Part shown: positions 1 through 64,000 of the stretch, in pieces
Position numbering within the stretch: the stretch's first letter is position 1
Layout: each line of letters starts with the position of its first letter
From: Promethearchaeota archaeon
GTDB taxonomy: Archaea > Asgardarchaeota > Lokiarchaeia > Sigyniarchaeales > SOKP01
Length of the DNA stretch: 64,000 bases
Assembly (NCBI GenBank): GCA_030599585.1
Contig: JAUVNS010000004.1
Coordinates: 256,001 to 320,000, forward strand
Reading direction: 5' to 3'
Made by a program: the position numbers and the translations under genes
The notes under the pieces: generated by a model
Database searches by the model: none
Told to the model about the DNA's origin: nothing
What the model saw: the letters and a program-made list of their open reading frames with translations, nothing else

Positions 1-427
1 GTAATGGGATTTCAAGTGCTTCTGATAACTGAAAAGGAACTTGACCAGTGCTAGAATCAGATGTTTGACTGCCACATATAATAATATCATAATCTTTTAT
101 TATTTCAAAGGCTTCTTTCAAGATCAATGTTGTCTGAAAGGTATCTGAATATGAGAATTTCGGATCGCTTATTAAAATCGCATGATCAGCACCCATTGCT
201 AGACCCTCTCTTAAAGCAAATTCAGCTTGAGGAGGGCCCATAGTCATTATGGAAACAATTGCATTATACTTTTCTTTTAAATTAAGCCCTAGTTCAATTG
301 AGTATAGATCATTTGGATTAATTATATTCTCAATACCATCTCTTAATATTGTGCCTGTAGATTTATCTATTTCTAAATTGTCATTACTCGGTACTTGTTT
401 TATTAATACAACTATCTTTAGCGCCAT
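1..427 (-). CDS. etfB: Electron transfer flavoprotein beta subunit (EtfB/FixA family), truncated at window edge
   Basis: Not in the ORF track. Manual translation from ATG at 427 gives MALKIVVLIKQVPSNDNLEIDKSTGTILRDGIENIINPNDLYSIELGL...MTMGPPQAEFALREGLAMGADHAILISD, with the KQVP, NPxD, MGP and AMGAD motifs. Starts just after the ACAD stop. Confidence 0.93.
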   Translation of the reverse strand, partial: MALKIVVLIKQVPSNDNLEIDKSTGTILRDGIENIINPNDLYSIELGLNLKEKYNAIVSIMTMGPPQAEFALREGLAMGADHAILISDPKFSYSDTFQTTLILKEAFEIIKDYDIIICGSQTSDSSTGQVPFQLSEALEIPL

Positions 428-428
428 T

Positions 429-1577
429 CTAAATATTTCCTCTTAAAATTTGATTAGCTATAATTAATTTCATAATTTCTGAAGTGCCTTCATAAATTTC
501 ACATGCTTTAGCATCTCTATAGTAACGCTCAATTGGTAAGTCCTTCATATAACCATACCCTCCATGAATCTGAAGCGCTTCTTGAGTAACTTGACGAGCA
601 ACTTTACTTGCAAAAAGTTTACACATAGCTGCCTCTTTAGAAAAACTCTTGTTTTGCTCACTCATATATCCCGCTCTATATACTAATAATCTCGCAGCAT
701 CTATCTTAGTAGCCATTTCAGCTAATTTAAATGAAACCCCTTGAAATTGAGATATCGGCTTATTAAATTGAATTCTGCCCTTTGAATATTTTACACTATG
801 TTCATAAGCCGCTTGAGCGATACCCAATGCTTGGGCTGCGATACCAATTCTCCCAAAATCTAACATTTGCATCGCATATTTAAAACCATTTTGTAGTTTT
901 CCTAATACATTCTCCTTTGGAACACGCACATTATTGAAATACAAGCTCGTCGTCGGATTTCCTCTCATTCCCATTTTATTTTCTTTTGGACCAATTTCAC
1001 ATCCTACCATATCTTTTTCAACGATAACTAGGGTGAAACCCTTTTGTCTATCAATAGTTTGGTATCGAGTTCCTACTAAAAATACGGATGCAATAGCGCC
1101 ATTTGTAACAAAAATTTTGGATCCATTCAAAACAAAGTCTTTTCCGTCTTCTTCCGCCATACACTCAATACTTCTGGCATCTGAACCTGCATTCGGTTCA
1201 GTCCAGCTAAATCCTGCAATTTTTTTTCCAGATGCTAAATCATTTAGAAATCTCTCCTTTTGTTCCTCATTACCCCACTTATATAAGGGTAATGCTCCAA
1301 CAGCATTATGAACAGACACAGTAAGACCAGTAGAAGCACATATTCTTGAAATTTCTTCTATGCTGATTAAATAGCTTATAAAATCTAATTCAGCACCTCC
1401 ATATCTTTCGGGGATTGTTATTCCCCATAAATTCATCATTGAAATCTCTTTTATAATTTCGGGATAAAATTCCTCTTCTCTATCCATAATAGGTGCAAGA
1501 GGAGCTAAAACTTTTTCAGCAAAACTCCTAACGCTACGCCTTACTAATTTATGCTTTTCTTCAAGTTCAAAATTCAT
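429..1577 (-). CDS. Acyl-CoA dehydrogenase (butyryl-CoA/short-branched type)
   Basis: TEPNAGSD, GSKIFVTNG, R-x-QF-x-KPI-x-x-FQ, QIHGGYGY and IYEGTSEI (catalytic Glu). Coupled to etfB. Confidence 0.93.
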   Translation of the reverse strand: MNFELEEKHKLVRRSVRSFAEKVLAPLAPIMDREEEFYPEIIKEISMMNLWGITIPERYGGAELDFISYLISIEEISRICASTGLTVSVHNAVGALPLYKWGNEEQKERFLNDLASGKKIAGFSWTEPNAGSDARSIECMAEEDGKDFVLNGSKIFVTNGAIASVFLVGTRYQTIDRQKGFTLVIVEKDMVGCEIGPKENKMGMRGNPTTSLYFNNVRVPKENVLGKLQNGFKYAMQMLDFGRIGIAAQALGIAQAAYEHSVKYSKGRIQFNKPISQFQGVSFKLAEMATKIDAARLLVYRAGYMSEQNKSFSKEAAMCKLFASKVARQVTQEALQIHGGYGYMKDLPIERYYRDAKACEIYEGTSEIMKLIIANQILRGNI

Positions 1578-1667
1578 CTTAATCCTACATTTTTTAATTA
1601 ATTTTTAACTATTATCTTAGTCCTATTCTAATCTCTATATTTTATATGTATTAATCTCATCAGGGAA

Positions 1668-3317
1668 TCACCATGTAGTTTCTCTTTTCAATAGTTTAAA
1701 AATATAAGAATCAACAAGTGCGTTCCACGATGCTACAATGATATTCTCATGTGTTCCAACTGTGCCCCATAATTTTCCGTTATCATTCGTTTCAACTAAT
1801 ACTCTCACTTTTGAGGCACTTCCTGCTTTATTAATTATTCTAACTTTAAAATCAGAAAGATTTATTTCTTTTATACTTGGATAAAAGTGAACTAATGCCT
1901 TTTTAAGAGCATTGTCTAGCGCATTTACTGGACCATTTCCGTCAGCAGCAGTATGATATTCTTGACCTTTAACTTTTACTTTAATAGTTGCTTCAGATAT
2001 TAAATTTGTTTTATACATTTCAGTAAGTACTCGAAATCCTTCTAACTCAAAAAATTTCTTCCTATAATAATCCGGATCTTGAATATTCATATCCATACTT
2101 CTCATAATAATTTCTAAGGAACCTTCTGCACCCTCATAAACATATCCTTCTTTCTCTTTTTGTTTGATTACTTCTAAAATTTCAGCAACTTTTGGATTCT
2201 CCTCCGTTAAATGCATACCAAATTTCTTAGACATGTGCAATATTGAACTTTTACCCGCTAATTCTGAAATCTTTATATTTCGAGAGTTTCCTACCAATTC
2301 GGGATTTATTTGTTCGTATGTTTTTAAGTTTTTACGCATAGCTGAGATATGAACACCTCCTTTATGCGAAAAAGCGTTTTTTCCTACAAAAGGTTGATTG
2401 CTATTTCCCGACAGATTGGCCATTTCGTAAATGAAGTGCGAAACTTCAGTGATATTTTCTAAATCTTCGCTAGATATGCAATCAATCCCCATTTTTAATT
2501 TCAGAATTGGCAAAATTGTTGTTAAATCAGTATTACCACATCTTTCACCAAAACCATTTATCGTACCTTGAATCATTTTAGCACCATGGTGAAAAGCCTC
2601 TAAAGCAATAGCGTTCGCAACACCAGAATCATTATGAGCATGAATTCCTAAATGAGCATCCGTTCCTAAAAAATCTTTTACTTTATCAAATATTAGACCT
2701 AATTCGGTTGGTAAAAGACCACCGTTAGTATCACATAGAACTATCCATGATGCACCTGCATTAAGAGCACAAGAAATTGTCTGTAAAGCATATTGTTCAT
2801 TATTTTTAAACCCATCGAAGAAGTGCTCAGCATCATATACGACCTCAATTCCATTTTTCTTTAAAAAGATAATTGTATCTTCAATCATGTTAAGATTTTC
2901 TTTTAAACTAGTCTCTAAGGCGACCTTAACATGCAAATCCCAGCTCTTCCCAAAAATTGTGGCATGTTTTGTGCCAACGGTCAATAAAGATTTCAAGTTT
3001 TTGTCATCTTCAGCCTTAATATCCTTATGTCTGGTGCTCCCAAAAGAAAAAATCTTCGTCCCATTTGAATTAATATCCATGGTTTTAATCTTATTATAAA
3101 GCATAATGTCTTTTGGATTGGAACCGGGCCACCCAACTTCAATCATAGGAACATGAAGATCGTTAATTAACCGTTCGATAATTCGAATTTTATCCTCGAC
3201 TGAAAAGCTAATTCCTATTTTTTGACTTCCCTCACGAAGGGTTGCATCATATATGTAAACACCATTATTTTTGATCAATACTTTTTTCACCAATGAATGA
3301 AACATTAAGAAATTCAA
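1668..3317 (-). CDS. cimA: Citramalate synthase (LeuA-related DRE-TIM enzyme with C-terminal regulatory domain). Start uncertain: ATG 3305, GTG 3290, or TTG 3278 after GGTGA
   Basis: YDATLREGSQ, GWPGSNPKD, FGKSWDLHV, YDAEHFFDG, LCDTNGG, HAHND, GERCGN, HKGGVH, GNGPVNALD: pattern of the bacterial-type CimA clade. Confidence 0.88.
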   Translation of the reverse strand: MNFLMFHSLVKKVLIKNNGVYIYDATLREGSQKIGISFSVEDKIRIIERLINDLHVPMIEVGWPGSNPKDIMLYNKIKTMDINSNGTKIFSFGSTRHKDIKAEDDKNLKSLLTVGTKHATIFGKSWDLHVKVALETSLKENLNMIEDTIIFLKKNGIEVVYDAEHFFDGFKNNEQYALQTISCALNAGASWIVLCDTNGGLLPTELGLIFDKVKDFLGTDAHLGIHAHNDSGVANAIALEAFHHGAKMIQGTINGFGERCGNTDLTTILPILKLKMGIDCISSEDLENITEVSHFIYEMANLSGNSNQPFVGKNAFSHKGGVHISAMRKNLKTYEQINPELVGNSRNIKISELAGKSSILHMSKKFGMHLTEENPKVAEILEVIKQKEKEGYVYEGAEGSLEIIMRSMDMNIQDPDYYRKKFFELEGFRVLTEMYKTNLISEATIKVKVKGQEYHTAADGNGPVNALDNALKKALVHFYPSIKEINLSDFKVRIINKAGSASKVRVLVETNDNGKLWGTVGTHENIIVASWNALVDSYIFKLLKRETTW

Positions 3318-3370
3318 ACCCAGAAAAGATAAGAAAAGGATGGTAAAAAAGAGTTTAAAATTTCTTAATG
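3303..3370 (-). promoter_or_regulatory. Inverted repeat/hairpin enclosing a U-rich tract in the cimA leader (putative attenuator)
   Basis: Perfect 12-bp arms CATTAAGAAATT (3303-3314) and AATTTCTTAATG (3359-3370), extendable across a bulge. The minus-strand loop reads CTCTTTTTTACCATCCTTTTCTTATCTTTTCTGG. Confidence 0.6.
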
Positions 3371-3373
3371 AAA

Positions 3374-3439
3374 TTAAATAATCCCAATAATAATTAATAA
3401 AATACTAATACCTACTAGCGGAATTAATCTTAATCTCAT
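3374..3439 (-). CDS. Putative Ile/Leu-rich leader peptide of cimA (MRLRLIPLVGISILLIIIGII)
   Basis: ATG 3439 to TAA 3374. Contains 8 Ile (all ATT), 5 Leu and 1 Val in 21 codons. TATA-like box about 25-32 nt upstream. Lies directly 5' of cimA on the same strand. Confidence 0.65.
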   Translation of the reverse strand: MRLRLIPLVGISILLIIIGII

Positions 3440-3463
3440 AATTAGAATAAAAAAAACCCGATG

Positions 3464-3479
3464 CTTTAAAACCTTTATC
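3464..3479 (-). promoter_or_regulatory. Archaeal BRE/TATA promoter for the leader-cimA transcript
   Basis: Minus strand GATAAAGG-TTTTAAAG: a purine-rich BRE-like run followed by a TTTTAAA box, spaced so that the TSS falls at or near the ATG at 3439 (leaderless). Confidence 0.5.
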
Positions 3480-3713
3480 ATTGGGAGCATAAAATTAAAT
3501 TTTCTATATAAATCTGAGTCGTATGAGGGTAAAGGATCAGCGACTAATATTCCCATGTTGTCAACTTGCCTTTTATTATTTTAAATTGTCTGATTTATTC
3601 ATCTATCAATCGATAATTTTATTAATCCCCTATAGAAATATTTCATAATCAAAAATTAAACAAAAAATCAATACAAAATTTTTAAAAATAATTAAGACGA
3701 GGTGTATCGTCAT

Positions 3714-4508
3714 ATGAAAAGAGAATTTGCTATCTTAGGATTAGTAATAGCTTTAGGAGTGGGAATATTAGGCGGTTGGTTTATTCCATCGCCTATTACA
3801 ACTCCAGAAGCCCCTTCCCTACTTTCTGTGATTAAAACAAGAGGTACTATAAAAGTTGGCACAAGTGCGGATTATCCTCCATTTGAAAATTATAACGTAA
3901 CTTTAGACCTGATTGAGGGATTTGATATAGATGTTACGGAAATGATAGGTGACGCTATTAATGTCACAGTTGAATGGAGTGACATCCCTTTTGATAACCT
4001 TATTGGTGCTTGTTTATCAGGTGAAATTGACATGATTGCAGCAGCAATGAATTATAACGAGGAACGTGCTCTACAACTTGCCCCATCTTCAACATATTTC
4101 GCTGTTAGCCAAGCTGTAATAGTAAAACAAAGCTCTTTGCTCACTATTACAAGTTTAGATAATCTTACAAACTATCAAGTTGGTGTACAATCTGGTACCG
4201 TAATGCAGGACGATTTAGAGGCTATAGGGATGACAGTAGGTATCAATCTTACAACCTTTTCTAGAGCTGATTTGCTTATGGCAGATCTAGATATTGGAGG
4301 TATCGATGCCGCCTATGTTGATGAACCAATTTTTGCCGCTTTTAATCGAACCTATGATTTTAAAATCATTCTTAGTACTCCTTCTGAACCTTTAGCTTTC
4401 TGGACAAGATATGGAGAACCCGAACTTTTATACGAAATAAACAATGTCATCCTTGATGGGTATGAATCGGGTTGGATCTATGGTACGATAACAACGTGGT
4501 TTGGATGA
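3714..4508 (+). CDS. Polar amino-acid ABC transporter substrate-binding protein (SBP family 3)
   Basis: N-terminal TM anchor; VGTSADYPPFE, GFDID, VGVQSGT. ATG 3714 follows GAGGTG. Confidence 0.9.
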   Translation: MKREFAILGLVIALGVGILGGWFIPSPITTPEAPSLLSVIKTRGTIKVGTSADYPPFENYNVTLDLIEGFDIDVTEMIGDAINVTVEWSDIPFDNLIGACLSGEIDMIAAAMNYNEERALQLAPSSTYFAVSQAVIVKQSSLLTITSLDNLTNYQVGVQSGTVMQDDLEAIGMTVGINLTTFSRADLLMADLDIGGIDAAYVDEPIFAAFNRTYDFKIILSTPSEPLAFWTRYGEPELLYEINNVILDGYESGWIYGTITTWFG

Positions 4509-5194
4509 GCGAAACTCCAGACCTTTCAACTATTTTTTTTTATATTATTACTAGGGGATTACCCAATACACTAGTTCTAACTATATTCGGCTTAATTTTA
4601 GGTTTTTTGCTAGGTTTAGCTCTGTCATTAATGAGTGTTTATGGATCTATAGAGCTAAGATGGTTAGCGAGTGGTTATGAGAAGTTATTGAGAGGAATCC
4701 CAATCTTGATTCTGATTTATATATTTCGTTGGGGGATGCCAGGGCTATTTTGGTATTTTGAAAGTTCCCTGGATCGGGGTTTAGCAAGCGTGGTGTTAGC
4801 CCTTGCTCTCCGTAGTGGAGCCTACCAATCACAAATATTCCGCGGAGCAATTTTATCTGTTAATCCTGGACAAATGGATGCTGGTTTTGCTTTAGGAATG
4901 ACGCGATTCCAAGCCTTTCGCCATATAGTAATGCCTCAAGCATTACGATTAGCCGTGCCTGGATGGTCGAATGAATATGCAGTAGTTATAAAAGACTCGT
5001 CTTTCGCATTAGATGTTGGAATTTTCGAAATGACAAAGGCAGCAAACCAATTAACAGTAAATTATCCACAACTACTAACGATGACTATGGTTGTTGCTGC
5101 AATTATTTATTTTTTGTTTACATTTCCTATAACAAAATTTATTGGTGATCGTCAAACCAAAAAATTAAAGGATTTAGGAATGGGAGGAAATTAA
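4505..5194 (+). CDS. Amino-acid ABC transporter permease
   Basis: RGIP, EAA-loop-like PGQMDAGFALGM, PQALR, IKDSS. ATGA overlap with the SBP stop. Confidence 0.9.
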   Translation: MSETPDLSTIFFYIITRGLPNTLVLTIFGLILGFLLGLALSLMSVYGSIELRWLASGYEKLLRGIPILILIYIFRWGMPGLFWYFESSLDRGLASVVLALALRSGAYQSQIFRGAILSVNPGQMDAGFALGMTRFQAFRHIVMPQALRLAVPGWSNEYAVVIKDSSFALDVGIFEMTKAANQLTVNYPQLLTMTMVVAAIIYFLFTFPITKFIGDRQTKKLKDLGMGGN

Positions 5195-5988
5195 TGATGA
5201 GTAAGCCCGTTTTACGAATAGTAGATATATGGAAGTCTTATGAAGACTTAGAAGTTTTAAAAGGCATAAGTTTTGAGCTAGCAGAAAAACAAGTTATAGT
5301 AGTTTTCGGACCCAGTGGTTCGGGGAAAAGTACTTTATTGCGTTGTATTAACATGTTGGACCCTCCAGATAAGGGAGAAATATATCTCTCTGGACAAAGT
5401 TTTATGGAACCTGGTGTAAAGCTTAATAAAATGCGAGAAAAAATAGGTATGGTTTTCCAGCACTTTAATTTATTTGCTCACCTCAAAGCAATTGATAATG
5501 TTGGCATTGGTTTACGAAGGGTAAAAGGTTTTTCTAAAGAAGATGCTCGTTCAAAAGCACTTGAAGCGTTAAAACGTGTTAAAATAGCAGAATGGGCAGA
5601 TCACTATCCCGCACAACTTTCAGGCGGTCAACAACAACGTGTAGGTATTGCACGTGCTTTAGCAATGGAGCCTGATTTGATATTATTTGACGAGCCTACC
5701 TCTGCTTTGGATCCCGAATTAATAGGAGAAGTTCTTCAAGTTATGTTAGATCTTGCTAAAGCTGGAACTACCATGCTAGTTATCACTCACGAAATGGGAT
5801 TTGCTCGAGCAGTCGCATCAGAAATGATATTTTTAGATGAAGGAGTAATTGTTGAAAAAGGAACGCCAAAACATTTTTTTGAATCACCTAAATCTGAGAG
5901 AGTTAAACATTTTCTAAGGCAAATTGATATCTTATATGGACGACATGAGGAACTTCTTGAGCCATCAAATAGGGAGGTAAATAAGTGA
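5194..5988 (+). CDS. Amino-acid ABC transporter ATP-binding protein (GlnQ family)
   Basis: GPSGSGKST, MVFQHFNLF, LSGGQQQR, FDEPTSALDPE, THEMGFA. Confidence 0.95.
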   Translation: MMSKPVLRIVDIWKSYEDLEVLKGISFELAEKQVIVVFGPSGSGKSTLLRCINMLDPPDKGEIYLSGQSFMEPGVKLNKMREKIGMVFQHFNLFAHLKAIDNVGIGLRRVKGFSKEDARSKALEALKRVKIAEWADHYPAQLSGGQQQRVGIARALAMEPDLILFDEPTSALDPELIGEVLQVMLDLAKAGTTMLVITHEMGFARAVASEMIFLDEGVIVEKGTPKHFFESPKSERVKHFLRQIDILYGRHEELLEPSNREVNK

Positions 5989-6725
5989 TATTTCAACCCA
6001 GTTCCAACCCAATAGAGGATTTCTTTACAATTTTGACTTATTGGGATAAAATCTTTACTGGTTTTGTAATGACAATGTGGTTATATGCATGGGCACTTTT
6101 AATTGGATTTGCCATTGGTCTTATGTTGGCTATTTTACGACACTATGGTGGTAGGATAATATCTCCTATTGCAACCGGATACATTGAAATAGTGCGTGGT
6201 ACCCCAATGCTTGTCCAACTCTGGCTAATATACAGCCTACTCCTTAGACCGCTAGGACGAGGGGTCTGGTATACTAGCTTTGAATTCTTTGGAAGAGATA
6301 TCACACTAGTTTTTCTTAATGCTCGAATAATAATTTGTATAGTAACATTAAGTCTTAACAGTTCTGCGTATCAAGCTGAATATATACGTGGGTCAATATT
6401 ATCGGTTAGTACGGGACAGTTAACAGCCGCTCAATCTTTAGGTATGTCTAAAATCGCAAGTATTCGTCATGTTGTATTACCACAAGCTTTACGCCGAGTT
6501 ATTCCTTCATGGTCTAACGAAGCAGCTTATCTCCCAAAATATACTGTAATAGTTTCTATTATTGGTGTAGCAGATATATTTAATCAAGCTAAAAATATAG
6601 GATTTCAGACATTGCTCTATTTTCCTATTTATATATTTGTTGCAATTATATTTATAATTACAATATCACTTATTTCTAAAGCGTTGGACATCGTACATAA
6701 GCGAACTGCGATTCCGGGCTTGTGA
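5985..6725 (+). CDS. Amino-acid ABC transporter permease
   Basis: RGTPMLVQL, AYQAEYIRG, GQLTAAQSLGM, LPQALR. Confidence 0.9.
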   Translation: MIFQPSSNPIEDFFTILTYWDKIFTGFVMTMWLYAWALLIGFAIGLMLAILRHYGGRIISPIATGYIEIVRGTPMLVQLWLIYSLLLRPLGRGVWYTSFEFFGRDITLVFLNARIIICIVTLSLNSSAYQAEYIRGSILSVSTGQLTAAQSLGMSKIASIRHVVLPQALRRVIPSWSNEAAYLPKYTVIVSIIGVADIFNQAKNIGFQTLLYFPIYIFVAIIFIITISLISKALDIVHKRTAIPGL

Positions 6726-6783
6726 TCCAATAACTATCTATATGTCTTTTGAGTCAATTCAAACTCATAAATAAAAAAAAAGA

Positions 6784-7074
6784 TTATATTATTTCGAAGC
6801 ATGTTTTAACATCAGCACCCGGTTCGCATAATGGTAGAAAATCGGCGAGTGTTGTTGCTATTTTGTCAGTATGAGCCTTCATCGCTTCATCATCGACATA
6901 TTTCTCATAAAAGACGATCGAATTTTTATTTTTTCTCCCTCTTATTGTGTGCGGAGTATAAATTAAGCATCCTGGCTCAGATTCTTTTATTTTTGGTACA
7001 ATTTGTTTCAATACTTCTACTGCTTCTTCCATTTTTCCTTCTTTGACAGTAAACGTCGCTATTAAACAAACCAT
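6784..7074 (-). CDS. ABM (antibiotic biosynthesis monooxygenase)/quinol monooxygenase-like protein
   Basis: VKEGK, EPGCLIY, FYEKY, AMKAH pattern in about 96 aa. ATG 7074 follows GGAG. Confidence 0.8.
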   Translation of the reverse strand: MVCLIATFTVKEGKMEEAVEVLKQIVPKIKESEPGCLIYTPHTIRGRKNKNSIVFYEKYVDDEAMKAHTDKIATTLADFLPLCEPGADVKTCFEII

Positions 7075-7267
7075 TTTTAATATCTCCAAATAAAGATAGT
7101 TATTATCGTATAAACCACTTTACTACTTAATCTTAATGCAAAAATACAATTCAGAGATGTAAAATCATTAATGTCTATGATTTCAAACCTTAATTTTATT
7201 ACTGAATCTTCTCTTTATTTTTTATTAGCTAAATGAAATATTAATTAAACAAATTGATTTATTCGAA

Positions 7268-8317
7268 ATGAAAATAATAGATTTACGATCGGATACAGTT
7301 ACGAAGCCCTCCCCTGAAATGTGGGAATACGTAAAATCAATGGGGAATTCTCGACTTGGAGACGATGTAATGGGAGAAGATCCTACCGTAAATGAGTTAG
7401 AGGAAAAAGCTGCGAAAATTATTGGAAAAGAAGCTGCACTTCTTGTAACCTCAGGAACTCAAGGTAATATAGTTTCACTTCTTTCACAAACTAAACCTGG
7501 AGACGAAATTCTTTTAGAAGAACTAAGCCATCTTTTTTTAAATGAAGTAGGGAGTGCGGCACGAATAGGAGGTTTAATGATTAGGACATTTTCTTCAGAT
7601 AGAGGCGTTCCTTCTTTTGAATACCTTCAATCTTTAATTCGAGATAAAGATGAAATACATGAGCCACCATCCACTCTATTATGTACCGAGAACACTCATA
7701 ATTACCATGGCGGTGCAATAGTTGAACTTGATGTGTTAAAGAAAATGAGAGATTTTGCTAACAAAAATGAATTAAAATTTCATTTAGATGGAGCAAGGCT
7801 TTTTAACGCAGCAGTCGGATTGAATGTACCTGTTACTGAAATTACTAAACACGCCAATAGCGTAATGTTCTGTCTATCAAAAGGCCTCTCATGTCCTGTA
7901 GGATCAATTGTTGCGGGTTCTAAAGATTTTATATCAAAAGCTAGGAGATTTCGAAAAATGCTTGGAGGAGGAATGCGTCAAGCTGGTATTATCGCTGCTT
8001 TTGGGCTTATTGCGTTAGAACCTAAATGGATAAATAGACTTGCGGACGATCATAAAAACGCAAAGATGCTTTCTCAAGGATTAGAAAATCTTAAATTGTG
8101 CATAAAAGTACATCCAACGGATACTAATATAGTTATAATTGAGATGTTAGAAAAGGTTAGAATTCTTAAAATTATTACAGCTCTCAATAAAGCAGGAATT
8201 TTAGCTTTTAACATTAGTAAAGAAAAAATTAGATTTGTAACTCATTATGGTATTAACGCAGATGATATTGATTATAGCATAGAGCAAATTGGGCTTATTT
8301 TAAAAAAGAATTTATAA
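7268..8317 (+). CDS. ltaE: Low-specificity L-threonine aldolase (PLP)
   Basis: DLRSDTVTKP, GDDVMGEDPTV, SGTQGN, ENTHN, HLDGARLFNA, CLSKGL (PLP Lys), GGGMRQAG. Confidence 0.93.
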   Translation: MKIIDLRSDTVTKPSPEMWEYVKSMGNSRLGDDVMGEDPTVNELEEKAAKIIGKEAALLVTSGTQGNIVSLLSQTKPGDEILLEELSHLFLNEVGSAARIGGLMIRTFSSDRGVPSFEYLQSLIRDKDEIHEPPSTLLCTENTHNYHGGAIVELDVLKKMRDFANKNELKFHLDGARLFNAAVGLNVPVTEITKHANSVMFCLSKGLSCPVGSIVAGSKDFISKARRFRKMLGGGMRQAGIIAAFGLIALEPKWINRLADDHKNAKMLSQGLENLKLCIKVHPTDTNIVIIEMLEKVRILKIITALNKAGILAFNISKEKIRFVTHYGINADDIDYSIEQIGLILKKNL

Positions 8318-8365
8318 TATTTTAGAAATTAATAATCATATCTTGAGGGAGTTGGAATTTGAAAA

Positions 8366-9187
8366 ATGAAAATAGACGATTTTGAAGACATTTTATATGA
8401 GAAGGAAGAAAACGGTATTTGTACGATCACCATAAATAGACCAGAAAGAAGAAATGCAGTTACTTATCTTTCCTTTTTAGAAATTTTTACTGTTTTAGAA
8501 GATATGGAAAAAGATAAAGACGCCAAAGTCCTGATAATCACTGGAAATCCTGAGGGAAATGCATTTTCATCCGGAGGATATTTCGAACCAAATTATTTTG
8601 AAAAGATACAAAAAGAGATTAGAATGGAAATAGATCTCATGGATATTGCTCAAAAAAAATTATGTATGGCACTTTGGAAATTTACTAAACCCGTTATTGC
8701 TGCAATAAATGGATTAGCAATTGGTGGTGCCATTACTATGCCATTATCTGGAGCGGATCTTATATACATAGCTGATGATGCTTGGTTGGGATTTTATTTT
8801 TCTCAGAGAGCCATTATCCCTGAATTCAGCGCCTCGTTTATTTTGCCTTTTTTAGTTGGATTTCAAAGAGCTAAAGAAATTTGTTTTTTTGGAGACAAAA
8901 TCACTGCCCAAAAAGCTTTTGAGCTTGGTCTCGTGAACAAAGTCTTACCAAAGGAAGAATTAATACCATTTGCTAGACAACAAGCTTTGAGATTAATTCC
9001 TCCCCAAGGACCATCTCTATCACTAAAACTAATGAAAAAAACCATGCACGCTTACTTCATTGATATTTTAGATAAGACATTAGATTTAGAAAATAAAAGT
9101 TTAAGGAAAACATTTAGATCAACGGATTTCAACGAATCAATGAGAGCATTAAAAGAAAAGAGAGACCCAATTTTTATTGGGCGATAA
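8366..9187 (+). CDS. Enoyl-CoA hydratase/isomerase (crotonase) family protein
   Basis: ITINRPERRNA, AFSSGG, KPVIAAINGLAIGG, ELGLVNKV. Confidence 0.9.
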   Translation: MKIDDFEDILYEKEENGICTITINRPERRNAVTYLSFLEIFTVLEDMEKDKDAKVLIITGNPEGNAFSSGGYFEPNYFEKIQKEIRMEIDLMDIAQKKLCMALWKFTKPVIAAINGLAIGGAITMPLSGADLIYIADDAWLGFYFSQRAIIPEFSASFILPFLVGFQRAKEICFFGDKITAQKAFELGLVNKVLPKEELIPFARQQALRLIPPQGPSLSLKLMKKTMHAYFIDILDKTLDLENKSLRKTFRSTDFNESMRALKEKRDPIFIGR

Positions 9188-9199
9188 TTTAAAAGATTT

Positions 9200-10024
9200 T
9201 TACTTAGATCTCCATTTCGGTTTAGTTTTCTGCAATCTTGCGAGAGCTCCGGACATTGCATCTTTAGTTTGAAGTAATTGGGAACTAACTAAAGTTTCTA
9301 ATTCAAGCCCAAAAAATACATCTTTCCCATAACAATTGTCAATTAATTTTTTTGCTAAACCTACGGCGAGTGGAGCGCTATCAATAAGTTCGTCAGAATA
9401 CATTTTAATAATTGAATCTAATTCCCCGGGAGTTTTTGCTACTCTATTGACAACCCCAAGCCTGTACGCTTCGTTTCCGTCGAAATTCCTTCCAGTTAAA
9501 ATAATGTCTTTAGCGTTAGGGATTCCACATAGTCTTACTGTTCTTATAGTGCCTCCTACATCTGGATTCATCCCAATCTTTGTTTCTAACATGCTAAAAT
9601 TCGCGGAATCTAAACAGAATCTAAAGTCACAAGCGAGTGCTAGCTCAAAAGCCATTCCAAAACAATAACCGTTAATTTTTGCTATTACTGGTTTTTCCAT
9701 TTTCTCAATTTTAGTAAAAATTGGTTGGATCCAAGTATTAGCGAAATATCTAAAATTGCGGGGTACTCTTAAATCCGGGATTACACCTTCTGGATCTTTT
9801 TCTTGGCCCGTTAAAAAGTTCAAATCGATACCTGCACTAAAAAACTCATCCCCCCCTGTAATAACGACCACCCGAGTTTTAGATCTTTCTATTTTATCTA
9901 TCGCATTCTGAAGTCCTACTAATATATCATAATTCATCGCATTCTTCTTTTCTGGACGGTTCAATTTTATAGTTGTTATACTTCCATCTTCGTTTTCTTC
10001 TATTAAAACTGCTTTTTCATTCAC
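9200..10024 (-). CDS. Enoyl-CoA hydratase/isomerase (crotonase) family protein
   Basis: LNRPEKKNA, FSAGIDL, KPVIAKINGYCFGMAFELALACD, ETKIGMNPDVGG. Confidence 0.92.
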   Translation of the reverse strand: MNEKAVLIEENEDGSITTIKLNRPEKKNAMNYDILVGLQNAIDKIERSKTRVVVITGGDEFFSAGIDLNFLTGQEKDPEGVIPDLRVPRNFRYFANTWIQPIFTKIEKMEKPVIAKINGYCFGMAFELALACDFRFCLDSANFSMLETKIGMNPDVGGTIRTVRLCGIPNAKDIILTGRNFDGNEAYRLGVVNRVAKTPGELDSIIKMYSDELIDSAPLAVGLAKKLIDNCYGKDVFFGLELETLVSSQLLQTKDAMSGALARLQKTKPKWRSK

Positions 10025-10099
10025 AATTTTTCACTTTAATAATTTTAATTAATTCTTATAAACATAATAAAGGTAAAAAAAAAATGTATTAAATTTTTA

Positions 10100-10549
10100 T
10101 TATATTGGCTCGAAATATTCTATGTCTAAAATTCTTTTTCTTGGTTTTTCTTTAAAAACTGCTTTAACCTTCATCCCTATTTTTAGTTTTTCTGGATCGC
10201 TTTCTTTAATGATGTGAACAAAGTCGGTATCTGCACCATCGAGTCTGATAATTCCATAAGCGAACGGTGGTTCTAAAGGCATAACTGGAGTAGAATGAGT
10301 GATTACAGTAAACCCTTTAACAATTCCTTGATTTCCGATCTCAACCCATTCTTCCATTTTTTCAAAACATTCGAAACAAATCATTTTAGGAGGAACATAA
10401 ACTTTTTTGCACTTTGGGCATTTAACGCCGAAAATCTTGTTGTTTTTTCCAATTTCGGTGATAAATTTTTCAACATAAGCTCCAGCGGTGTGTTTATAAG
10501 GAACTTTAATCCGACCTCTAAATACTTTTTTCTCAATTTCTTGGCTCAT
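10100..10549 (-). CDS. DUF35 (Zn-ribbon + OB-fold, ChsH2-like) thiolase/aldolase partner
   Basis: GVKCPKC-x5-PP-x3-CFEC; PFAYGIIRLDGAD; KIGMKVKAVF. Confidence 0.9.
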   Translation of the reverse strand: MSQEIEKKVFRGRIKVPYKHTAGAYVEKFITEIGKNNKIFGVKCPKCKKVYVPPKMICFECFEKMEEWVEIGNQGIVKGFTVITHSTPVMPLEPPFAYGIIRLDGADTDFVHIIKESDPEKLKIGMKVKAVFKEKPRKRILDIEYFEPI

Positions 10550-10566
10550 TTTTTATCCCTCTAAAT

Positions 10567-11055
10567 TTATTTCTCCTCTTTAATAACTTTATAATACATA
10601 ATATCTCCTATATTGCCTTCTCTTTCTTCTTTAAAAACGGCTTCAACGCGTTGTCCAACTTTCAGCTTGGTATGATCTGTTTCATTAATAAAGTGCATTG
10701 TATAAGTATCAGCACCATCCAATTTAAATAACGCATAACCGTAAGGGAATGGACGTAATCCTCCCGTAGCAGGGTCTGTAAATGGATAATTTATGACTGT
10801 GAATCCTTCTAAAGTACCTCTCGGCGATAATTCAACCATATCCTCGACAGTCATTTCAATAAAACATTCAGCACAGACTGCCCTTGGTGGAGAGTGTACT
10901 TTTCCACATTTTGAGCATTTACTCCCCATTATCTTCTTATTATCCTTTAATTCTTCAAAGAATTTTACTGCTAATTTGCCAATCGAATATCTATAAGGTA
11001 AATCCGTTTTCCATTTAATTTCAAATATTTTTTCTTGACCTTTTTTTCTACTCAT
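10567..11055 (-). CDS. DUF35 (Zn-ribbon + OB-fold) protein
   Basis: GSKCSKC-x5-PP-x3-CAEC; KLDGAD; KVGQRVEAVF. Confidence 0.9.
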   Translation of the reverse strand: MSRKKGQEKIFEIKWKTDLPYRYSIGKLAVKFFEELKDNKKIMGSKCSKCGKVHSPPRAVCAECFIEMTVEDMVELSPRGTLEGFTVINYPFTDPATGGLRPFPYGYALFKLDGADTYTMHFINETDHTKLKVGQRVEAVFKEEREGNIGDIMYYKVIKEEK

Positions 11056-11059
11056 AGTA

Positions 11060-12226
11060 TCACCTCATTGGCTCCTTTCCGAGTATTAAAATTTCAGTCC
11101 AAAGACTTCCACCAAAACCCATAGCAAGAGCTTTTTCTACATCGGGTACTTGTCTTTTCTCACCCCTTCCCATTACCTGAATTGCAGCTTCTGCTACTCG
11201 AATCAGTGCTGTAGCTCCAATCGGATTAGTGCTTAATACGCCTCCTGAGGGGTTAACTGGAAACTCTCCACTCATTAATGTTATCCCTTCGTCTAATAAT
11301 TTTCCACCTTCACCAGGTTTGCAAAATCCTAACGCTTCGGTCCATGAAAGTTCGCTCCAAGATGTTGGTTCATAGATTTCTGCTACATCTAAATCCTTTA
11401 CAGGGTTTTTAATGCCTGCTTTTTTATAAGCTTTCTTCGACGCGAAAGTTGCCGATGGAAGATCATACATTTTATCGTCAGTTCCAAAAGTATAGTAATG
11501 GGCCGTTTCTACAGCGTGGAACCAAGCGGGGTTATCGGTTATCTTTTTAGTTTCTTCCTCATTAGCGTAAATAAGAGCACAAGCGCCTTCGCTTTGGGGG
11601 CAAACATCGTGTAATCTTAAAGGGTACGATATCATTTGAGAGCTCATAACATAATCAATTGTAATGTTTGGCATCTGCAGGTGAGCAAATGGATTATTTG
11701 CAGCGTTGCTCCTATTTTTTACTGTAACTTTTGCCGCTTGTTCGGCAGTAATTCCATATTTGGCAGAATACATACCTGCCATAAGGGCTAATGGACCTAG
11801 CGCTCCAGCTAAAGAAGGCCGTTCCCATACTGGATCAAAAGCTGTAATTATACCCGTTGTTGCTCCACCTTCGTTTAATTTTTCCCAACCAATTACTAAA
11901 ACATTGTCATAAATTCCTGAGGCAACATTGTGATAACCACAAATCGCTAATGAACTACCAGTTGTTCCCCCTGTCGCTACTTTTACTATTGGCTTTAAAT
12001 ATCCCGGTGCAGCTTCAATTCCACACATTAATTCTGAAAAATTAATTCCTTCAAAATGGTCCATATTTCCAATAATTAACGCATCAATATCTTTAGGTTC
12101 AAGTTGAGCATCGTCAAGAGCCATCTTAACTGCTTCATATACCATCTCAGGAATATTTACATCTCTTCTCTTGCTTCTAAATTTGGTTTGACCTATACCT
12201 ACAACAGCTACATCGTGTTTAGGCAT
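11060..12226 (-). CDS. Thiolase-fold protein lacking catalytic Cys (Ltp3-like)
   Basis: VAVVGIGQT, KNRSNAANNPFAH, VNPSGG. ATGGTTG where thiolases have the nucleophile Cys, AEIYEP, and SxNPIGA instead of GHP. Confidence 0.85.
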   Translation of the reverse strand: MPKHDVAVVGIGQTKFRSKRRDVNIPEMVYEAVKMALDDAQLEPKDIDALIIGNMDHFEGINFSELMCGIEAAPGYLKPIVKVATGGTTGSSLAICGYHNVASGIYDNVLVIGWEKLNEGGATTGIITAFDPVWERPSLAGALGPLALMAGMYSAKYGITAEQAAKVTVKNRSNAANNPFAHLQMPNITIDYVMSSQMISYPLRLHDVCPQSEGACALIYANEEETKKITDNPAWFHAVETAHYYTFGTDDKMYDLPSATFASKKAYKKAGIKNPVKDLDVAEIYEPTSWSELSWTEALGFCKPGEGGKLLDEGITLMSGEFPVNPSGGVLSTNPIGATALIRVAEAAIQVMGRGEKRQVPDVEKALAMGFGGSLWTEILILGKEPMR

Positions 12227-12228
12227 TA

Positions 12229-13389
12229 TTATTCACCCCCAAAAATTAAAACGCAGTTACCTTGAGAACAAATACCGTTCATACCATAAGCAAGACCAGT
12301 TTTTGCGTTAGAAACTTGTCTTTTATCAGCATTTCCCTGTAATTGTAAAGCAATTTCTGCTACTCTAATTAAACCGTTGGCCATAGTTGGGTTGCTGGAT
12401 AGCACTCCTCCAGAGGGATTTACGGGGATTGAACCATTCATCTCCGTTTCACCGTTTTCGATGAACTTACCACCCTCTCCCTTATCACACAGTCCTAACG
12501 CCTCATAAATCATAAGTTCGTGAACACTAAAACTTTCGCTTATTTCACATACATCTAAATTATCTCGAGGATTGTTTACACCTGCCATTCGATAAGCTTC
12601 CTTAGCTGCTAATTCTAACCCAATTAAATCGGTCATATTTCTATTTCCCAAATAATACGCATCAGTGCAATTTCCATAACCTTTAAACCAAACAGGAGTT
12701 TCTGTCATTTTTTTAGCAACATCTTCTTTTGCTAAAAGCATTGCAACTGCTCCGTCTGAAAATGGAGGAAAATCTAGTTCTTTCAGAGGATAGGCCATCA
12801 TCTTAGAATTGAGCACATCTTTAATTGTAATTTCTTCCCGTAAATGTGCGTAAGGGTTGTTGAGGGCATTTTTTCGATTTTTAACCACAACCTTAGCTGC
12901 TTGTTTTTCAGTCACACCGTATTTATTCATATACATGTTTGCCATTAATCCAGCAGATGAAATTTGATCAAGACCTAAATGTCTTTGATAATATGGATCA
13001 AAGATGGTGTTATTTACCAGGTATTGGCTAACTTCAGAGCACTTACAATGGGAAACCACCATGACTGTATCATAAGATTCTGATAAAATCCTCATTGCAC
13101 CGTACATAAAAGCAAAAGCACCATCCCCAGAAACCCTAGATTCTGCTTTTCTTACCGATCCCACGGCATCTTGTATAGCCATGTTTGCGATGGTTCTCCC
13201 ATCGTTAAAATCATTAGAACTTGTAATTACGCATCCCACATCATCATTTGTAATCCCTAAATTGTTGTGAAGTTTCTTTACAACCTCAAAAACAAGTTCA
13301 GAATAAGTTTGATCTATTTTATCTTCTTCATACTTAGTTTGAGCGACTCCTACAATAGCTACTTTTCCAATCTTTGTCATTTTCACCAA
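12229..13389 (-). CDS. Thiolase-fold protein lacking catalytic Cys (Ltp4-like)
   Basis: VAIVGVAQT, SSNDFNDGR, ESRVSGDGAFA, KNRKNALNNPYAH, VNPSGGVLSSNP. Confidence 0.85.
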   Translation of the reverse strand: MVKMTKIGKVAIVGVAQTKYEEDKIDQTYSELVFEVVKKLHNNLGITNDDVGCVITSSNDFNDGRTIANMAIQDAVGSVRKAESRVSGDGAFAFMYGAMRILSESYDTVMVVSHCKCSEVSQYLVNNTIFDPYYQRHLGLDQISSAGLMANMYMNKYGVTEKQAAKVVVKNRKNALNNPYAHLREEITIKDVLNSKMMAYPLKELDFPPFSDGAVAMLLAKEDVAKKMTETPVWFKGYGNCTDAYYLGNRNMTDLIGLELAAKEAYRMAGVNNPRDNLDVCEISESFSVHELMIYEALGLCDKGEGGKFIENGETEMNGSIPVNPSGGVLSSNPTMANGLIRVAEIALQLQGNADKRQVSNAKTGLAYGMNGICSQGNCVLIFGGE

Positions 13390-13512
13390 AATTAAATTTA
13401 ATTCATTAAATTATTAATTGAGTTAATTTTTACTTTTTAAAATTTAAATATTAGTATATTTAATATCTTAATCAACAAATTATAAAATTAAATCCAAAAA
13501 AAATACAGAGTT

Positions 13513-14421
13513 GTGAAAAAGATGTCAGAATCGAACCCAGAAAATAAATTAGTTATTTCAGCAGCATTAGCTGGTGCAATTACTACTAAAACGAATAATC
13601 CGAATGTTCCCTATACAGCAGAAGAATTTGGAGATGAAGCAAAAAAGTGTTACGATGCGGGTGCTGCTATCGTTCATATCCATGCTCGACACCCTGAGAA
13701 AGGTAACCCTACGCACGATTTAGATTTAATAAAAGCTGTGTTAGTTGATATAAAATCAAAGGCTCCGGATTTAATAATCAATTTAAGTACTGCAATAAGC
13801 TCAATTGCTACTGATAAACAAAGAATCGCACCTGTACAAACCTACAAACCTCCTATAGCTTCATTAAATACTGCGTCGATGAATTTCGCAATTGGTGATT
13901 ATAGAACAGGAAAAGTTGGTATGGGAGCAGGAAATATCTTCGCAAATACCTTTAAAACTATTTCGAAATTTGCGAAAGAGATGAAAAAAGCTGGAACTAA
14001 ACCAGAAATGGAAATTTACGACTTAGGAGGCTTGTATAATATGCTTTTCCTAAATAGACAAGAAGGTGCATTCACCCAACCACTTCACTTCCAGTTTGTT
14101 TGGGGCGTACTCGGAGGTATTCCTTTAACACCACGAAATCTCGCTTTGGTGCTAGAATTAAAGCCGCTAAATGCTACTTGGAGTGTTTGTGGTGTTTCTA
14201 AACAACAATTTCAGGGGGGATTGTGTGCTGCAGCATGGGGTGGACATATTCGTGTTGGTTTAGAAGATAATACTCGGAATGTTTCAGGTGAATTAGCTAA
14301 AGGCAGTTACGAACAAGTAATTTGGGCTAAAAAAGTAGCTGAGGCTGCGGGACGTGAAATTGCCCTAGGCGAAGAAGCAAGAAAAATATTTCATCTAAAA
14401 CAAGAACATGTTATATTATAA
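13513..14421 (+). CDS. BKACE / 3-keto-5-aminohexanoate cleavage enzyme family (DUF849)
   Basis: PYTAEE, AGAAIVHIHAR, KPEMEIYDLG, GGHIRVGLEDN. Confidence 0.9.
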   Translation: MKKMSESNPENKLVISAALAGAITTKTNNPNVPYTAEEFGDEAKKCYDAGAAIVHIHARHPEKGNPTHDLDLIKAVLVDIKSKAPDLIINLSTAISSIATDKQRIAPVQTYKPPIASLNTASMNFAIGDYRTGKVGMGAGNIFANTFKTISKFAKEMKKAGTKPEMEIYDLGGLYNMLFLNRQEGAFTQPLHFQFVWGVLGGIPLTPRNLALVLELKPLNATWSVCGVSKQQFQGGLCAAAWGGHIRVGLEDNTRNVSGELAKGSYEQVIWAKKVAEAAGREIALGEEARKIFHLKQEHVIL

Positions 14422-14515
14422 GGATTAGGTTGAATTTAAACTCAAATTTAATTCTAAACCTATATTAATTTTTTTTTATCGTAATAGAATTAAAAAAATA
14501 AGAAAAAAATTAAAA

Positions 14516-15115
14516 TTAAAAAGTAAAACCTTCTGGTAGTTCTGATTCTGAGGTTCCTTCGACAACAAACCTTAGATCCGTGATTGTATAAGTAGGTGCT
14601 TTGGTGTTAAAAATTGGTACTACTTTTTTATCAAATTCCGGTTCTCCAGCAGCTAAAACACTCATTAATATGGTAACTACACCTTCAAACTCTATATTTA
14701 TGAACTTTATAGGCATTGGAAGGGAATTAAACGCACCAGACCTATGAGTAATAATGTAGGAATGAATTTTTGCAGTAGTTTTTGCTAAATCAGTCATATC
14801 GATAATAGTATTCTTCCTCAAACAATCCGGACAATAGATTCGAAAAGGCTGATAAATTGATCCCTTTACTTCACATTTTTCGTTATCACATCTTGTCGCC
14901 ATTAATTTTCCTTTTCCCAAACCTTCGAAAAAAGGAGCTTCTGCACCGTAAGAATGCATATAAGTCATATCACGAGGGTTGGTTATACCTGCTAATTTCC
15001 CCGTATCTTTGTTAAATATTGGCTGATTCGCCTCTGGAATGTGAAATACTCCTTTTGGTTTATATCTTCCATTAACTACATCTACAAATCCTTTTTCATT
15101 TTCTGTTTTTGGCAT
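14516..15115 (-). CDS. DUF35-like Zn-ribbon/OB-fold protein
   Basis: PFFEGLGKGKLMATRC-x4-C...YCPDC. Directly downstream of a thiolase-fold gene. Confidence 0.75.
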   Translation of the reverse strand: MPKTENEKGFVDVVNGRYKPKGVFHIPEANQPIFNKDTGKLAGITNPRDMTYMHSYGAEAPFFEGLGKGKLMATRCDNEKCEVKGSIYQPFRIYCPDCLRKNTIIDMTDLAKTTAKIHSYIITHRSGAFNSLPMPIKFINIEFEGVVTILMSVLAAGEPEFDKKVVPIFNTKAPTYTITDLRFVVEGTSESELPEGFTF

Positions 15116-15118
15116 CTT

Positions 15119-16540
15119 TTAATCCTCCTTTAGTAGGTTCTTTGGATCCATTAATATTGCGGCTGTGACATGCGAACCGACTCCTGCGTGACTTATTGCT
15201 AAGCCTCGTTTAGCGCCCTTTACTTGCAAACTAGCCCAATCATCTGGTTTTTTACGACCAAATGCGTCCCATTTCTCTTGAGGTTCGTGTATTTCATCCC
15301 AGCGATTCCATATGTGGTACCCAATTTCTGCGATTTGCATTAATCCCGTAGCTCCTACAGCGTGCATACATCCAATTAATCCTCCACTTAAATTACTTGG
15401 TAATTTACCTGGTTTTTTGGTCTGTGGATTGATAAGATACGCATCTCCTGATTCAATGTAATCCCTGCCCTCACCATATGGGCGTAATCCTACATCTTCA
15501 TAAGATTGAATGTCACTAATAGTAAATGCATCATGAAGTTCAATTACATCAAGGTCCTCAATTGGATCTTTAATACCCGCCATTCCATAAGCGTAATATG
15601 CTGCCATTCTAGCTGCTAAAAATCCTGTGAACCCCGGATACCTATCGGATCCTGGGAATCTTTTTGCTAAATCTTTATATGTATCAGGTGTTTCGTTTGG
15701 TAATAGCGGAATTTCCATTTTTCTTCGGTCAGCAACTCTTAAGGTATGACTTCCTGCTGCGATATAAATTCTAAGGGGGTTATCCGTAATTTCATAAGCT
15801 GTTTTTTCATCGCAAACAATACCACATGCAGAACCTACGCTCATCAAACAGCAATCCAATGCCCTAAGTGGATAGGCAACAATAGGCGAATTTTTTACAT
15901 CTTCAATAGTTATCTTCATTGGTGCTTGAGCATGGGGGTTCATACGTGCATATCCCCGATTTTTTACAGCAATTTCTGCCATCGTATCGCGAAATGAATC
16001 TTCTTCCTTTCCAAAGATTTTCCAATACCTTTGAGCCATGACTGCGTAATAGCCTGTGTAAATATGTCCTAGCGGGGTTTCCCAATCTTTATCTGCAGCA
16101 GCAGAAATAAGATGGTTCCCTTCATCTGTGGGTACTTCATCCATTCTCTCCCAGCCTAATGCCAGAGCGCAATCACTATATCCTGACGCAACTGCTTTTA
16201 CGGCTTCCCACATGGTGGATCCTCCAGTAGCTCCGCCTGTTTTTACTCCAATGTTTCCAAGAGGATCTAATCCGAGTCTATCGTGAATTACTGATTCTCC
16301 TAAAAGCTGATCGCCAAAATGATCGGCAAAATGACCGTAATAGCAAGTATGAATGTATTGTTTTAATTCAGAAGGGGTCATATTGACAAAATCAGCAGCA
16401 GCAGTAAGTGCTTGAATGCAAAGCTCTTCAGTTCGAGTTTCTGGAAACGCTCGATCGAACTTAGACATCCCTACTGTAGCTAAATATACTGGTCTCATTA
16501 ATTTGGGAATTTTTAGTTGTTTATCACTAAATTTTATCAT
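15119..16540 (-). CDS. Long thiolase-domain protein (SCP-x-like, nucleophile Cys absent)
   Basis: VKTGGATGG, GWERM, KNRGYARMNPHAQ, IELHDAF, NLSGGL, HAVGATG. Confidence 0.85.
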   Translation of the reverse strand: MIKFSDKQLKIPKLMRPVYLATVGMSKFDRAFPETRTEELCIQALTAAADFVNMTPSELKQYIHTCYYGHFADHFGDQLLGESVIHDRLGLDPLGNIGVKTGGATGGSTMWEAVKAVASGYSDCALALGWERMDEVPTDEGNHLISAAADKDWETPLGHIYTGYYAVMAQRYWKIFGKEEDSFRDTMAEIAVKNRGYARMNPHAQAPMKITIEDVKNSPIVAYPLRALDCCLMSVGSACGIVCDEKTAYEITDNPLRIYIAAGSHTLRVADRRKMEIPLLPNETPDTYKDLAKRFPGSDRYPGFTGFLAARMAAYYAYGMAGIKDPIEDLDVIELHDAFTISDIQSYEDVGLRPYGEGRDYIESGDAYLINPQTKKPGKLPSNLSGGLIGCMHAVGATGLMQIAEIGYHIWNRWDEIHEPQEKWDAFGRKKPDDWASLQVKGAKRGLAISHAGVGSHVTAAILMDPKNLLKED

Positions 16541-16718
16541 TATTTAATCACTCCAATGTTCTATTTCTTGGTTTATTATTTGATTTTAAACTTCTAATAG
16601 ATATGATATCTTAATTTCACTTTGATTAAAAGATTTCTAATTATTCTTGCATCAAAATAATGGGAAAAGATTCCTATTTGGATTATTGAAGATAATTTTA
16701 ATATTTTAGGGAAATAGT

Positions 16719-18062
16719 ATGATAATTATGGATACAAGAATTAGAGAGTTCGAAAAAATCAAAATTCAAAAATATGTTCCAGAATTGGATTTACTAAACA
16801 ATCCCGTCCTTAACGCTCAAGAAAAAGAATTCTTAGCAGAACTATATGAATTTATGGAGAAGGAACTCGATCCTGAATTCATAAAGCTAGAAGATTTGAA
16901 TTATCTCGTAGAAGAACCTACTCAAGACAAAAAGAGAGATATAGTAGTTGACATAATGAAGAAATTATCGGATAAAGGCTATTATTCAACAATACTCAAT
17001 ACCGAAGAATATGAAGTAGGAAGAATTACTAGAAACGCGTTAATAGCTTATGCAATATGCGGTGGTCGATGGAGTGAATACAGCGAGCGATATATCGCTG
17101 GAAATTATAGCGTAGAAATGGGTAGGCTTGCTGGGGGTACGCTTTATTGTAATCCTGTGAATTACGCTTCTGATGATGCACAGAAGGAACAATTTTTGAT
17201 TCCTGTCGCTAGAGATGGTCAAATTGGTGCTTCTGCTATGACTGAATTTAACGCGGGTTCTGACATTTTCAGAATGGAGTTAGCTCTGCAAGAAAGGAAC
17301 GATATGATTGTTGCTAAAGGCAAGAAATTGTTCATTACCAACGGTATGATTGCTGATTTCATTGTATTATATGGAAGGTTAAATAATGGACAATTAGCAG
17401 CAGTTGTTGTAGATACAAAAAATCAACAATTAAAAAACTTTCGAAGTGCTAGGGTTAGAACTTATGGAATGACTGATGCCTTTGTTAGCAGATTAATATT
17501 TGACAGGGTTGAGCTCCCAAAAGAAAGTTTGCTTAAAGGTCATGGTTTAGATATTGCTTTTCACCAATTAACAGAAGAAAGGCTTGTAATAAGTGCTGAA
17601 GCTTTAGGAGACACAATGAAAAAATTGATATATTCTCATGCATATGCCCTCCAACGTCGACAGTTCGAACGTAGATTACACCAATACCAAGTTATTAGAT
17701 TTCCAATCTCCCGTAAGATTCGTGAATTAAATTTATTGATCTCTGCTTTGATCCAATATGTACGACAATTAGATAAACATCCCGAATTAGCGGGTTCAAA
17801 GTTGATGGCAGCTAATACTATGGGTCTGAAAATTAGTACTACAGAATTAGGATTTGAAAGCGCTATTCACTGCTTTAGGACTATGGGCGGTCGAGGATTT
17901 ACTAGACAGTATGCCAATGAAATTGGTCTATTTGACCCCTACTGTATGGTACACGGTGGTGGCAGTAATTATGTCTTAGAGGATAGTGAATCTAGAAGAT
18001 TTTTTAAATATAAACCTCCTCGTAGAGAAATTGAGGATACGGTCACAAAAATAGATTACTAA
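16719..18062 (+). CDS. Divergent acyl-CoA dehydrogenase family protein
   Basis: AMTEFNAGSD, GKKLFITNG, LTEERL, RRQFERRL, MGGRGF. HGGGSN replaces YEGTxE, so the catalytic Glu is probably in the helix-G (LCAD/IVD-type) position. Confidence 0.85.
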   Translation: MIIMDTRIREFEKIKIQKYVPELDLLNNPVLNAQEKEFLAELYEFMEKELDPEFIKLEDLNYLVEEPTQDKKRDIVVDIMKKLSDKGYYSTILNTEEYEVGRITRNALIAYAICGGRWSEYSERYIAGNYSVEMGRLAGGTLYCNPVNYASDDAQKEQFLIPVARDGQIGASAMTEFNAGSDIFRMELALQERNDMIVAKGKKLFITNGMIADFIVLYGRLNNGQLAAVVVDTKNQQLKNFRSARVRTYGMTDAFVSRLIFDRVELPKESLLKGHGLDIAFHQLTEERLVISAEALGDTMKKLIYSHAYALQRRQFERRLHQYQVIRFPISRKIRELNLLISALIQYVRQLDKHPELAGSKLMAANTMGLKISTTELGFESAIHCFRTMGGRGFTRQYANEIGLFDPYCMVHGGGSNYVLEDSESRRFFKYKPPRREIEDTVTKIDY

Positions 18063-18197
18063 GATTATGACTTGTGTATTAACCATACAAAAGAAACCTA
18101 TAGAGCTTGTGTGAAATTTCCTCTAACACAATTTAGTTTTATTATAATTTTGCACCGATATTATTATTAAAACCTTATTCTTTTTTTATGTAGTATA

Positions 18198-19169
18198 ATG
18201 GACTACTCTTATAATTTCGAAACATATGATATTTCTCGCCTTGCAGATCAATATAAAGGCAAAACAATCGAAGGACTCTTTCCAAACCATACAGTTGTAA
18301 GAAATAAAATGGGTCAATTTATGGAAATTGTATGGAATGAAGAAGAATTTCAATGCGATATAAATCTCTCGCTTTCTAAGAGAAAAATTCTTAGAAATTT
18401 AAAGACAATATATTATATTGGTGATAATATTGAACGTCAGCTTAACAGAAAAGGCGTTAAGTCTTTGTACGATTTAAAAATTAACTTAAAATATAACGGC
18501 TCCGCCTATAGACTATTAGAATTGATTAAAAGTAGAAATTATAAGAGTTTATGCAACAATAAAAATATTTACGATTTAGATGTAGCTTTTTGCTTTGATT
18601 TGGAAGAACTATTATTTATTGATATCGAGACGCTAGGATTATATGATAGTCCTATTATCATGATAGGGTTAGGCTATTTTAAAAAAGATAAATTTGAAAT
18701 ACACATTCTATTTGCGAGGGATTTAGAAGAAGAATTTGCTATCTGTGAGCATCTAAAATCAGAACTATTACCAAAATTTACATGTTTTGTAACCTACAAC
18801 GGTAAAAGTTTTGATATTCCCTACATAGCTAATAGGTTCATGTATTTCTTTGACGAGAATCCTATGATAGCCGAAGAGGATATCCCTTATGAGAGGTCTA
18901 ATACCCAATTCCATCACATAGATTTATATCATAATTGTCGAAGAAAGTATAAAGGTAGCTTTGAAAATTATACACTAACAGATATGGAAGAAAAATTGCT
19001 GGGCTTAAAAAGAGATAATGAAATGCCAAGTGGGATTGTTGGATTGTGTTATAAAAAGTATTTAAATGCTCCTTTAAGATATGTTGGATTAGTAAAAGAA
19101 GTAATCGATCATAACTACTGGGATATCTTCTCTATGCCTTTAATTCTTCAAAAATTATTAGAAGATTAA
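18198..19169 (+). CDS. YprB-like RNase H-fold (DEDD-type) exonuclease domain protein
   Basis: FIDIETLGL, VTYNGKSFDIPY, HIDL, HNYWDI. Confidence 0.85.
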   Translation: MDYSYNFETYDISRLADQYKGKTIEGLFPNHTVVRNKMGQFMEIVWNEEEFQCDINLSLSKRKILRNLKTIYYIGDNIERQLNRKGVKSLYDLKINLKYNGSAYRLLELIKSRNYKSLCNNKNIYDLDVAFCFDLEELLFIDIETLGLYDSPIIMIGLGYFKKDKFEIHILFARDLEEEFAICEHLKSELLPKFTCFVTYNGKSFDIPYIANRFMYFFDENPMIAEEDIPYERSNTQFHHIDLYHNCRRKYKGSFENYTLTDMEEKLLGLKRDNEMPSGIVGLCYKKYLNAPLRYVGLVKEVIDHNYWDIFSMPLILQKLLED

Positions 19170-19198
19170 TTTTTTATATTTGTAGAAATTGATTTTTA

Positions 19199-19846
19199 TT
19201 GATGGATAAAAAATTGAACATTATTTCATTAAACAGAAAAGCCTGGAATAATGTAGCTGAAAAGTACGATAATGCGAAATACAGTGAAATGAATCCCGCA
19301 ATTGATTTTTTTTGCAGAGAACTCCCTGAAAGGGCCTCCATTCTAGATATAGGTTCTGGAACTGGCTTACCCTTTGCTAAATTGTTTTTAGAAAAAGGCT
19401 TTAATTATCTAGGCGTCGATATCTCGTCCCAAATGATTAAAATAGCGCGAAAAAATGTACCCGTAGCTAAATTCAAGGAATTATCGATGACAGATTTAAG
19501 TTTTGATAAAGAATTTGATGGAGTTTTTTCACATTACACCATGCTTCTACTTAATCCCAAAATGTTTAAAGATGTGGCAAGAAGAGTGGTTAAATCTTTG
19601 AAGGCTAATGGTTTTTTCTATCTTTCCTTAAACGAACCCGGCGTAGAAAACACAGATTTAGATGAGGATGTGATCTGTGAAATAATGGGAGAAACCATGT
19701 ACTCTCGTGCCTACACGGAAGGAGAAATTCTTGATATATTCCCTTCACTAGGATTAAAAAAACTCCAAATTTATCGTGAAACACAAAATTCCAAGGAATT
19801 TGGAACTGAATATATGATGGTCTTTGTTTTTCAAAAGATCGGATAG
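19199..19846 (+). CDS. Class I SAM-dependent methyltransferase
   Basis: ILDIGSGTG, GVDISSQMI, FDGV. Confidence 0.9.
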   Translation: MMDKKLNIISLNRKAWNNVAEKYDNAKYSEMNPAIDFFCRELPERASILDIGSGTGLPFAKLFLEKGFNYLGVDISSQMIKIARKNVPVAKFKELSMTDLSFDKEFDGVFSHYTMLLLNPKMFKDVARRVVKSLKANGFFYLSLNEPGVENTDLDEDVICEIMGETMYSRAYTEGEILDIFPSLGLKKLQIYRETQNSKEFGTEYMMVFVFQKIG

Positions 19847-19934
19847 ACTTCAGATAGAATTCTCTTTATATCATTCTTAACTATTATTAAATCTATAAAA
19901 TGAGGAATTTATTTATCATTATCCTTAAAATACC

Positions 19935-21800
19935 ATGAAAAAAGTATATTTGGTTGATTACGATTCTTGTAATATTCGGTTCTGTGGCCGACAATGCATT
20001 AAGAAATGTCCCATAACTCTTTCTAACGCAACATTAAAACCAAATAAAAAAAAGCAAGAAGTCCCTATTTGGGTTCAAAAATCTACAAACCAAATTAAAA
20101 TCAATAGTGAGAATTGCTTGAAATGTGGTGTGTGTGCCAATGTTTGTCCTGCAAAAGCAATTTATGTAAAAGGTATTTTAGAAGAGCCAACTGAACTGGT
20201 TCCTACTCATAAATATCCCGAAGAGGAAAAAACTGAAGGATTTCGTCTTTATAATTTACCAACTCTTACTTCGGGAAAAGTCTCTGGATTATGCGGTCCA
20301 AACGGAATAGGAAAGACTACTGTCTTAAATATCATTTCAGGAAAATTAAAACCAAATTTTGGAAATTCTAATTTAAAATCTAATCAAATCCTATGGAAAG
20401 ATGTCATAAAAAAAGTAAAAGAAAGTGAAATGCGAAATCATTTCACTGATTTATCCCAAAATGATAGAAAAATTGCGTATAAACAACAAGTTCTGCGTAT
20501 TTTGTTTGAGAAGTATCAAGGAAAGAAAGTTATAGATATTTTAAACGCAAAAAATGAAGTAAGTTCATTATTTTTCCAGAAAATTAAAAAGTATTTAGAT
20601 ATTAGTGCTATTGCTAATCGGATACTAGATCAATGTTCTGGAGGGGAGTTGCAGAGATTTGCTATTGCTTCTGTTCTTATTAAAGAAGCAGATATTTACA
20701 TTATTGATGAACCATGTACGTTTCTAGATGTGAAAAAACGAATTAAATTAGCCCAATTATTACGTGAGCGTGCTAAAGGGGTTAATAATGAGAAACCATG
20801 TCCTATATTAGTAGTTGAACACGATTTAGCGATATTAGATTATCTATCAGATACAGTCCAACTATTTTATGGTGTACCCCATCAATTTGGAATTATCTCA
20901 AGGCCTTTAACAACAAAGAAGGGTATTAACGCATATTTAACTGGGTTTTTAAAGACAGAAAACATAGAGTTCAGAGAAAAAGAATATACCTTTAAACGCT
21001 CTGCAAGCGGTCGGACATGGAGCAACGCGAAGATTTTTGCTCGTTATGGAAAAATTTCAAAGACATTTGAGTCATTTCGTTTATCTATGAACCCTGGAAC
21101 AATTTATGCTTCTGAGATTTTGGGTGTTGTTGGTGAAAATGGATGTGGTAAATCTACCTTTGCAAAAATCCTCGCAGGCGAGCTTCAGCCTGACTCTGGA
21201 TCAGAATTTGAAGGAATTCAAGCTATCGTCTCTTACAAACCACAATATATTACCCAAGAATTTTCTCAAACAGTAAGAGATTTCATCATAGAACGAGCCA
21301 TAACCTACAATTTTTCTGAGGAACTTTTACGGATATTGTATAGACCTTTAGGTGTCGATAAATTATTCGATTTACAAGTATCTGAACTCTCTGGGGGTGA
21401 ACTTCAACGTGTATTTATATGTTCTTGCCTTGCTAAGCGCGCAGATCTATATATTCTCGATGAACCTTCAGCATATTTGGATGTAGAAGAACGGATTCAT
21501 ATAGGTCAAATAATTCGAACTATTACAAAAAGAAATAATGCTGTTGCTATTTGTATAGAACATGATATTCAAATCGCTGATTCTTTAATTGACCGAGTTC
21601 TCCTTTTCACTGGAAAGCCAGGAGTTCATGGAAACACCATTGGACCCTTAAATAAACGCGAGGGGATGAACCTTTTTCTGAAAGAAATCGATGTAACTTT
21701 TCGACGGGATACCAGAACAGGTAGAGCTCGATTGAATAAAAAAAATTCTCAATTGGATAGAGCACAGCGGGCATCTGGGCAATTATGGGGTGTAAGTTAA
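19935..21800 (+). CDS. ABCE1/RLI ribosome-recycling ATPase
   Basis: N-terminal 8-Cys 2x[4Fe-4S] domain, FRLYNLP, and two NBDs (GPNGIGKT / SGGELQR / DEP / EHD; GENGCGKST / LSGGELQR / DEPSAYLDVEER), VTFRRD. Confidence 0.92.
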   Translation: MKKVYLVDYDSCNIRFCGRQCIKKCPITLSNATLKPNKKKQEVPIWVQKSTNQIKINSENCLKCGVCANVCPAKAIYVKGILEEPTELVPTHKYPEEEKTEGFRLYNLPTLTSGKVSGLCGPNGIGKTTVLNIISGKLKPNFGNSNLKSNQILWKDVIKKVKESEMRNHFTDLSQNDRKIAYKQQVLRILFEKYQGKKVIDILNAKNEVSSLFFQKIKKYLDISAIANRILDQCSGGELQRFAIASVLIKEADIYIIDEPCTFLDVKKRIKLAQLLRERAKGVNNEKPCPILVVEHDLAILDYLSDTVQLFYGVPHQFGIISRPLTTKKGINAYLTGFLKTENIEFREKEYTFKRSASGRTWSNAKIFARYGKISKTFESFRLSMNPGTIYASEILGVVGENGCGKSTFAKILAGELQPDSGSEFEGIQAIVSYKPQYITQEFSQTVRDFIIERAITYNFSEELLRILYRPLGVDKLFDLQVSELSGGELQRVFICSCLAKRADLYILDEPSAYLDVEERIHIGQIIRTITKRNNAVAICIEHDIQIADSLIDRVLLFTGKPGVHGNTIGPLNKREGMNLFLKEIDVTFRRDTRTGRARLNKKNSQLDRAQRASGQLWGVS

Positions 21801-22237
21801 ATGTTTTGCAAGAAATCATTCAAAACGGATGTAATAGCTTGAAGATCCATTAGAGCTTCACTACCACCATCAAAACTGACATCTCCGGATTCATGTGCTG
21901 CAGAAATTTCAATTGTTCCAAAAAGAATTCCTGTAAAAGTCGCCATATTGGTTGTAAAAGTTAATGAGGGATTATCGACATCACCCTCTCCATAATCCAC
22001 TTTTCCCTCTTTGAATTTAAGCCAAAATTTCTTGTTTTCATCTGATATGATTATTTGTCCTAAGAAAACCATATCTAACATGGCCATATCTTCGAATTCC
22101 TCCCTTAATCCCAGAAGTTCTGATGAGGTCTGCTTATATATTTCAAAAAGTTTGAGACAATCTCCAGGTATAGTATTGCCATCAGATAATTTTAATTTTA
22201 TTTCATTTAATAATTCTGAATTTACTATTTTTATCAC
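21797..22237 (-). CDS. SCP2 sterol/lipid-binding domain protein
   Basis: Pattern FWLKFKEGKVDYGEG-x3-PSLTF...ILFG-x5-A-x-x-SGDVSFDG typical of SCP2. Confidence 0.75.
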   Translation of the reverse strand: MIKIVNSELLNEIKLKLSDGNTIPGDCLKLFEIYKQTSSELLGLREEFEDMAMLDMVFLGQIIISDENKKFWLKFKEGKVDYGEGDVDNPSLTFTTNMATFTGILFGTIEISAAHESGDVSFDGGSEALMDLQAITSVLNDFLQNI

Positions 22238-22358
22238 CTTATAATATATGAAAAAAATATAGATTACATCTATTTCAATTTATTTATCTCATAAATATCA
22301 GATATATTGATGATAGAAACATTAAGAAACCTTATTTATTGTCCAGAATTTTTTAGAC

Positions 22359-24053
22359 ATGGTTAAAATGGAAGATTTGGAAAAAAAATTATTTGATCAA
22401 TCTTGGACCTATAAAAATAGAGAAAAGATCATTAAAAAAATGCAAAGTAGTCAATACGACGTTGTAATCATAGGTGCGGGTATAACAGGGGCAGGTATTG
22501 CAAGAGAAGCAGCAATGAGAAATTTAAATGTTGCTGTAGTAGATATGCAAGATTTTTCTGCAGGAACTTCATCGAGAAGTACAAAAATGGCACACGGCGG
22601 ACTTAGATATATAGCTTATGGCGAAACAAATTTAGTTAAAAGTGCTACTCGTGAAAGAAATTGGATGAGGGTTCAGATACCCCATTTGGTTAGACCTCTA
22701 CCATTCTTTTTGCCACTTATTGAAGGATCGAAGTTAAAAAAACGTGATATAGTAGGAGTTACAAAAATTTATGATTTTTTAAGCGATGATAAATCTGAAT
22801 TTAAAAATTACAAAAAAAGCAAATACTATACCGCTGAAGAGGTTTATGAACTGGAACCTGAATTTAATAGAGAAGGCCTTCAAGGTGGTATAGTTTATTA
22901 CGATACAAACATCGACGACGCTCGTTTAACAATTGAAATCTTAAAAGAAGCAATCATAAATGGAGCAGATTCGATAAATTACTGTAAAGTTTTTGATTAT
23001 ATCAAAAACAATGGTAAAATTGTTGGGATTAAATGTCAAGATCTAGAAAAAAAAGCCGAATTTGAAATTCGAGCTACATTAGTAATTAATGCGACAGGTA
23101 TATGGGCGGATGATCTAATAAAGAGTTACCCCGATACTATTCCAAATCCGTTAATTAGACCAACTAGGGGAGTTCATCTATTATACAAACGTGAAAATAT
23201 AGGAAATACCATGGCAAATGGGCTTTATTCAGGTGTTGATAATAGATTTTTTTTTGTCATTCCGAGGAATAAAAAGTACACACTTGTAGGAACAACTGAT
23301 ACCGATTATCAAGGTGATTTAGCAAATCCATTTTGTGATAAGGAAGATGCCGATTACTTAATTGCATCTGTTAAGTTATACTACCCGAATGCAAAATTAG
23401 AATATGAAAATATTCTTTCTACATATGCTGGAATCAGACCGTTAGTAATGCAGAAAGGAAAACCAGAAACTGAGGTTTCACGAAATCACATAATCTTTTT
23501 TTCTAATGACAATCTACTTACAATCACAGGGGGGAAGCTAACAGAATGGCGTGAAATGGCAGAAGATTTATTTGAACATATTGAAGAAAAGAAAATTTTC
23601 ACAGAGAAAAAAAAAGAGAAAAATTGGTCGCGGCAACCATTTATCATTTCTCTAGAAAAAGATGAATGGTTAGATATTTTACAAAATTCGGGCATTCATT
23701 TAGATGAGGATATATCAGACCATTTATATCAACAATATGGAAAAGGAGCAATTCATATTATCAATTTGATAAAGGAAGATGAATCTTTAAAAGAAAGGAT
23801 TATAATCGAGAATGATTTCATTTACGCTGAAATCCTTTATGTACTAAGATACGAAATGTCTCCTCATTTGATTGATGTGTTCTGTCGTCGAACAGAAATG
23901 TCATTATGGATACATCACCGAAGAGCATTAGAAGCAGCAGAAATTGTCGCAAAGCTTATGCAGAAAGAATATTCTTGGGATAATGAAACAAAAAATGAGG
24001 AAATACAGAGATACTTGGATTATGTAAAAAATTGCGTTTCATTTATTCCTTAA
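22359..24053 (+). CDS. FAD-dependent glycerol-3-phosphate dehydrogenase/oxidase (GlpD/GlpA family)
   Basis: IIGAGITGAGIA, DFSAGTSSRSTKMAHGGLRY, DDARL, INATGIW, GTTDT, YAGIRPL, GGKLT, RRT. Confidence 0.92.
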   Translation: MVKMEDLEKKLFDQSWTYKNREKIIKKMQSSQYDVVIIGAGITGAGIAREAAMRNLNVAVVDMQDFSAGTSSRSTKMAHGGLRYIAYGETNLVKSATRERNWMRVQIPHLVRPLPFFLPLIEGSKLKKRDIVGVTKIYDFLSDDKSEFKNYKKSKYYTAEEVYELEPEFNREGLQGGIVYYDTNIDDARLTIEILKEAIINGADSINYCKVFDYIKNNGKIVGIKCQDLEKKAEFEIRATLVINATGIWADDLIKSYPDTIPNPLIRPTRGVHLLYKRENIGNTMANGLYSGVDNRFFFVIPRNKKYTLVGTTDTDYQGDLANPFCDKEDADYLIASVKLYYPNAKLEYENILSTYAGIRPLVMQKGKPETEVSRNHIIFFSNDNLLTITGGKLTEWREMAEDLFEHIEEKKIFTEKKKEKNWSRQPFIISLEKDEWLDILQNSGIHLDEDISDHLYQQYGKGAIHIINLIKEDESLKERIIIENDFIYAEILYVLRYEMSPHLIDVFCRRTEMSLWIHHRRALEAAEIVAKLMQKEYSWDNETKNEEIQRYLDYVKNCVSFIP

Positions 24054-24188
24054 AACTAAAAACTTAGTCACTCTTCATTACATTTTCAATTTAACACATT
24101 TTTTAAAATTGGACTATATCAAATATAAATACTTAAGAAGTGATATAGAACATAATCATAATTTTAATTTAACTTAAAGAAGTGAAAT

Positions 24189-24863
24189 TTGTTGATATAT
24201 CAATTTGATTTTACAGAAGGTTTTTTAAGACCTTTGGCAGAATTCGCTGGATTCTTTACTTTGATCCTTGGTGTCATGTGGTTAGTTTACGCAATATACG
24301 AAGCTCAAAGAAGGGGATCGGTTAAAAAAAGAAAAGTAGAAGACTGGAATTTCGATGTTACTAAGTTCTTGAAATTTTTGACATATTTTGGCATAATCAT
24401 TGGTATCTTAAGTATCCTTAGTGGAGTAGGTGGTTTAGTTCTAGACCAAGCTCCCAGCGTTGCGTATGGCTCTAATACTCAAGATGCTAAAAGCTTGTTT
24501 GTTTCAGCATTTTTGATTATTGTAGGTATCTTTACTTTGTTAAAACCTTTAAACGACCTTCCTATATCTAGCGTGATAGGAATCCTTTTAGCATCGTTAA
24601 TAGTTGTTGTAGCCGTTTCTGCGATTCCCGATCAAGTAGTCCAAATTATAGCTGTATTCATCGATCCAAAATTGCTTTTACTAATAATTTTTATAGTGGT
24701 ATTCGCTATCGTTGCGTTGACTGTTAAATTTTATATAGGAGTTTTAATGGCAATTTCGAAAGCTATATCATGGCCTGTTTTAGCGTTCATAGTTGCAGCG
24801 TTCTGTTTATTACAAGGGTTCTTACTCTTAGTTGTAGGAGTTTCAATAACAGGATATTTTTAA
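24189..24863 (+). CDS. Multi-pass membrane protein of unknown function
   Basis: About 6 hydrophobic segments; no recognised motif. Confidence 0.75.
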   Translation: MLIYQFDFTEGFLRPLAEFAGFFTLILGVMWLVYAIYEAQRRGSVKKRKVEDWNFDVTKFLKFLTYFGIIIGILSILSGVGGLVLDQAPSVAYGSNTQDAKSLFVSAFLIIVGIFTLLKPLNDLPISSVIGILLASLIVVVAVSAIPDQVVQIIAVFIDPKLLLLIIFIVVFAIVALTVKFYIGVLMAISKAISWPVLAFIVAAFCLLQGFLLLVVGVSITGYF

Positions 24864-24901
24864 TCTAATTTTTTAATCTTTTTTATTATTATTTCAATAT
24901 A

Positions 24902-26014
24902 TTATAAGAAGGTAAACCGTTGAGATGATTTTCTATTAATTTCGCCTTTAATATCGTTACTTAAATCATATTGGCAATTTGGACATTTTTTTGAATCCGT
25001 TATATCAATTTTTGTAAACCTGTATCCACTCCTTCCCAAAATTAAATGATTACAGTTTGGACAGTATGTATTTCCTCCCTTTTCGTGACTGGCATTCCCG
25101 ATATACACATAATTTATACCTTCTTTTTTAGCGATATTATACGCTCTATCTAAGGTCTCAAATGGCGTTCTTTTCATAGATGGTTGTTTAAAGTCAGGAT
25201 GATAGGCAGAAAAATGAGTAGGTGTGTTATCTCCAAGATTTTTAACAATCCAATTAGAGAGCGACTCAATATCTGCATCGCTATCGTTTAAACCAGGAAT
25301 AATAAGATTAGTGATTTCTACATGGATCCCGCCGCTTTTAAATCTTTTTGCTGTATCCAATACGGGTTGTACTGATTTAACACCACAAATAGTTTTATAA
25401 AACTCATCGGACATAGATTTAATATCTACATTTGCAGCATCTATTCCAACTTCTATTAACTCTTTAGTAGCCTCTATCGTGGAATAGCCGTTTGTTACCA
25501 ATATAGTCTTTATATCGTTTTTCTTAAGCAATCTAGTTGTATCTAATATCCATTCATGCCATATAAGAGGTTCATTATAGGTAAATGCTAAAGTTTTAGC
25601 ACCACTTTTAATGACTCTTTTCACTAATTGTTCGGGTGTCATTTCAACTAACGACATTCCACGATCCTCGTATCCTTTAATGTCATAAAAGCCATCTTTT
25701 CCATTATCTGTTGGATTTGCTTGGCTAATCGACCAGTTTTGACAATTTTGACACTTAAGAGAACACCCAATTGATGCAATTGAATAAGCAGTAGCACCTG
25801 GCCAGTAATTATAAAGGGGTTTCTTCTCAATTGGATCTAAACTGCCAGATGATATCATTGAACCATAAATTAAGGAGTATAATTCTCCATCAAAATTTTT
25901 TCTTGTTCTACATATCCCTACCTTATCCGGTAGGATAATACATTCATTAGCACATACATGACATTTAACCTTATTTTTATCAAGTTTCTCAAATAATCTT
26001 GCTTTTACCTTCAT
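24902..26014 (-). CDS. amrS: AmmeMemoRadiSam system radical SAM enzyme
   Basis: CHVCANEC, GICRTR, DPIEKKPLY, GCSLKCQNCQNWSISQ (CxxxCxxC), FTYNEP, TYCPNC. Confidence 0.9.
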   Translation of the reverse strand: MKVKARLFEKLDKNKVKCHVCANECIILPDKVGICRTRKNFDGELYSLIYGSMISSGSLDPIEKKPLYNYWPGATAYSIASIGCSLKCQNCQNWSISQANPTDNGKDGFYDIKGYEDRGMSLVEMTPEQLVKRVIKSGAKTLAFTYNEPLIWHEWILDTTRLLKKNDIKTILVTNGYSTIEATKELIEVGIDAANVDIKSMSDEFYKTICGVKSVQPVLDTAKRFKSGGIHVEITNLIIPGLNDSDADIESLSNWIVKNLGDNTPTHFSAYHPDFKQPSMKRTPFETLDRAYNIAKKEGINYVYIGNASHEKGGNTYCPNCNHLILGRSGYRFTKIDITDSKKCPNCQYDLSNDIKGEINRKSSQRFTFL

Positions 26015-26136
26015 ATGAAATACCTTTTTTTAGAAATTATTTGCTTAATCTATCTCTAAATATATAATAGATAAGAAATTTTATATTTCTTATAGGTTTA
26101 AAATGTATTATTTATAGTAAAAGCCAATTATTTAAA

Positions 26137-26571
26137 ATGTCGAGAATAGAACTCGCTCTTTCAAGTTTTAAAGAAGATTTCAATTGTGCTCAATCTATCT
26201 TCGGTACTTATGCAACTCATTATGGATTAGATCGAGAAGAAGCTTTGAAAATATCTACTGGTTTTGGAGGAGGAATGGCACGTAATGGTAGAACTTGCGG
26301 TGCTGTGACTGGAGCTTTTATGGTCATTGGATTGAAAAATGGTATGGGAGTAAGCAAGGATAAAGAAGCGAAGGAAAAGACCTATCAAATTATACACGAA
26401 TTTTCTAACAAATTTCAAGAAAACAATGGTTCATTGATTTGTAAGGAATTACTCGGTTGCGATATAAACACTCCTGAAGGAATGGATTATTTCAATCAAA
26501 ATGAATTATCTGAAAAAAAATGTCTTCAATGCGTGAAGAACGCAGCGGAGATTTTGGAAGAAATGCTATAA
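26137..26571 (+). CDS. C_GCAxxG_C_C family putative redox protein
   Basis: FNCAQS, GFGGGM, TCGAVTGA, LICKELLG, C-terminal Cys. Confidence 0.9.
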   Translation: MSRIELALSSFKEDFNCAQSIFGTYATHYGLDREEALKISTGFGGGMARNGRTCGAVTGAFMVIGLKNGMGVSKDKEAKEKTYQIIHEFSNKFQENNGSLICKELLGCDINTPEGMDYFNQNELSEKKCLQCVKNAAEILEEML

Positions 26572-26615
26572 TATATGTTAATTTAATTAAAATTAATTAA
26601 TTCTCTTTCTTATTT

Positions 26616-27536
26616 ATGGATGAACACAAAGACGAGTATACCAGGAAAGAATTAGAGGGTTTGCTAAATGAAAAATTAGTAAATTTGAAGGAACTGGAGC
26701 AAATTGGTAAGGATTCCAATTATATCCACGAATTGGGTGATATTGCCTTAATTCAACTACAATTAGGGCTATTTAGAGAATCAGAAAGGAATTACTTGCT
26801 AAGTTTAAAACATTTTCAAAAGCAAAAAGATAAACTAGGGCAAGCAGCCGTTTATGGCGTACTAGGCACGCTTTATTATAAAATGGGTTACTACCAGCAA
26901 TCAATTAAATTCTATGAGGATGCTTTCGATATATATTATGAATTGAAACAGATTCAAGAACAGATCACTTGTTTAAAAGGAATTGGTGATAGTTTCATAA
27001 AATTAAACCAATCTGATGATGCTTGCGATATTTTGCTTGAATGTAGTGCTATATGTTCCGATAATAACGATGTTTCCAATTTATTAGACTGTTTAGGTAA
27101 TTTAATTCAAATTTATGAAAAAAAAGAAGATTGGGATATTGTTTTTGAACTTTATAAAAAATCCCTCGAGGCCTTTAAAGAGTTAGAAGATATCAAGGGT
27201 ATTATCGTTTCTTATTTTAATTTAGGTATTCTAAAAAAAAGAGAAAACGATTTATATCATTCGATTATCTATTTTAAAAAAGGAACAAATAACGCAATTG
27301 ATTCTAACTATACAGAATTAATTCTAAAAGGGCTAAGTTATGTAGGGGAGATTTTGGTTTATCAAGGTGAAATGAATGAGGCAAAAGAAACATATATTAA
27401 AGCCTTGAGCATTGCTGAAAATATAAAAGAAAAAAATTCAATTCTTCAAATAAGAATCCTTCTAAATTCTTTAGGTTTAGATGAGGAAGAAATAAATAAA
27501 GAGTTAACAATATATATGCACCGTAGAAAAAACTAA
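26616..27536 (+). CDS. Tetratricopeptide-repeat protein
   Basis: Repeated roughly 40-aa helical units (LGxLY...Y.xA) across the whole length. Confidence 0.85.
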   Translation: MDEHKDEYTRKELEGLLNEKLVNLKELEQIGKDSNYIHELGDIALIQLQLGLFRESERNYLLSLKHFQKQKDKLGQAAVYGVLGTLYYKMGYYQQSIKFYEDAFDIYYELKQIQEQITCLKGIGDSFIKLNQSDDACDILLECSAICSDNNDVSNLLDCLGNLIQIYEKKEDWDIVFELYKKSLEAFKELEDIKGIIVSYFNLGILKKRENDLYHSIIYFKKGTNNAIDSNYTELILKGLSYVGEILVYQGEMNEAKETYIKALSIAENIKEKNSILQIRILLNSLGLDEEEINKELTIYMHRRKN

Positions 27537-27648
27537 CACTCATGAAAAAATAGGACAACATTGAAGTTTTAAATGAGTTTTTAAAAAGTTATAAATGAAA
27601 GAATTTTCATTTTTAAATTAATAAGCATAAATAAAACATCGCTCCCTA

Positions 27649-29094
27649 ATGAATAAATGTCCCTTTTGTCGAAGCCCAGTCGAAATTAGTTGGAGTTATT
27701 GTCGAAATTGTAATAAACCGTTAATTACAAATGTCGATATTCTATCTAATAATCGGGTAAGACCAATACCTGACGGAACATCAATTTACGCAAACGACTT
27801 TGTAGAAGGAGAGGAATCTTTTGATGTCAACATGATCGATGACGAAACTATTGAATACGAGTTATCTCAACTCGAAATTCAACTCACTGATAGCGAGAGA
27901 ATAGGACATAACATGGGTAATTTACTTCTCAAGAAAGCAAGTCTTTTTTACAAAAAGAGAGATTTCTCAAACGCATTGAAAAATTTAGAGCTTGCTTTGG
28001 AAAACTTCAAAGAAGAGGAAAACCTAATGAATCTTATCATAACTCATAACGAAATTGGTCTCATTCATGAAGAAACCGGATTTTTTGACCAAGCAATTTA
28101 TCATTTTGATAGAGCTCTAAGTTTTATAGAAGAAATTGACGATAATATAAAGAAAATCCAAGTGTTGAATAACTTAGGCAATGTTTATCACTTAATTAAT
28201 GACTTAGAGAACGCTAATAAATATTATCAAAGAGCTTTAACTTTAGCTGATGATGAAAATTTAGAATTAGAAGCGGTAAAAACGGCGAGTAACATGGTGG
28301 AGATATTACTATCCTTAGAAGACTACGACCGAGTAAAGAGAATATTAAAACGTAATCTCGACTTTTTTATTCAGACCGATGATATATATGGAGTGATCCA
28401 AACACGTACTAAGTATGGAAAGATGTTTTACCATCTTGGAGAAGAATACTACGATCAATCTTTTAACTACTTAACAGGTACAGTAGAGCTTATCAATGGG
28501 ATTAAGAATAATATATCAATTTTTATAAGAAAAAAATTAGAATGGGAGTGTTTTCTTTATTTGGGGTACTTAAATACAGTATGGGATAATGATTTAGAGG
28601 CGGAGGATTACTTATTGAAAAGTTTAGAAGCTGTAAGAACATTTGAAATTCAAGAAAATATCAAGGAAGGAATTGTTTTAGAGTCTATAGCTAAGTTTTA
28701 CTCACTTAAAGGCGAAGATAGAAAAGCAATAGATTATTTTAGTTATTCTAAAGACATTTACCAGAAATTTGGAGATAAGTTAAAAATCGCTGAAATGAAG
28801 TATCATGTCGCAAAAATTTTTCAAGAATATATTCAAAACAATGAAAAAGCTATTCAGTACTATGAAGAAGCTTTAGAAATTTATGAAAATTTAAATAAAT
28901 CCAAGATTGGAGCAGATATTCATAACAAGTTAGGAGATATTTATGTTTCTAAACAGTTGTACGATCTTGCGCGTAGTAATTTTGAAATAGCAAAAAAACT
29001 TTACACTGAGTTGGAAGATGAATACAATCAGGCTATAATAGATGGAAAAATTGACTCATTGAAAGAAACAGAAAATCATAACGCTACTTTTTAA
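27649..29094 (+). CDS. Zn-ribbon + TPR-repeat protein
   Basis: N-terminal CPFC-x10-CRNC, acidic linker, then about 9 TPR-like repeats (NNLGNVY...YYQRAL). Confidence 0.85.
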   Translation: MNKCPFCRSPVEISWSYCRNCNKPLITNVDILSNNRVRPIPDGTSIYANDFVEGEESFDVNMIDDETIEYELSQLEIQLTDSERIGHNMGNLLLKKASLFYKKRDFSNALKNLELALENFKEEENLMNLIITHNEIGLIHEETGFFDQAIYHFDRALSFIEEIDDNIKKIQVLNNLGNVYHLINDLENANKYYQRALTLADDENLELEAVKTASNMVEILLSLEDYDRVKRILKRNLDFFIQTDDIYGVIQTRTKYGKMFYHLGEEYYDQSFNYLTGTVELINGIKNNISIFIRKKLEWECFLYLGYLNTVWDNDLEAEDYLLKSLEAVRTFEIQENIKEGIVLESIAKFYSLKGEDRKAIDYFSYSKDIYQKFGDKLKIAEMKYHVAKIFQEYIQNNEKAIQYYEEALEIYENLNKSKIGADIHNKLGDIYVSKQLYDLARSNFEIAKKLYTELEDEYNQAIIDGKIDSLKETENHNATF

Positions 29095-30235
29095 GATGCT
29101 CATCTATTTTATTGAGCATCCAATCAAAGGAAGGTATAGAATTTATGTATTTTTGCCATAAATACAATAAAAACCCTAACAAAATAATGTAAGCTATTAA
29201 GAATGGAATAAACATTAGTAAAGGTAATTTTTGGTAAAAAAGAGGTAAGAATATAAATTGGAGAAAGAATAAAGTTATCGAATTCTTCCCAAAAAGAGAT
29301 ACTATATTTATTTTTAAATTATTTTTGTGTAAGATATCCTTTCTGTAATACTTTCTACCAATAACAAGCAATGCTACTCCCATTGATACAAAAATGTAAG
29401 ACGGGGTTCCTGTATATAGAATTGTTGGTATTCCCGAGATAAATGTAGTAGGGTACGCTTCTAAAAGGGGAATAGCGTCAATAAATGGATACGTTAAAGG
29501 ATCATAATTCTCTCCCGTTATGATAAATCCAACATCAATGAATGGAAGCAAAAGTCCACAAACTAGTAAAAATGAGCCATATTTAAATATTGAGTTAGTA
29601 GAATGTAGATTAGCGTTACTTGAGTTTAACGTAATAGATTCGTATATGAATTCTCCAAATACAGTAGAGAAAACAGAAATCGAGGCATACGGTAATAAAG
29701 AGAAACTCGGATTAGGTGAAACTACGATGAAATATATAATGTTAAGTGTAGGATTCAGATCTTTTCCTATGAAGAGAAATTCTCTAATGCCTGGTGTAAA
29801 AATTATGATGCTTAAGCCAATAGCAAATCTAGCCCATCTGACTAATTTGAAGATATAATAACTAATAAATTGTGAGAACCCTAAAAAGACAAGAATGTTC
29901 CACCCCCAAAGATTCTGAGGAAAATGGGAAATTGAATTTGTAATTAAATTGAATAAAATTCCTAATGAAATTAGGAAAAATCCTTGAGTCAATACTATAT
30001 TTCTATTGTTTCTTTCAGGAATCCTTCCCATTTTCTTATTAAGTGTAAAAGAAATGGAGAATGAAACTGTAAATATGTATAACATAGGACCAAATATGCT
30101 TAAGATGGTAAGTAAAAAGGTGATAATATAGATAGATTCAACATCAAACACTAACCAGTAATTAATTGCATTAGAGAATAGTATTATCAGAATAGAGAGT
30201 CCTTTAATTATTTCTATACTTTTCAATTTTACCAT
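29084..30235 (-). CDS. DUF1624/HGSNAT-like transmembrane acyltransferase-family protein (degenerate)
   Basis: About 10 TM segments. N-terminal KSIEIIKGLSI resembles the SxDxxRG motif. Also WNIL, LLPY and FGKNSITLF. Confidence 0.6.
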   Translation of the reverse strand: MVKLKSIEIIKGLSILIILFSNAINYWLVFDVESIYIITFLLTILSIFGPMLYIFTVSFSISFTLNKKMGRIPERNNRNIVLTQGFFLISLGILFNLITNSISHFPQNLWGWNILVFLGFSQFISYYIFKLVRWARFAIGLSIIIFTPGIREFLFIGKDLNPTLNIIYFIVVSPNPSFSLLPYASISVFSTVFGEFIYESITLNSSNANLHSTNSIFKYGSFLLVCGLLLPFIDVGFIITGENYDPLTYPFIDAIPLLEAYPTTFISGIPTILYTGTPSYIFVSMGVALLVIGRKYYRKDILHKNNLKINIVSLFGKNSITLFFLQFIFLPLFYQKLPLLMFIPFLIAYIILLGFLLYLWQKYINSIPSFDWMLNKIDEHLKK

Positions 30236-30297
30236 AACGGTCCCACCTATTCAAAATGTTTTAAAATGCTCGTATAATTCTAGAAGCATTTAGTTTT

Positions 30298-30924
30298 TTA
30301 TGATTCAGAGAAAAAATCTTCTCTCTTATAAGTTTTTTTATCATATTCTTTGAAACCAATAGATTTAATGAATTGATACGATACGGTATTTCCTTTATAT
30401 ACTTCACACCTGAGTTCTTTTATACCCTTTTTTTTAAAATAATTCCATGCTGCCATACCTATAACAGTTCCAAGGCCCTTTCTTTGAAAACGGGGTATAA
30501 TTCCCATGCCTGCTATTACACCAATCTCTTGATTTTTACCTTCACAATCGAGTATAGCGAACCCAGCATCCGAGCCATATACTTTTGCGATTAATATTAT
30601 CGTTTCGGGATATTCCCAAATAGCTTTCAAGGAACTTACCGAAATTGCCGAAAACGGTGTTTGCGAAGTTAACCAAGATCTATCATAGAGGTATTTCACA
30701 CTTTGGAGGTCTTCTTCATTTGCTTCTCTGATCTTTGCTCTAAGGATATTGCTTTTTACTTTTTTTGAAAGATTTTCCTCAAGTTCAGGAGTTATATCCG
30801 AAACTGGTAATTTCATTTGGATATATTCTAGCGATTCGACTTCTTCTTTTTGATCCTTCTTATCAACACTAAGGAAATAACTTCGTATTTTTTTTTTTTT
30901 TAAGTTTAATCTTGAACTCGACAT
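30298..30924 (-). CDS. GNAT family N-acetyltransferase
   Basis: IREA; acetyl-CoA motif A GIIPRFQRKGLGT; N-x-x-S-x-x-F-x-x-x-x-GF. Confidence 0.9.
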   Translation of the reverse strand: MSSSRLNLKKKKIRSYFLSVDKKDQKEEVESLEYIQMKLPVSDITPELEENLSKKVKSNILRAKIREANEEDLQSVKYLYDRSWLTSQTPFSAISVSSLKAIWEYPETIILIAKVYGSDAGFAILDCEGKNQEIGVIAGMGIIPRFQRKGLGTVIGMAAWNYFKKKGIKELRCEVYKGNTVSYQFIKSIGFKEYDKKTYKREDFFSES

Positions 30925-30995
30925 GAGTTATTCAACTACCTTTATTGTGAAAAAGTAAATAGTTAGATATTGTGATAAAGTAAATAGTAAGTATT

Positions 30996-31664
30996 TTAAT
31001 CTAATTCAAAATCTTCTTTGCGGTAGACAATTTGGCCAAATTCTTCAAAATTTAATCCTTTAATGAAGTTAAAAGATTTTTGATTATCGTTGTATACTTC
31101 ACACCTTAATTCTTTCAAACCTTTCTCTTTAAAGTAGTTCCACGCGGCCATACCCAAAATAGTTCCTAAACCTTTTCCTTGAAACTGTGGTAAAACCCCT
31201 AAACCCGCAATTACTCCGTATTCTTTATTTTCTCCTTCAAAATCTAAAATAACAAAACCACTGTAGCTATCATATACTTTTGCAATAAGAAATACTGTAT
31301 TTTGATCGTTGAAAATTTTTTTAAGGGTTCCCCTTTGGATAGGTCTAAACGGTGTAGAACTTGTTAGCCACGATTTGTTATAGATGTCAGTAATGATTGA
31401 GAGATCTTTTAGTTCTGCTTCGCGAATGTTTGCACGATAAATTTTACTTTCAATCTTCCTCCTTAAAGTATTCTCAAACTCCTTAGTAATTTTTTCTATA
31501 GGTAATCTCATCTGGAGATAAACCATTCCATTAGTGAGAATCTGTTTTTCAAGGTCGGTTATTTTCTCCTTTCCGCTATCCTTTTCAATGTGTAAAAAAT
31601 AAGATCTTAAAGCTTTTTTTTTTAAATTTAATTTCTGCTTGATGTCTATTTTTTTTTTATGCAT
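30996..31664 (-). CDS. GNAT family N-acetyltransferase (tandem paralog of 30298-30924)
   Basis: GVLPQFQGKGLGT. Shares GMAAWNYFK, KELRCEVY and SWLTSxTPF with its neighbour. Confidence 0.9.
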   Translation of the reverse strand: MHKKKIDIKQKLNLKKKALRSYFLHIEKDSGKEKITDLEKQILTNGMVYLQMRLPIEKITKEFENTLRRKIESKIYRANIREAELKDLSIITDIYNKSWLTSSTPFRPIQRGTLKKIFNDQNTVFLIAKVYDSYSGFVILDFEGENKEYGVIAGLGVLPQFQGKGLGTILGMAAWNYFKEKGLKELRCEVYNDNQKSFNFIKGLNFEEFGQIVYRKEDFELD

Positions 31665-31681
31665 TTTATTTCGGAGGAATT

Positions 31682-33319
31682 TTATTGAGTGAATATTAAA
31701 CCTAATTTACTTCTTAACTCGTTTTCCATTTGTTCGCTCAATATCGTAGTTCTTCTTAAGATAGAAATTCCTTGTTGAATTTTTTTTGCGAGGCTTGGAT
31801 CGTTAAGTAAATTTCGGTTTTCGCTTGAAAACTCAAAATTTGATCTTAGAGCCATGTCTTCTTCAATTCGCTCATTAACAGCTTCTTTTAAATTAAGCAT
31901 AGCCCCTGAAATTTCTTGATACCTGTTATCTGGGTCATCAGTTATAAATCCAGGGTACACAGCAACCATCTTTTCTTCAAGTTTTTCTTCGTTTTCAATG
32001 AACATGACATATAATGGCATATATATCCAGACTATTGGACGAGAAAATAGTTCGGATTCGTTATCAACTAACGACCAAGATATTAAATCTTTTGCTTCCT
32101 GTAAACAAGTTCCATTTTTAGTTTTTATGATGTTTTTTACCTGTGTATAGAGGTCTTCAATTGATTTTTGTAATAACTTTATTTCTGAAATCATTTTTTC
32201 TTTCTCTTCTTCAAAAGCAGAAAGATTTTTATCTCGATCTCGCAGCTTCAAATCTAATGAAGAACTAAAATTATCAAGTTTTTTCTTTGCCTTAACATCG
32301 ATTTCTAGAGCTCTTTCTTTTAACGTCATGTACTTCTCTGTAAGGGATGTAACTGAACTTACAAAGTTATTCCCCTCTTCTATCAAATACTTGAAATGAT
32401 TTTCGAAGGGAGTAGTTATATCGTTAAATACTCTACCCTTCAATATGTCAGTATGAGTGAACGCCTTGTTTTTTTTAATAATTTCTTCTAGATTTCTCTC
32501 AGCAGTTTTAAATAAAACTGAGATATTTTCTATCACATTCCTTTTCTCATTAACTTTCCACTGATCAATCCTATCACTCTCCAGTGCAAATTTTTCTTTT
32601 ATTTGACTCGAGTCAATTATTTGTGTTGTTTTTGATATTTGGGACGAGAAACGCGAGCTAATATCTTTAAATTGAACATTTATATCAATTAACCATTTAT
32701 CTACTTCCTTCCCTATTAATTCAATCTGTGTGTTCCATCTTAAAGCATTCCCTTTCATATAATCAATTGTATTTCGATAAGTATCTGCAATTTCTAAGGC
32801 TTGCTCCGTTGTAAAATTAGTTTCTAAAGGCATATATTCTGCAACGGGTTTAAATTCTACAAAGGGTAGTAACTTAACTAAGGTTTGAAGGAATTCTGGA
32901 TTGGTTAGTGAATCAAGTTTTAGTTTCTGAAATTCAGATTCTTCACTTTCTCCTATCGCTTCTGCATCCTTATCAATATATTGTAAAACCTCTATTATCT
33001 TCTTTAACTGTTCTTCTTTTGTTCGATTTTCTATATTTCTTAATAAATGTCCAATTAAAGGTTGTCTTGGAGGATTTGAAAGTTTACCTTTTTTCGAAAA
33101 AAGATTCAGCCCATCTAATATGATATGTGTACTAATAACTCCTTGAACGCAAAGAAATGGCCAGAGTAACCTCGAGAAGGATAAAACTTTCTCGTTCTGT
33201 TTCAAATTCTTCGTTAATAGATAAAAAGATAACGCTAATTCGTCGTAATCCCTAATAGGGGGCAAAGAACTATGATTGTAAAATAGGGGTAAAATATATT
33301 GATTTCCATGGATTGACAT
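31682..33319 (-). CDS. Hypothetical protein with long central coiled coil
   Basis: 545-aa ORF; heptad-like E/K/L-rich centre flanked by globular termini. Confidence 0.7.
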   Translation of the reverse strand: MSIHGNQYILPLFYNHSSLPPIRDYDELALSFYLLTKNLKQNEKVLSFSRLLWPFLCVQGVISTHIILDGLNLFSKKGKLSNPPRQPLIGHLLRNIENRTKEEQLKKIIEVLQYIDKDAEAIGESEESEFQKLKLDSLTNPEFLQTLVKLLPFVEFKPVAEYMPLETNFTTEQALEIADTYRNTIDYMKGNALRWNTQIELIGKEVDKWLIDINVQFKDISSRFSSQISKTTQIIDSSQIKEKFALESDRIDQWKVNEKRNVIENISVLFKTAERNLEEIIKKNKAFTHTDILKGRVFNDITTPFENHFKYLIEEGNNFVSSVTSLTEKYMTLKERALEIDVKAKKKLDNFSSSLDLKLRDRDKNLSAFEEEKEKMISEIKLLQKSIEDLYTQVKNIIKTKNGTCLQEAKDLISWSLVDNESELFSRPIVWIYMPLYVMFIENEEKLEEKMVAVYPGFITDDPDNRYQEISGAMLNLKEAVNERIEEDMALRSNFEFSSENRNLLNDPSLAKKIQQGISILRRTTILSEQMENELRSKLGLIFTQ

Positions 33320-33443
33320 AAAACCAGCTCTCCTGATTTAAATTTAATTATTTAATGCTGTTTAAAGATATCTAATTAATTATTACTAAAATTTTTATTT
33401 AAAATTATTTTTTAGAATAAAGTTTAAAATGAAAAATTATAGA

Positions 33444-34274
33444 TTATCTAAGTTGTTCGTAATTATTTGCGATCACGATGATCAAAAGAGATAACAGTAT
33501 TAAAAGCGGCGGTAGAATTGCCCTAACATGAGGAAATCCACCGAGTACTCCTTGAGTAATTCTTCCCGTAAAATATATGAAAAATCCTATCGCGTTTAGT
33601 GCGTAAGATCGCCTCAAGACACCGAATGTTTTTAATGCTAAGTAAACAAAGAGAAATGGAATAACTAACACCATTAAAGGCAACAAAATGAAATTGAGAA
33701 CGAATCTACCTGTAGGATAGCCAAAAAATGTCAAATCTAATTCAAATAAAGGATTATATTTGTCCCTTAAATTGGGGTCCATAAATAATGCGTCTGATAA
33801 TGTTAAAGCTAGAATTCCAACAATAATTGGGAACACAATTAAACAAATTTTGAGCGTTAATTTCACCTTTTTCTGTCTTAAAAAACTCTTTACTCCCTTT
33901 TCTGAATTTTTATTTTCAGCGATCGGCGATAGAATAAGCGTTCCAAAAACTCCCATCAAGCACGAGATACCCATCCAAGTAAAAAATGTAGCAAATCGAT
34001 ATAATGTCATCATCGATCCTAATAACTCTAAATCAGACATCGCTATATCTAATTCGGGAGCATAAAAATTATATACAATAAAAAATACTCTCCCTACTGC
34101 TAAGAATAGGAATAATAACGAAAAATAAAACCAATATAACTTCTTAGAAGTTCTAAATCTCATTAATAGGAAATATGCAAATATAAGAAAATAAAAACCC
34201 ACTATTGCGTAGTATAGACCCGACTCAACGGCATCCCATATGTCAAAATATTGAAAAAAATCTTGAAAAATCAT
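33444..34274 (-). CDS. Seven-TM membrane protein of unknown function
   Basis: Seven hydrophobic segments by inspection; no soluble domain. Confidence 0.7.
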   Translation of the reverse strand: MIFQDFFQYFDIWDAVESGLYYAIVGFYFLIFAYFLLMRFRTSKKLYWFYFSLLFLFLAVGRVFFIVYNFYAPELDIAMSDLELLGSMMTLYRFATFFTWMGISCLMGVFGTLILSPIAENKNSEKGVKSFLRQKKVKLTLKICLIVFPIIVGILALTLSDALFMDPNLRDKYNPLFELDLTFFGYPTGRFVLNFILLPLMVLVIPFLFVYLALKTFGVLRRSYALNAIGFFIYFTGRITQGVLGGFPHVRAILPPLLILLSLLIIVIANNYEQLR

Positions 34275-34480
34275 AATAAATCATAAATTAATTTTATGTG
34301 CTATTTAATTTGAAATTAAAACTTAAAATTATAATAATACTATCATATAGCTTATATAAAAATTTATTTTATAAAATTTTAAACCAATAACTGAATAAAT
34401 TCATTAATCTGAGGAATAATCTTAAAATACAAATATTATCAATTATTCTAATACCTATTAGAATACGGGTTTGATTAAAA

Positions 34481-35965
34481 ATGAAGATAACGGATAATAT
34501 AGAAACTTTTAATTCATTATTGCGGCGCCGTGGTTTTATTTGGGGGCCTTCTCCAGAGATATATGGCGGTTTAGCTGGATTTTATTCGTACGGACCGGCT
34601 GGTAAAGCGTTGAAAAATAATATTCTTTCAAAGTTTAGATTGGAACTCAGAGCTTTTGGCTTTAATGAAGTTGAATGCCCACAAATATTACCCAAAATTG
34701 TGTGGGAAGCTTCGGGACATTTGGAGCGATTTATTGATCCCGTTTTTCGTTGTCAGGAGTGCGAAACAATGCTCAGAGCTGATAAATTCCTTCAAGAACA
34801 ACTTCCCAATACAACTATAGACGGATTGACTTTTGAAGAAATGGAGCAGATTGCCTCCAGTCACAAATTGAGATGTCCAAAATGTGACACTCATTTAGGA
34901 AAAATTGAAGAATATAATTTAATGCTAAAAACTTCAGTTGGAAATGGTACTACCGCATATTTACGCCCAGAAACGGCGACCACAACTTATTTATTGTTTA
35001 ATCGTTTAAACCAGGACGCACGGAGACAATACCCTATTAAAGTGTTTCAATATGGGAAAGCTTATAGAAATGAAATATCCCCAAGACAATTGGTACTCCG
35101 TATGAGAGCATTTGATCAATTTGAAATTCAATTGTTCATAGGAAAGGAGCAAGAATATAATTACGAAGAGTATGATGAATTTAATCAGGAAGAACTTCCC
35201 TTGCTAGATTGGCAAACTCAAGAAAAAAATGTACTAGTTCCTAATCGAATTTCTCTAAAACAAGCAATCAAAACTAATGTGCTCAAAAAACCCGCTTTTG
35301 CATATTGCTTATTTTTAGGTTACTATTTAACATTAAAATTGGGATTTCCAGACGAAGTAATAAGGTTAAGGCAACACTCTCCACAAGAAATGGCTCACTA
35401 TGCAGATGATGCTTGGGATTTAGAGATTAACACTAAACAATTTGGATGGGTTGAAATATGTGGAATACATGATAGAACTGATTACGATTTAAAAAGACAT
35501 GGACAGTTCTCTAAGCAAAACTTCAATATACCAATGGGTACTGATCAAAATTTAAAAGAAATTCCTCAAATTCTTGAAATTGCTTTTGGACCCGATAGAA
35601 TTATTTATACTCTCCTTGAATCTAATTTCAGTGTAGAAGACGAGAGGATAATTCTTAAAATTGAACCAAGTATTGCTCCAAATCTTGTTGCTGTGTTTCC
35701 ACTTGTGAAAAATAAGGAAAAAATCTTCAATCTTGCGAAAAAAGTACATCGACTCCTACTGGACGATAGAATATCTTCTTTTTTTGATTCTGCGGGATCA
35801 ATTGGGAAGAGATATAGGAGACAAGACGAATTAGGAACTCCTTATTGCATAACAATAGATTACGACTCATTAGATGATAACACAGTAACTATTAGACATA
35901 GAGACACTATGGAGCAAAAGAGAGTGCTAATTTCAGAAATACTGGAATATATTAAAAAAAATTAA
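34481..35965 (+). CDS. glyS: Glycine--tRNA ligase (alpha2, archaeal/eukaryotic type)
   Basis: RRGF, EIYGG, VWEASGH, YLRPETA, YRNEISPRQ, GSIGKRYRRQDELGTPYCITIDY. Confidence 0.96.
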   Translation: MKITDNIETFNSLLRRRGFIWGPSPEIYGGLAGFYSYGPAGKALKNNILSKFRLELRAFGFNEVECPQILPKIVWEASGHLERFIDPVFRCQECETMLRADKFLQEQLPNTTIDGLTFEEMEQIASSHKLRCPKCDTHLGKIEEYNLMLKTSVGNGTTAYLRPETATTTYLLFNRLNQDARRQYPIKVFQYGKAYRNEISPRQLVLRMRAFDQFEIQLFIGKEQEYNYEEYDEFNQEELPLLDWQTQEKNVLVPNRISLKQAIKTNVLKKPAFAYCLFLGYYLTLKLGFPDEVIRLRQHSPQEMAHYADDAWDLEINTKQFGWVEICGIHDRTDYDLKRHGQFSKQNFNIPMGTDQNLKEIPQILEIAFGPDRIIYTLLESNFSVEDERIILKIEPSIAPNLVAVFPLVKNKEKIFNLAKKVHRLLLDDRISSFFDSAGSIGKRYRRQDELGTPYCITIDYDSLDDNTVTIRHRDTMEQKRVLISEILEYIKKN

Positions 35966-36092
35966 CAAAAAATAAAGTTAAAATATCTTCAAACGACCGA
36001 GTTTTTCAGAAAAAAATTTTAAAGAGAAGAACATTTTTCTAAAAAATACACATAATTATTAAAAAATAATTTTAAGCATAATTAGATTTATC

Positions 36093-38861
36093 ATGATTTT
36101 TATAAGCACTTTTTCCACTAAATTGAAAAGAAAAAAGGGAAGAAATTTTTTCAAATTGGTTTTATGTATGTTTTTCATTTTTATCTTCACAATTAATGCT
36201 TTTTATTTAGATTATAATATAAAACAAGACTATAACAACAGTACAGATAATTTCTATCAAGATTTCGATATTACGGATGAAACTAACCTAAATATCGCAG
36301 CAGGTCCAGAAATTTTTGTTGATCCTTTTACGGTTAATTTTAGTAAAGTTTGGAATTTTTTTAGAACAAATTACAAGTCTGACCTGGTTATGGACGAAGA
36401 CGCTTATTATAGATTCGGAAATAATCTCGGAGTCGTAAGTTTTGATAAAGTTTATTCAATCGATAATTTGCTCTTATACAAGACCTTATTAAAAGACGAC
36501 ACGGATGCCATTGAAACCTTTGATACTTATTTAAAATTGCGAGAGTCACCTTTATGGTATCAAGATAGTATTAATCAAAATAGTTATGGGTTCGTTAGAG
36601 CTGTTGATAACACAACAGGTGAGATATTCGACAACGATCGATATCTAATTGATAATCTTATGCCAATATTTTTGCTAATAGAGAATATCGGAGACCAAAT
36701 CAATAGCATAAACATTAATAGCATTTACCCAAAGGATTCAATTGAAGAAATTTTCACTTTAATTAACTCTTCTCAATTCTGGGACGATGTTTACGAAGGC
36801 TTCTACGATACAAATTCAACTACAGATAAATACGCGGAGAGCAATTTGAATGCTGTTTTGGCTCTCTTAGAAATTCATCGGATTTACGAGCAACTTGGTT
36901 TGAATGTTGACATAAAGAATCGGGCTTTCGAATTGGCCAATATTACTATGAATAAACTTTTAGACGAGCTGTGGGACAATTTCAACGGTGGTTTTGAGTA
37001 TTATGGACTATATGATTGGAATTCAACGACGGGAAGCACTTATAAATACTTACAAACTAATGCTTTAGGAATTATAACATTGTTAGAATATTGGAAAGAA
37101 TCAGGAATGCAAAGCGATTCTACTTACTTAAAAAACGCTACAATTCTATTTAACTTAGTGGATGCCTTATGGGATTCCGGATTCAATGCATATGAAAAAA
37201 GTCGCGATGCCTTCTGGACTCTTTCTGGAGCGAATAGATCAATTGACCTAGAAGCAAATTCCATAATGATGTCTGCTTGCCTAAAACTTTTCGAATACAC
37301 GGGAAATGTTACATATTATAATAGAGCTTGGAAATTGTTTAACACTTTTGAAGACTATTTTTACGATGAGGCTGTAAATTCTTATAAATCATCCATAGAT
37401 TCCCCTGTTGACGATAATAAAAACTTGTACGCAAATTTAAGATTGTGCGAAGCTTATTTAAATGCTTTCGAAATATATAACAGTACTCAATTAACTTCAG
37501 AGTATAATGTAACTAGTGAAATTCCTGATTTTTTATTTAACCAAGATGTTTTAAACATTACAAGCATCTACTCATACAGAAAAACTGATCAGTTTTATAA
37601 TATAACTACCACGAGTTATGAATCATTTACAATTGAATCTCAAATTGATAATGCTTCTATTAGTTATATATTTAAAAACCCCGAAAATGAAATTTTGGTT
37701 ACTTTATCACAACAAGTTACGAACACATCCACGACCTTTTTATACAATATCACTGATGCGTTTGAAATAGGAGAGGGTTATTTCCTTCAAATATTTGTTA
37801 ACTCATCAAATTTTGGGACTTCTCATGTATTAAAACAATTTAATGTAATCTCCGGTTTAGTAGACTCGCCAATTTTAGGTTTACCCGCTGTGCTCTATCA
37901 GGGACCTGTTATTAACATCACTGTCCCAATCAATAATACCCGCAATCAAAATGTAAATTTAACAGTTTCTATGGAAGGAATTGATATAATTAACGAAGTT
38001 CAAAATATTACGTTTAATACACTTGTTTTAACTAATGTTACATTTAACCTTACGGCTACGCTCGGTGCTACTATCGGCCCTCATACTATTAGTTTTATAT
38101 TTAAAGAGGGTAATATCACCTACTTAGAAATATCAAAAATAATAAATATAGGACACTCATTCGATTATACTAATTTTATATATCAAAACACCATAGTAAA
38201 TGGAGTGAGCGCTTTTGCTTCGCTAACTTTAATTAATTTCCTTCCAAATAGTACCCAAAAATTGAATGTTAGTTTCTACGAAGATGGCAATTTAATTCTC
38301 AGAGAAGAAACACATTTAGTCGAAGAAGAAATTAAGACTGTCTATTACGAATTGGATTATCCAGATACAGAAACTCATATCGTGAATGTCACTATGAAAA
38401 TTTCAAAGGGAGACACAGATTTTTATAGTAAACAATTTAATGTAGAGATAATTGCGAAATTCGAAATTATTAGCGCTTCTTTTCCAGAAACAACATTGCA
38501 AGGTAGTACAGCTCAACTTATTTTAATTATACAGAATAACCTCGATGTTTCTGAACCGTTTATATTCTATGTAAACGGAGTTTCAGTTGATACTAATCTC
38601 AACAGTTTAGGACCAGGTTTAAATAGAATAGTAGTTGAGGTAATCCCTAGCATAAATCCTTATGACTTTGGAAAAAAATCATATACATTTGAAATAAAAG
38701 ATAGTTCGAACGAACCTATTGTAAAATACTACTTTGAAGTACAGATGGAATTATCGTCATTTAATTTAGTACTTTTTTACATTCTTCCTATATTAATTCC
38801 CATAGGCATTATTTTAATATATAAAAATAAAGAAATAAAGAATAAAATGTTAAGAAGATGA
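36093..38861 (+). CDS. Large cell-surface glycoprotein: (alpha/alpha)6-barrel-like domain + Ig-like repeats + C-terminal TM
   Basis: N-terminal basic+hydrophobic signal. Repeated LWD-x3-GGF/FWD-x3-EGF/FYD motifs as in six-hairpin glycosidase folds. Many NxS/T sequons; C-terminal TM with basic tail. Confidence 0.7.
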   Translation: MIFISTFSTKLKRKKGRNFFKLVLCMFFIFIFTINAFYLDYNIKQDYNNSTDNFYQDFDITDETNLNIAAGPEIFVDPFTVNFSKVWNFFRTNYKSDLVMDEDAYYRFGNNLGVVSFDKVYSIDNLLLYKTLLKDDTDAIETFDTYLKLRESPLWYQDSINQNSYGFVRAVDNTTGEIFDNDRYLIDNLMPIFLLIENIGDQINSININSIYPKDSIEEIFTLINSSQFWDDVYEGFYDTNSTTDKYAESNLNAVLALLEIHRIYEQLGLNVDIKNRAFELANITMNKLLDELWDNFNGGFEYYGLYDWNSTTGSTYKYLQTNALGIITLLEYWKESGMQSDSTYLKNATILFNLVDALWDSGFNAYEKSRDAFWTLSGANRSIDLEANSIMMSACLKLFEYTGNVTYYNRAWKLFNTFEDYFYDEAVNSYKSSIDSPVDDNKNLYANLRLCEAYLNAFEIYNSTQLTSEYNVTSEIPDFLFNQDVLNITSIYSYRKTDQFYNITTTSYESFTIESQIDNASISYIFKNPENEILVTLSQQVTNTSTTFLYNITDAFEIGEGYFLQIFVNSSNFGTSHVLKQFNVISGLVDSPILGLPAVLYQGPVINITVPINNTRNQNVNLTVSMEGIDIINEVQNITFNTLVLTNVTFNLTATLGATIGPHTISFIFKEGNITYLEISKIINIGHSFDYTNFIYQNTIVNGVSAFASLTLINFLPNSTQKLNVSFYEDGNLILREETHLVEEEIKTVYYELDYPDTETHIVNVTMKISKGDTDFYSKQFNVEIIAKFEIISASFPETTLQGSTAQLILIIQNNLDVSEPFIFYVNGVSVDTNLNSLGPGLNRIVVEVIPSINPYDFGKKSYTFEIKDSSNEPIVKYYFEVQMELSSFNLVLFYILPILIPIGIILIYKNKEIKNKMLRR

Positions 38862-38867
38862 TTAACG

Positions 38868-40589
38868 ATGATTAAACGAAAGCGATTTATTAAAAATGTA
38901 ATATTTGCTCTTACTCTGTTTTCAATAATTCTGAGTATTTGGGCTATTTCAATTAACGAAAGCAACCTAACAACATTAGATAACGATAATTTTTTTTTAG
39001 ATTTTAAGAATAATCCTGAAGTAAAAACCGCTAGCAATGGGAATCCCCCATTGGATTACTCGGATGTATCTCAAAACGCGTCATCAATTTATAGGTTATT
39101 CGAATCTGTAAAGTTTAACATAAATGCTTCAAAATTCGATAATGCTACTTACACTATAATACAAATTCATTATTCAAACGGAATAGTAGGAGATTTTAAC
39201 ATGACAAATGTTGGTGGAACTGAAAATTTTACTTATACATTTAATCCGGGATATAACGCTCCATTAGGGTTTCAAAATGTAAGCTTTTTGATATACAATG
39301 TATCTGCTTCTCTTCTAAGCTCCGCAACCCCGATAACAAACTTCACAATTATGACCAATTACTTCATATCCCTTGACAAAACAGAATATAATAAGAACGA
39401 TACGCTCTATGCTGAATTTGGTGTAAGCAATTACCCTCAACCCTATGATTTTAATTGGAATGTGTCCGTAGTTGACAGTGATAACGAGACTTTACAAAAT
39501 GATCTATTTGATATTGGTAACAATCTTTTCCAAACCTCTATTCTAATAGATGATAGATTTGAATTCTCAAATAAAATATATTACTTTAAGCTTAACATGA
39601 CCGATGTTTCAAGCGGTACTAAGGAAGCTGCGTATCTACCTTTCAAAGTTTTGAATACTTTACCTGAAATTTCAGTGCCCTCAATTGAATTTTCAAAAAA
39701 TCCACTGAAAAGAGTAGAAGATTGCGAAATAATAGTAAATGTAACAGACGAAGATACAAATACACTTCCCGAAAATATAACAGTTTCTATAACTATCCAA
39801 ACATCTACTGGAGAATTATTAGCTCCAATTGAATTAACAAACCATAATAACTGGACTTTCTCAACTACTTTTTCGATAGCTGCTAACAAACCATTAGGTA
39901 TATATCAAATAAATATCGAAGCTGAAGACCAGTATTATGGAATAGATACCTATACTACATCTATAACAATCGAAAATAATCCTCCCCGTATTTTAAGCTA
40001 TTCCGTAAACGGAATGAGCATGAACCAAAGTATAGCTTTGAATTATGGTGAAGATTTAGTTTTTCGTTTTGATGTTAGCGATGTTGAAAACACAATTGCT
40101 TATATTACAGTAGCACTTATAGACGAAGAAAACAATTGGTATAACATCACTAGAGAATATGTGCCTGGTATGAGAATAACAATTCGTACAGAGGAATTAA
40201 TAACTGGTATTTGGTACGCTTACATCTCTGTAACAGATAACGACGGTGCTACGACACACCTTAATTCAGATTTTGATTTAGGACCTCAAGAAATCAATAT
40301 AGTTCCTGATTTATTAACACCAATTCTGCCTTGGATTAGTTTTTCTATTGGCATTATACTTGGCGTGTTAGCAGGAGTAGGTATCTTATACAAGAAATTT
40401 AAGACTAAATCTATGGATTTGAAAAAAACGCCCTCTAAAAAATCAACTAAACAAAAACCAGCAAAAAAAGCGAAGCCAGACTCTTCAAGAAAAAAAGATG
40501 AGGAAGAAAAAATTGAGAAAGTTGAAGTACGAGAAGTCGAGCCTCCCTCTAAAGAACCACAAAGAAAAATAAAAAGAAAGTTAAAATAA
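38868..40589 (+). CDS. Cell-surface glycoprotein with Ig-like repeats, C-terminal TM and charged tail
   Basis: Signal peptide; beta-rich repeats with NxxP linkers and VTDxD motifs; many sequons; TM followed by a Lys/Glu-rich tail. Confidence 0.72.
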   Translation: MIKRKRFIKNVIFALTLFSIILSIWAISINESNLTTLDNDNFFLDFKNNPEVKTASNGNPPLDYSDVSQNASSIYRLFESVKFNINASKFDNATYTIIQIHYSNGIVGDFNMTNVGGTENFTYTFNPGYNAPLGFQNVSFLIYNVSASLLSSATPITNFTIMTNYFISLDKTEYNKNDTLYAEFGVSNYPQPYDFNWNVSVVDSDNETLQNDLFDIGNNLFQTSILIDDRFEFSNKIYYFKLNMTDVSSGTKEAAYLPFKVLNTLPEISVPSIEFSKNPLKRVEDCEIIVNVTDEDTNTLPENITVSITIQTSTGELLAPIELTNHNNWTFSTTFSIAANKPLGIYQINIEAEDQYYGIDTYTTSITIENNPPRILSYSVNGMSMNQSIALNYGEDLVFRFDVSDVENTIAYITVALIDEENNWYNITREYVPGMRITIRTEELITGIWYAYISVTDNDGATTHLNSDFDLGPQEINIVPDLLTPILPWISFSIGIILGVLAGVGILYKKFKTKSMDLKKTPSKKSTKQKPAKKAKPDSSRKKDEEEKIEKVEVREVEPPSKEPQRKIKRKLK

Positions 40590-40637
40590 GAAAAATATTT
40601 TTGATCTTACATTTTTTATTTCTTTTTTTATTAGTGT

Positions 40638-41549
40638 TTAAGCTAAAATGTCGTGAAGTCGATAGTGAAACTTTCCTAATTTCCCTCCGTAATTGCCTGC
40701 ACTAATCTTATTAATACCAGGGACTTGTACGGCAGCTTGAATACCTAATTTCATTGCCTCTTTGACAATTTCCTCAGATGCGCCATCAAGTATTATCTCG
40801 TATACACAATTATCTTTTTCTCCTAATAAAGAGTTGTCAATTTTCTGTCGGAGAGTCGGGCATAGAGGATCATTTGTTGAGGCGTTTAAGAAACTGTATA
40901 CTGAGCCGACTTTAGAACCTGAACGCGCTATTCCTCCTGGAAAGGGAGCTATAACATTTTCTAAATCTTTAATTGCTTCAATAGCTTTCTCAGCAGCTTC
41001 TAATGTGGCTTTCTGTGTTTCACCATATAATAAGAAATTTCCTCCGGCTATTCCTTTTCCGACTTTGAAAACACTCTGTACTTTAAATTCCCCATCCATA
41101 ACAGGGATTTTCCATGCTTCGAATGGATAAGATCCTTCAATTTTTTCCTCAAATTTATCTCCAAAAAATTTTAATTTATACCCCGTCTTGATTTCAAATT
41201 CCTTTTCTGGAACGAGAGAGGTATTTAAAGCATCAAAACAAGCTGTTGTTGGGCAAGTTAATATACACTGTCCTATTCTGTTTAGCAAAACTTGGTCCAT
41301 CTTATCCTTTTTAGTTTTAAAAAACATCAAGGCAACTCCTGGACGATTATCAGGAGTTTTATCTGCTGGGACATACACATCAACTCCCGCCTCTGCATCA
41401 CAGTGGATTGTTGATGTTCCATATCCAGTTGCGATTTGACTAGCAATTTTTACCCAGTTTTCATTTATTGCAGTTACTAGAATTCTGGTAAAAACTGCTC
41501 CGAAGGCTTCACAAAAAGTATCTTCTATCTCCACTCCATTTAATTCCAT
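40638..41549 (-). CDS. ftr: Formylmethanofuran:tetrahydromethanopterin formyltransferase
   Basis: NGVEIEDTFCEAF, TPDNRPG, RIGQCILTCPTTACF, GIAGGN, PFPGGIARSGSK, ISAGNYGGKLG. Confidence 0.96.
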   Translation of the reverse strand: MELNGVEIEDTFCEAFGAVFTRILVTAINENWVKIASQIATGYGTSTIHCDAEAGVDVYVPADKTPDNRPGVALMFFKTKKDKMDQVLLNRIGQCILTCPTTACFDALNTSLVPEKEFEIKTGYKLKFFGDKFEEKIEGSYPFEAWKIPVMDGEFKVQSVFKVGKGIAGGNFLLYGETQKATLEAAEKAIEAIKDLENVIAPFPGGIARSGSKVGSVYSFLNASTNDPLCPTLRQKIDNSLLGEKDNCVYEIILDGASEEIVKEAMKLGIQAAVQVPGINKISAGNYGGKLGKFHYRLHDILA

Positions 41550-41722
41550 TTTCTAATCAACTTTTTATATTTTATCTCAATATGATACTAATTACAATTT
41601 TTAATAGAATTTGATAGTATATAACTTTGTAAGAATAAAAACTAAAAACGTTAATGAATTATCAATCAAAAGAATTAATAGAATTTATCAAAATATATTT
41701 AATAAATTCAAAGTTGCTAAAA

Positions 41723-42565
41723 ATGAGTGAAGAAGATAAAATATTAAAAATTGGAATATTAAAAAATGGTACAATTGGGTCCTCTTTATTACTTGCTTTT
41801 CTTATGGATGAAAGGGCGGAGTCAAAAAGAATTAATGTTCGGGAAGTTACGTCAGGAGCGAAAATGAATCCATCAGAACAATGTGTAGAAACTATGCAAA
41901 AATTGCTTGAATTCGAACCTGATTTGATTTTAATGTCAAGTCCAAATGCGGCTCTTAAAGGGCCAAAAGCAGCAAGAGAATTAACGGGAAATGTTCCTAC
42001 TATCGTGATTTCTGACGCACCTGCAAAGAAAGCTATTGATGAGTTTAAGGAGAGAAATATGGGGTACATAATTGTGGGCTGCGACTCAATGATCGGCGCG
42101 AGACGGCCTTTTCTAGACTCAGTTGAAATGAGTTGCTTTAATGCTGATTTATTAAAAGTTCTTGCGATTACTGGTGTGTTCAACATTATAACTAATGAGT
42201 TAAATAAAGTTATAATGGATATGCTTCAAGGAAAACAACCGACTTTGCCCCAAATCACAATTAATGCAACTAACGCTACAGAAGCAGCAGGATTTTCGAA
42301 CCCATATGCTCAAGCCAAAGCCTTTGCTGCTTTTGAACTTGCCGCCTCTATTTCAAAAATTACTGGAAAAGCATGCTTCAAATTGAATGAAAGAGTGGAA
42401 TATATGCCGTTATTAGCTGCAGCTCACGAAATGATGAAAGCAGCAGCAGATTTATGCATGGAAGCAAGAGAAATCGAAAAGGCTAACGATTCAGTTTTTA
42501 GAACGCCTCATCACGCTAAACAGCACATTTTAACTAAGCATAAATTACACGAAAAAGAAGCGTAA
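41723..42565 (+). CDS. mtd: F420-dependent methylene-H4MPT dehydrogenase
   Basis: KIGILKxGxIG, DERA, SGAKM, SPN-x4-GP, DSMIGARRPFLD-x-x-EM-x-x-FNAD, FSNPYA, AAHEMM, RTPH. Confidence 0.93.
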   Translation: MSEEDKILKIGILKNGTIGSSLLLAFLMDERAESKRINVREVTSGAKMNPSEQCVETMQKLLEFEPDLILMSSPNAALKGPKAARELTGNVPTIVISDAPAKKAIDEFKERNMGYIIVGCDSMIGARRPFLDSVEMSCFNADLLKVLAITGVFNIITNELNKVIMDMLQGKQPTLPQITINATNATEAAGFSNPYAQAKAFAAFELAASISKITGKACFKLNERVEYMPLLAAAHEMMKAAADLCMEAREIEKANDSVFRTPHHAKQHILTKHKLHEKEA

Positions 42566-42640
42566 ATTAAGCGATTATTCTAGGAATAAAAAAATCCTAG
42601 TTTTTATTTTAATTTATTATAAAAATTTTAGAGTTTAAAG

Positions 42641-43597
42641 TTAGAACTCATCCTTATTAAGGAATTTTTTCAAATTTTGGAAATCTTCCCCATTTAAGGA
42701 GTCAATAACTGTTTTGAATGTTTCAGAGGTTTTATTTTTTGTAACAATCATCAACACGGAGCCATTACTTACTTCTTTTACAATAATATAATTGTTGTCG
42801 CTTTCATATATGACGGTGGATAATTCTAGAGGTGACAAAGGAGAATCTGAAAGATTCATAATTTTTGTAAATATTTGGTATATATTTGATTCAAGCGTTC
42901 CTATCTCTAGTTTCATAAATTGAAGTTTATGAGATAGTTCTATTTTTCCTAAAGTTGAAGCAATTATTAGACCATCAGGTTGATTAAACAAAAAGTACTC
43001 CGAGAGTGTAATAGTCTTTAATTGATCTAGCATGTGTCTTATTTTTCCTAGTTTTTGTAGCGCTAAAGTGTTTTGTTGGATTTTAAAATCTAGAACTTCA
43101 ATTAACCTATGCTGAGCACTCCCCTCTTTCACCGATACAGGTGTAAAAGCAATTTTAGTTTTCATATCATCGGTGAGCTTAGCGATAAGTACTTCATAAA
43201 TTTCGTCTTCCTTTGATTCCTGAAGATCAGTCTTGTTTAGTAAAACGTACACTTTCTCAACTTGAGGACTATATTCAAAGATATACTTTAAAAAATTATC
43301 AAAAATTTCTTTTAAACGAGGTTCGTTTGCAGCTGAATCCACCATGAAAACTGCCGTCATTACATCAGAAAATACAAGCTCACGTTTCTTTTCAGAAAAG
43401 TATCTGTCTAAATATACTTGTTGACCACCAAGATCCCATATAGATAATTCCATAATTCCACGAAAGATAAAATTTTCCCTCGAAACTCCTTTTGTAGGCT
43501 TTAAATTGAGTACTTTCATGAAGTTATATCCTAAGCAAGTAGTACGCAACAGCGACGTTTTGCCAGCGTTTTGAGGACCAAATAATAGTACTTTTAT
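42641..43597 (-). CDS. Rag/Gtr-like small GTPase with C-terminal roadblock-like domain; apparent ATA start at 43597
   Basis: G1 GPQNAGKTS lies upstream of the track start (43549). G2 PTKG, G3 WDLGGQ, G4 NKTD. C-terminal FLFNQPDGLIIAS roadblock-like motif. Confidence 0.85.
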   Translation of the reverse strand: MKVLLFGPQNAGKTSLLRTTCLGYNFMKVLNLKPTKGVSRENFIFRGIMELSIWDLGGQQVYLDRYFSEKKRELVFSDVMTAVFMVDSAANEPRLKEIFDNFLKYIFEYSPQVEKVYVLLNKTDLQESKEDEIYEVLIAKLTDDMKTKIAFTPVSVKEGSAQHRLIEVLDFKIQQNTLALQKLGKIRHMLDQLKTITLSEYFLFNQPDGLIIASTLGKIELSHKLQFMKLEIGTLESNIYQIFTKIMNLSDSPLSPLELSTVIYESDNNYIIVKEVSNGSVLMIVTKNKTSETFKTVIDSLNGEDFQNLKKFLNKDEF

Positions 43598-43778
43598 ATC
43601 ATTTCACCATTATGCAATTTATACTTCTAATATATTTTTTATAATAGGATGTTTATTTAATTTTTTCTAATTATGGTTAATTTTATTGATATCAATTCCA
43701 TTGACGATTGAATTAAATATAATTTTAAATTACCTTAAATACAATTTAAATTTAATAGAAAAAAGAATGTGAGTAACT

Positions 43779-44306
43779 ATGAATTTGGAAGATTATATTA
43801 GAAATGTCCCTAATTTTCCTATAAAGGGAATTCAGTTTAAAGATATTACAACTTTATGTAAAGTCCATTCCTCATTTAAAGAATCTTGTGATAGGCTAGT
43901 TAATGATTTTAAAGATAAGGGGATCACGAAAGTTTGTGCTATCGAGGCTAGAGGTTATGTATGGGGTGGTGTATTAGCATACCAGTTAGGTGCGGGATTT
44001 ATTTTAATACGAAAACCTGGAAAACTGCCTGCTGAGATATTAAGTGAAACTTATGACCTTGAATATGGAACAGACACAATTGAAATGCATAAGGATGCAA
44101 TAGAAAAGGGTGAAAAAGTCTTATTATTTGACGATTTATTAGCAACTGGTGGAACCGCAAAAGCGGCTTGTAATTTAATAGAAAAGGCAGGGGGAATTGT
44201 TTCAGGAATTGCTTTTGTTATTGAACTTACAGGGAGTTTACATGGGAGAGATAAATTAGAAGGTTATGATTTTGTTAGTTTAATTAAGATTCCTGTAGAA
44301 GAATAA
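43779..44306 (+). CDS. apt: Adenine phosphoribosyltransferase
   Basis: PNFPIKGIQFKDIT, EARGY, RKPGKLP, YDLEYG, DDLLATGGT. Confidence 0.96.
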   Translation: MNLEDYIRNVPNFPIKGIQFKDITTLCKVHSSFKESCDRLVNDFKDKGITKVCAIEARGYVWGGVLAYQLGAGFILIRKPGKLPAEILSETYDLEYGTDTIEMHKDAIEKGEKVLLFDDLLATGGTAKAACNLIEKAGGIVSGIAFVIELTGSLHGRDKLEGYDFVSLIKIPVEE

Positions 44307-44448
44307 CAAAAGAATTAAAATTACTTATTTTTATGAATTTTGCTTGATCAATATTTATCCCTTAAAATTCTCCATATTTTTTAGTCTTAAAACTTAAATA
44401 ATTCTCTGAACTCACAATATTAAAATAAACATGTTATAAGGTGTAGAT

Positions 44449-45537
44449 TTGATTACTGACCTAAAACAAACTCCTTTTTACAATATGCATGTAAGATTAG
44501 GAGCACGAATGGTAGATTTTGCTGGTTTTAGCATGCCAGTTCAATACGAAAGTATTATAAAAGAGCATGAAGCAGTGCGTACTGAAGCTGGGGTTTTTGA
44601 TGTTTCTCACATGGGCGAATTTCTGTTGGAGGGTAATGATGTAATTGATTTTCTTCAGTATGTTATGATTAACGATTTAAGCTTGCTTGAACCGTCAAAA
44701 GGCCAATATTCTTGCATGTGTTACGAAAATGGAACTGTGGTTGATGATCTGGTTTATTATGAGGAAACAACAAATCGATTTAGAATGATTGTCAATGCTG
44801 GAAATATCGAGAAAGATTTTCAATGGTTAAACGAGCATATCCGTGATAAAGACGTAAATATAATCAATTTATCCTCAAAGCGATCTCGTTTAGCGTTTCA
44901 AGGACCAAAATCTGATGAATATCTCCAAACTTTGGTAGATCTCGACTTATCATCAATAAAAAGATTTTATTTTGCTGACTGCAAGTTAAGTGGGATGCCG
45001 ATTTTTTTAGCTAGAACAGGGTACACTGGTGAACGCGGATTTGAAATATCATTTGATAATGAATATGCTGAAAAAATCTGGGATGAGTTGATAAAAGCTG
45101 GAGCGTCGCCAGCTGGTTTGGGAGCTCGAGATTCGCTAAGACTTGAAGCAACTTATTCTTTATATGGTCACGAAATAAACGATTCTATAACGCCTGTAGA
45201 AGCTGGATTGTTCTGGCTCGTTAAACCAAAAGAGGGCATTGATTATATCGGGAAAAATATTTTGTTAAAACAAAAAGAAGAAGGAACCGATCGAATCATA
45301 GTTGGATTAAATCTATTGGATAGAGGTATTATTAGAGAAAAATTTAAAATTTTTAAAGACGGTGCTGAAATTGGATACGTAACCTCAGGCGGTTATTCAC
45401 CAACTCTTAAAAAAACAATTGGTTTAGGTTTAATTGAAAAACAACATAAAAGTGAAGGAACTGAACTTGAAATTGAAGTTCGGAATAAATTTCTTAAAGG
45501 AGTGGTCGTATCTACGCCGTTTTATCGTAATGTTTAA
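44449..45537 (+). CDS. gcvT: Glycine cleavage system aminomethyltransferase T
   Basis: MVDFAGFSMPVQY, FDVSHMGE, RTGYTGERGFE, GLGARDSLRLEA, LYGHE. Confidence 0.96.
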   Translation: MITDLKQTPFYNMHVRLGARMVDFAGFSMPVQYESIIKEHEAVRTEAGVFDVSHMGEFLLEGNDVIDFLQYVMINDLSLLEPSKGQYSCMCYENGTVVDDLVYYEETTNRFRMIVNAGNIEKDFQWLNEHIRDKDVNIINLSSKRSRLAFQGPKSDEYLQTLVDLDLSSIKRFYFADCKLSGMPIFLARTGYTGERGFEISFDNEYAEKIWDELIKAGASPAGLGARDSLRLEATYSLYGHEINDSITPVEAGLFWLVKPKEGIDYIGKNILLKQKEEGTDRIIVGLNLLDRGIIREKFKIFKDGAEIGYVTSGGYSPTLKKTIGLGLIEKQHKSEGTELEIEVRNKFLKGVVVSTPFYRNV

Positions 45538-45571
45538 ACTAAAAGAAGTTAAAAATAAATTGTGAAAAATT

Positions 45572-45967
45572 ATGGAATATGAATTTCCTAACGAGCTTAG
45601 GTATCTCCAAACGCATGAATGGATTCGAATAGAAGATAATATTGCAACTGTTGGGATAACAGACTATGCCCAACATCAATTAGGTGATATAGTTTACATT
45701 GAGTTACCTGAAATCGGAACCGCATTGCAGAAAGGAGGTAATGTGGTCGAAATCGAATCTGTAAAAGCGGTTGGAGAACTGATGATGCCATTATCTGGAA
45801 AAATCATCGAAGTTAATACTGGTCTTGCTGATAATCCCGAATCAGTTAATTCGTCTCCTTATGGTACTGGTTGGATGGTAAAGATAGAGATTAATAACAA
45901 AAGTGAAATTAACGAACTTTTAACTGTGGAAGCATACAAAGAAATTGTAGAAACAGAGAAAAAATAA
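45572..45967 (+). CDS. gcvH: Glycine cleavage system H protein
   Basis: HEW, GITDYAQ-x-x-LGDIVY, ESVKA (lipoyl Lys), NSSPYGTGW. Confidence 0.96.
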   Translation: MEYEFPNELRYLQTHEWIRIEDNIATVGITDYAQHQLGDIVYIELPEIGTALQKGGNVVEIESVKAVGELMMPLSGKIIEVNTGLADNPESVNSSPYGTGWMVKIEINNKSEINELLTVEAYKEIVETEKK

Positions 45968-46016
45968 ACTTTTATTCCCATTTTATATTTTATTCCTTAT
46001 ATTTTTAAAGTTTGAG

Positions 46017-47366
46017 TTGTTTAATATGGATTTTGTCCCCCACGATGATGATACTATTACTGAAATGCTTGAAGTAATAGGTGTTAATAAAATAGAAGAT
46101 TTATTTAAAGACATTCCTAAAGATTTAATAATAAATGGCTTAAATCTACCTGAAGGTTTATCGGAACCTGATGTTTTGAAGAAATTAAAAGAGCTTGGTG
46201 CTACGAATACAATCTATACAAATTCCTTTTTAGGAGCGGGATGTTATTTTCATTACATTCCTACTTTAGTGGATTTTGTGGTTAGTCGTTCAGAGTTTTA
46301 TACTTCCTACACTCCTTATCAAGCAGAGGCTAGTCAAGGGTATTTGCAAGCAATTTACGAATATCAGAGCATAATTTCTCGTCTAACTCAGATGGATGTA
46401 GCCAACGCGAGTATGTATGATGGTTCAACTGCCCTTGCTGAAGCCGCTATTATGGCATCTATTATAACAAGGAAAAACCAAATAGTAATATTAGAAGGGG
46501 TTCACCCGGAATACATTGAAGTTGTCAATACTTATTGTTGGGGTCAAAACATAGCACTCAAAATTGTACCTATAGATAAAATTGAGGACGAATTAAACCA
46601 AGAAATAGCTGCTGTTCTATTTCAAAGTCCTAATTTTTTTGGTAATATAGAAGATGTATCTGTGTTAGCAAAAAAGATTAAAAAAACGGCTCCAAATTGT
46701 TTATTAATCCAATGTATGACCGATCCTACCTGTTTAGGCGTTCTGAAGCCACCTGGTGAAACAGGTGTAGATATTTTTGTAGCAGAAGGACAATCTTTTG
46801 GAATTACTCCTTCTTTTGGTGGACCGGGGTTAGGAATTTTTGCGGTAAAAGAGAAATTTTTGCGGAAAATACCTGGGAGATTAGTTGGAAAAACTAAAGA
46901 AATTAACGGTGAGCGTGAAGGTTTTTTATTAACTCTACAAGCTCGGGAGCAACATATACGAAGAGAAAAAGCTAGTTCAAATATTTGCACAAATCAGGCA
47001 TTATGTTCATTATCGGCGTTAATTTATCTTGTTTCATTAGGAAAGACTGGATTGCGTAAAATAGCCACTCAAAACTTTCAAAAAGCTCATTATGTTAAAA
47101 AGAAAATAAAAAAAATTCCGGGTTATGAGGTTTTAAACAATAAACCTACATATAACGAGTTCATCGTAAAATGCCCCGATATCGATTCTTTAATTCAAGA
47201 ATGTAAAAAGCTCAACTTACTTCCTCCCCTTCCACTTTCAAAATACTATCCTGAAATGAAAGATGTGGCACTTATTTGCGTAACCGAATCAAATTCCCGG
47301 GAATCCATTGATAGGTTTATCAAAGCCTTAGAACTTGCTAATAACAATAAGGAGGCGAGAGATTAA
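46017..47366 (+). CDS. gcvPA: Glycine dehydrogenase (decarboxylating) subunit 1
   Basis: SFLGAG, EFYTSYTPYQAEASQG, NASMYDG, REQHIRREKASSNICTNQ. Confidence 0.96.
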   Translation: MFNMDFVPHDDDTITEMLEVIGVNKIEDLFKDIPKDLIINGLNLPEGLSEPDVLKKLKELGATNTIYTNSFLGAGCYFHYIPTLVDFVVSRSEFYTSYTPYQAEASQGYLQAIYEYQSIISRLTQMDVANASMYDGSTALAEAAIMASIITRKNQIVILEGVHPEYIEVVNTYCWGQNIALKIVPIDKIEDELNQEIAAVLFQSPNFFGNIEDVSVLAKKIKKTAPNCLLIQCMTDPTCLGVLKPPGETGVDIFVAEGQSFGITPSFGGPGLGIFAVKEKFLRKIPGRLVGKTKEINGEREGFLLTLQAREQHIRREKASSNICTNQALCSLSALIYLVSLGKTGLRKIATQNFQKAHYVKKKIKKIPGYEVLNNKPTYNEFIVKCPDIDSLIQECKKLNLLPPLPLSKYYPEMKDVALICVTESNSRESIDRFIKALELANNNKEARD

Positions 47367-48802
47367 TGGATTCAAAAGATTCTTTGATCTTTGAAAAGGG
47401 TAATAAAAATACTCAAATCAACTTCATTCCAAAGATGGATATTGAATTCGATGAACTCGAAAGCATTATTCCAAAAAATTTAATTCGAGATGAAGTTCAA
47501 ATTCCAGACATCCCTGAAGTGGAGATAGTTCGTCACTATGTAAAACTGAGTAAAATCAATTACGGTCTCGATTCAGGGATTTACCCATTGGGCTCTTGTA
47601 CGATGAAATATAATCCTAAAATCAACGAACATATAGCTCGATTAGCTGAATTTTCACAAATTCATCCTCTTCAAGAGGAAAACGAAGGTGCTCTACAATT
47701 AATACATAATATTTCAAACATGCTTGGTGAAATAACGGGTATGGACGGGTTTACGCTACAACCCGCAGCTGGAGCTCATGGAGAACTCGTCGGATTGTTA
47801 ATATTGAAAAAATTTTTTGAGACAAAAGGAGTAGTAAAGAATAAGATTATAGTTCCCGATTCTGCTCATGGAACTAATCCCGCATCGGCTAAAATGGCAG
47901 GATTTTCGATAATTGAACTACAATCAAATAAATCCGGAGAGGTTCCGCTAGATCATCTTGAATTTGCAATGCAACAAGGAGATGTTGCAGGAATTATGCT
48001 TACAAATCCTAATACACTAGGTGTTTTTGATAAACAAATTAAAGATATCACTAAAATCGTCCATAAATATGGTGGATTATGTTATTACGATGGAGCAAAT
48101 TTAAACCCCATGTTAGGAATTTGTCGCCCGAGAGATATGGGTTTTGATATAGTTCATTTAAATTTGCATAAAACTTTTTCAACACCTCATGGAGGTGGAG
48201 GTCCAGGTTCAGGACCCGTAGGGGTTACAAATGAATTGATCCCATTTCTCCCCAAACCATGCATCATTTCAACTGAAGATGGTATTGTGTGTACTCATGA
48301 CAAAACTCATTCAATAGGGAGAATAAAAGCTTTTTGGGGCAATTTTGGGATAATCCTACGCGCTTATGTATATATTCTTACGTTGGGCGCCGAAGGATTG
48401 AAAAGGGTTGGTCAAATAGCAGTATTAAACGCTAATTACCTTAGAACCCAACTACAAAAAAAGTATAATCTTCCGTATAACCGAATTTGTCAACACGAAT
48501 TTGTCTTATCCGATAAAAATATGCCAAACGAGATTACCACTGAAGATATTGCTAAACGAATATTAGATTATGGCTTTTATGCTCCAACAATTTATTTTCC
48601 ACTAGTTGTAAATGGCGCTCTAATGATTGAACCAACAGAAACAGAATCTAAAGACTCTTTAGACAAATTTATTGAAGCTATGTACCAAATTTACGAAGAA
48701 GCTTTATATGAGCCAGAAAAATTAAAAAATGCTCCATCTAATACACCTATTGGACGCCTTGACGCAGTAAATGCTGCCCGAAAGCCGATATTACGCGATT
48801 AA
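47366..48802 (+). CDS. gcvPB: Glycine dehydrogenase (decarboxylating) subunit 2
   Basis: YPLGSCTMKYNPK, QPAAGAHGE, SAHGTNPAS, HLNLHKTFSTPHGGGGPG, MIEPTETE. Confidence 0.96.
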   Translation: MDSKDSLIFEKGNKNTQINFIPKMDIEFDELESIIPKNLIRDEVQIPDIPEVEIVRHYVKLSKINYGLDSGIYPLGSCTMKYNPKINEHIARLAEFSQIHPLQEENEGALQLIHNISNMLGEITGMDGFTLQPAAGAHGELVGLLILKKFFETKGVVKNKIIVPDSAHGTNPASAKMAGFSIIELQSNKSGEVPLDHLEFAMQQGDVAGIMLTNPNTLGVFDKQIKDITKIVHKYGGLCYYDGANLNPMLGICRPRDMGFDIVHLNLHKTFSTPHGGGGPGSGPVGVTNELIPFLPKPCIISTEDGIVCTHDKTHSIGRIKAFWGNFGIILRAYVYILTLGAEGLKRVGQIAVLNANYLRTQLQKKYNLPYNRICQHEFVLSDKNMPNEITTEDIAKRILDYGFYAPTIYFPLVVNGALMIEPTETESKDSLDKFIEAMYQIYEEALYEPEKLKNAPSNTPIGRLDAVNAARKPILRD

Positions 48803-48879
48803 TTACATTTTAAGACCAATATCGGGATGTAGCAGTATAAATAATAATAAAAAAATATAGACTTAATGGTGTTGTTTTT

Positions 48880-49743
48880 TTAAATTATTGAGCCTGAAAG
48901 AGAATGTTTACATGTGCACTCATTTTCAAAATCAATTTTAGGTATTGTTAGTTCTAACATTTTCATTAAGTTTACCGAGTTTTTCTCCATCGTATTTAAG
49001 ATTTCTTCTATACTCACAGCAAGTTTCTTCACGGGCCCTCCACAGGTCTCACAATATTCTTTAATTTCCACGACTCCACAATTCTGGCATTCCCCTGCCC
49101 ACACATCTAAATCAGTTACCATAGCAATACAACTGTAAAAAATCTCCTTTTCAGCTGCGAGGACTACCTCGGGGTAAGTTGTCATTCCTATGATATCTCC
49201 TCCCCATTGTCTAAACATTTTAGATTCGGCTCTTGTCGAAAATCGAGGACCTTCAATACAAATGTATGTACCACCCTTTTGAATATTTAATCCTTCAATA
49301 TTTTTTCCAGTTTCGTAAAAGAGATTATTAAGATAACTACAATATGGATCTGCTTGGTCAATATGACACACTTGTCCACCCTCATAAAAAGTATCTAACC
49401 TCTTTTTTGTTCTATCTATGTATTGATCTACTATGATAAATTTACCTTTATCGTGCTCCTTTTTTAAAGATCCAACTGCTGATGGTGAGATTATTCCCTT
49501 GACTCCCAATTCTTTCAACGCCCATATATTAGCTCTAGAATTTACCTTGTGCGGAGGAATTATATGACCTTTACCATGTCGTGAAATAAATGCAACCTTT
49601 TTACCTTCAAACTCACCAACCTGAATAAAATCAGAAGTATGGCCATAAGGTGTATAAATTTTTAGCTCTTCAACATTATCAAGTTCTATATCTGAGCCAG
49701 TTCCTCCAATTATTCCAATTTCAGCTTTACCTTCAAATTTCAT
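48880..49743 (-). CDS. mtnP: S-methyl-5'-thioadenosine/inosine phosphorylase with Zn-ribbon insertion
   Basis: IGIIGGTG, TPYG, RHG-x-x-H, RANIWAL, EGPRFSTRAES, GMT, VTDLD. Confidence 0.9.
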   Translation of the reverse strand: MKFEGKAEIGIIGGTGSDIELDNVEELKIYTPYGHTSDFIQVGEFEGKKVAFISRHGKGHIIPPHKVNSRANIWALKELGVKGIISPSAVGSLKKEHDKGKFIIVDQYIDRTKKRLDTFYEGGQVCHIDQADPYCSYLNNLFYETGKNIEGLNIQKGGTYICIEGPRFSTRAESKMFRQWGGDIIGMTTYPEVVLAAEKEIFYSCIAMVTDLDVWAGECQNCGVVEIKEYCETCGGPVKKLAVSIEEILNTMEKNSVNLMKMLELTIPKIDFENECTCKHSLSGSII

Positions 49744-49863
49744 AATTTAAATCCCATTTTTTTAAGTCTGAATTTAAGTAAATAAAAAACTTGATATTTT
49801 TGGATTGTTTTAACTATGTAAAAAGTTTTTTGATATTTATTGAAAATTAGTAGAGTTTTTTAA

Positions 49864-51168
49864 ATGGCAAAAATTACATTTTTAGGGTGCTGTAGAGAAG
49901 TCGGACGCTCAGCAATATTAATCGAATCAAAAAGTGGAGCACAATGCATTCTAGATTACGGGATTAGATTTAAAGGGGAAGAACGGTTACCACTTAAAGG
50001 GGATATTCATAATCTTAAAGCAATTGCTCTTTCTCATTGTCATGTTGACCATTCTGGAGGATTGCCATTTTTATTTAAAGATAGCGACATCCCGTTTTTC
50101 ACCAATCCGTTAACACTAAGAATTTCAGAAATCTTACTTCAAGATATGATTAAAATTTCTAATTATCCCTACCCTTTCGGATACAGAGAGCTTAAAAAAA
50201 TTAGAAAAAATGCTTTATTTTTAAAAAATGGAGTGCGCCAAAAAATAGATCATGAGTTTTATCTTACATTTTTCAGTGCAGGACATATCCCCGGTTCTGT
50301 TTCTATTTTAGTTGAAGTCGATAAGAAGAAAATACTCTATACCGGCGACATCAACAACCAAGAAACAAACCTAATTTCTCCGGCTAACCCTCACGATTTA
50401 CCTGAGATAGATGCTCTAATTACAGAATCCACCTATTCTAATAGAGATCATCCCTTAAGAGAAGAACTCGAAAAAAGTTTTATTGAAGATACTGTAAACA
50501 CCATTGAGAACGGTGGGAGTGTTTTAATCCCTGCTTTTGGGGTTGCTCGATCACAGGAAATTTTGCTTGTTTTAGAAAAGTACAATTACAAAAACGATGT
50601 TTACATCGATGGGCTAGCTAGGAAAATTTTAACAGAGTATTCTCATTTTCCTGAGTCATTCCGTGATTTTGCTCGCTTTAAGTCAGCAGCGAAAAAGGCT
50701 CAATTCGTTTCTAAGGAAAAGAGAAAGAAAATTGGAGGAAAGTCTCGAGCTTTGATTATATCTCCGTCAGGTATGTTAAAAGGTGGAGCTGCTATAGATT
50801 ATATCCCAACTTTTTTAGATGATCCAAATTCTGCTGTTTTTTTAGTTGGGTATCAAGTAGAGGGGACCCCTGGTAGAAAATTAGTTGATGAAAAAATTTT
50901 TGAGTTTAAAGAGAAAGGCAGAAGAAATTTCCAATCTCGAGATATGTTAATTAAAGCAAAGTGTAAAATAGAATACTTTGACTTCTCAAGTCACGCAGAT
51001 AAAGTCCACCTAAACGAATATATTAATCAACTTAAATTTCGCGATAACTCTAATTTTATTTTTTGCGTACACGGAGATGAGAAAGCAACGACTTCCTTTG
51101 CTCACAATTTATCAAAAAAAATTTATAATTCTGTAGCACCAGAGATAGGAGAAAGCTATCTATTATAG
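49864..51168 (+). CDS. MBL-fold beta-CASP ribonuclease (no KH domains; aCPSF2-like)
   Basis: EVGRSA, LSHCHVDHSG, AGHIPGS, YTGD, ESTY, GYQVEGTPGR, FSSHAD, VHGD. Confidence 0.9.
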   Translation: MAKITFLGCCREVGRSAILIESKSGAQCILDYGIRFKGEERLPLKGDIHNLKAIALSHCHVDHSGGLPFLFKDSDIPFFTNPLTLRISEILLQDMIKISNYPYPFGYRELKKIRKNALFLKNGVRQKIDHEFYLTFFSAGHIPGSVSILVEVDKKKILYTGDINNQETNLISPANPHDLPEIDALITESTYSNRDHPLREELEKSFIEDTVNTIENGGSVLIPAFGVARSQEILLVLEKYNYKNDVYIDGLARKILTEYSHFPESFRDFARFKSAAKKAQFVSKEKRKKIGGKSRALIISPSGMLKGGAAIDYIPTFLDDPNSAVFLVGYQVEGTPGRKLVDEKIFEFKEKGRRNFQSRDMLIKAKCKIEYFDFSSHADKVHLNEYINQLKFRDNSNFIFCVHGDEKATTSFAHNLSKKIYNSVAPEIGESYLL

Positions 51169-51192
51169 AAAGTAATATTTTAAATTAAATTT

Positions 51193-52710
51193 CTAATTCT
51201 CTCGCAATTGTTTTTCAATTACTCTGTCACAATTTTCTAAAAAAACATCTATTTTATTTATTGGTACTTTCGTACCTGCCGCTGGGGGATGTCCACCGCC
51301 TAGGGCTTCTAAATTTGAAAGTTCTAAAGCTTCTCTAATTGCTTCTGAAAGATTTACGCCCTTTTCTACAATATTTTTGTGAGCTCTCCCCGATATTTTG
51401 TACACATCCTCGTCCTTTCTTTTTGCGCACCCAAAAATTGGTTTATTTATGTCAATAATACCACTTTTACTAAATATTAACATGGAAGCGATAGTACCTA
51501 CAATGTTTTCAAAGATAACATTTTCGCCAAAAAAATATTGGATATTGTTTTTGTATTGGATTTTATCCTCATCCTTTAACCACGATAACGCTTGACCTAA
51601 GGATTTCTTATAATTTAACATATTATCCTTCGCTTTATTATAAGCAATTCTTCTATCACCCATTGCTATAGCAATTCCTAAAGATGCGTTATCACTCCTT
51701 CCGCACGAATTCAATAGATACGCAAAATCATTTAAATCATGTAATTGTGATCCCACAATTTCGTTCTTCAAAATATACCTTTTTATGATAAGCTTCTCTA
51801 TAATTTCAGAAGGCTCTATATTTAACTTTAGAGACATATACTCTATAATTGCAGAGGAAATTTTTTGTTTTTCTTCTTGATTAAGGTCATTCAGGGTTTT
51901 TATGTCTCCTTGCGAATTTTCCATTAAAATCCCTAATGATTTTAAGAATTTTAGCATCTTACTTGTATTATCACTTAATCCTGGAAGATTTATTTCACTT
52001 GAATATGAGATTGCTTCATTTAAAGGTTTAATCGATGAAAAATTTAAATCGTTGTTCACTTCAACTAAATCTGCTTTTGTGGCATCTTTTAAAATTACCG
52101 AATTTAATCCCGTAAACGAATTATTAGGACCTCGACTTTGAATATCTCCCGTTGCTCCTACAAGCGCAATAGGAGATAAATCGATATTTTTCTGGTTTAA
52201 AGTTTTTACAAAAAGATAACAAATCCCCGCCCCAGAAATTTCACCGCTACCATCAAATTCGTAAAAATAAGGGTTTATGTGCCAAGGTCTTGAATTTGAG
52301 TAAATTTCTTTAATTTTATCATCGTTTTTATCCGAGATATTTTGAGGTAAATGGTGATCTAATATAATAAAAGGAACATTGTTATCGAAATTATTTAGTT
52401 TTTCAGTGAGTTCTAAATATTGACCACTTCCAAAATCAGCAAAAATTAAGAATTTCTTATTATCCTTAGAATTTTCTGCAATTTTTATTATCTCTTCTCT
52501 TTCCAACTGCCTTAAAACGGTAATTTGAAATGGAATTTTTTCTCTATATAACGCCTTTCCGAGAATCGCTCCAGCCGATAATCCATCGGCATCAAGATGT
52601 GTATAGATATGTACGGTTGATTCTAATTTTGGTAGATGGTCTAAAAACCAATTTTTAGCCTTAATAAGATCAGAATTTAATAACTCAAGGTTTGTTGTTC
52701 TTTTATTCAT
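51193..52710 (-). CDS. Archaeal RecJ/GAN (Cdc45-related) DHH phosphoesterase
   Basis: HLDADG, DFGSG, LDHH, INP, GATGDIQ, LLNSCGR, KISGR, GGGHPPAAG. Confidence 0.9.
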   Translation of the reverse strand: MNKRTTNLELLNSDLIKAKNWFLDHLPKLESTVHIYTHLDADGLSAGAILGKALYREKIPFQITVLRQLEREEIIKIAENSKDNKKFLIFADFGSGQYLELTEKLNNFDNNVPFIILDHHLPQNISDKNDDKIKEIYSNSRPWHINPYFYEFDGSGEISGAGICYLFVKTLNQKNIDLSPIALVGATGDIQSRGPNNSFTGLNSVILKDATKADLVEVNNDLNFSSIKPLNEAISYSSEINLPGLSDNTSKMLKFLKSLGILMENSQGDIKTLNDLNQEEKQKISSAIIEYMSLKLNIEPSEIIEKLIIKRYILKNEIVGSQLHDLNDFAYLLNSCGRSDNASLGIAIAMGDRRIAYNKAKDNMLNYKKSLGQALSWLKDEDKIQYKNNIQYFFGENVIFENIVGTIASMLIFSKSGIIDINKPIFGCAKRKDEDVYKISGRAHKNIVEKGVNLSEAIREALELSNLEALGGGHPPAAGTKVPINKIDVFLENCDRVIEKQLREN

Positions 52711-52794
52711 TTTTTATAAAATTTTAAAATAAACTTAATTTAATATATAAAAATAAGATTTTAATAATAAATACTCAATTAAAAAAAAACTTAA

Positions 52795-53802
52795 GTGAAA
52801 AATATGACACACCACATTAAAATAAACGAGTTAACTTTAAAATTTGTTAATAAAATAATAGAGAATAAAGAATATTACAAAACAGAAATAATTCAATATG
52901 ATAATGGAGCAACTGTCTTAGATATGACAGACACATCATGGAATGGAGGAAAAATGTTTGGAGAAATTTGTATGGGTGGATTAGGAACGGTCGATTTTGC
53001 ATCTTACAAATTAGATGAACATTTTATACCAAGCGTTAATGTTCGCACCTCACAACCTTTAATATCATGTATGGCGTCACAATTAGCTGGATGGAAAGTA
53101 AAATTAAAAAAAGAAATTGAAAAGGACGGAGAAATTAAAAAAAAAAAAGTTTTTGAATCTTTGGGATCAGGACCAGCTCGAGCAAAAAGTAAAGTCGAGA
53201 AATTATTTGATGAAATTGACTATGAAGATGATTCTGATTGTGCCATTATCGCCTTTGAAACTCCAAAACTACCAACTGAAGAAGTAATGGCTTTGGTAGC
53301 CGAAAAGTGCAAAGTTGGACCTGATAAAACATATGCACTTTGTGCTCCAACAGCGTGTTTAACTGGTTCGATACAAGTAGCTGCGAGAATAGTCGAAACT
53401 GGAATGCATAAATTACATGAAATAAAATTTCCTCTTGGTGTCATTAAGGATGGTTTTGGAACAACAACGATTGCCCCAATTGCTAAAGACGATCTTGGAG
53501 CCATGGGACGAACTAACGATTCCATAATAGCTACAGGTATGACATACTATACTATAGAGGTTGAAAAAGACGAACAAGACGATTTATTTGAACTACTGAA
53601 AAAAGCCCCTGCTAATACCTCAAAAAGCTATGGTAAACCATTTTTAGAGACATTTAAAGCAGCAAATTACGATTTCTACGCAATTGATCCTGGTTTATTT
53701 GCACCCGCGACTTACACTGTAACAAATACAACAACCGGAAAGACTGTTACTGTTGGTGAAATTAACCACAAATTACTAAAGGAGTCCTATAAATTAAACT
53801 AG
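52795..53802 (+). CDS. mch: Methenyl-H4MPT cyclohydrolase
   Basis: ICMGGLG, CMASQLAGW, LGSGPARA, APTACLTGSIQVAARIVETG, AMGRTND, DFYAIDPGLFAPA. Confidence 0.95.
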   Translation: MKNMTHHIKINELTLKFVNKIIENKEYYKTEIIQYDNGATVLDMTDTSWNGGKMFGEICMGGLGTVDFASYKLDEHFIPSVNVRTSQPLISCMASQLAGWKVKLKKEIEKDGEIKKKKVFESLGSGPARAKSKVEKLFDEIDYEDDSDCAIIAFETPKLPTEEVMALVAEKCKVGPDKTYALCAPTACLTGSIQVAARIVETGMHKLHEIKFPLGVIKDGFGTTTIAPIAKDDLGAMGRTNDSIIATGMTYYTIEVEKDEQDDLFELLKKAPANTSKSYGKPFLETFKAANYDFYAIDPGLFAPATYTVTNTTTGKTVTVGEINHKLLKESYKLN

Positions 53803-53862
53803 AATTTGATTGGTAAATTTATCTACTATTTCTTTTTATATTATTTGCATTCAAACTAAAAT

Positions 53863-55044
53863 TTAAAAATTAGTTAATTCATGTTGATATTTTAATATCT
53901 CTGCATCAGAGATATCTTTGTCAAATTCTATTTGATGTGGGACACCCAAATACGCGCACGCAATTTTAGCAGCAGCAGCAATTTCCGCTTTTTTTAATGT
54001 TAATGAATATTCATCTACTGACTGCACTGGATCCTCATAATTTGCTCGACGAATATTACTTCTATTTTGAAAGGATTCCTCGTAATTCATTCCATCATAA
54101 GTTTTCTTTTCTTTTAGCTGAAATGACCTCTCAGATTTCATTTTAGATAATAAAGACCCCATTTTATCTGCAACATTAAAAGGAAGTTCATTACGCAGTA
54201 TCAATCTTATCATGTTGTTGATGTCAAAATAATTTAGAGTATCATATTTAACTCTTAAATAACTTTTTAGATTATCCTGGTTTGCTTGACACTCGATTTC
54301 AGTCCAATCGTGAATTGCTAGTCTTCTTCTTAGAAAAATTAATTCCCAATCTATTCCGAGCTCTTTTAAAAATTCAAGTAGTTTATTATTGTTAGGTTTT
54401 CTTGATTCTATTATTATAAATAATTGCAAACCATAATATTTATGTTCTTGTTGGAGAAAATATCCTCGTTGTTGCATAGACGCGAGAATTTTAATTTTAA
54501 TAGAATAAATATCGTCGGATACATCTCTCTTCTCACACTTTAAGTATATTACATTTCCTTCTTCACTCACATATTCACTATCTAAAAAGCCTACGAAACT
54601 TTCCTTATTTTCTTGTATAAAATTTTTCAACCCAGATAAAGTTGGTTTAACATCGTATTTTATTAAATCTTTTTCTCTGATTGAAACATAATCGGTATTA
54701 CTTCCCCCTACAGCCAATTTAATGGATCGTAGCCTTAACTCTTTCTCTTCTCCAAAAACTATTTTAAACGCATCGATTAGAGGAAATACTTCTTCTTCCA
54801 ATATGTTAAGATTAGCCATCGAACTTTCAAAAGGTTGGGGATTCTCCGAAATTTTGTTTAGTATTGGTGCTTCAGAGGCATCTACTTCAATATCATAGTC
54901 TTTCGCTAAATTCTTCCGAACGACACAGACCGACCTCCTTTTCTCGTTATACATAGAAAGAGTCGTTGAATTGTTAATAACCGCACGGAATTGTTCAGTG
55001 GATTTCTCTTCAGATCCTTTAGATTTAAGTTTTCTTTTTCCCAT
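53863..55044 (-). CDS. Hypothetical protein
   Basis: 393-aa ORF with AGGT upstream; no motif recognised. Confidence 0.7.
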   Translation of the reverse strand: MGKRKLKSKGSEEKSTEQFRAVINNSTTLSMYNEKRRSVCVVRKNLAKDYDIEVDASEAPILNKISENPQPFESSMANLNILEEEVFPLIDAFKIVFGEEKELRLRSIKLAVGGSNTDYVSIREKDLIKYDVKPTLSGLKNFIQENKESFVGFLDSEYVSEEGNVIYLKCEKRDVSDDIYSIKIKILASMQQRGYFLQQEHKYYGLQLFIIIESRKPNNNKLLEFLKELGIDWELIFLRRRLAIHDWTEIECQANQDNLKSYLRVKYDTLNYFDINNMIRLILRNELPFNVADKMGSLLSKMKSERSFQLKEKKTYDGMNYEESFQNRSNIRRANYEDPVQSVDEYSLTLKKAEIAAAAKIACAYLGVPHQIEFDKDISDAEILKYQHELTNF

Positions 55045-55329
55045 AAACGCTACCTTCGAATAATGAGTAACTTATTCTATTTCTGATTAAGTAAAAAAAT
55101 AGCAATCTTATAATTTTATGTATATGGAATTATAATAGTCTCTAAGATGGTCTTTTATCTCTATTAATTACTTAATTTCTCTCTATTAAAAATAATAAAG
55201 ACTCTTAATTTACTATTATATTAAACTCTTCTTAAAACTGAGAACGAAATAATTCTGCTCAATAGATAAGGAAAAATCAATTCAAATAGAAAAGGATCAC
55301 TAAATGTTGTTGTTAAATTACTTTCCGTA

Positions 55330-55524
55330 TTAATCTAATTCCTCTTCTAAGTAATATTTGTCATCTTTTTTAATATAAACCACTGTTGAGCCAAAATTAT
55401 TACGAACCGTATATTTATTATCGTCAACTTCTAATAATTCTATCGAATATGGTATTCTTCTGTTTTTTAGAATATCTTCAACGATTTCTTTTTCTTCTAA
55501 AGCATCCATATCTATAATTATCAA
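55330..55524 (-). CDS. Small acidic hypothetical protein
   Basis: About 60-aa ORF with protein-like composition, downstream of a same-strand gene. Confidence 0.6.
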   Translation of the reverse strand: MIIIDMDALEEKEIVEDILKNRRIPYSIELLEVDDNKYTVRNNFGSTVVYIKKDDKYYLEEELD

Positions 55525-55581
55525 ACAATTAAAAAAAATTTTGTGATTTTAGAATGATTTCGAATATATAATTTAATACAA

Positions 55582-56064
55582 CTATTCAGAAGCCTTTCCT
55601 GTAATCAACTTAATCTCTAATTTTAGTAAGCAAGTGTTATTATAGGATTCTTCACTTTTAAAGAATCTTTTCTTTAATTTACTTGGATTATCTTCCAAGT
55701 GTTTTAACATTATATCAAATGCATGCTTTTTTTCATCCAAGTCTTCTAGAATTGTCATGTTTCCCCAAAAAACAATGGAGCGGTATTTATGAGAGCAAGC
55801 ACTCTTAACATAGCCTAAATCTTCTAATATTGTGCCACAAACTTTTTTATTTTCCTTTAAATACTTTAATTTTAATCCCTTTTGAGCGCTATGAAAGTAC
55901 AAGCAATTATGTATCTCGTCAAAACCATAACTAAGCGTTACTATATACGGTTCGCCGTTTCTACACATAGAAATTGTTGAAAACTTACCTTTTTTCAAAA
56001 TTTCCATTAAGACTCTCTTGTCTAAAATTTCCCTATCCTTTTTTTGCATGTGATATTTCTGCAT
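55582..56064 (-). CDS. Pyridoxamine 5'-phosphate oxidase-like / NimA-family flavin-binding protein
   Basis: PYIVTLSYG, LYFHSA-x-x-G-x-K, YRSIVFWG, ITGK. Confidence 0.88.
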   Translation of the reverse strand: MQKYHMQKKDREILDKRVLMEILKKGKFSTISMCRNGEPYIVTLSYGFDEIHNCLYFHSAQKGLKLKYLKENKKVCGTILEDLGYVKSACSHKYRSIVFWGNMTILEDLDEKKHAFDIMLKHLEDNPSKLKKRFFKSEESYNNTCLLKLEIKLITGKASE

Positions 56065-56326
56065 AGTTTTTACTCACCTACTTAAACAAATTTTGTATCT
56101 AAATTAACCATGATTAAAAATTTTCGATTGGTAATAATTCCTCTGGATATTACTATAATATTTAAAAAAATAGTTTCAATTTTAAAATATCACATATAAA
56201 ACTAACGGTTTTAACTATTTTATTAAGAAACAGTGAAAATTTTAATAAAAGAAACAGTTTAAAAACCTAGATAGATGTTTATATATATATAATACTATTA
56301 ATGATATTTATTAGGGGTCTGTAGTC

Positions 56327-57574
56327 GTGGTAAAAAGTGTTTTTGATATTGGATTCTTCAGCACCATGTATAGCCAAATCAACGGGACCGCTCACGCAGT
56401 AAGATTTCTATCAGAAGCAATTGCTAATCTCGGACACAATGTTCATGTCTTTGCACCACGAATTCAAAATGGCTACAAAATTCCAAAAACATTGCATTTT
56501 CACGAAATTGGAGGAGCTATTATTGGTCATAACACTGGCTTTGTTCTAAGTGCTCCTATACACAAGATCTTTTTCTGTAAACATGATTATTTAGATATTG
56601 CCCATATTCATACACATGCCGTTGTAGGATCAATGGCTATAAATTGGGCTAAGTATCTAGGTATTCCAATGATAGGGACTCACAATAGTCCAATGCAATA
56701 CTATACTGCTCAGTACGTTCCCGTAATCGGTAAGCTATTAACAAAAGGCGACCTGATCTGGAGATATGAGCGCCACATTGTTGATAAGTATGATTTTGTT
56801 CATGTCGCTACAAAATCAAAAAAAGATTTACTACGAGATTATAGGTTCAAAGAACCAATAGTGTGCATGACTAATGGAATTCGCGACTTGTATTACACAA
56901 ATTTAAAAGAAAATGGAATTCGTGAGAAATATGGATTAGAAGGAAAGAAAGTTCTTTTATATGCCTCACGATTATCTCCTGAAAAACACCCCATAGATAT
57001 AATTAAAACTTTTAAAAGAGTCCATGACGAAGTTCCTGACGCCCATCTTTTGCTAGTTGGGAGTGCTGGACCTTCAAAGGACCAAGTAAAAAGAATAATT
57101 AAAAAGAAACAGTATAGAGATTTCGTATCTTATGCTGGAAGAGTTCCTTTTCCCGATTTACTAAAATTATACGATACTGCGGATTTGACTTGTTTATGGT
57201 CGTGGATTGAAGCTGAAGGACTTGTATTGCTTGAAGCAATGGCTCAAGGAACTCCAAATGTTGGAGCTAATGCATGCGGAATCAGTAATATAATTCGGCA
57301 CGGTAAAACTGGTTATTTAGCCAACAACCTTGATCAGTTTAAAGACTATGTTGTTGAATTGTTAAAAAATGATGATCTTAGGGCTGAATTTGGAAAAAAC
57401 GCTCAAAAAGTTGCTCAGGATTATAGAGTAAGTGAGATCGCAAAAACATGGATTAAACTATACAAATTTACAATTGATCAACTTTATCCTTTAAGATACA
57501 ATAAAGCAGATAGGAAACTCCGTGTTGAATTAGTAAAAGAGTTTATACAACAATTACCTCATGCTACTTTTTAA
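56327..57574 (+). CDS. Glycosyltransferase family 4 (GT-B)
   Basis: INGTA, GHNVHVFAP, HIHT, SRLSPEK, EAEGLVLLEAMAQG (E-x7-E). Confidence 0.9.
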   Translation: MVKSVFDIGFFSTMYSQINGTAHAVRFLSEAIANLGHNVHVFAPRIQNGYKIPKTLHFHEIGGAIIGHNTGFVLSAPIHKIFFCKHDYLDIAHIHTHAVVGSMAINWAKYLGIPMIGTHNSPMQYYTAQYVPVIGKLLTKGDLIWRYERHIVDKYDFVHVATKSKKDLLRDYRFKEPIVCMTNGIRDLYYTNLKENGIREKYGLEGKKVLLYASRLSPEKHPIDIIKTFKRVHDEVPDAHLLLVGSAGPSKDQVKRIIKKKQYRDFVSYAGRVPFPDLLKLYDTADLTCLWSWIEAEGLVLLEAMAQGTPNVGANACGISNIIRHGKTGYLANNLDQFKDYVVELLKNDDLRAEFGKNAQKVAQDYRVSEIAKTWIKLYKFTIDQLYPLRYNKADRKLRVELVKEFIQQLPHATF

Positions 57575-58272
57575 AAATTATTCTTTCTTCTAACCTCGTT
57601 TAATTTAGACTGACATTTTTCACAGAGGTTTGCAGATTTATTATCGATCTCTTCTAAATTTTGTGAAAATCGCATAACACAATCTGTGGTAAGACAGTGT
57701 TCAAGGCTAATGATAATATGTCCAATTTCGTGAATTACCTCTTTAATTATCCTACTGCTAAACTTTAAGTTATATCCTGATTCTTCATTTAATTGAGGAA
57801 TCAAATTATGAGTAGAAACTATAGCACACCGGTCGTTAATATTAGATTCTCCAAATAAGAAGAGTAGGCTTTTATCACTACTTGAATAAATAGGTAGGTC
57901 TGTAAGTCCTAAACCTATATTAAAATTGTGTTTTTTCATAAGATTCCTAATAATATTGTATAGTTTGTTGGTTGGTTGGAGGATTACTTCTTTAGAAGTT
58001 TGTTTTAACAAATTATGCTCTTTTCTAATTTCACTTTCATACAAATCTGAGGGAATCTCGCATTCTCCAATAAAAAGAATTTCATAAAAAAATGAGTTGA
58101 ATATTTTATTAATATAAAAATCTAATTTCGTCAAAATGGATGTTGAAATCTTTCCAATAAAAACTATTCCCAAATGGCTTGGATAAATGTATTTTATTGA
58201 GGGATTTTGGCTAGACTGTAAAGGTATTTCTTGATTAATGAAAAAATATTTATTATTTAGATATTTTGGCAT
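57571..58272 (-). CDS. Archaemetzincin-like Zn metalloprotease (peptidase M54)
   Basis: FLFGE, AIVST, KEVIHEIGH, LEHC-x4-CVM-x-FS, LCEKC. Confidence 0.85.
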   Translation of the reverse strand: MPKYLNNKYFFINQEIPLQSSQNPSIKYIYPSHLGIVFIGKISTSILTKLDFYINKIFNSFFYEILFIGECEIPSDLYESEIRKEHNLLKQTSKEVILQPTNKLYNIIRNLMKKHNFNIGLGLTDLPIYSSSDKSLLFLFGESNINDRCAIVSTHNLIPQLNEESGYNLKFSSRIIKEVIHEIGHIIISLEHCLTTDCVMRFSQNLEEIDNKSANLCEKCQSKLNEVRRKNNF

Positions 58273-58391
58273 AATATCATTATTTTACAATACGTTTATA
58301 CGACTTGATAATTCATTATTATTACATATTTAAATTATTAATTATTTTATTAATTTAAATTATTCTTTCAAAATACACATTCTTTAAAATA

Positions 58392-59459
58392 ATGTCTAAT
58401 AATCCAAATTCAGTAAATATCCGAAAGGACGACCTAGAAGAAGAGCAGGATTTTTCTCTAATTGAAGAAGAACAAAAAGAAATTATCGAAAAGGATTTTA
58501 TTCCACATTTTTTACCAACGTATAGAATAAAGTTCAAATTTTATTCAATTCCTATTGTTGTCGTAATAATTTTATCTTCAATACTAGCGTATCTCACCTT
58601 CGTTGTTGCGGGAGTTCAAGTAGAAGAAAGTTATTTTCCTGAAGGTGAATTGGGAGCTTTAGCTGTTCTATTAAATGGTGTAATTTTTACAGTAATTGCG
58701 GTTGTATCAGGATTTTTAATAGTATTTTTTATCAAAAAGCTCGGGATAGGTGTCTTGAAGTACCTTTTTGGGATAAGTTTCGGCTTTGTTAGTTTTTTCA
58801 TTACCTTAATGTTCTTGGATGTCATTATATATTTAATTTTCATCCAATTTCCTGAGACTACATTTGTTTTTAAACTATACATTCTGTTTACGGATTGGTA
58901 TTTACCAATGGGGACAGCTATTTCTGTGTTCTTTCTCCTTTATAAATACTTCACTTCAAAATCTATAAAAACTAAAAATTTTATCGTCCTCTATATCAGT
59001 CTTTTGATAAGTGCTTCCATGAGTATTGTTTTACCTTTTTGGAGTACTCTCGCTATTTTGGTTGGTATATCTTTCTGGGATCTTTTTGCTGTCCTCTATA
59101 AAAAAGGACCAATTAAGGAAATGATAGAATTATTATCAGAAAATGGCAATGAAGACGAGATGGAAGATGAAGATATTAAAGAGCAAATTGAAAGTGGTAA
59201 GGCTGTTTATGATACATCTAATTTAGAAATTGGAATTGGAGATCTAGCTTTTTACAGTTTACTTACTTCTAGTGTATTTTTATTCACGAATAATATCATA
59301 ATCACAGCTTTAACCGCAATAGCAATCGTAATTGGAACAGGAATTACTATCTCGGGATTAAAAAAGAATAAGCTTTTACCAGGACTTCCAATTAGTATCT
59401 TTTTAGGAATAGGTGCTTTTTTAATCTCTCAATTAATTGTAACAATCTTTTTTATATGA
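58392..59459 (+). CDS. Presenilin-like intramembrane aspartyl protease (A22)
   Basis: ISFWDLFAVL-x3-GP (TM6 Asp), acidic loop, IGIGDLAFYSLL (GxGD), LPGLPISI (PAL-equivalent); about 9 TM. Confidence 0.9.
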   Translation: MSNNPNSVNIRKDDLEEEQDFSLIEEEQKEIIEKDFIPHFLPTYRIKFKFYSIPIVVVIILSSILAYLTFVVAGVQVEESYFPEGELGALAVLLNGVIFTVIAVVSGFLIVFFIKKLGIGVLKYLFGISFGFVSFFITLMFLDVIIYLIFIQFPETTFVFKLYILFTDWYLPMGTAISVFFLLYKYFTSKSIKTKNFIVLYISLLISASMSIVLPFWSTLAILVGISFWDLFAVLYKKGPIKEMIELLSENGNEDEMEDEDIKEQIESGKAVYDTSNLEIGIGDLAFYSLLTSSVFLFTNNIIITALTAIAIVIGTGITISGLKKNKLLPGLPISIFLGIGAFLISQLIVTIFFI

Positions 59460-59535
59460 GTTGTGATTTCTTATCATAGATATATATAAAATTCATATAT
59501 CTCATAATTTTCCAATAATCAAGGTGTAATAAGTT

Positions 59536-60726
59536 ATAGTAGATATAAGTAAGGTTAAAACAATTTCAGTTATCGGAGCAGGAACAATGGGTAGAGAAAT
59601 CGCTCAAGTTGCTCTCATGTCAAACATATTTAATAAAGTTTACATAAACGACACTAATGACAATGCTTTAAAAAATGCTAAAATCTATATTCTAAATGGT
59701 CTTAACAAATTGGAATCCAAGGGTTTATTAGCGCATGGGTCAACAACGAATGAATTAATGAAAAATCTGGTACTCGATAAAAATTTAATCTCCTCAATTA
59801 AAAAGGCAGATTTTGTTGTTGAAGCAATACCCGAGATAATGGAATTAAAACAAGAACTGTTCGAAGAATTAGGGCAATATGCTCCAGAGCATGCTGTGTT
59901 AGCGACAAACACATCGACTATGAGCATTACTAAGATCGCAGAAGCATCAAAAAGACCTGAACAAGTAATTGGAATGCATTTTTTTACTCCGATTCCTTTG
60001 CTCAGGCTAATTGAATTAATTAAAGGTGAAAAAACCTCGCAAGAAGCTTTTGATTTAGGAGTAGCAATCGGTCAAAAGTTACCCGCTATCAAAGGAAAAA
60101 GATATATCGCAAAAATAGAAAAAGAAAGTCCTGGATTCATTGTAAATCGCCTACTTATTACAACAAACCTCTTATTTAATTGGATTTTAGATATGGCTAC
60201 TGATAAAGGAATTCCTTACGAGAAAATCGACAACGATTTCGTGGCTCCCCCTGAATTAGGGCCATTAGCTAAATGGGATTTTTTAGGTTTAGATATTGTT
60301 TGCGATGTAATGAATTATTTTGTTGAAGAAATATCGCCTGAATTTGCTCCCGGTAAAACGCTTACAAACCTTCTCAAAAAAGGTAATTTGGGAAGAAAAA
60401 CGGGTGAAGGTATTTACGAGTGGGTTGAAGGAAAACCTAATCGTAAAACTAATGAAAAAGCAGGCTTATTTAATGCAGAACATTATTATGCGATTCAATT
60501 AAATGAAGGATGTAGGTTATTAGAAGAAAAAATTGTGTCCGGATATAAAATAATTGATGATACAATGTTAGCAGGAATGGATATGCCAGGACCATTTGGA
60601 GCTGGTAAAAGAAATTACGAAAAATGGTCCCTAATGTTAGAAGAACTAACTGAAACGACCCAAATAAAATATTTTAAACCGTGCGACATGATGAAATCTG
60701 GAGCTTTTCTTAAACTTAGAAAGTAA
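59536..60726 (+). CDS. 3-hydroxyacyl-CoA dehydrogenase; apparent ATA start at 59536
   Basis: Rossmann VIGAGTMG begins upstream of the track ATG (59587). Also VVEAIPE, ATNTST, GMHFF, PGFIVNRL, GRKTGEG. Confidence 0.9.
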   Translation: MVDISKVKTISVIGAGTMGREIAQVALMSNIFNKVYINDTNDNALKNAKIYILNGLNKLESKGLLAHGSTTNELMKNLVLDKNLISSIKKADFVVEAIPEIMELKQELFEELGQYAPEHAVLATNTSTMSITKIAEASKRPEQVIGMHFFTPIPLLRLIELIKGEKTSQEAFDLGVAIGQKLPAIKGKRYIAKIEKESPGFIVNRLLITTNLLFNWILDMATDKGIPYEKIDNDFVAPPELGPLAKWDFLGLDIVCDVMNYFVEEISPEFAPGKTLTNLLKKGNLGRKTGEGIYEWVEGKPNRKTNEKAGLFNAEHYYAIQLNEGCRLLEEKIVSGYKIIDDTMLAGMDMPGPFGAGKRNYEKWSLMLEELTETTQIKYFKPCDMMKSGAFLKLRK

Positions 60727-60840
60727 ATTAATTTTTAAAACTGAAATCCCCAGTAGAAGCGAAAATAAAACTAAAGTATGAGTATTAAATATCCTAAATC
60801 TTTATTTGAAGTATATAAAAATTAAATTGAATTCTATATT

Positions 60841-61131
60841 TTGAACGAGAAAAATACTACCCCTAAAACGGGTTTTGAGAAGATTTTAGATTTTTTTAAT
60901 AGTAAGCTCGCGGTTAATCATCCCATCGCAATTGCTGAAGTTGTTGAGCGAACTGGATTTTCTTGGAGTTTTGTGAAAAAAACCTTATCTACGATAAAGA
61001 ACGATTACGATGGATTTTTCTTTGAAAAATCAGGAAGCACATGGATTATATGGAAAGACCGAAGCAATGTAATTAAGAAATTGGATGAAACCTGCTCCCG
61101 ATTTTTAGTAGATGACGAAGAGGGATGCTAA
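60841..61131 (+). CDS. Small winged-HTH-like protein
   Basis: IAEVVERTGFSWSFVKKTL helix-turn-helix followed by a beta-wing-like FFEKSGSTWIIW. Confidence 0.6.
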   Translation: MNEKNTTPKTGFEKILDFFNSKLAVNHPIAIAEVVERTGFSWSFVKKTLSTIKNDYDGFFFEKSGSTWIIWKDRSNVIKKLDETCSRFLVDDEEGC

Positions 61132-61156
61132 AGTCAATCTTATAAGCTTCTAAAGG

Positions 61157-61582
61157 CTATTCTACAATGTTACTAAGTGATTTTGGTGGGTTATCCGAAA
61201 AATACATCTGAATAGAAGAGATATCGAGTTCGCTCAAAGTTGCTTCTTTTTTACATGATGCTACTAAGATACTCTTTTGATTAAGTTGTTGTATTAAGAT
61301 TAATCCGTTACTACAATCAACCAAAATACGTTTTAGATCACTCGTTGTTATCTCACTAATAAGTTCTTGACCGATATATTTCAAGGCAGTACACATTCCG
61401 GATACAAGAGTTTGATCGGTAAATCCCTTAATAGAAGAGGCGAGAGCAATTGGTAATCCTTCATTGCTCACAACGATGAGTTCGTTAATATTATCATTTT
61501 CGCTACACAAATATTCTAAATATTCTGCTAAATCAGAATTCATGAACATAACCTTGGTTTTCGCTAAGAAAAATTTAACCAA
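61157..61582 (-). CDS. Roadblock/LC7 (MglB-like) domain protein (start may be an internal ATG)
   Basis: LIVVSNEGLPIA, VSGMCTAL, ILVDCSNGLILI. Confidence 0.85.
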   Translation of the reverse strand: MVKFFLAKTKVMFMNSDLAEYLEYLCSENDNINELIVVSNEGLPIALASSIKGFTDQTLVSGMCTALKYIGQELISEITTSDLKRILVDCSNGLILIQQLNQKSILVASCKKEATLSELDISSIQMYFSDNPPKSLSNIVE

Positions 61583-61825
61583 AAGATATTAAGCAAACTA
61601 GATATATATGCCTTTGTGTTGAGAATGTTTTTTAAAAATGAATTTATTTATCATTTTATGAAGTTTGATTGATTAAATAAAACTGTTCTATATAAAGTAT
61701 AACAAATTTTAATGGATTATCCTCGATTGCTCATTACATAGAGAGTGTGAAATTTCGTTTAAGGTTTAAATGTCATGATTTATTTTACTAATCAATAATA
61801 AAATAATGATTAATAGCATTTTAAA

Positions 61826-62779
61826 GTGAAATTGTCTATGAAGATTGAAAAATCAAGCCAAGATCTTGAAAATGAAGTTATTTATGGAGGATTATGCATT
61901 CATTGTGGAAGTTGTAACGCTTTCTGTCCACACATGGATTTCAATAAAGAAACTGGGCTAGCATATGTAGTAGATGAATGTGCTGAGACAGTAGGTCTGT
62001 GTTATAATGCCTGTCCACGTAGTTTTCTCCCGATTTCTGAAATCGAGCAAAAAATGTTCGGTCAAACACGCGTTGATTTAGGAGTGGGAGTTTATAAAGA
62101 TATAATCCAAGTAAAATCTAAAAATAAAGATAAAATTCTTTATAATTTAGTGCTAGCTGCTTTTGAATCTGGAGTAACAAAACATTTTGTTTTAGGAGAA
62201 CCTAAAAGCCAAAAACCACCCGTATCTTTTCCTGTAGTTGTTGACAATGCGAGTGATGCGAAAAAATATATTCCCGAAAAAACTATGGATATGGCTGGTC
62301 CTTTGGTAACGGGAATCGGTCAGGCTTACTTAGAGAGGAAACGAGATATTGGAATTCTCGGAAACCCTTGCCATCTTCAAGGACTCGCTAAGATACTAAC
62401 GAGCGATTTTAATACAGGAGCGGAAAGAACTACTCTAAAAATTGCCTTTGCTTGTTCCTCTGGAGGAATGACTGGTTGTAAATATTGTACTGATTTTACT
62501 GGTGAATTTTCAGATATTTCTTATAGCCCATGGGGAGCTCCAAAAGGTTCAGGAGAAGCCTTTTTAATAATAAGAACGGATATAGGGCAAAAAGTTGTAG
62601 ATCACGCGATAAAAAATAAATTGCTCGAAATAACGAGCAAGGAACCAGATCTTAGCGAAATGAAGAAGTTCCTTAACAGGAAAAGAAGGAAAAACTTTAT
62701 AAATTTACTCGGTAAAGACTTAATTACAGCTAAATATCTCCAGTTAAATGTTGATGAATTTAGAGATATTCTTGAATAA
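61826..62779 (+). CDS. F420 hydrogenase/dehydrogenase beta-subunit (FrhB/FpoF) family protein with N-terminal ferredoxin
   Basis: CIHCGSCNAFCP...GLCYNACPR; GNPCHLQG; AFAC; GCKYCTDFTGEFSDIS; IIRTDIG. Confidence 0.85.
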   Translation: MKLSMKIEKSSQDLENEVIYGGLCIHCGSCNAFCPHMDFNKETGLAYVVDECAETVGLCYNACPRSFLPISEIEQKMFGQTRVDLGVGVYKDIIQVKSKNKDKILYNLVLAAFESGVTKHFVLGEPKSQKPPVSFPVVVDNASDAKKYIPEKTMDMAGPLVTGIGQAYLERKRDIGILGNPCHLQGLAKILTSDFNTGAERTTLKIAFACSSGGMTGCKYCTDFTGEFSDISYSPWGAPKGSGEAFLIIRTDIGQKVVDHAIKNKLLEITSKEPDLSEMKKFLNRKRRKNFINLLGKDLITAKYLQLNVDEFRDILE

Positions 62780-62793
62780 GAGTTATTAATGAG

Positions 62794-63336
62794 TTAAATT
62801 AACTCTCTTTTTTTTAACATTGCTTCTACTAAAGTTTCAAAAAGATTAGTATTATTATCTCCAGTTTTAGAACTCGTTTCTATCAGAAATGGTATATTGT
62901 GTTCGTTCTTGAATTCTTCAGCTTCTTCTTTTTGAACCGTCCTTCTAGAGTCTGAAAGGTCGGCTTTTCCTCCAACCATGATGAAAATTGGATCTTTCGT
63001 ATTCTCTTCTACTACATCATACCATTCTTGAAGGTTCTGAAAGCTAGTATATCTCGAAATGTCGTAACAGAGTATACAACCTTGTGCTCCTCTAGAATAG
63101 TTCGGCAGGAAAAATCGGAATCTTTTTTCGCCAGCAAAATCCCATATTTGAAGCTTAATATCCGTATTGTCTCTCGTTGTGCTCCATGTCAGCAAATCTG
63201 TTCCTATCGTTATTTTCATGGGCACGAAATGGCCGGTAATTAGCCTCTGTATCATAGTGCTCTTTCCAACACCACCATCACCGACTACAACGATTTTAAA
63301 TAAATACTGGCGTTTTTGATCAGATTGTTGCGACAT
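62794..63336 (-). CDS. Rab-like small GTPase
   Basis: YLFKIVVVGDGGVGKST, TIGTD, KLQIWDFAGE-x-RF, Y-x-RGA, GKADL, ETSSKTG. Confidence 0.92.
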   Translation of the reverse strand: MSQQSDQKRQYLFKIVVVGDGGVGKSTMIQRLITGHFVPMKITIGTDLLTWSTTRDNTDIKLQIWDFAGEKRFRFFLPNYSRGAQGCILCYDISRYTSFQNLQEWYDVVEENTKDPIFIMVGGKADLSDSRRTVQKEEAEEFKNEHNIPFLIETSSKTGDNNTNLFETLVEAMLKKRELI

Positions 63337-63417
63337 TTTTGCGAATTTTACTGTAAGTTGTTTGCAATAGATTGTAATAATAATATGTTTTTTTTTTTTA
63401 AACTTTTATTCAATAAT

Positions 63418-63999
63418 TTATTCACTACTGAAATCTCTATAGTATTTTTGATTTATATTTTTTAATGTTTCAATAATATTGTTTTGCTTGCTTTCTGGTA
63501 ATAATTGCAGCTTTTCTATTAATTCAGAGGGGTTTATGTTAGATATCATTTTATAAACAAAGTATAAAAGTAAGATAGCTATCAGTGGAGAAATTACTAT
63601 AATTAGAAATGAAATTACTGAGATTTTCAACGGCAATGAACTCTCGATTCCCGTCCCTGGAAGGATATACAAAATTCCAAGAAAGCCATTAATTTCAGTC
63701 GAAGTTACTATAAGCAGGTTTAAAATGTTTAAAAGGATAAATGTACCTAAGTTTACTAGGTAAAATAGCTTAAACTTTTTAAGATTTAAACGATGTATTA
63801 ATATCGCAGAATCTCCTTCAATATTACCGCTAATTTTAATGGTTATTTTTGCATATTTCCAAATATCAATTAAAATCCAATAAAACCCAAATGTGTATAT
63901 GAAATTAAATAGAATATTAAAAAATATATCATAAGTCTGAATGAGTTGGGGATGATAATACGATTCACCCCCAATCCAAAAAAGTAATATTAATTGTAA
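63418..63999 (-). CDS. Multi-pass membrane protein, N-terminus beyond window edge
   Basis: The frame of the 63418-63672 ORF stays open to the window end (LQLILLFWIGGESYYHPQLIQTYDIFFN...) and has several hydrophobic segments. Confidence 0.75.
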   Translation of the reverse strand, partial: LQLILLFWIGGESYYHPQLIQTYDIFFNILFNFIYTFGFYWILIDIWKYAKITIKISGNIEGDSAILIHRLNLKKFKLFYLVNLGTFILLNILNLLIVTSTEINGFLGILYILPGTGIESSLPLKISVISFLIIVISPLIAILLLYFVYKMISNINPSELIEKLQLLPESKQNNIIETLKNINQKYYRDFSSE

Positions 64000-64000
64000 T

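Follow-up and report, generated by a model that had tools for sequence, protein, structure and literature searches.

Leader-peptide attenuation is a textbook mechanism in bacteria, and it needs the coupling of transcription and translation. Archaea terminate transcription through oligo-U tracts and FttA/aCPSF1 rather than at hairpin terminators, and the Asgard archaea are the archaeal lineage nearest to eukaryotes. In enterobacteria the leaders ilvL (of ilvGMEDA), ivbL, leuL, trpL, hisL and pheL are short ORFs placed before a biosynthetic gene and rich in codons for the product of the pathway, and the locus examined here shares this design: an isoleucine-rich leader and a hairpin stand before cimA, which together look like the ribosome-based amino-acid gauge of bacteria. 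A literature search found no paper describing leader-peptide attenuation in Archaea, where a general sentence was the only mention of it that we found (PMC10219788), and likewise no published description of these Asgard leaders.

The analysis concerns the minus strand of the window, a stretch of 64,000 nucleotides from contig JAUVNS010000004.1 of a Promethearchaeota archaeon. The features, in the direction of transcription and with the evidence for each in brackets, are the following.

3464..3479, minus strand: BRE/TATA-like promoter element AAAGGTTTTAAAGC of the leader-cimA transcript, putative in function (sequence and positions in orthologues)
3374..3439, minus strand: leader ORF of 21 codons plus TAA, encoding MRLRLIPLVGISILLIIIGII (sequence; kept in relatives)
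3368..3439, minus strand: predicted helix H1, the leader ORF folded on itself (MFE folding)
3351..3370, minus strand: 5' arm of hairpin HB, CATTAAGAAATTT-TAAACTC, with the conserved core GAAATTTTAAAC (inverted repeat, folding, alignment)
3322..3350, minus strand: pyrimidine-rich loop of HB, with T6/T4/T4 runs resembling archaeal oligo-U terminators (folding)
3303..3321, minus strand: 3' arm of HB, GGGTTTGAATTTCTTAATG (inverted repeat, folding, alignment)
3287..3291, minus strand: SD-like GGTGA of cimA, 8 nt 5' of the start (aligned with GGTGA/GGAGG/GTGAG in orthologues)
1668..3278, minus strand: cimA, (R)-citramalate synthase, start corrected to TTG 3278 (TIGR00977 and start alignment)

The promoter element noticed in an earlier, sequence-only reading of this DNA is present. 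Among 26 orthologous loci, about 20 have a TATA-like hexamer that begins 29-34 nt upstream of the leader's start codon, a spacing that fits a leaderless or near-leaderless mRNA. The leader runs from ATG 3439 to TAA 3374 and contains 8 Ile, 5 Leu and 1 Val, as that reading had counted; the frame is open upstream to ATG 3556 (60 codons), with only the 3439 start kept in relatives. The leader lacks an SD, while cimA has one, and translation of the leader probably starts at, or very near, the 5' end of the mRNA. Leader and cimA are mostly bordered by genes on the opposite strand and are presumably co-transcribed.

The identification of the downstream gene as citramalate synthase was correct, CimA scoring 678.2 bits against the TIGR00977 equivalog (cut-off 450), and LeuA models scored on it below their own cut-offs. 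The start codon TTG 3278 aligns with an invariant (A/T)TG column in 26 orthologues. ATG 3305, which lies in the 3' arm of HB and had been noted as in frame, is indeed in frame but is not the start, which is found 25 nt further downstream; a switch that exposes a cimA start region within the 3' arm is thus not supported. Gene callers place the start of cimA wrongly at this locus (TTG 3317 or ATG 3305) and overlook the leader. A frameshift fusion of leader and CimA was considered, the cimA frame being open into the Ile run here, but was rejected, as this frame is closed in most relatives.

The expectation that orthologous cimA genes carry the same leader and hairpin was borne out. Of 27 orthologous cimA loci within the same family, 26 carry the cassette upstream of the gene (69-89% protein identity, about eight genera), each time as ORF, stop, a gap of 9-15 nt, GAAATTTTAAAC, a pyrimidine loop and GTTTAAAATTTC, with the leader ORF 113-148 nt upstream of CimA residue 20. 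In the same 26 loci the leaders conform to the consensus M(K/N)..IIP..I-run..IIGII(I)(I)-stop in 17-24 codons; the sequence family is that of an IIP...IIGII-stop leader with a GAAAUUUUAAAC stem and a probably leaderless start. Covariance model R1 gave exactly one match per genome in 28 of 135 family genomes, and every match adjoins cimA or a contig end that matches truncated cimA. The other 107 family genomes gave no match, and a cimA match was present in just two of them; no second leader copy was found by this search anywhere in the 135 genomes. At the level of the genus, a DNA search of the intergenic region detected no leader conservation among 41 congeners because none of them has this cimA; synteny with genome G005 ends at about position 3685. 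The metagenome scan with CimA and most of the contig scan returned only relatives of at most 53% identity, L029 (71%) being the sole useful one.

Judging by their sequences, independent re-inventions of this arrangement exist in a sister family, in which Ile-rich ORFs (...IIxIIS.I..IIC-stop and MIPICIINLINILIIC-stop) lie upstream of cimA and are followed, 6-10 nt past the ORF, by hairpins of other sequence with U-rich loops (CUCUUUGC/GCAAAGGG and UCCUUGUC/GACAAGGA); one of these versions sits in a closed genome of 6,035,313 bp (6.04 Mb), G059, its leader lying at about 3543614-3543727 of G059:C1. The leuA gene of the present genome (NF002085, 555 bits) is likewise preceded by a leader, ...FLLLLLNLLLLLL-stop, and a hairpin, and leaders ending in a Leu run (LLLLL(L)) stand before leuA in 28 of 29 family loci, with the hairpin 0-3 nt 3' of the stop and variable in sequence among loci. 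In codon content, this putative leader matches leucine, the product of its pathway, as the cimA leader matches isoleucine. No ilvB gene of this genome scored above the cut-off of its family, nor was a convincing leader seen for it. Runs of W, T, H, R and C in other upstream short ORFs of this genome were treated as chance because the genes downstream of them belong to no amino-acid biosynthesis family.

Hairpin HB is larger than first described. The 12-bp repeat that had been pointed out (3370-3359 / 3314-3303) is perfect, but the full helix comprises 19 pairs with one bulge (3370-3351 / 3321-3303). Its MFE is -15.9 kcal/mol (z -4.4), folds as good were obtained in 0 of 200 shuffles, and the mean folding z over 26 loci is -4.4. 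The 3' arm in this genome carries a 1-nt deletion, which is why an exact two-arm pattern missed its own locus. The loop of 29 nt contains T6 (3350-3345), T4 (3337-3334) and T4 (3327-3324), in agreement with the U6, U4 and U4 runs reported before; across 26 loci the loops measure 29-49 nt, are 56-88% pyrimidine, and contain T runs of at least four in 24 cases.

Immediately upstream, the leader is predicted to fold into helix H1, in which the start codon (AUGAG) pairs with UUCAU directly 3' of the stop, and UUAAUUCC (Leu-Ile-Pro; in most relatives AUAAUUCC, Ile-Ile-Pro) pairs with GGGAUUAU (Gly-Ile-Ile), so that the leader start codon would be buried. The MFE of H1 is -18.2 kcal/mol in this window (z -4.2), and the mean z over 26 loci is -2.7. 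Because its columns are nearly invariant (93.8% paired, no better than shuffles), H1 shows no covariation; some of these columns are under coding constraint too, and RNAalifold returned three pairs only on the leader alignment.

With two such helices, the region might be a structured 5' UTR that acts as RNA only, by protein or metabolite binding, stability or processing, the reading frame being a by-product of AU-rich AUU/AUA self-pairing. Nothing in the region is better conserved than H1 and HB, each of which folds far better than shuffled sequence does; the motifs IIP and GII might be no more than the strands AUAAUUCC/GGAAUUAU, which would also account for a near-invariant AUA at one position; and UUCAU past the stop is invariant in orthologues although it is non-coding. 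We nevertheless regard this explanation as unlikely, since start, frame and stop are kept while the ORF changes in length by whole codons only (17-24), ATG is avoided among AT-N codons, and the sister-family leader, unrelated in sequence, is again Ile-rich. Moreover, the leuA element is Leu-rich, and nothing would lead a structure acting as RNA only to match, in two cases, the product of the enzyme encoded downstream.

The sequence-only reading had set two contrasts, Ile codons against hydrophobicity and Ile density against short intergenic ORFs, and the first came out on the side of isoleucine. Ile accounts for 54% of leader residues (251/462; 24 distinct leaders), compared with 4% Leu, 3% Val and 1% Phe, and Leu, Val, Phe, Met and Ala together make up 42/462 (9%); in the proteome of this genome Ile and Leu each stand at 9.9%. 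Among AT-N codons the leaders use ATT, ATA and ATC 194, 52 and 17 times and ATG once (1/264), a scarcity with P ~3e-11 at 10% G, a figure that ignores kinship. Leaders of relatives contain up to 14 Ile codons, and the one in this genome, with its 8 Ile and 5 Leu, is the poorest in Ile of the whole set. Crude intergenic DNA of this genome contains 3387 ATG-to-stop ORFs of 15-30 codons; the leader alone among them has at least five Ile in its last six codons, and ten others reach its overall Ile fraction. Codon usage thus indicates that Ile identity, rather than hydrophobicity, is under selection.

These counts also bear on the idea that the product of the short ORF is a small hydrophobic (membrane) peptide with a function of its own, merely co-transcribed with cimA. 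With its basic N-terminus and the hydrophobic stretch behind it, the peptide resembles a membrane anchor, and in the sister version an N-terminal PQNTSI...SKVGLGL block is preserved across synonymous changes. Membrane helices, however, use a mix of hydrophobic residues, in contrast to the 54% Ile found here; the peptides have only 17-24 residues, the ORF occurs only next to the gene of a cytosolic enzyme, with no second copy in 135 genomes, and the leuA counterpart has a Leu run instead, all of which makes a membrane peptide very improbable.

The substitution pattern of HB distinguishes RNA from DNA. Across 26 loci, pairing in its 12-pair core amounts to 96.5%, and the 13 one-sided changes are all wobbles on the cimA strand (10 U-G, 3 G-U), with 4 double changes besides, compared with just 2 A-C/C-A cells, the equivalent of wobbles on the other strand. 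This asymmetry marks HB as a helix of RNA, formed by the cimA strand. Were the inverted repeat a DNA element instead, the 5' arm would be the true cimA promoter (BRE/TATA), the arms repressor half-sites and the ORF a separate unit; the 5' arm AAAAGAAATTTTAAAC does resemble the A-rich plus TTTAAA elements situated about 31 nt upstream of the leader's start codon, the leader's own BRE/TATA included, and may be an internal promoter, and the A-rich spacer of some loci contains more TATA-like runs. Apart from the 13 changes against 2, we find this hardly credible because the spacing of the arms varies from 29 to 49 nt, the sister-family arms contain GC and are not TATA-like, and cimA has the SD typical of leadered or distal cistrons. 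A chance AT-rich ORF next to a chance palindrome, which an intergenic GC content of 26% and the ten short ORFs of matching Ile fraction might suggest, is already refuted by conservation in 26 loci, exclusivity to cimA and the hairpin z of -4.4.

We then considered how the leader could be read. Mutually exclusive 1:2, 2:3 and 3:4 helices were not found at this locus, where H1 and HB are adjacent and non-competing; a classical 2:3-type helix between the leader 3' end and the HB 5' arm has a mean z of -0.4 over 26 loci, like shuffles, and the search for a pairing partner of the HB 3' arm returned none. Helix P1a:R2 (ATAAAAGAAA:TTTCTTTTAT) beats shuffles (z < -1.64) in 9 of 26 loci versus 1 of 26 for the control, and is weak in this window (7 bp, -4.4 kcal/mol). 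The HB loop has strong complementarity to the SD, but this is compositional only (mean z 0.08), and a role as anti-SD was rejected. No helix sequestering the SD or the start was found, HB ending at 3303, short of both the SD (3291-3287) and the start (3278); a small UUUCAUU:GGUGAAA helix that covers the SD at this locus is not general, and HB ends 12-60 nt upstream of the cimA SD, with a gap of 40-60 nt in relatives.

As a canonical intrinsic terminator HB was rejected as well, since no more than about 9 of 26 loci have a T run of at least four directly 3' of it, the present locus not being one of them (TTAATGTTTC). In addition, HB forms only after its own loop U tracts have been transcribed and cannot control intrinsic termination at those tracts. 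The conserved core of HB begins 9-10 nt 3' of the leader stop in most loci, at the edge of the footprint that a terminating ribosome would have, and equilibrium folding for this reason predicts that HB forms whatever the position of the ribosome. A ribosome at the leader stop had been thought to cover the 5' arm; it would reach the base of the hairpin but not the conserved core.

Considering the leader ORF, its Ile specificity, the pairing of HB and the exclusive link to cimA, we think it likely that the region is a ribosome-mediated, cis-acting sensor of Ile-tRNA supply that controls cimA. What remains of the sequence-only reading is its core, a translated Ile-rich leader with a hairpin as cis-regulator of cimA, without the mechanics it described. 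Leader translation, the transcription start site, stalling and all read-out steps, including their sign, are those we infer for such a sensor. A single promoter, with its TATA about 31 nt 5' of the ATG, would yield a leaderless transcript consisting of the 21-codon leader, a 96-nt untranslated stretch with HB, the SD and cimA, in this order. The pioneer ribosome would load on the 5' AUG with RNA polymerase still within the leader. A leader that is complete and free of ribosomes would fold into H1 and bury its start codon, so that the decision would be made once, co-transcriptionally. With ample Ile-tRNA the ribosome would reach the TAA, place its footprint on the first nucleotides past the stop and on the base of HB, and then be released. 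With scarce Ile-tRNA it would be held on one of the 8 Ile codons that form both strands of H1, so that H1 would remain open and HB would not be touched by the ribosome. The ribosome position would in this way set the amount of polymerase or of ribosomes arriving at cimA.

Coupling-type models for this last step have the wrong sign, with less cimA under starvation. A ribosome that pushes polymerase at T6 fits the geometry, in that polymerase would occupy 3350-3345 at the time when the final Gly-Ile-Ile-stop is being decoded, yet it predicts less cimA under Ile starvation and is not favoured. The leading version of the sensor, to which we hold only tentatively, is the classical geometry with HB closing over the U-rich tract and FttA/aCPSF1 ending transcription. 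Upon an upstream stall, HB would close over the pyrimidine/U-rich tract and protect the untranslated gap, whereas with the ribosome at the stop HB would be delayed, U/C-rich RNA would be exposed, and transcription would end early through the factor FttA/aCPSF1 and not by intrinsic oligo-U termination.

Extended to the order, a possible though by no means assured picture is that its Asgard archaea use product-matched, ribosome-read leaders (Ile for cimA, Leu for leuA, possibly Arg for argJ) with an archaea-specific read-out, in which a leaderless pioneer ribosome settles, a single time for each transcript, whether a pyrimidine/oligo-U tract is covered by a closing hairpin, and hence whether the eukaryote-like termination machinery (oligo-U plus FttA/aCPSF1) acts before the gene. 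If true, ribosome-mediated attenuation would be described here for the first time in Archaea, by a mechanism apart from the bacterial terminator/antiterminator switch. Lacking the bacterial terminator design, it would show control of archaeal polymerase or mRNA by ribosome position, with independent versions at Ile and Leu genes, and this in the closest archaeal relatives of eukaryotes.

How, then, does the locus compare with described regulators? Rfam amino-acid leader families (Leu_leader, His_leader, Thr_leader, Trp_leader and others) gave no relevant match in 3150-3750 at E up to 10. As in enterobacterial attenuators, to which the locus has no sequence relationship, the position of the stop brings a terminating ribosome into contact with the following RNA helix, the upstream helix involves the leader, and the leaders are product-matched (Ile for cimA, Leu for leuA). 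The locus differs from them in its archaeal TATA promoter and probable leaderless start, in having U tracts in the hairpin loop without a GC-rich stem and U run before the gene, and in that 2:3/3:4 alternative pairing is unsupported here. With E. coli tnaC and Salmonella mgtL/mgtA, which involve Rho, it shares the feature that a leader ribosome could gate the access of a factor to unstructured pyrimidine-rich RNA, an analogy only, in which the archaeal factor would be FttA/aCPSF1. In the mycobacterial Cys sORFs and in ermC/cat, the stalled ribosome blocks an SD-sequestering duplex, whereas no helix over the cimA SD or start is found here; H1 would also stop repeated translation of the leader, which argues for a co-transcriptional decision. 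Control by a held ribosome would nevertheless be common to these systems and the present locus, and the leaderless polycysteine sORFs of mycobacteria (Canestrari et al., bioRxiv 10.1101/834739) resemble the present locus in two further respects: a leaderless first cistron with a run of cognate codons acts as the sensor, and several loci answer to the same amino acid.

Upstream of the citramalate synthase gene cimA, the window (G000:C40:256001-320000 in G000, a genome of 4.85 Mb with 33% GC and intergenic DNA at 26% GC) carries a short isoleucine-rich leader ORF followed by a hairpin, HB:

3479-3464, minus strand: AAAGGTTTTAAAGC, BRE/TATA-like element
3439-3374, minus strand: leader ORF from ATG 3439 to TAA 3374, encoding MRLRLIPLVGISILLIIIGII
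3370-3359, minus strand: HB 5' arm CATTAAGAAATT, 3 nt past the leader stop, with a perfect complement at 3314-3303

The leader, hairpin and cimA described in the sequence-only reading were all recovered from the window sequence, by folding and by a TIGR00977 match for the gene downstream of HB (678 bits; cut-off 450). On the minus strand the leader frame stays open upstream to ATG 3556, and we place the start at 3439 because relatives conserve that position. No SD precedes the leader, and a TATA-like hexamer begins 29–34 nt upstream of the ATG in ~20 of 26 loci, a spacing that fits a leaderless first cistron. For cimA, GGTGA or GGAGG lies 8 nt upstream of an invariant ATG/TTG column in the family alignment, which falls on TTG 3278 in the window and rules out as the start ATG 3305, the in-frame ATG in the HB 3' arm pointed out earlier. 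The cimA frame remains open for 100 codons beyond the real start, crossing the hairpin and entering the Ile run (open frame of 578 aa; window 3278-3317); gene callers will therefore begin cimA too early, at TTG 3317 or ATG 3305, which hides the regulatory region.

This cimA is found at 69–89% identity in 29 wider-family genomes; among named records the closest, a Promethearchaeota MAG (L029, 71%), has a locus identical to one of the family loci (L211). In 26 of the 27 loci with enough upstream DNA, a hairpin and an ORF of 17–24 codons, M(K/N)..IIP..I-run..IIGII(I)(I)-stop, precede the orthologous cimA; after the ORF come TTTCAT-AAAA-GAAATTTTAAAC, a loop of 29–49 nt rich in pyrimidines, and GTTTAAAATTTC. 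Whether Ile codons or hydrophobicity are conserved had been named beforehand as the discriminating test: across 24 distinct leaders, Ile accounts for 54% of residues, Leu for 4%, Val for 3%, Phe for 1% and Met for 0.2%, with AT-N codons divided into 194 ATT, 52 ATA, 17 ATC and 1 ATG. By this composition and these codon counts, what is kept is Ile identity, neither hydrophobicity nor mere AT-richness. Leader and cimA probably form a unit of their own, since the neighbours on either side are on the opposite strand in most loci.

Within the genus, this cimA is absent from all 41 congeners examined and leuA from the 11 sampled. Synteny with a congener ends at ~3685, just upstream of a divergent polar amino-acid ABC transporter operon (3702-6725; binding protein, permease, ATPase, permease), where it picks up again, the transporter start region being kept in congeners at 82–85%. 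The block of cimA and an acyl-CoA dehydrogenase has a collinear counterpart in another genus (genome L188, CimA identity 89%). Possible explanations are inter-genus transfer, loss in the congeners or misbinning, the contamination estimate being 8.9%.

Folding of HB in the window gives 19 pairs with one bulge and a 29-nt loop containing T6, T4 and T4, at an MFE of −15.9 kcal/mol (z −4.4; unequalled by any of 200 shuffles), and the mean z over family loci is likewise −4.4. Pairing in the 12-pair core amounts to 96.5% across 26 loci, with all slid controls far below; one-sided changes give 10 U-G and 3 G-U, both sides are changed in four cells, and A-C or C-A, the would-be wobbles of the opposite strand, occur in only two. 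HB is an RNA helix on the cimA strand, and the varying arm spacing speaks against a protein operator. A covariance model, R1, built on the leader end and hairpin, found exactly one match per genome in 28 of 135 family genomes, and every such match either immediately precedes cimA or falls at a contig end that corresponds to a truncated cimA; the other 107 gave no match, and all but two of these also lack a cimA match. Within the 135 genomes the association with cimA is exclusive. Rfam has no match for the region. About 27 nt of A-rich spacer between hairpin and SD, present in all other family loci, are missing in G000 (window ~3296-3302, relative to L188), from which the spacer is probably dispensable.

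In a sister family (CimA ~50% identical; loci L009, L010, L011 and L244 among those with leaders), three cimA loci carry MS..PQNTSI..KVGLGL..II.IIS.I..IIC-stop, with a hairpin 8–10 nt after the leader (CUCUUUGC/GCAAAGGG, wobble variants, U-rich loop); one of the three lies in a closed genome of 6,035,313 bp (L244:315-480 = G059:C1:3543614-3543780). A fourth has the leader MIPICIINLINILIIC-stop and the hairpin UCCUUGUC/GACAAGGA. These are independent versions, different in sequence and the same in architecture, which removes the explanation that the HB 5' arm is conserved merely as a TATA box lookalike. On a metagenome contig of 33% GC (L184, Ga0207433_10000030), a short ORF, MKIRFPERNIIIIIEPLSGKG, has five consecutive Ile codons ~125 nt upstream of a 49% identical cimA; L131, L164 and L179 have Leu-rich ORFs at the equivalent position.

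The background for chance occurrence comprised 3387 ATG-to-stop ORFs, 15–30 codons long, from roughly delimited intergenic DNA of G000. Ten reach the Ile fraction of the leader, only the leader has at least five Ile among its last six codons, and IIGII(I)(I)-stop is encoded at only two sites genome-wide. These single-genome statistics are suggestive only; comparison with relatives settles the question of chance. In a genome-wide look at residue runs in upstream short ORFs of G000, MLIQKTTRIESRNSFAQFYPFLLLLLNLLLLLL-stop was found to precede C24:120282-121913, a 2-isopropylmalate synthase (leuA; NF002085, 555 bits against a cut-off of 517). This leader, outside the window, has 33 codons and ends FLLLLLNLLLLLL-stop (C24:120100-120300; L246:303-460), with a GC-containing hairpin and UUUU directly 3'. 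Leaders with a terminal Leu run occur in 28 of 29 family leuA loci, the hairpin lying 0–3 nt past the stop and varying in sequence from locus to locus. Because leader residues match the enzyme pathway in the same genomes, Ile codons before an Ile-pathway enzyme and Leu codons before a Leu-pathway enzyme, the pattern is the one a tRNA-charging sensor predicts and is very hard to explain otherwise. Runs of W, T, H, R and C in other upstream ORFs precede unrelated genes. About 3.1 kb before the window, a 31-codon TTG ORF ahead of argJ (G000:C40:252810-252905) ends RPARLRL-stop, with three Arg codons only, and stands out far less than do the leaders of cimA and leuA.

The leader ORF is also predicted to fold on itself into a helix, H1, pairing AUGA(A/G) with an invariant UUCAU just past the stop, and AUAAUUCC (Ile-Ile-Pro; in the window UUAAUUCC, Leu-Ile-Pro) with GG(A/G)AUUAU (Gly-Ile-Ile). 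The mean z is −2.7 over loci and −4.2 in the window. We hold H1 as predicted because its columns in the family alignment are invariant and yield no covariation; it would account for the odd conservation of Pro, Gly and the AUA codon.

With the Ile-specific ORF, the RNA hairpin, the exclusive link to cimA and the product-matched leuA twin established, we infer the mechanistic steps beyond them. In the complete leader H1 would hide the 5' AUG, so that only a pioneer ribosome would read it, which points to a co-transcriptional decision. All versions share a residue run at the very end of the ORF and a next helix that starts 0–10 nt past the stop codon; the base of this helix would be touched by a ribosome at the stop, and not by one held further up the run. 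The Ile attenuator-type interpretation was right in kind, and wrong about the start codon and about ribosome reach, having had the ribosome at the stop cover the 5' arm. We favor, with modest confidence, a read-out through a termination factor or RNA stability, in which HB would close over the pyrimidine tract when a ribosome is held upstream, its closure being delayed by a ribosome sitting at the stop. H1 itself could instead be the OFF element, prevented by a ribosome stalled at any of its Ile codons, which would account for Ile codons filling both H1 strands. Models in which the ribosome pushes the polymerase fit the distances and have the wrong sign. HB cannot gate intrinsic termination at its own-loop U tracts, as these are already transcribed before it can form; it does not cover the cimA SD, and by the family loci it is not a canonical terminator. 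The classical pairing of the leader 3' end with the HB 5' arm (2:3 helix) was not found (z −0.4 against shuffles).

The favored read-out through a termination factor or RNA stability resembles leader-controlled attenuation by the bacterial factor Rho, with FttA/aCPSF1 presumably the archaeal factor in its place. Our literature search on leader attenuation returned bacterial attenuators only, among which the functionally nearest analogue of the cimA leader is a set of mycobacterial short ORFs, leaderless and polycysteine-coding (10.1101/834739).
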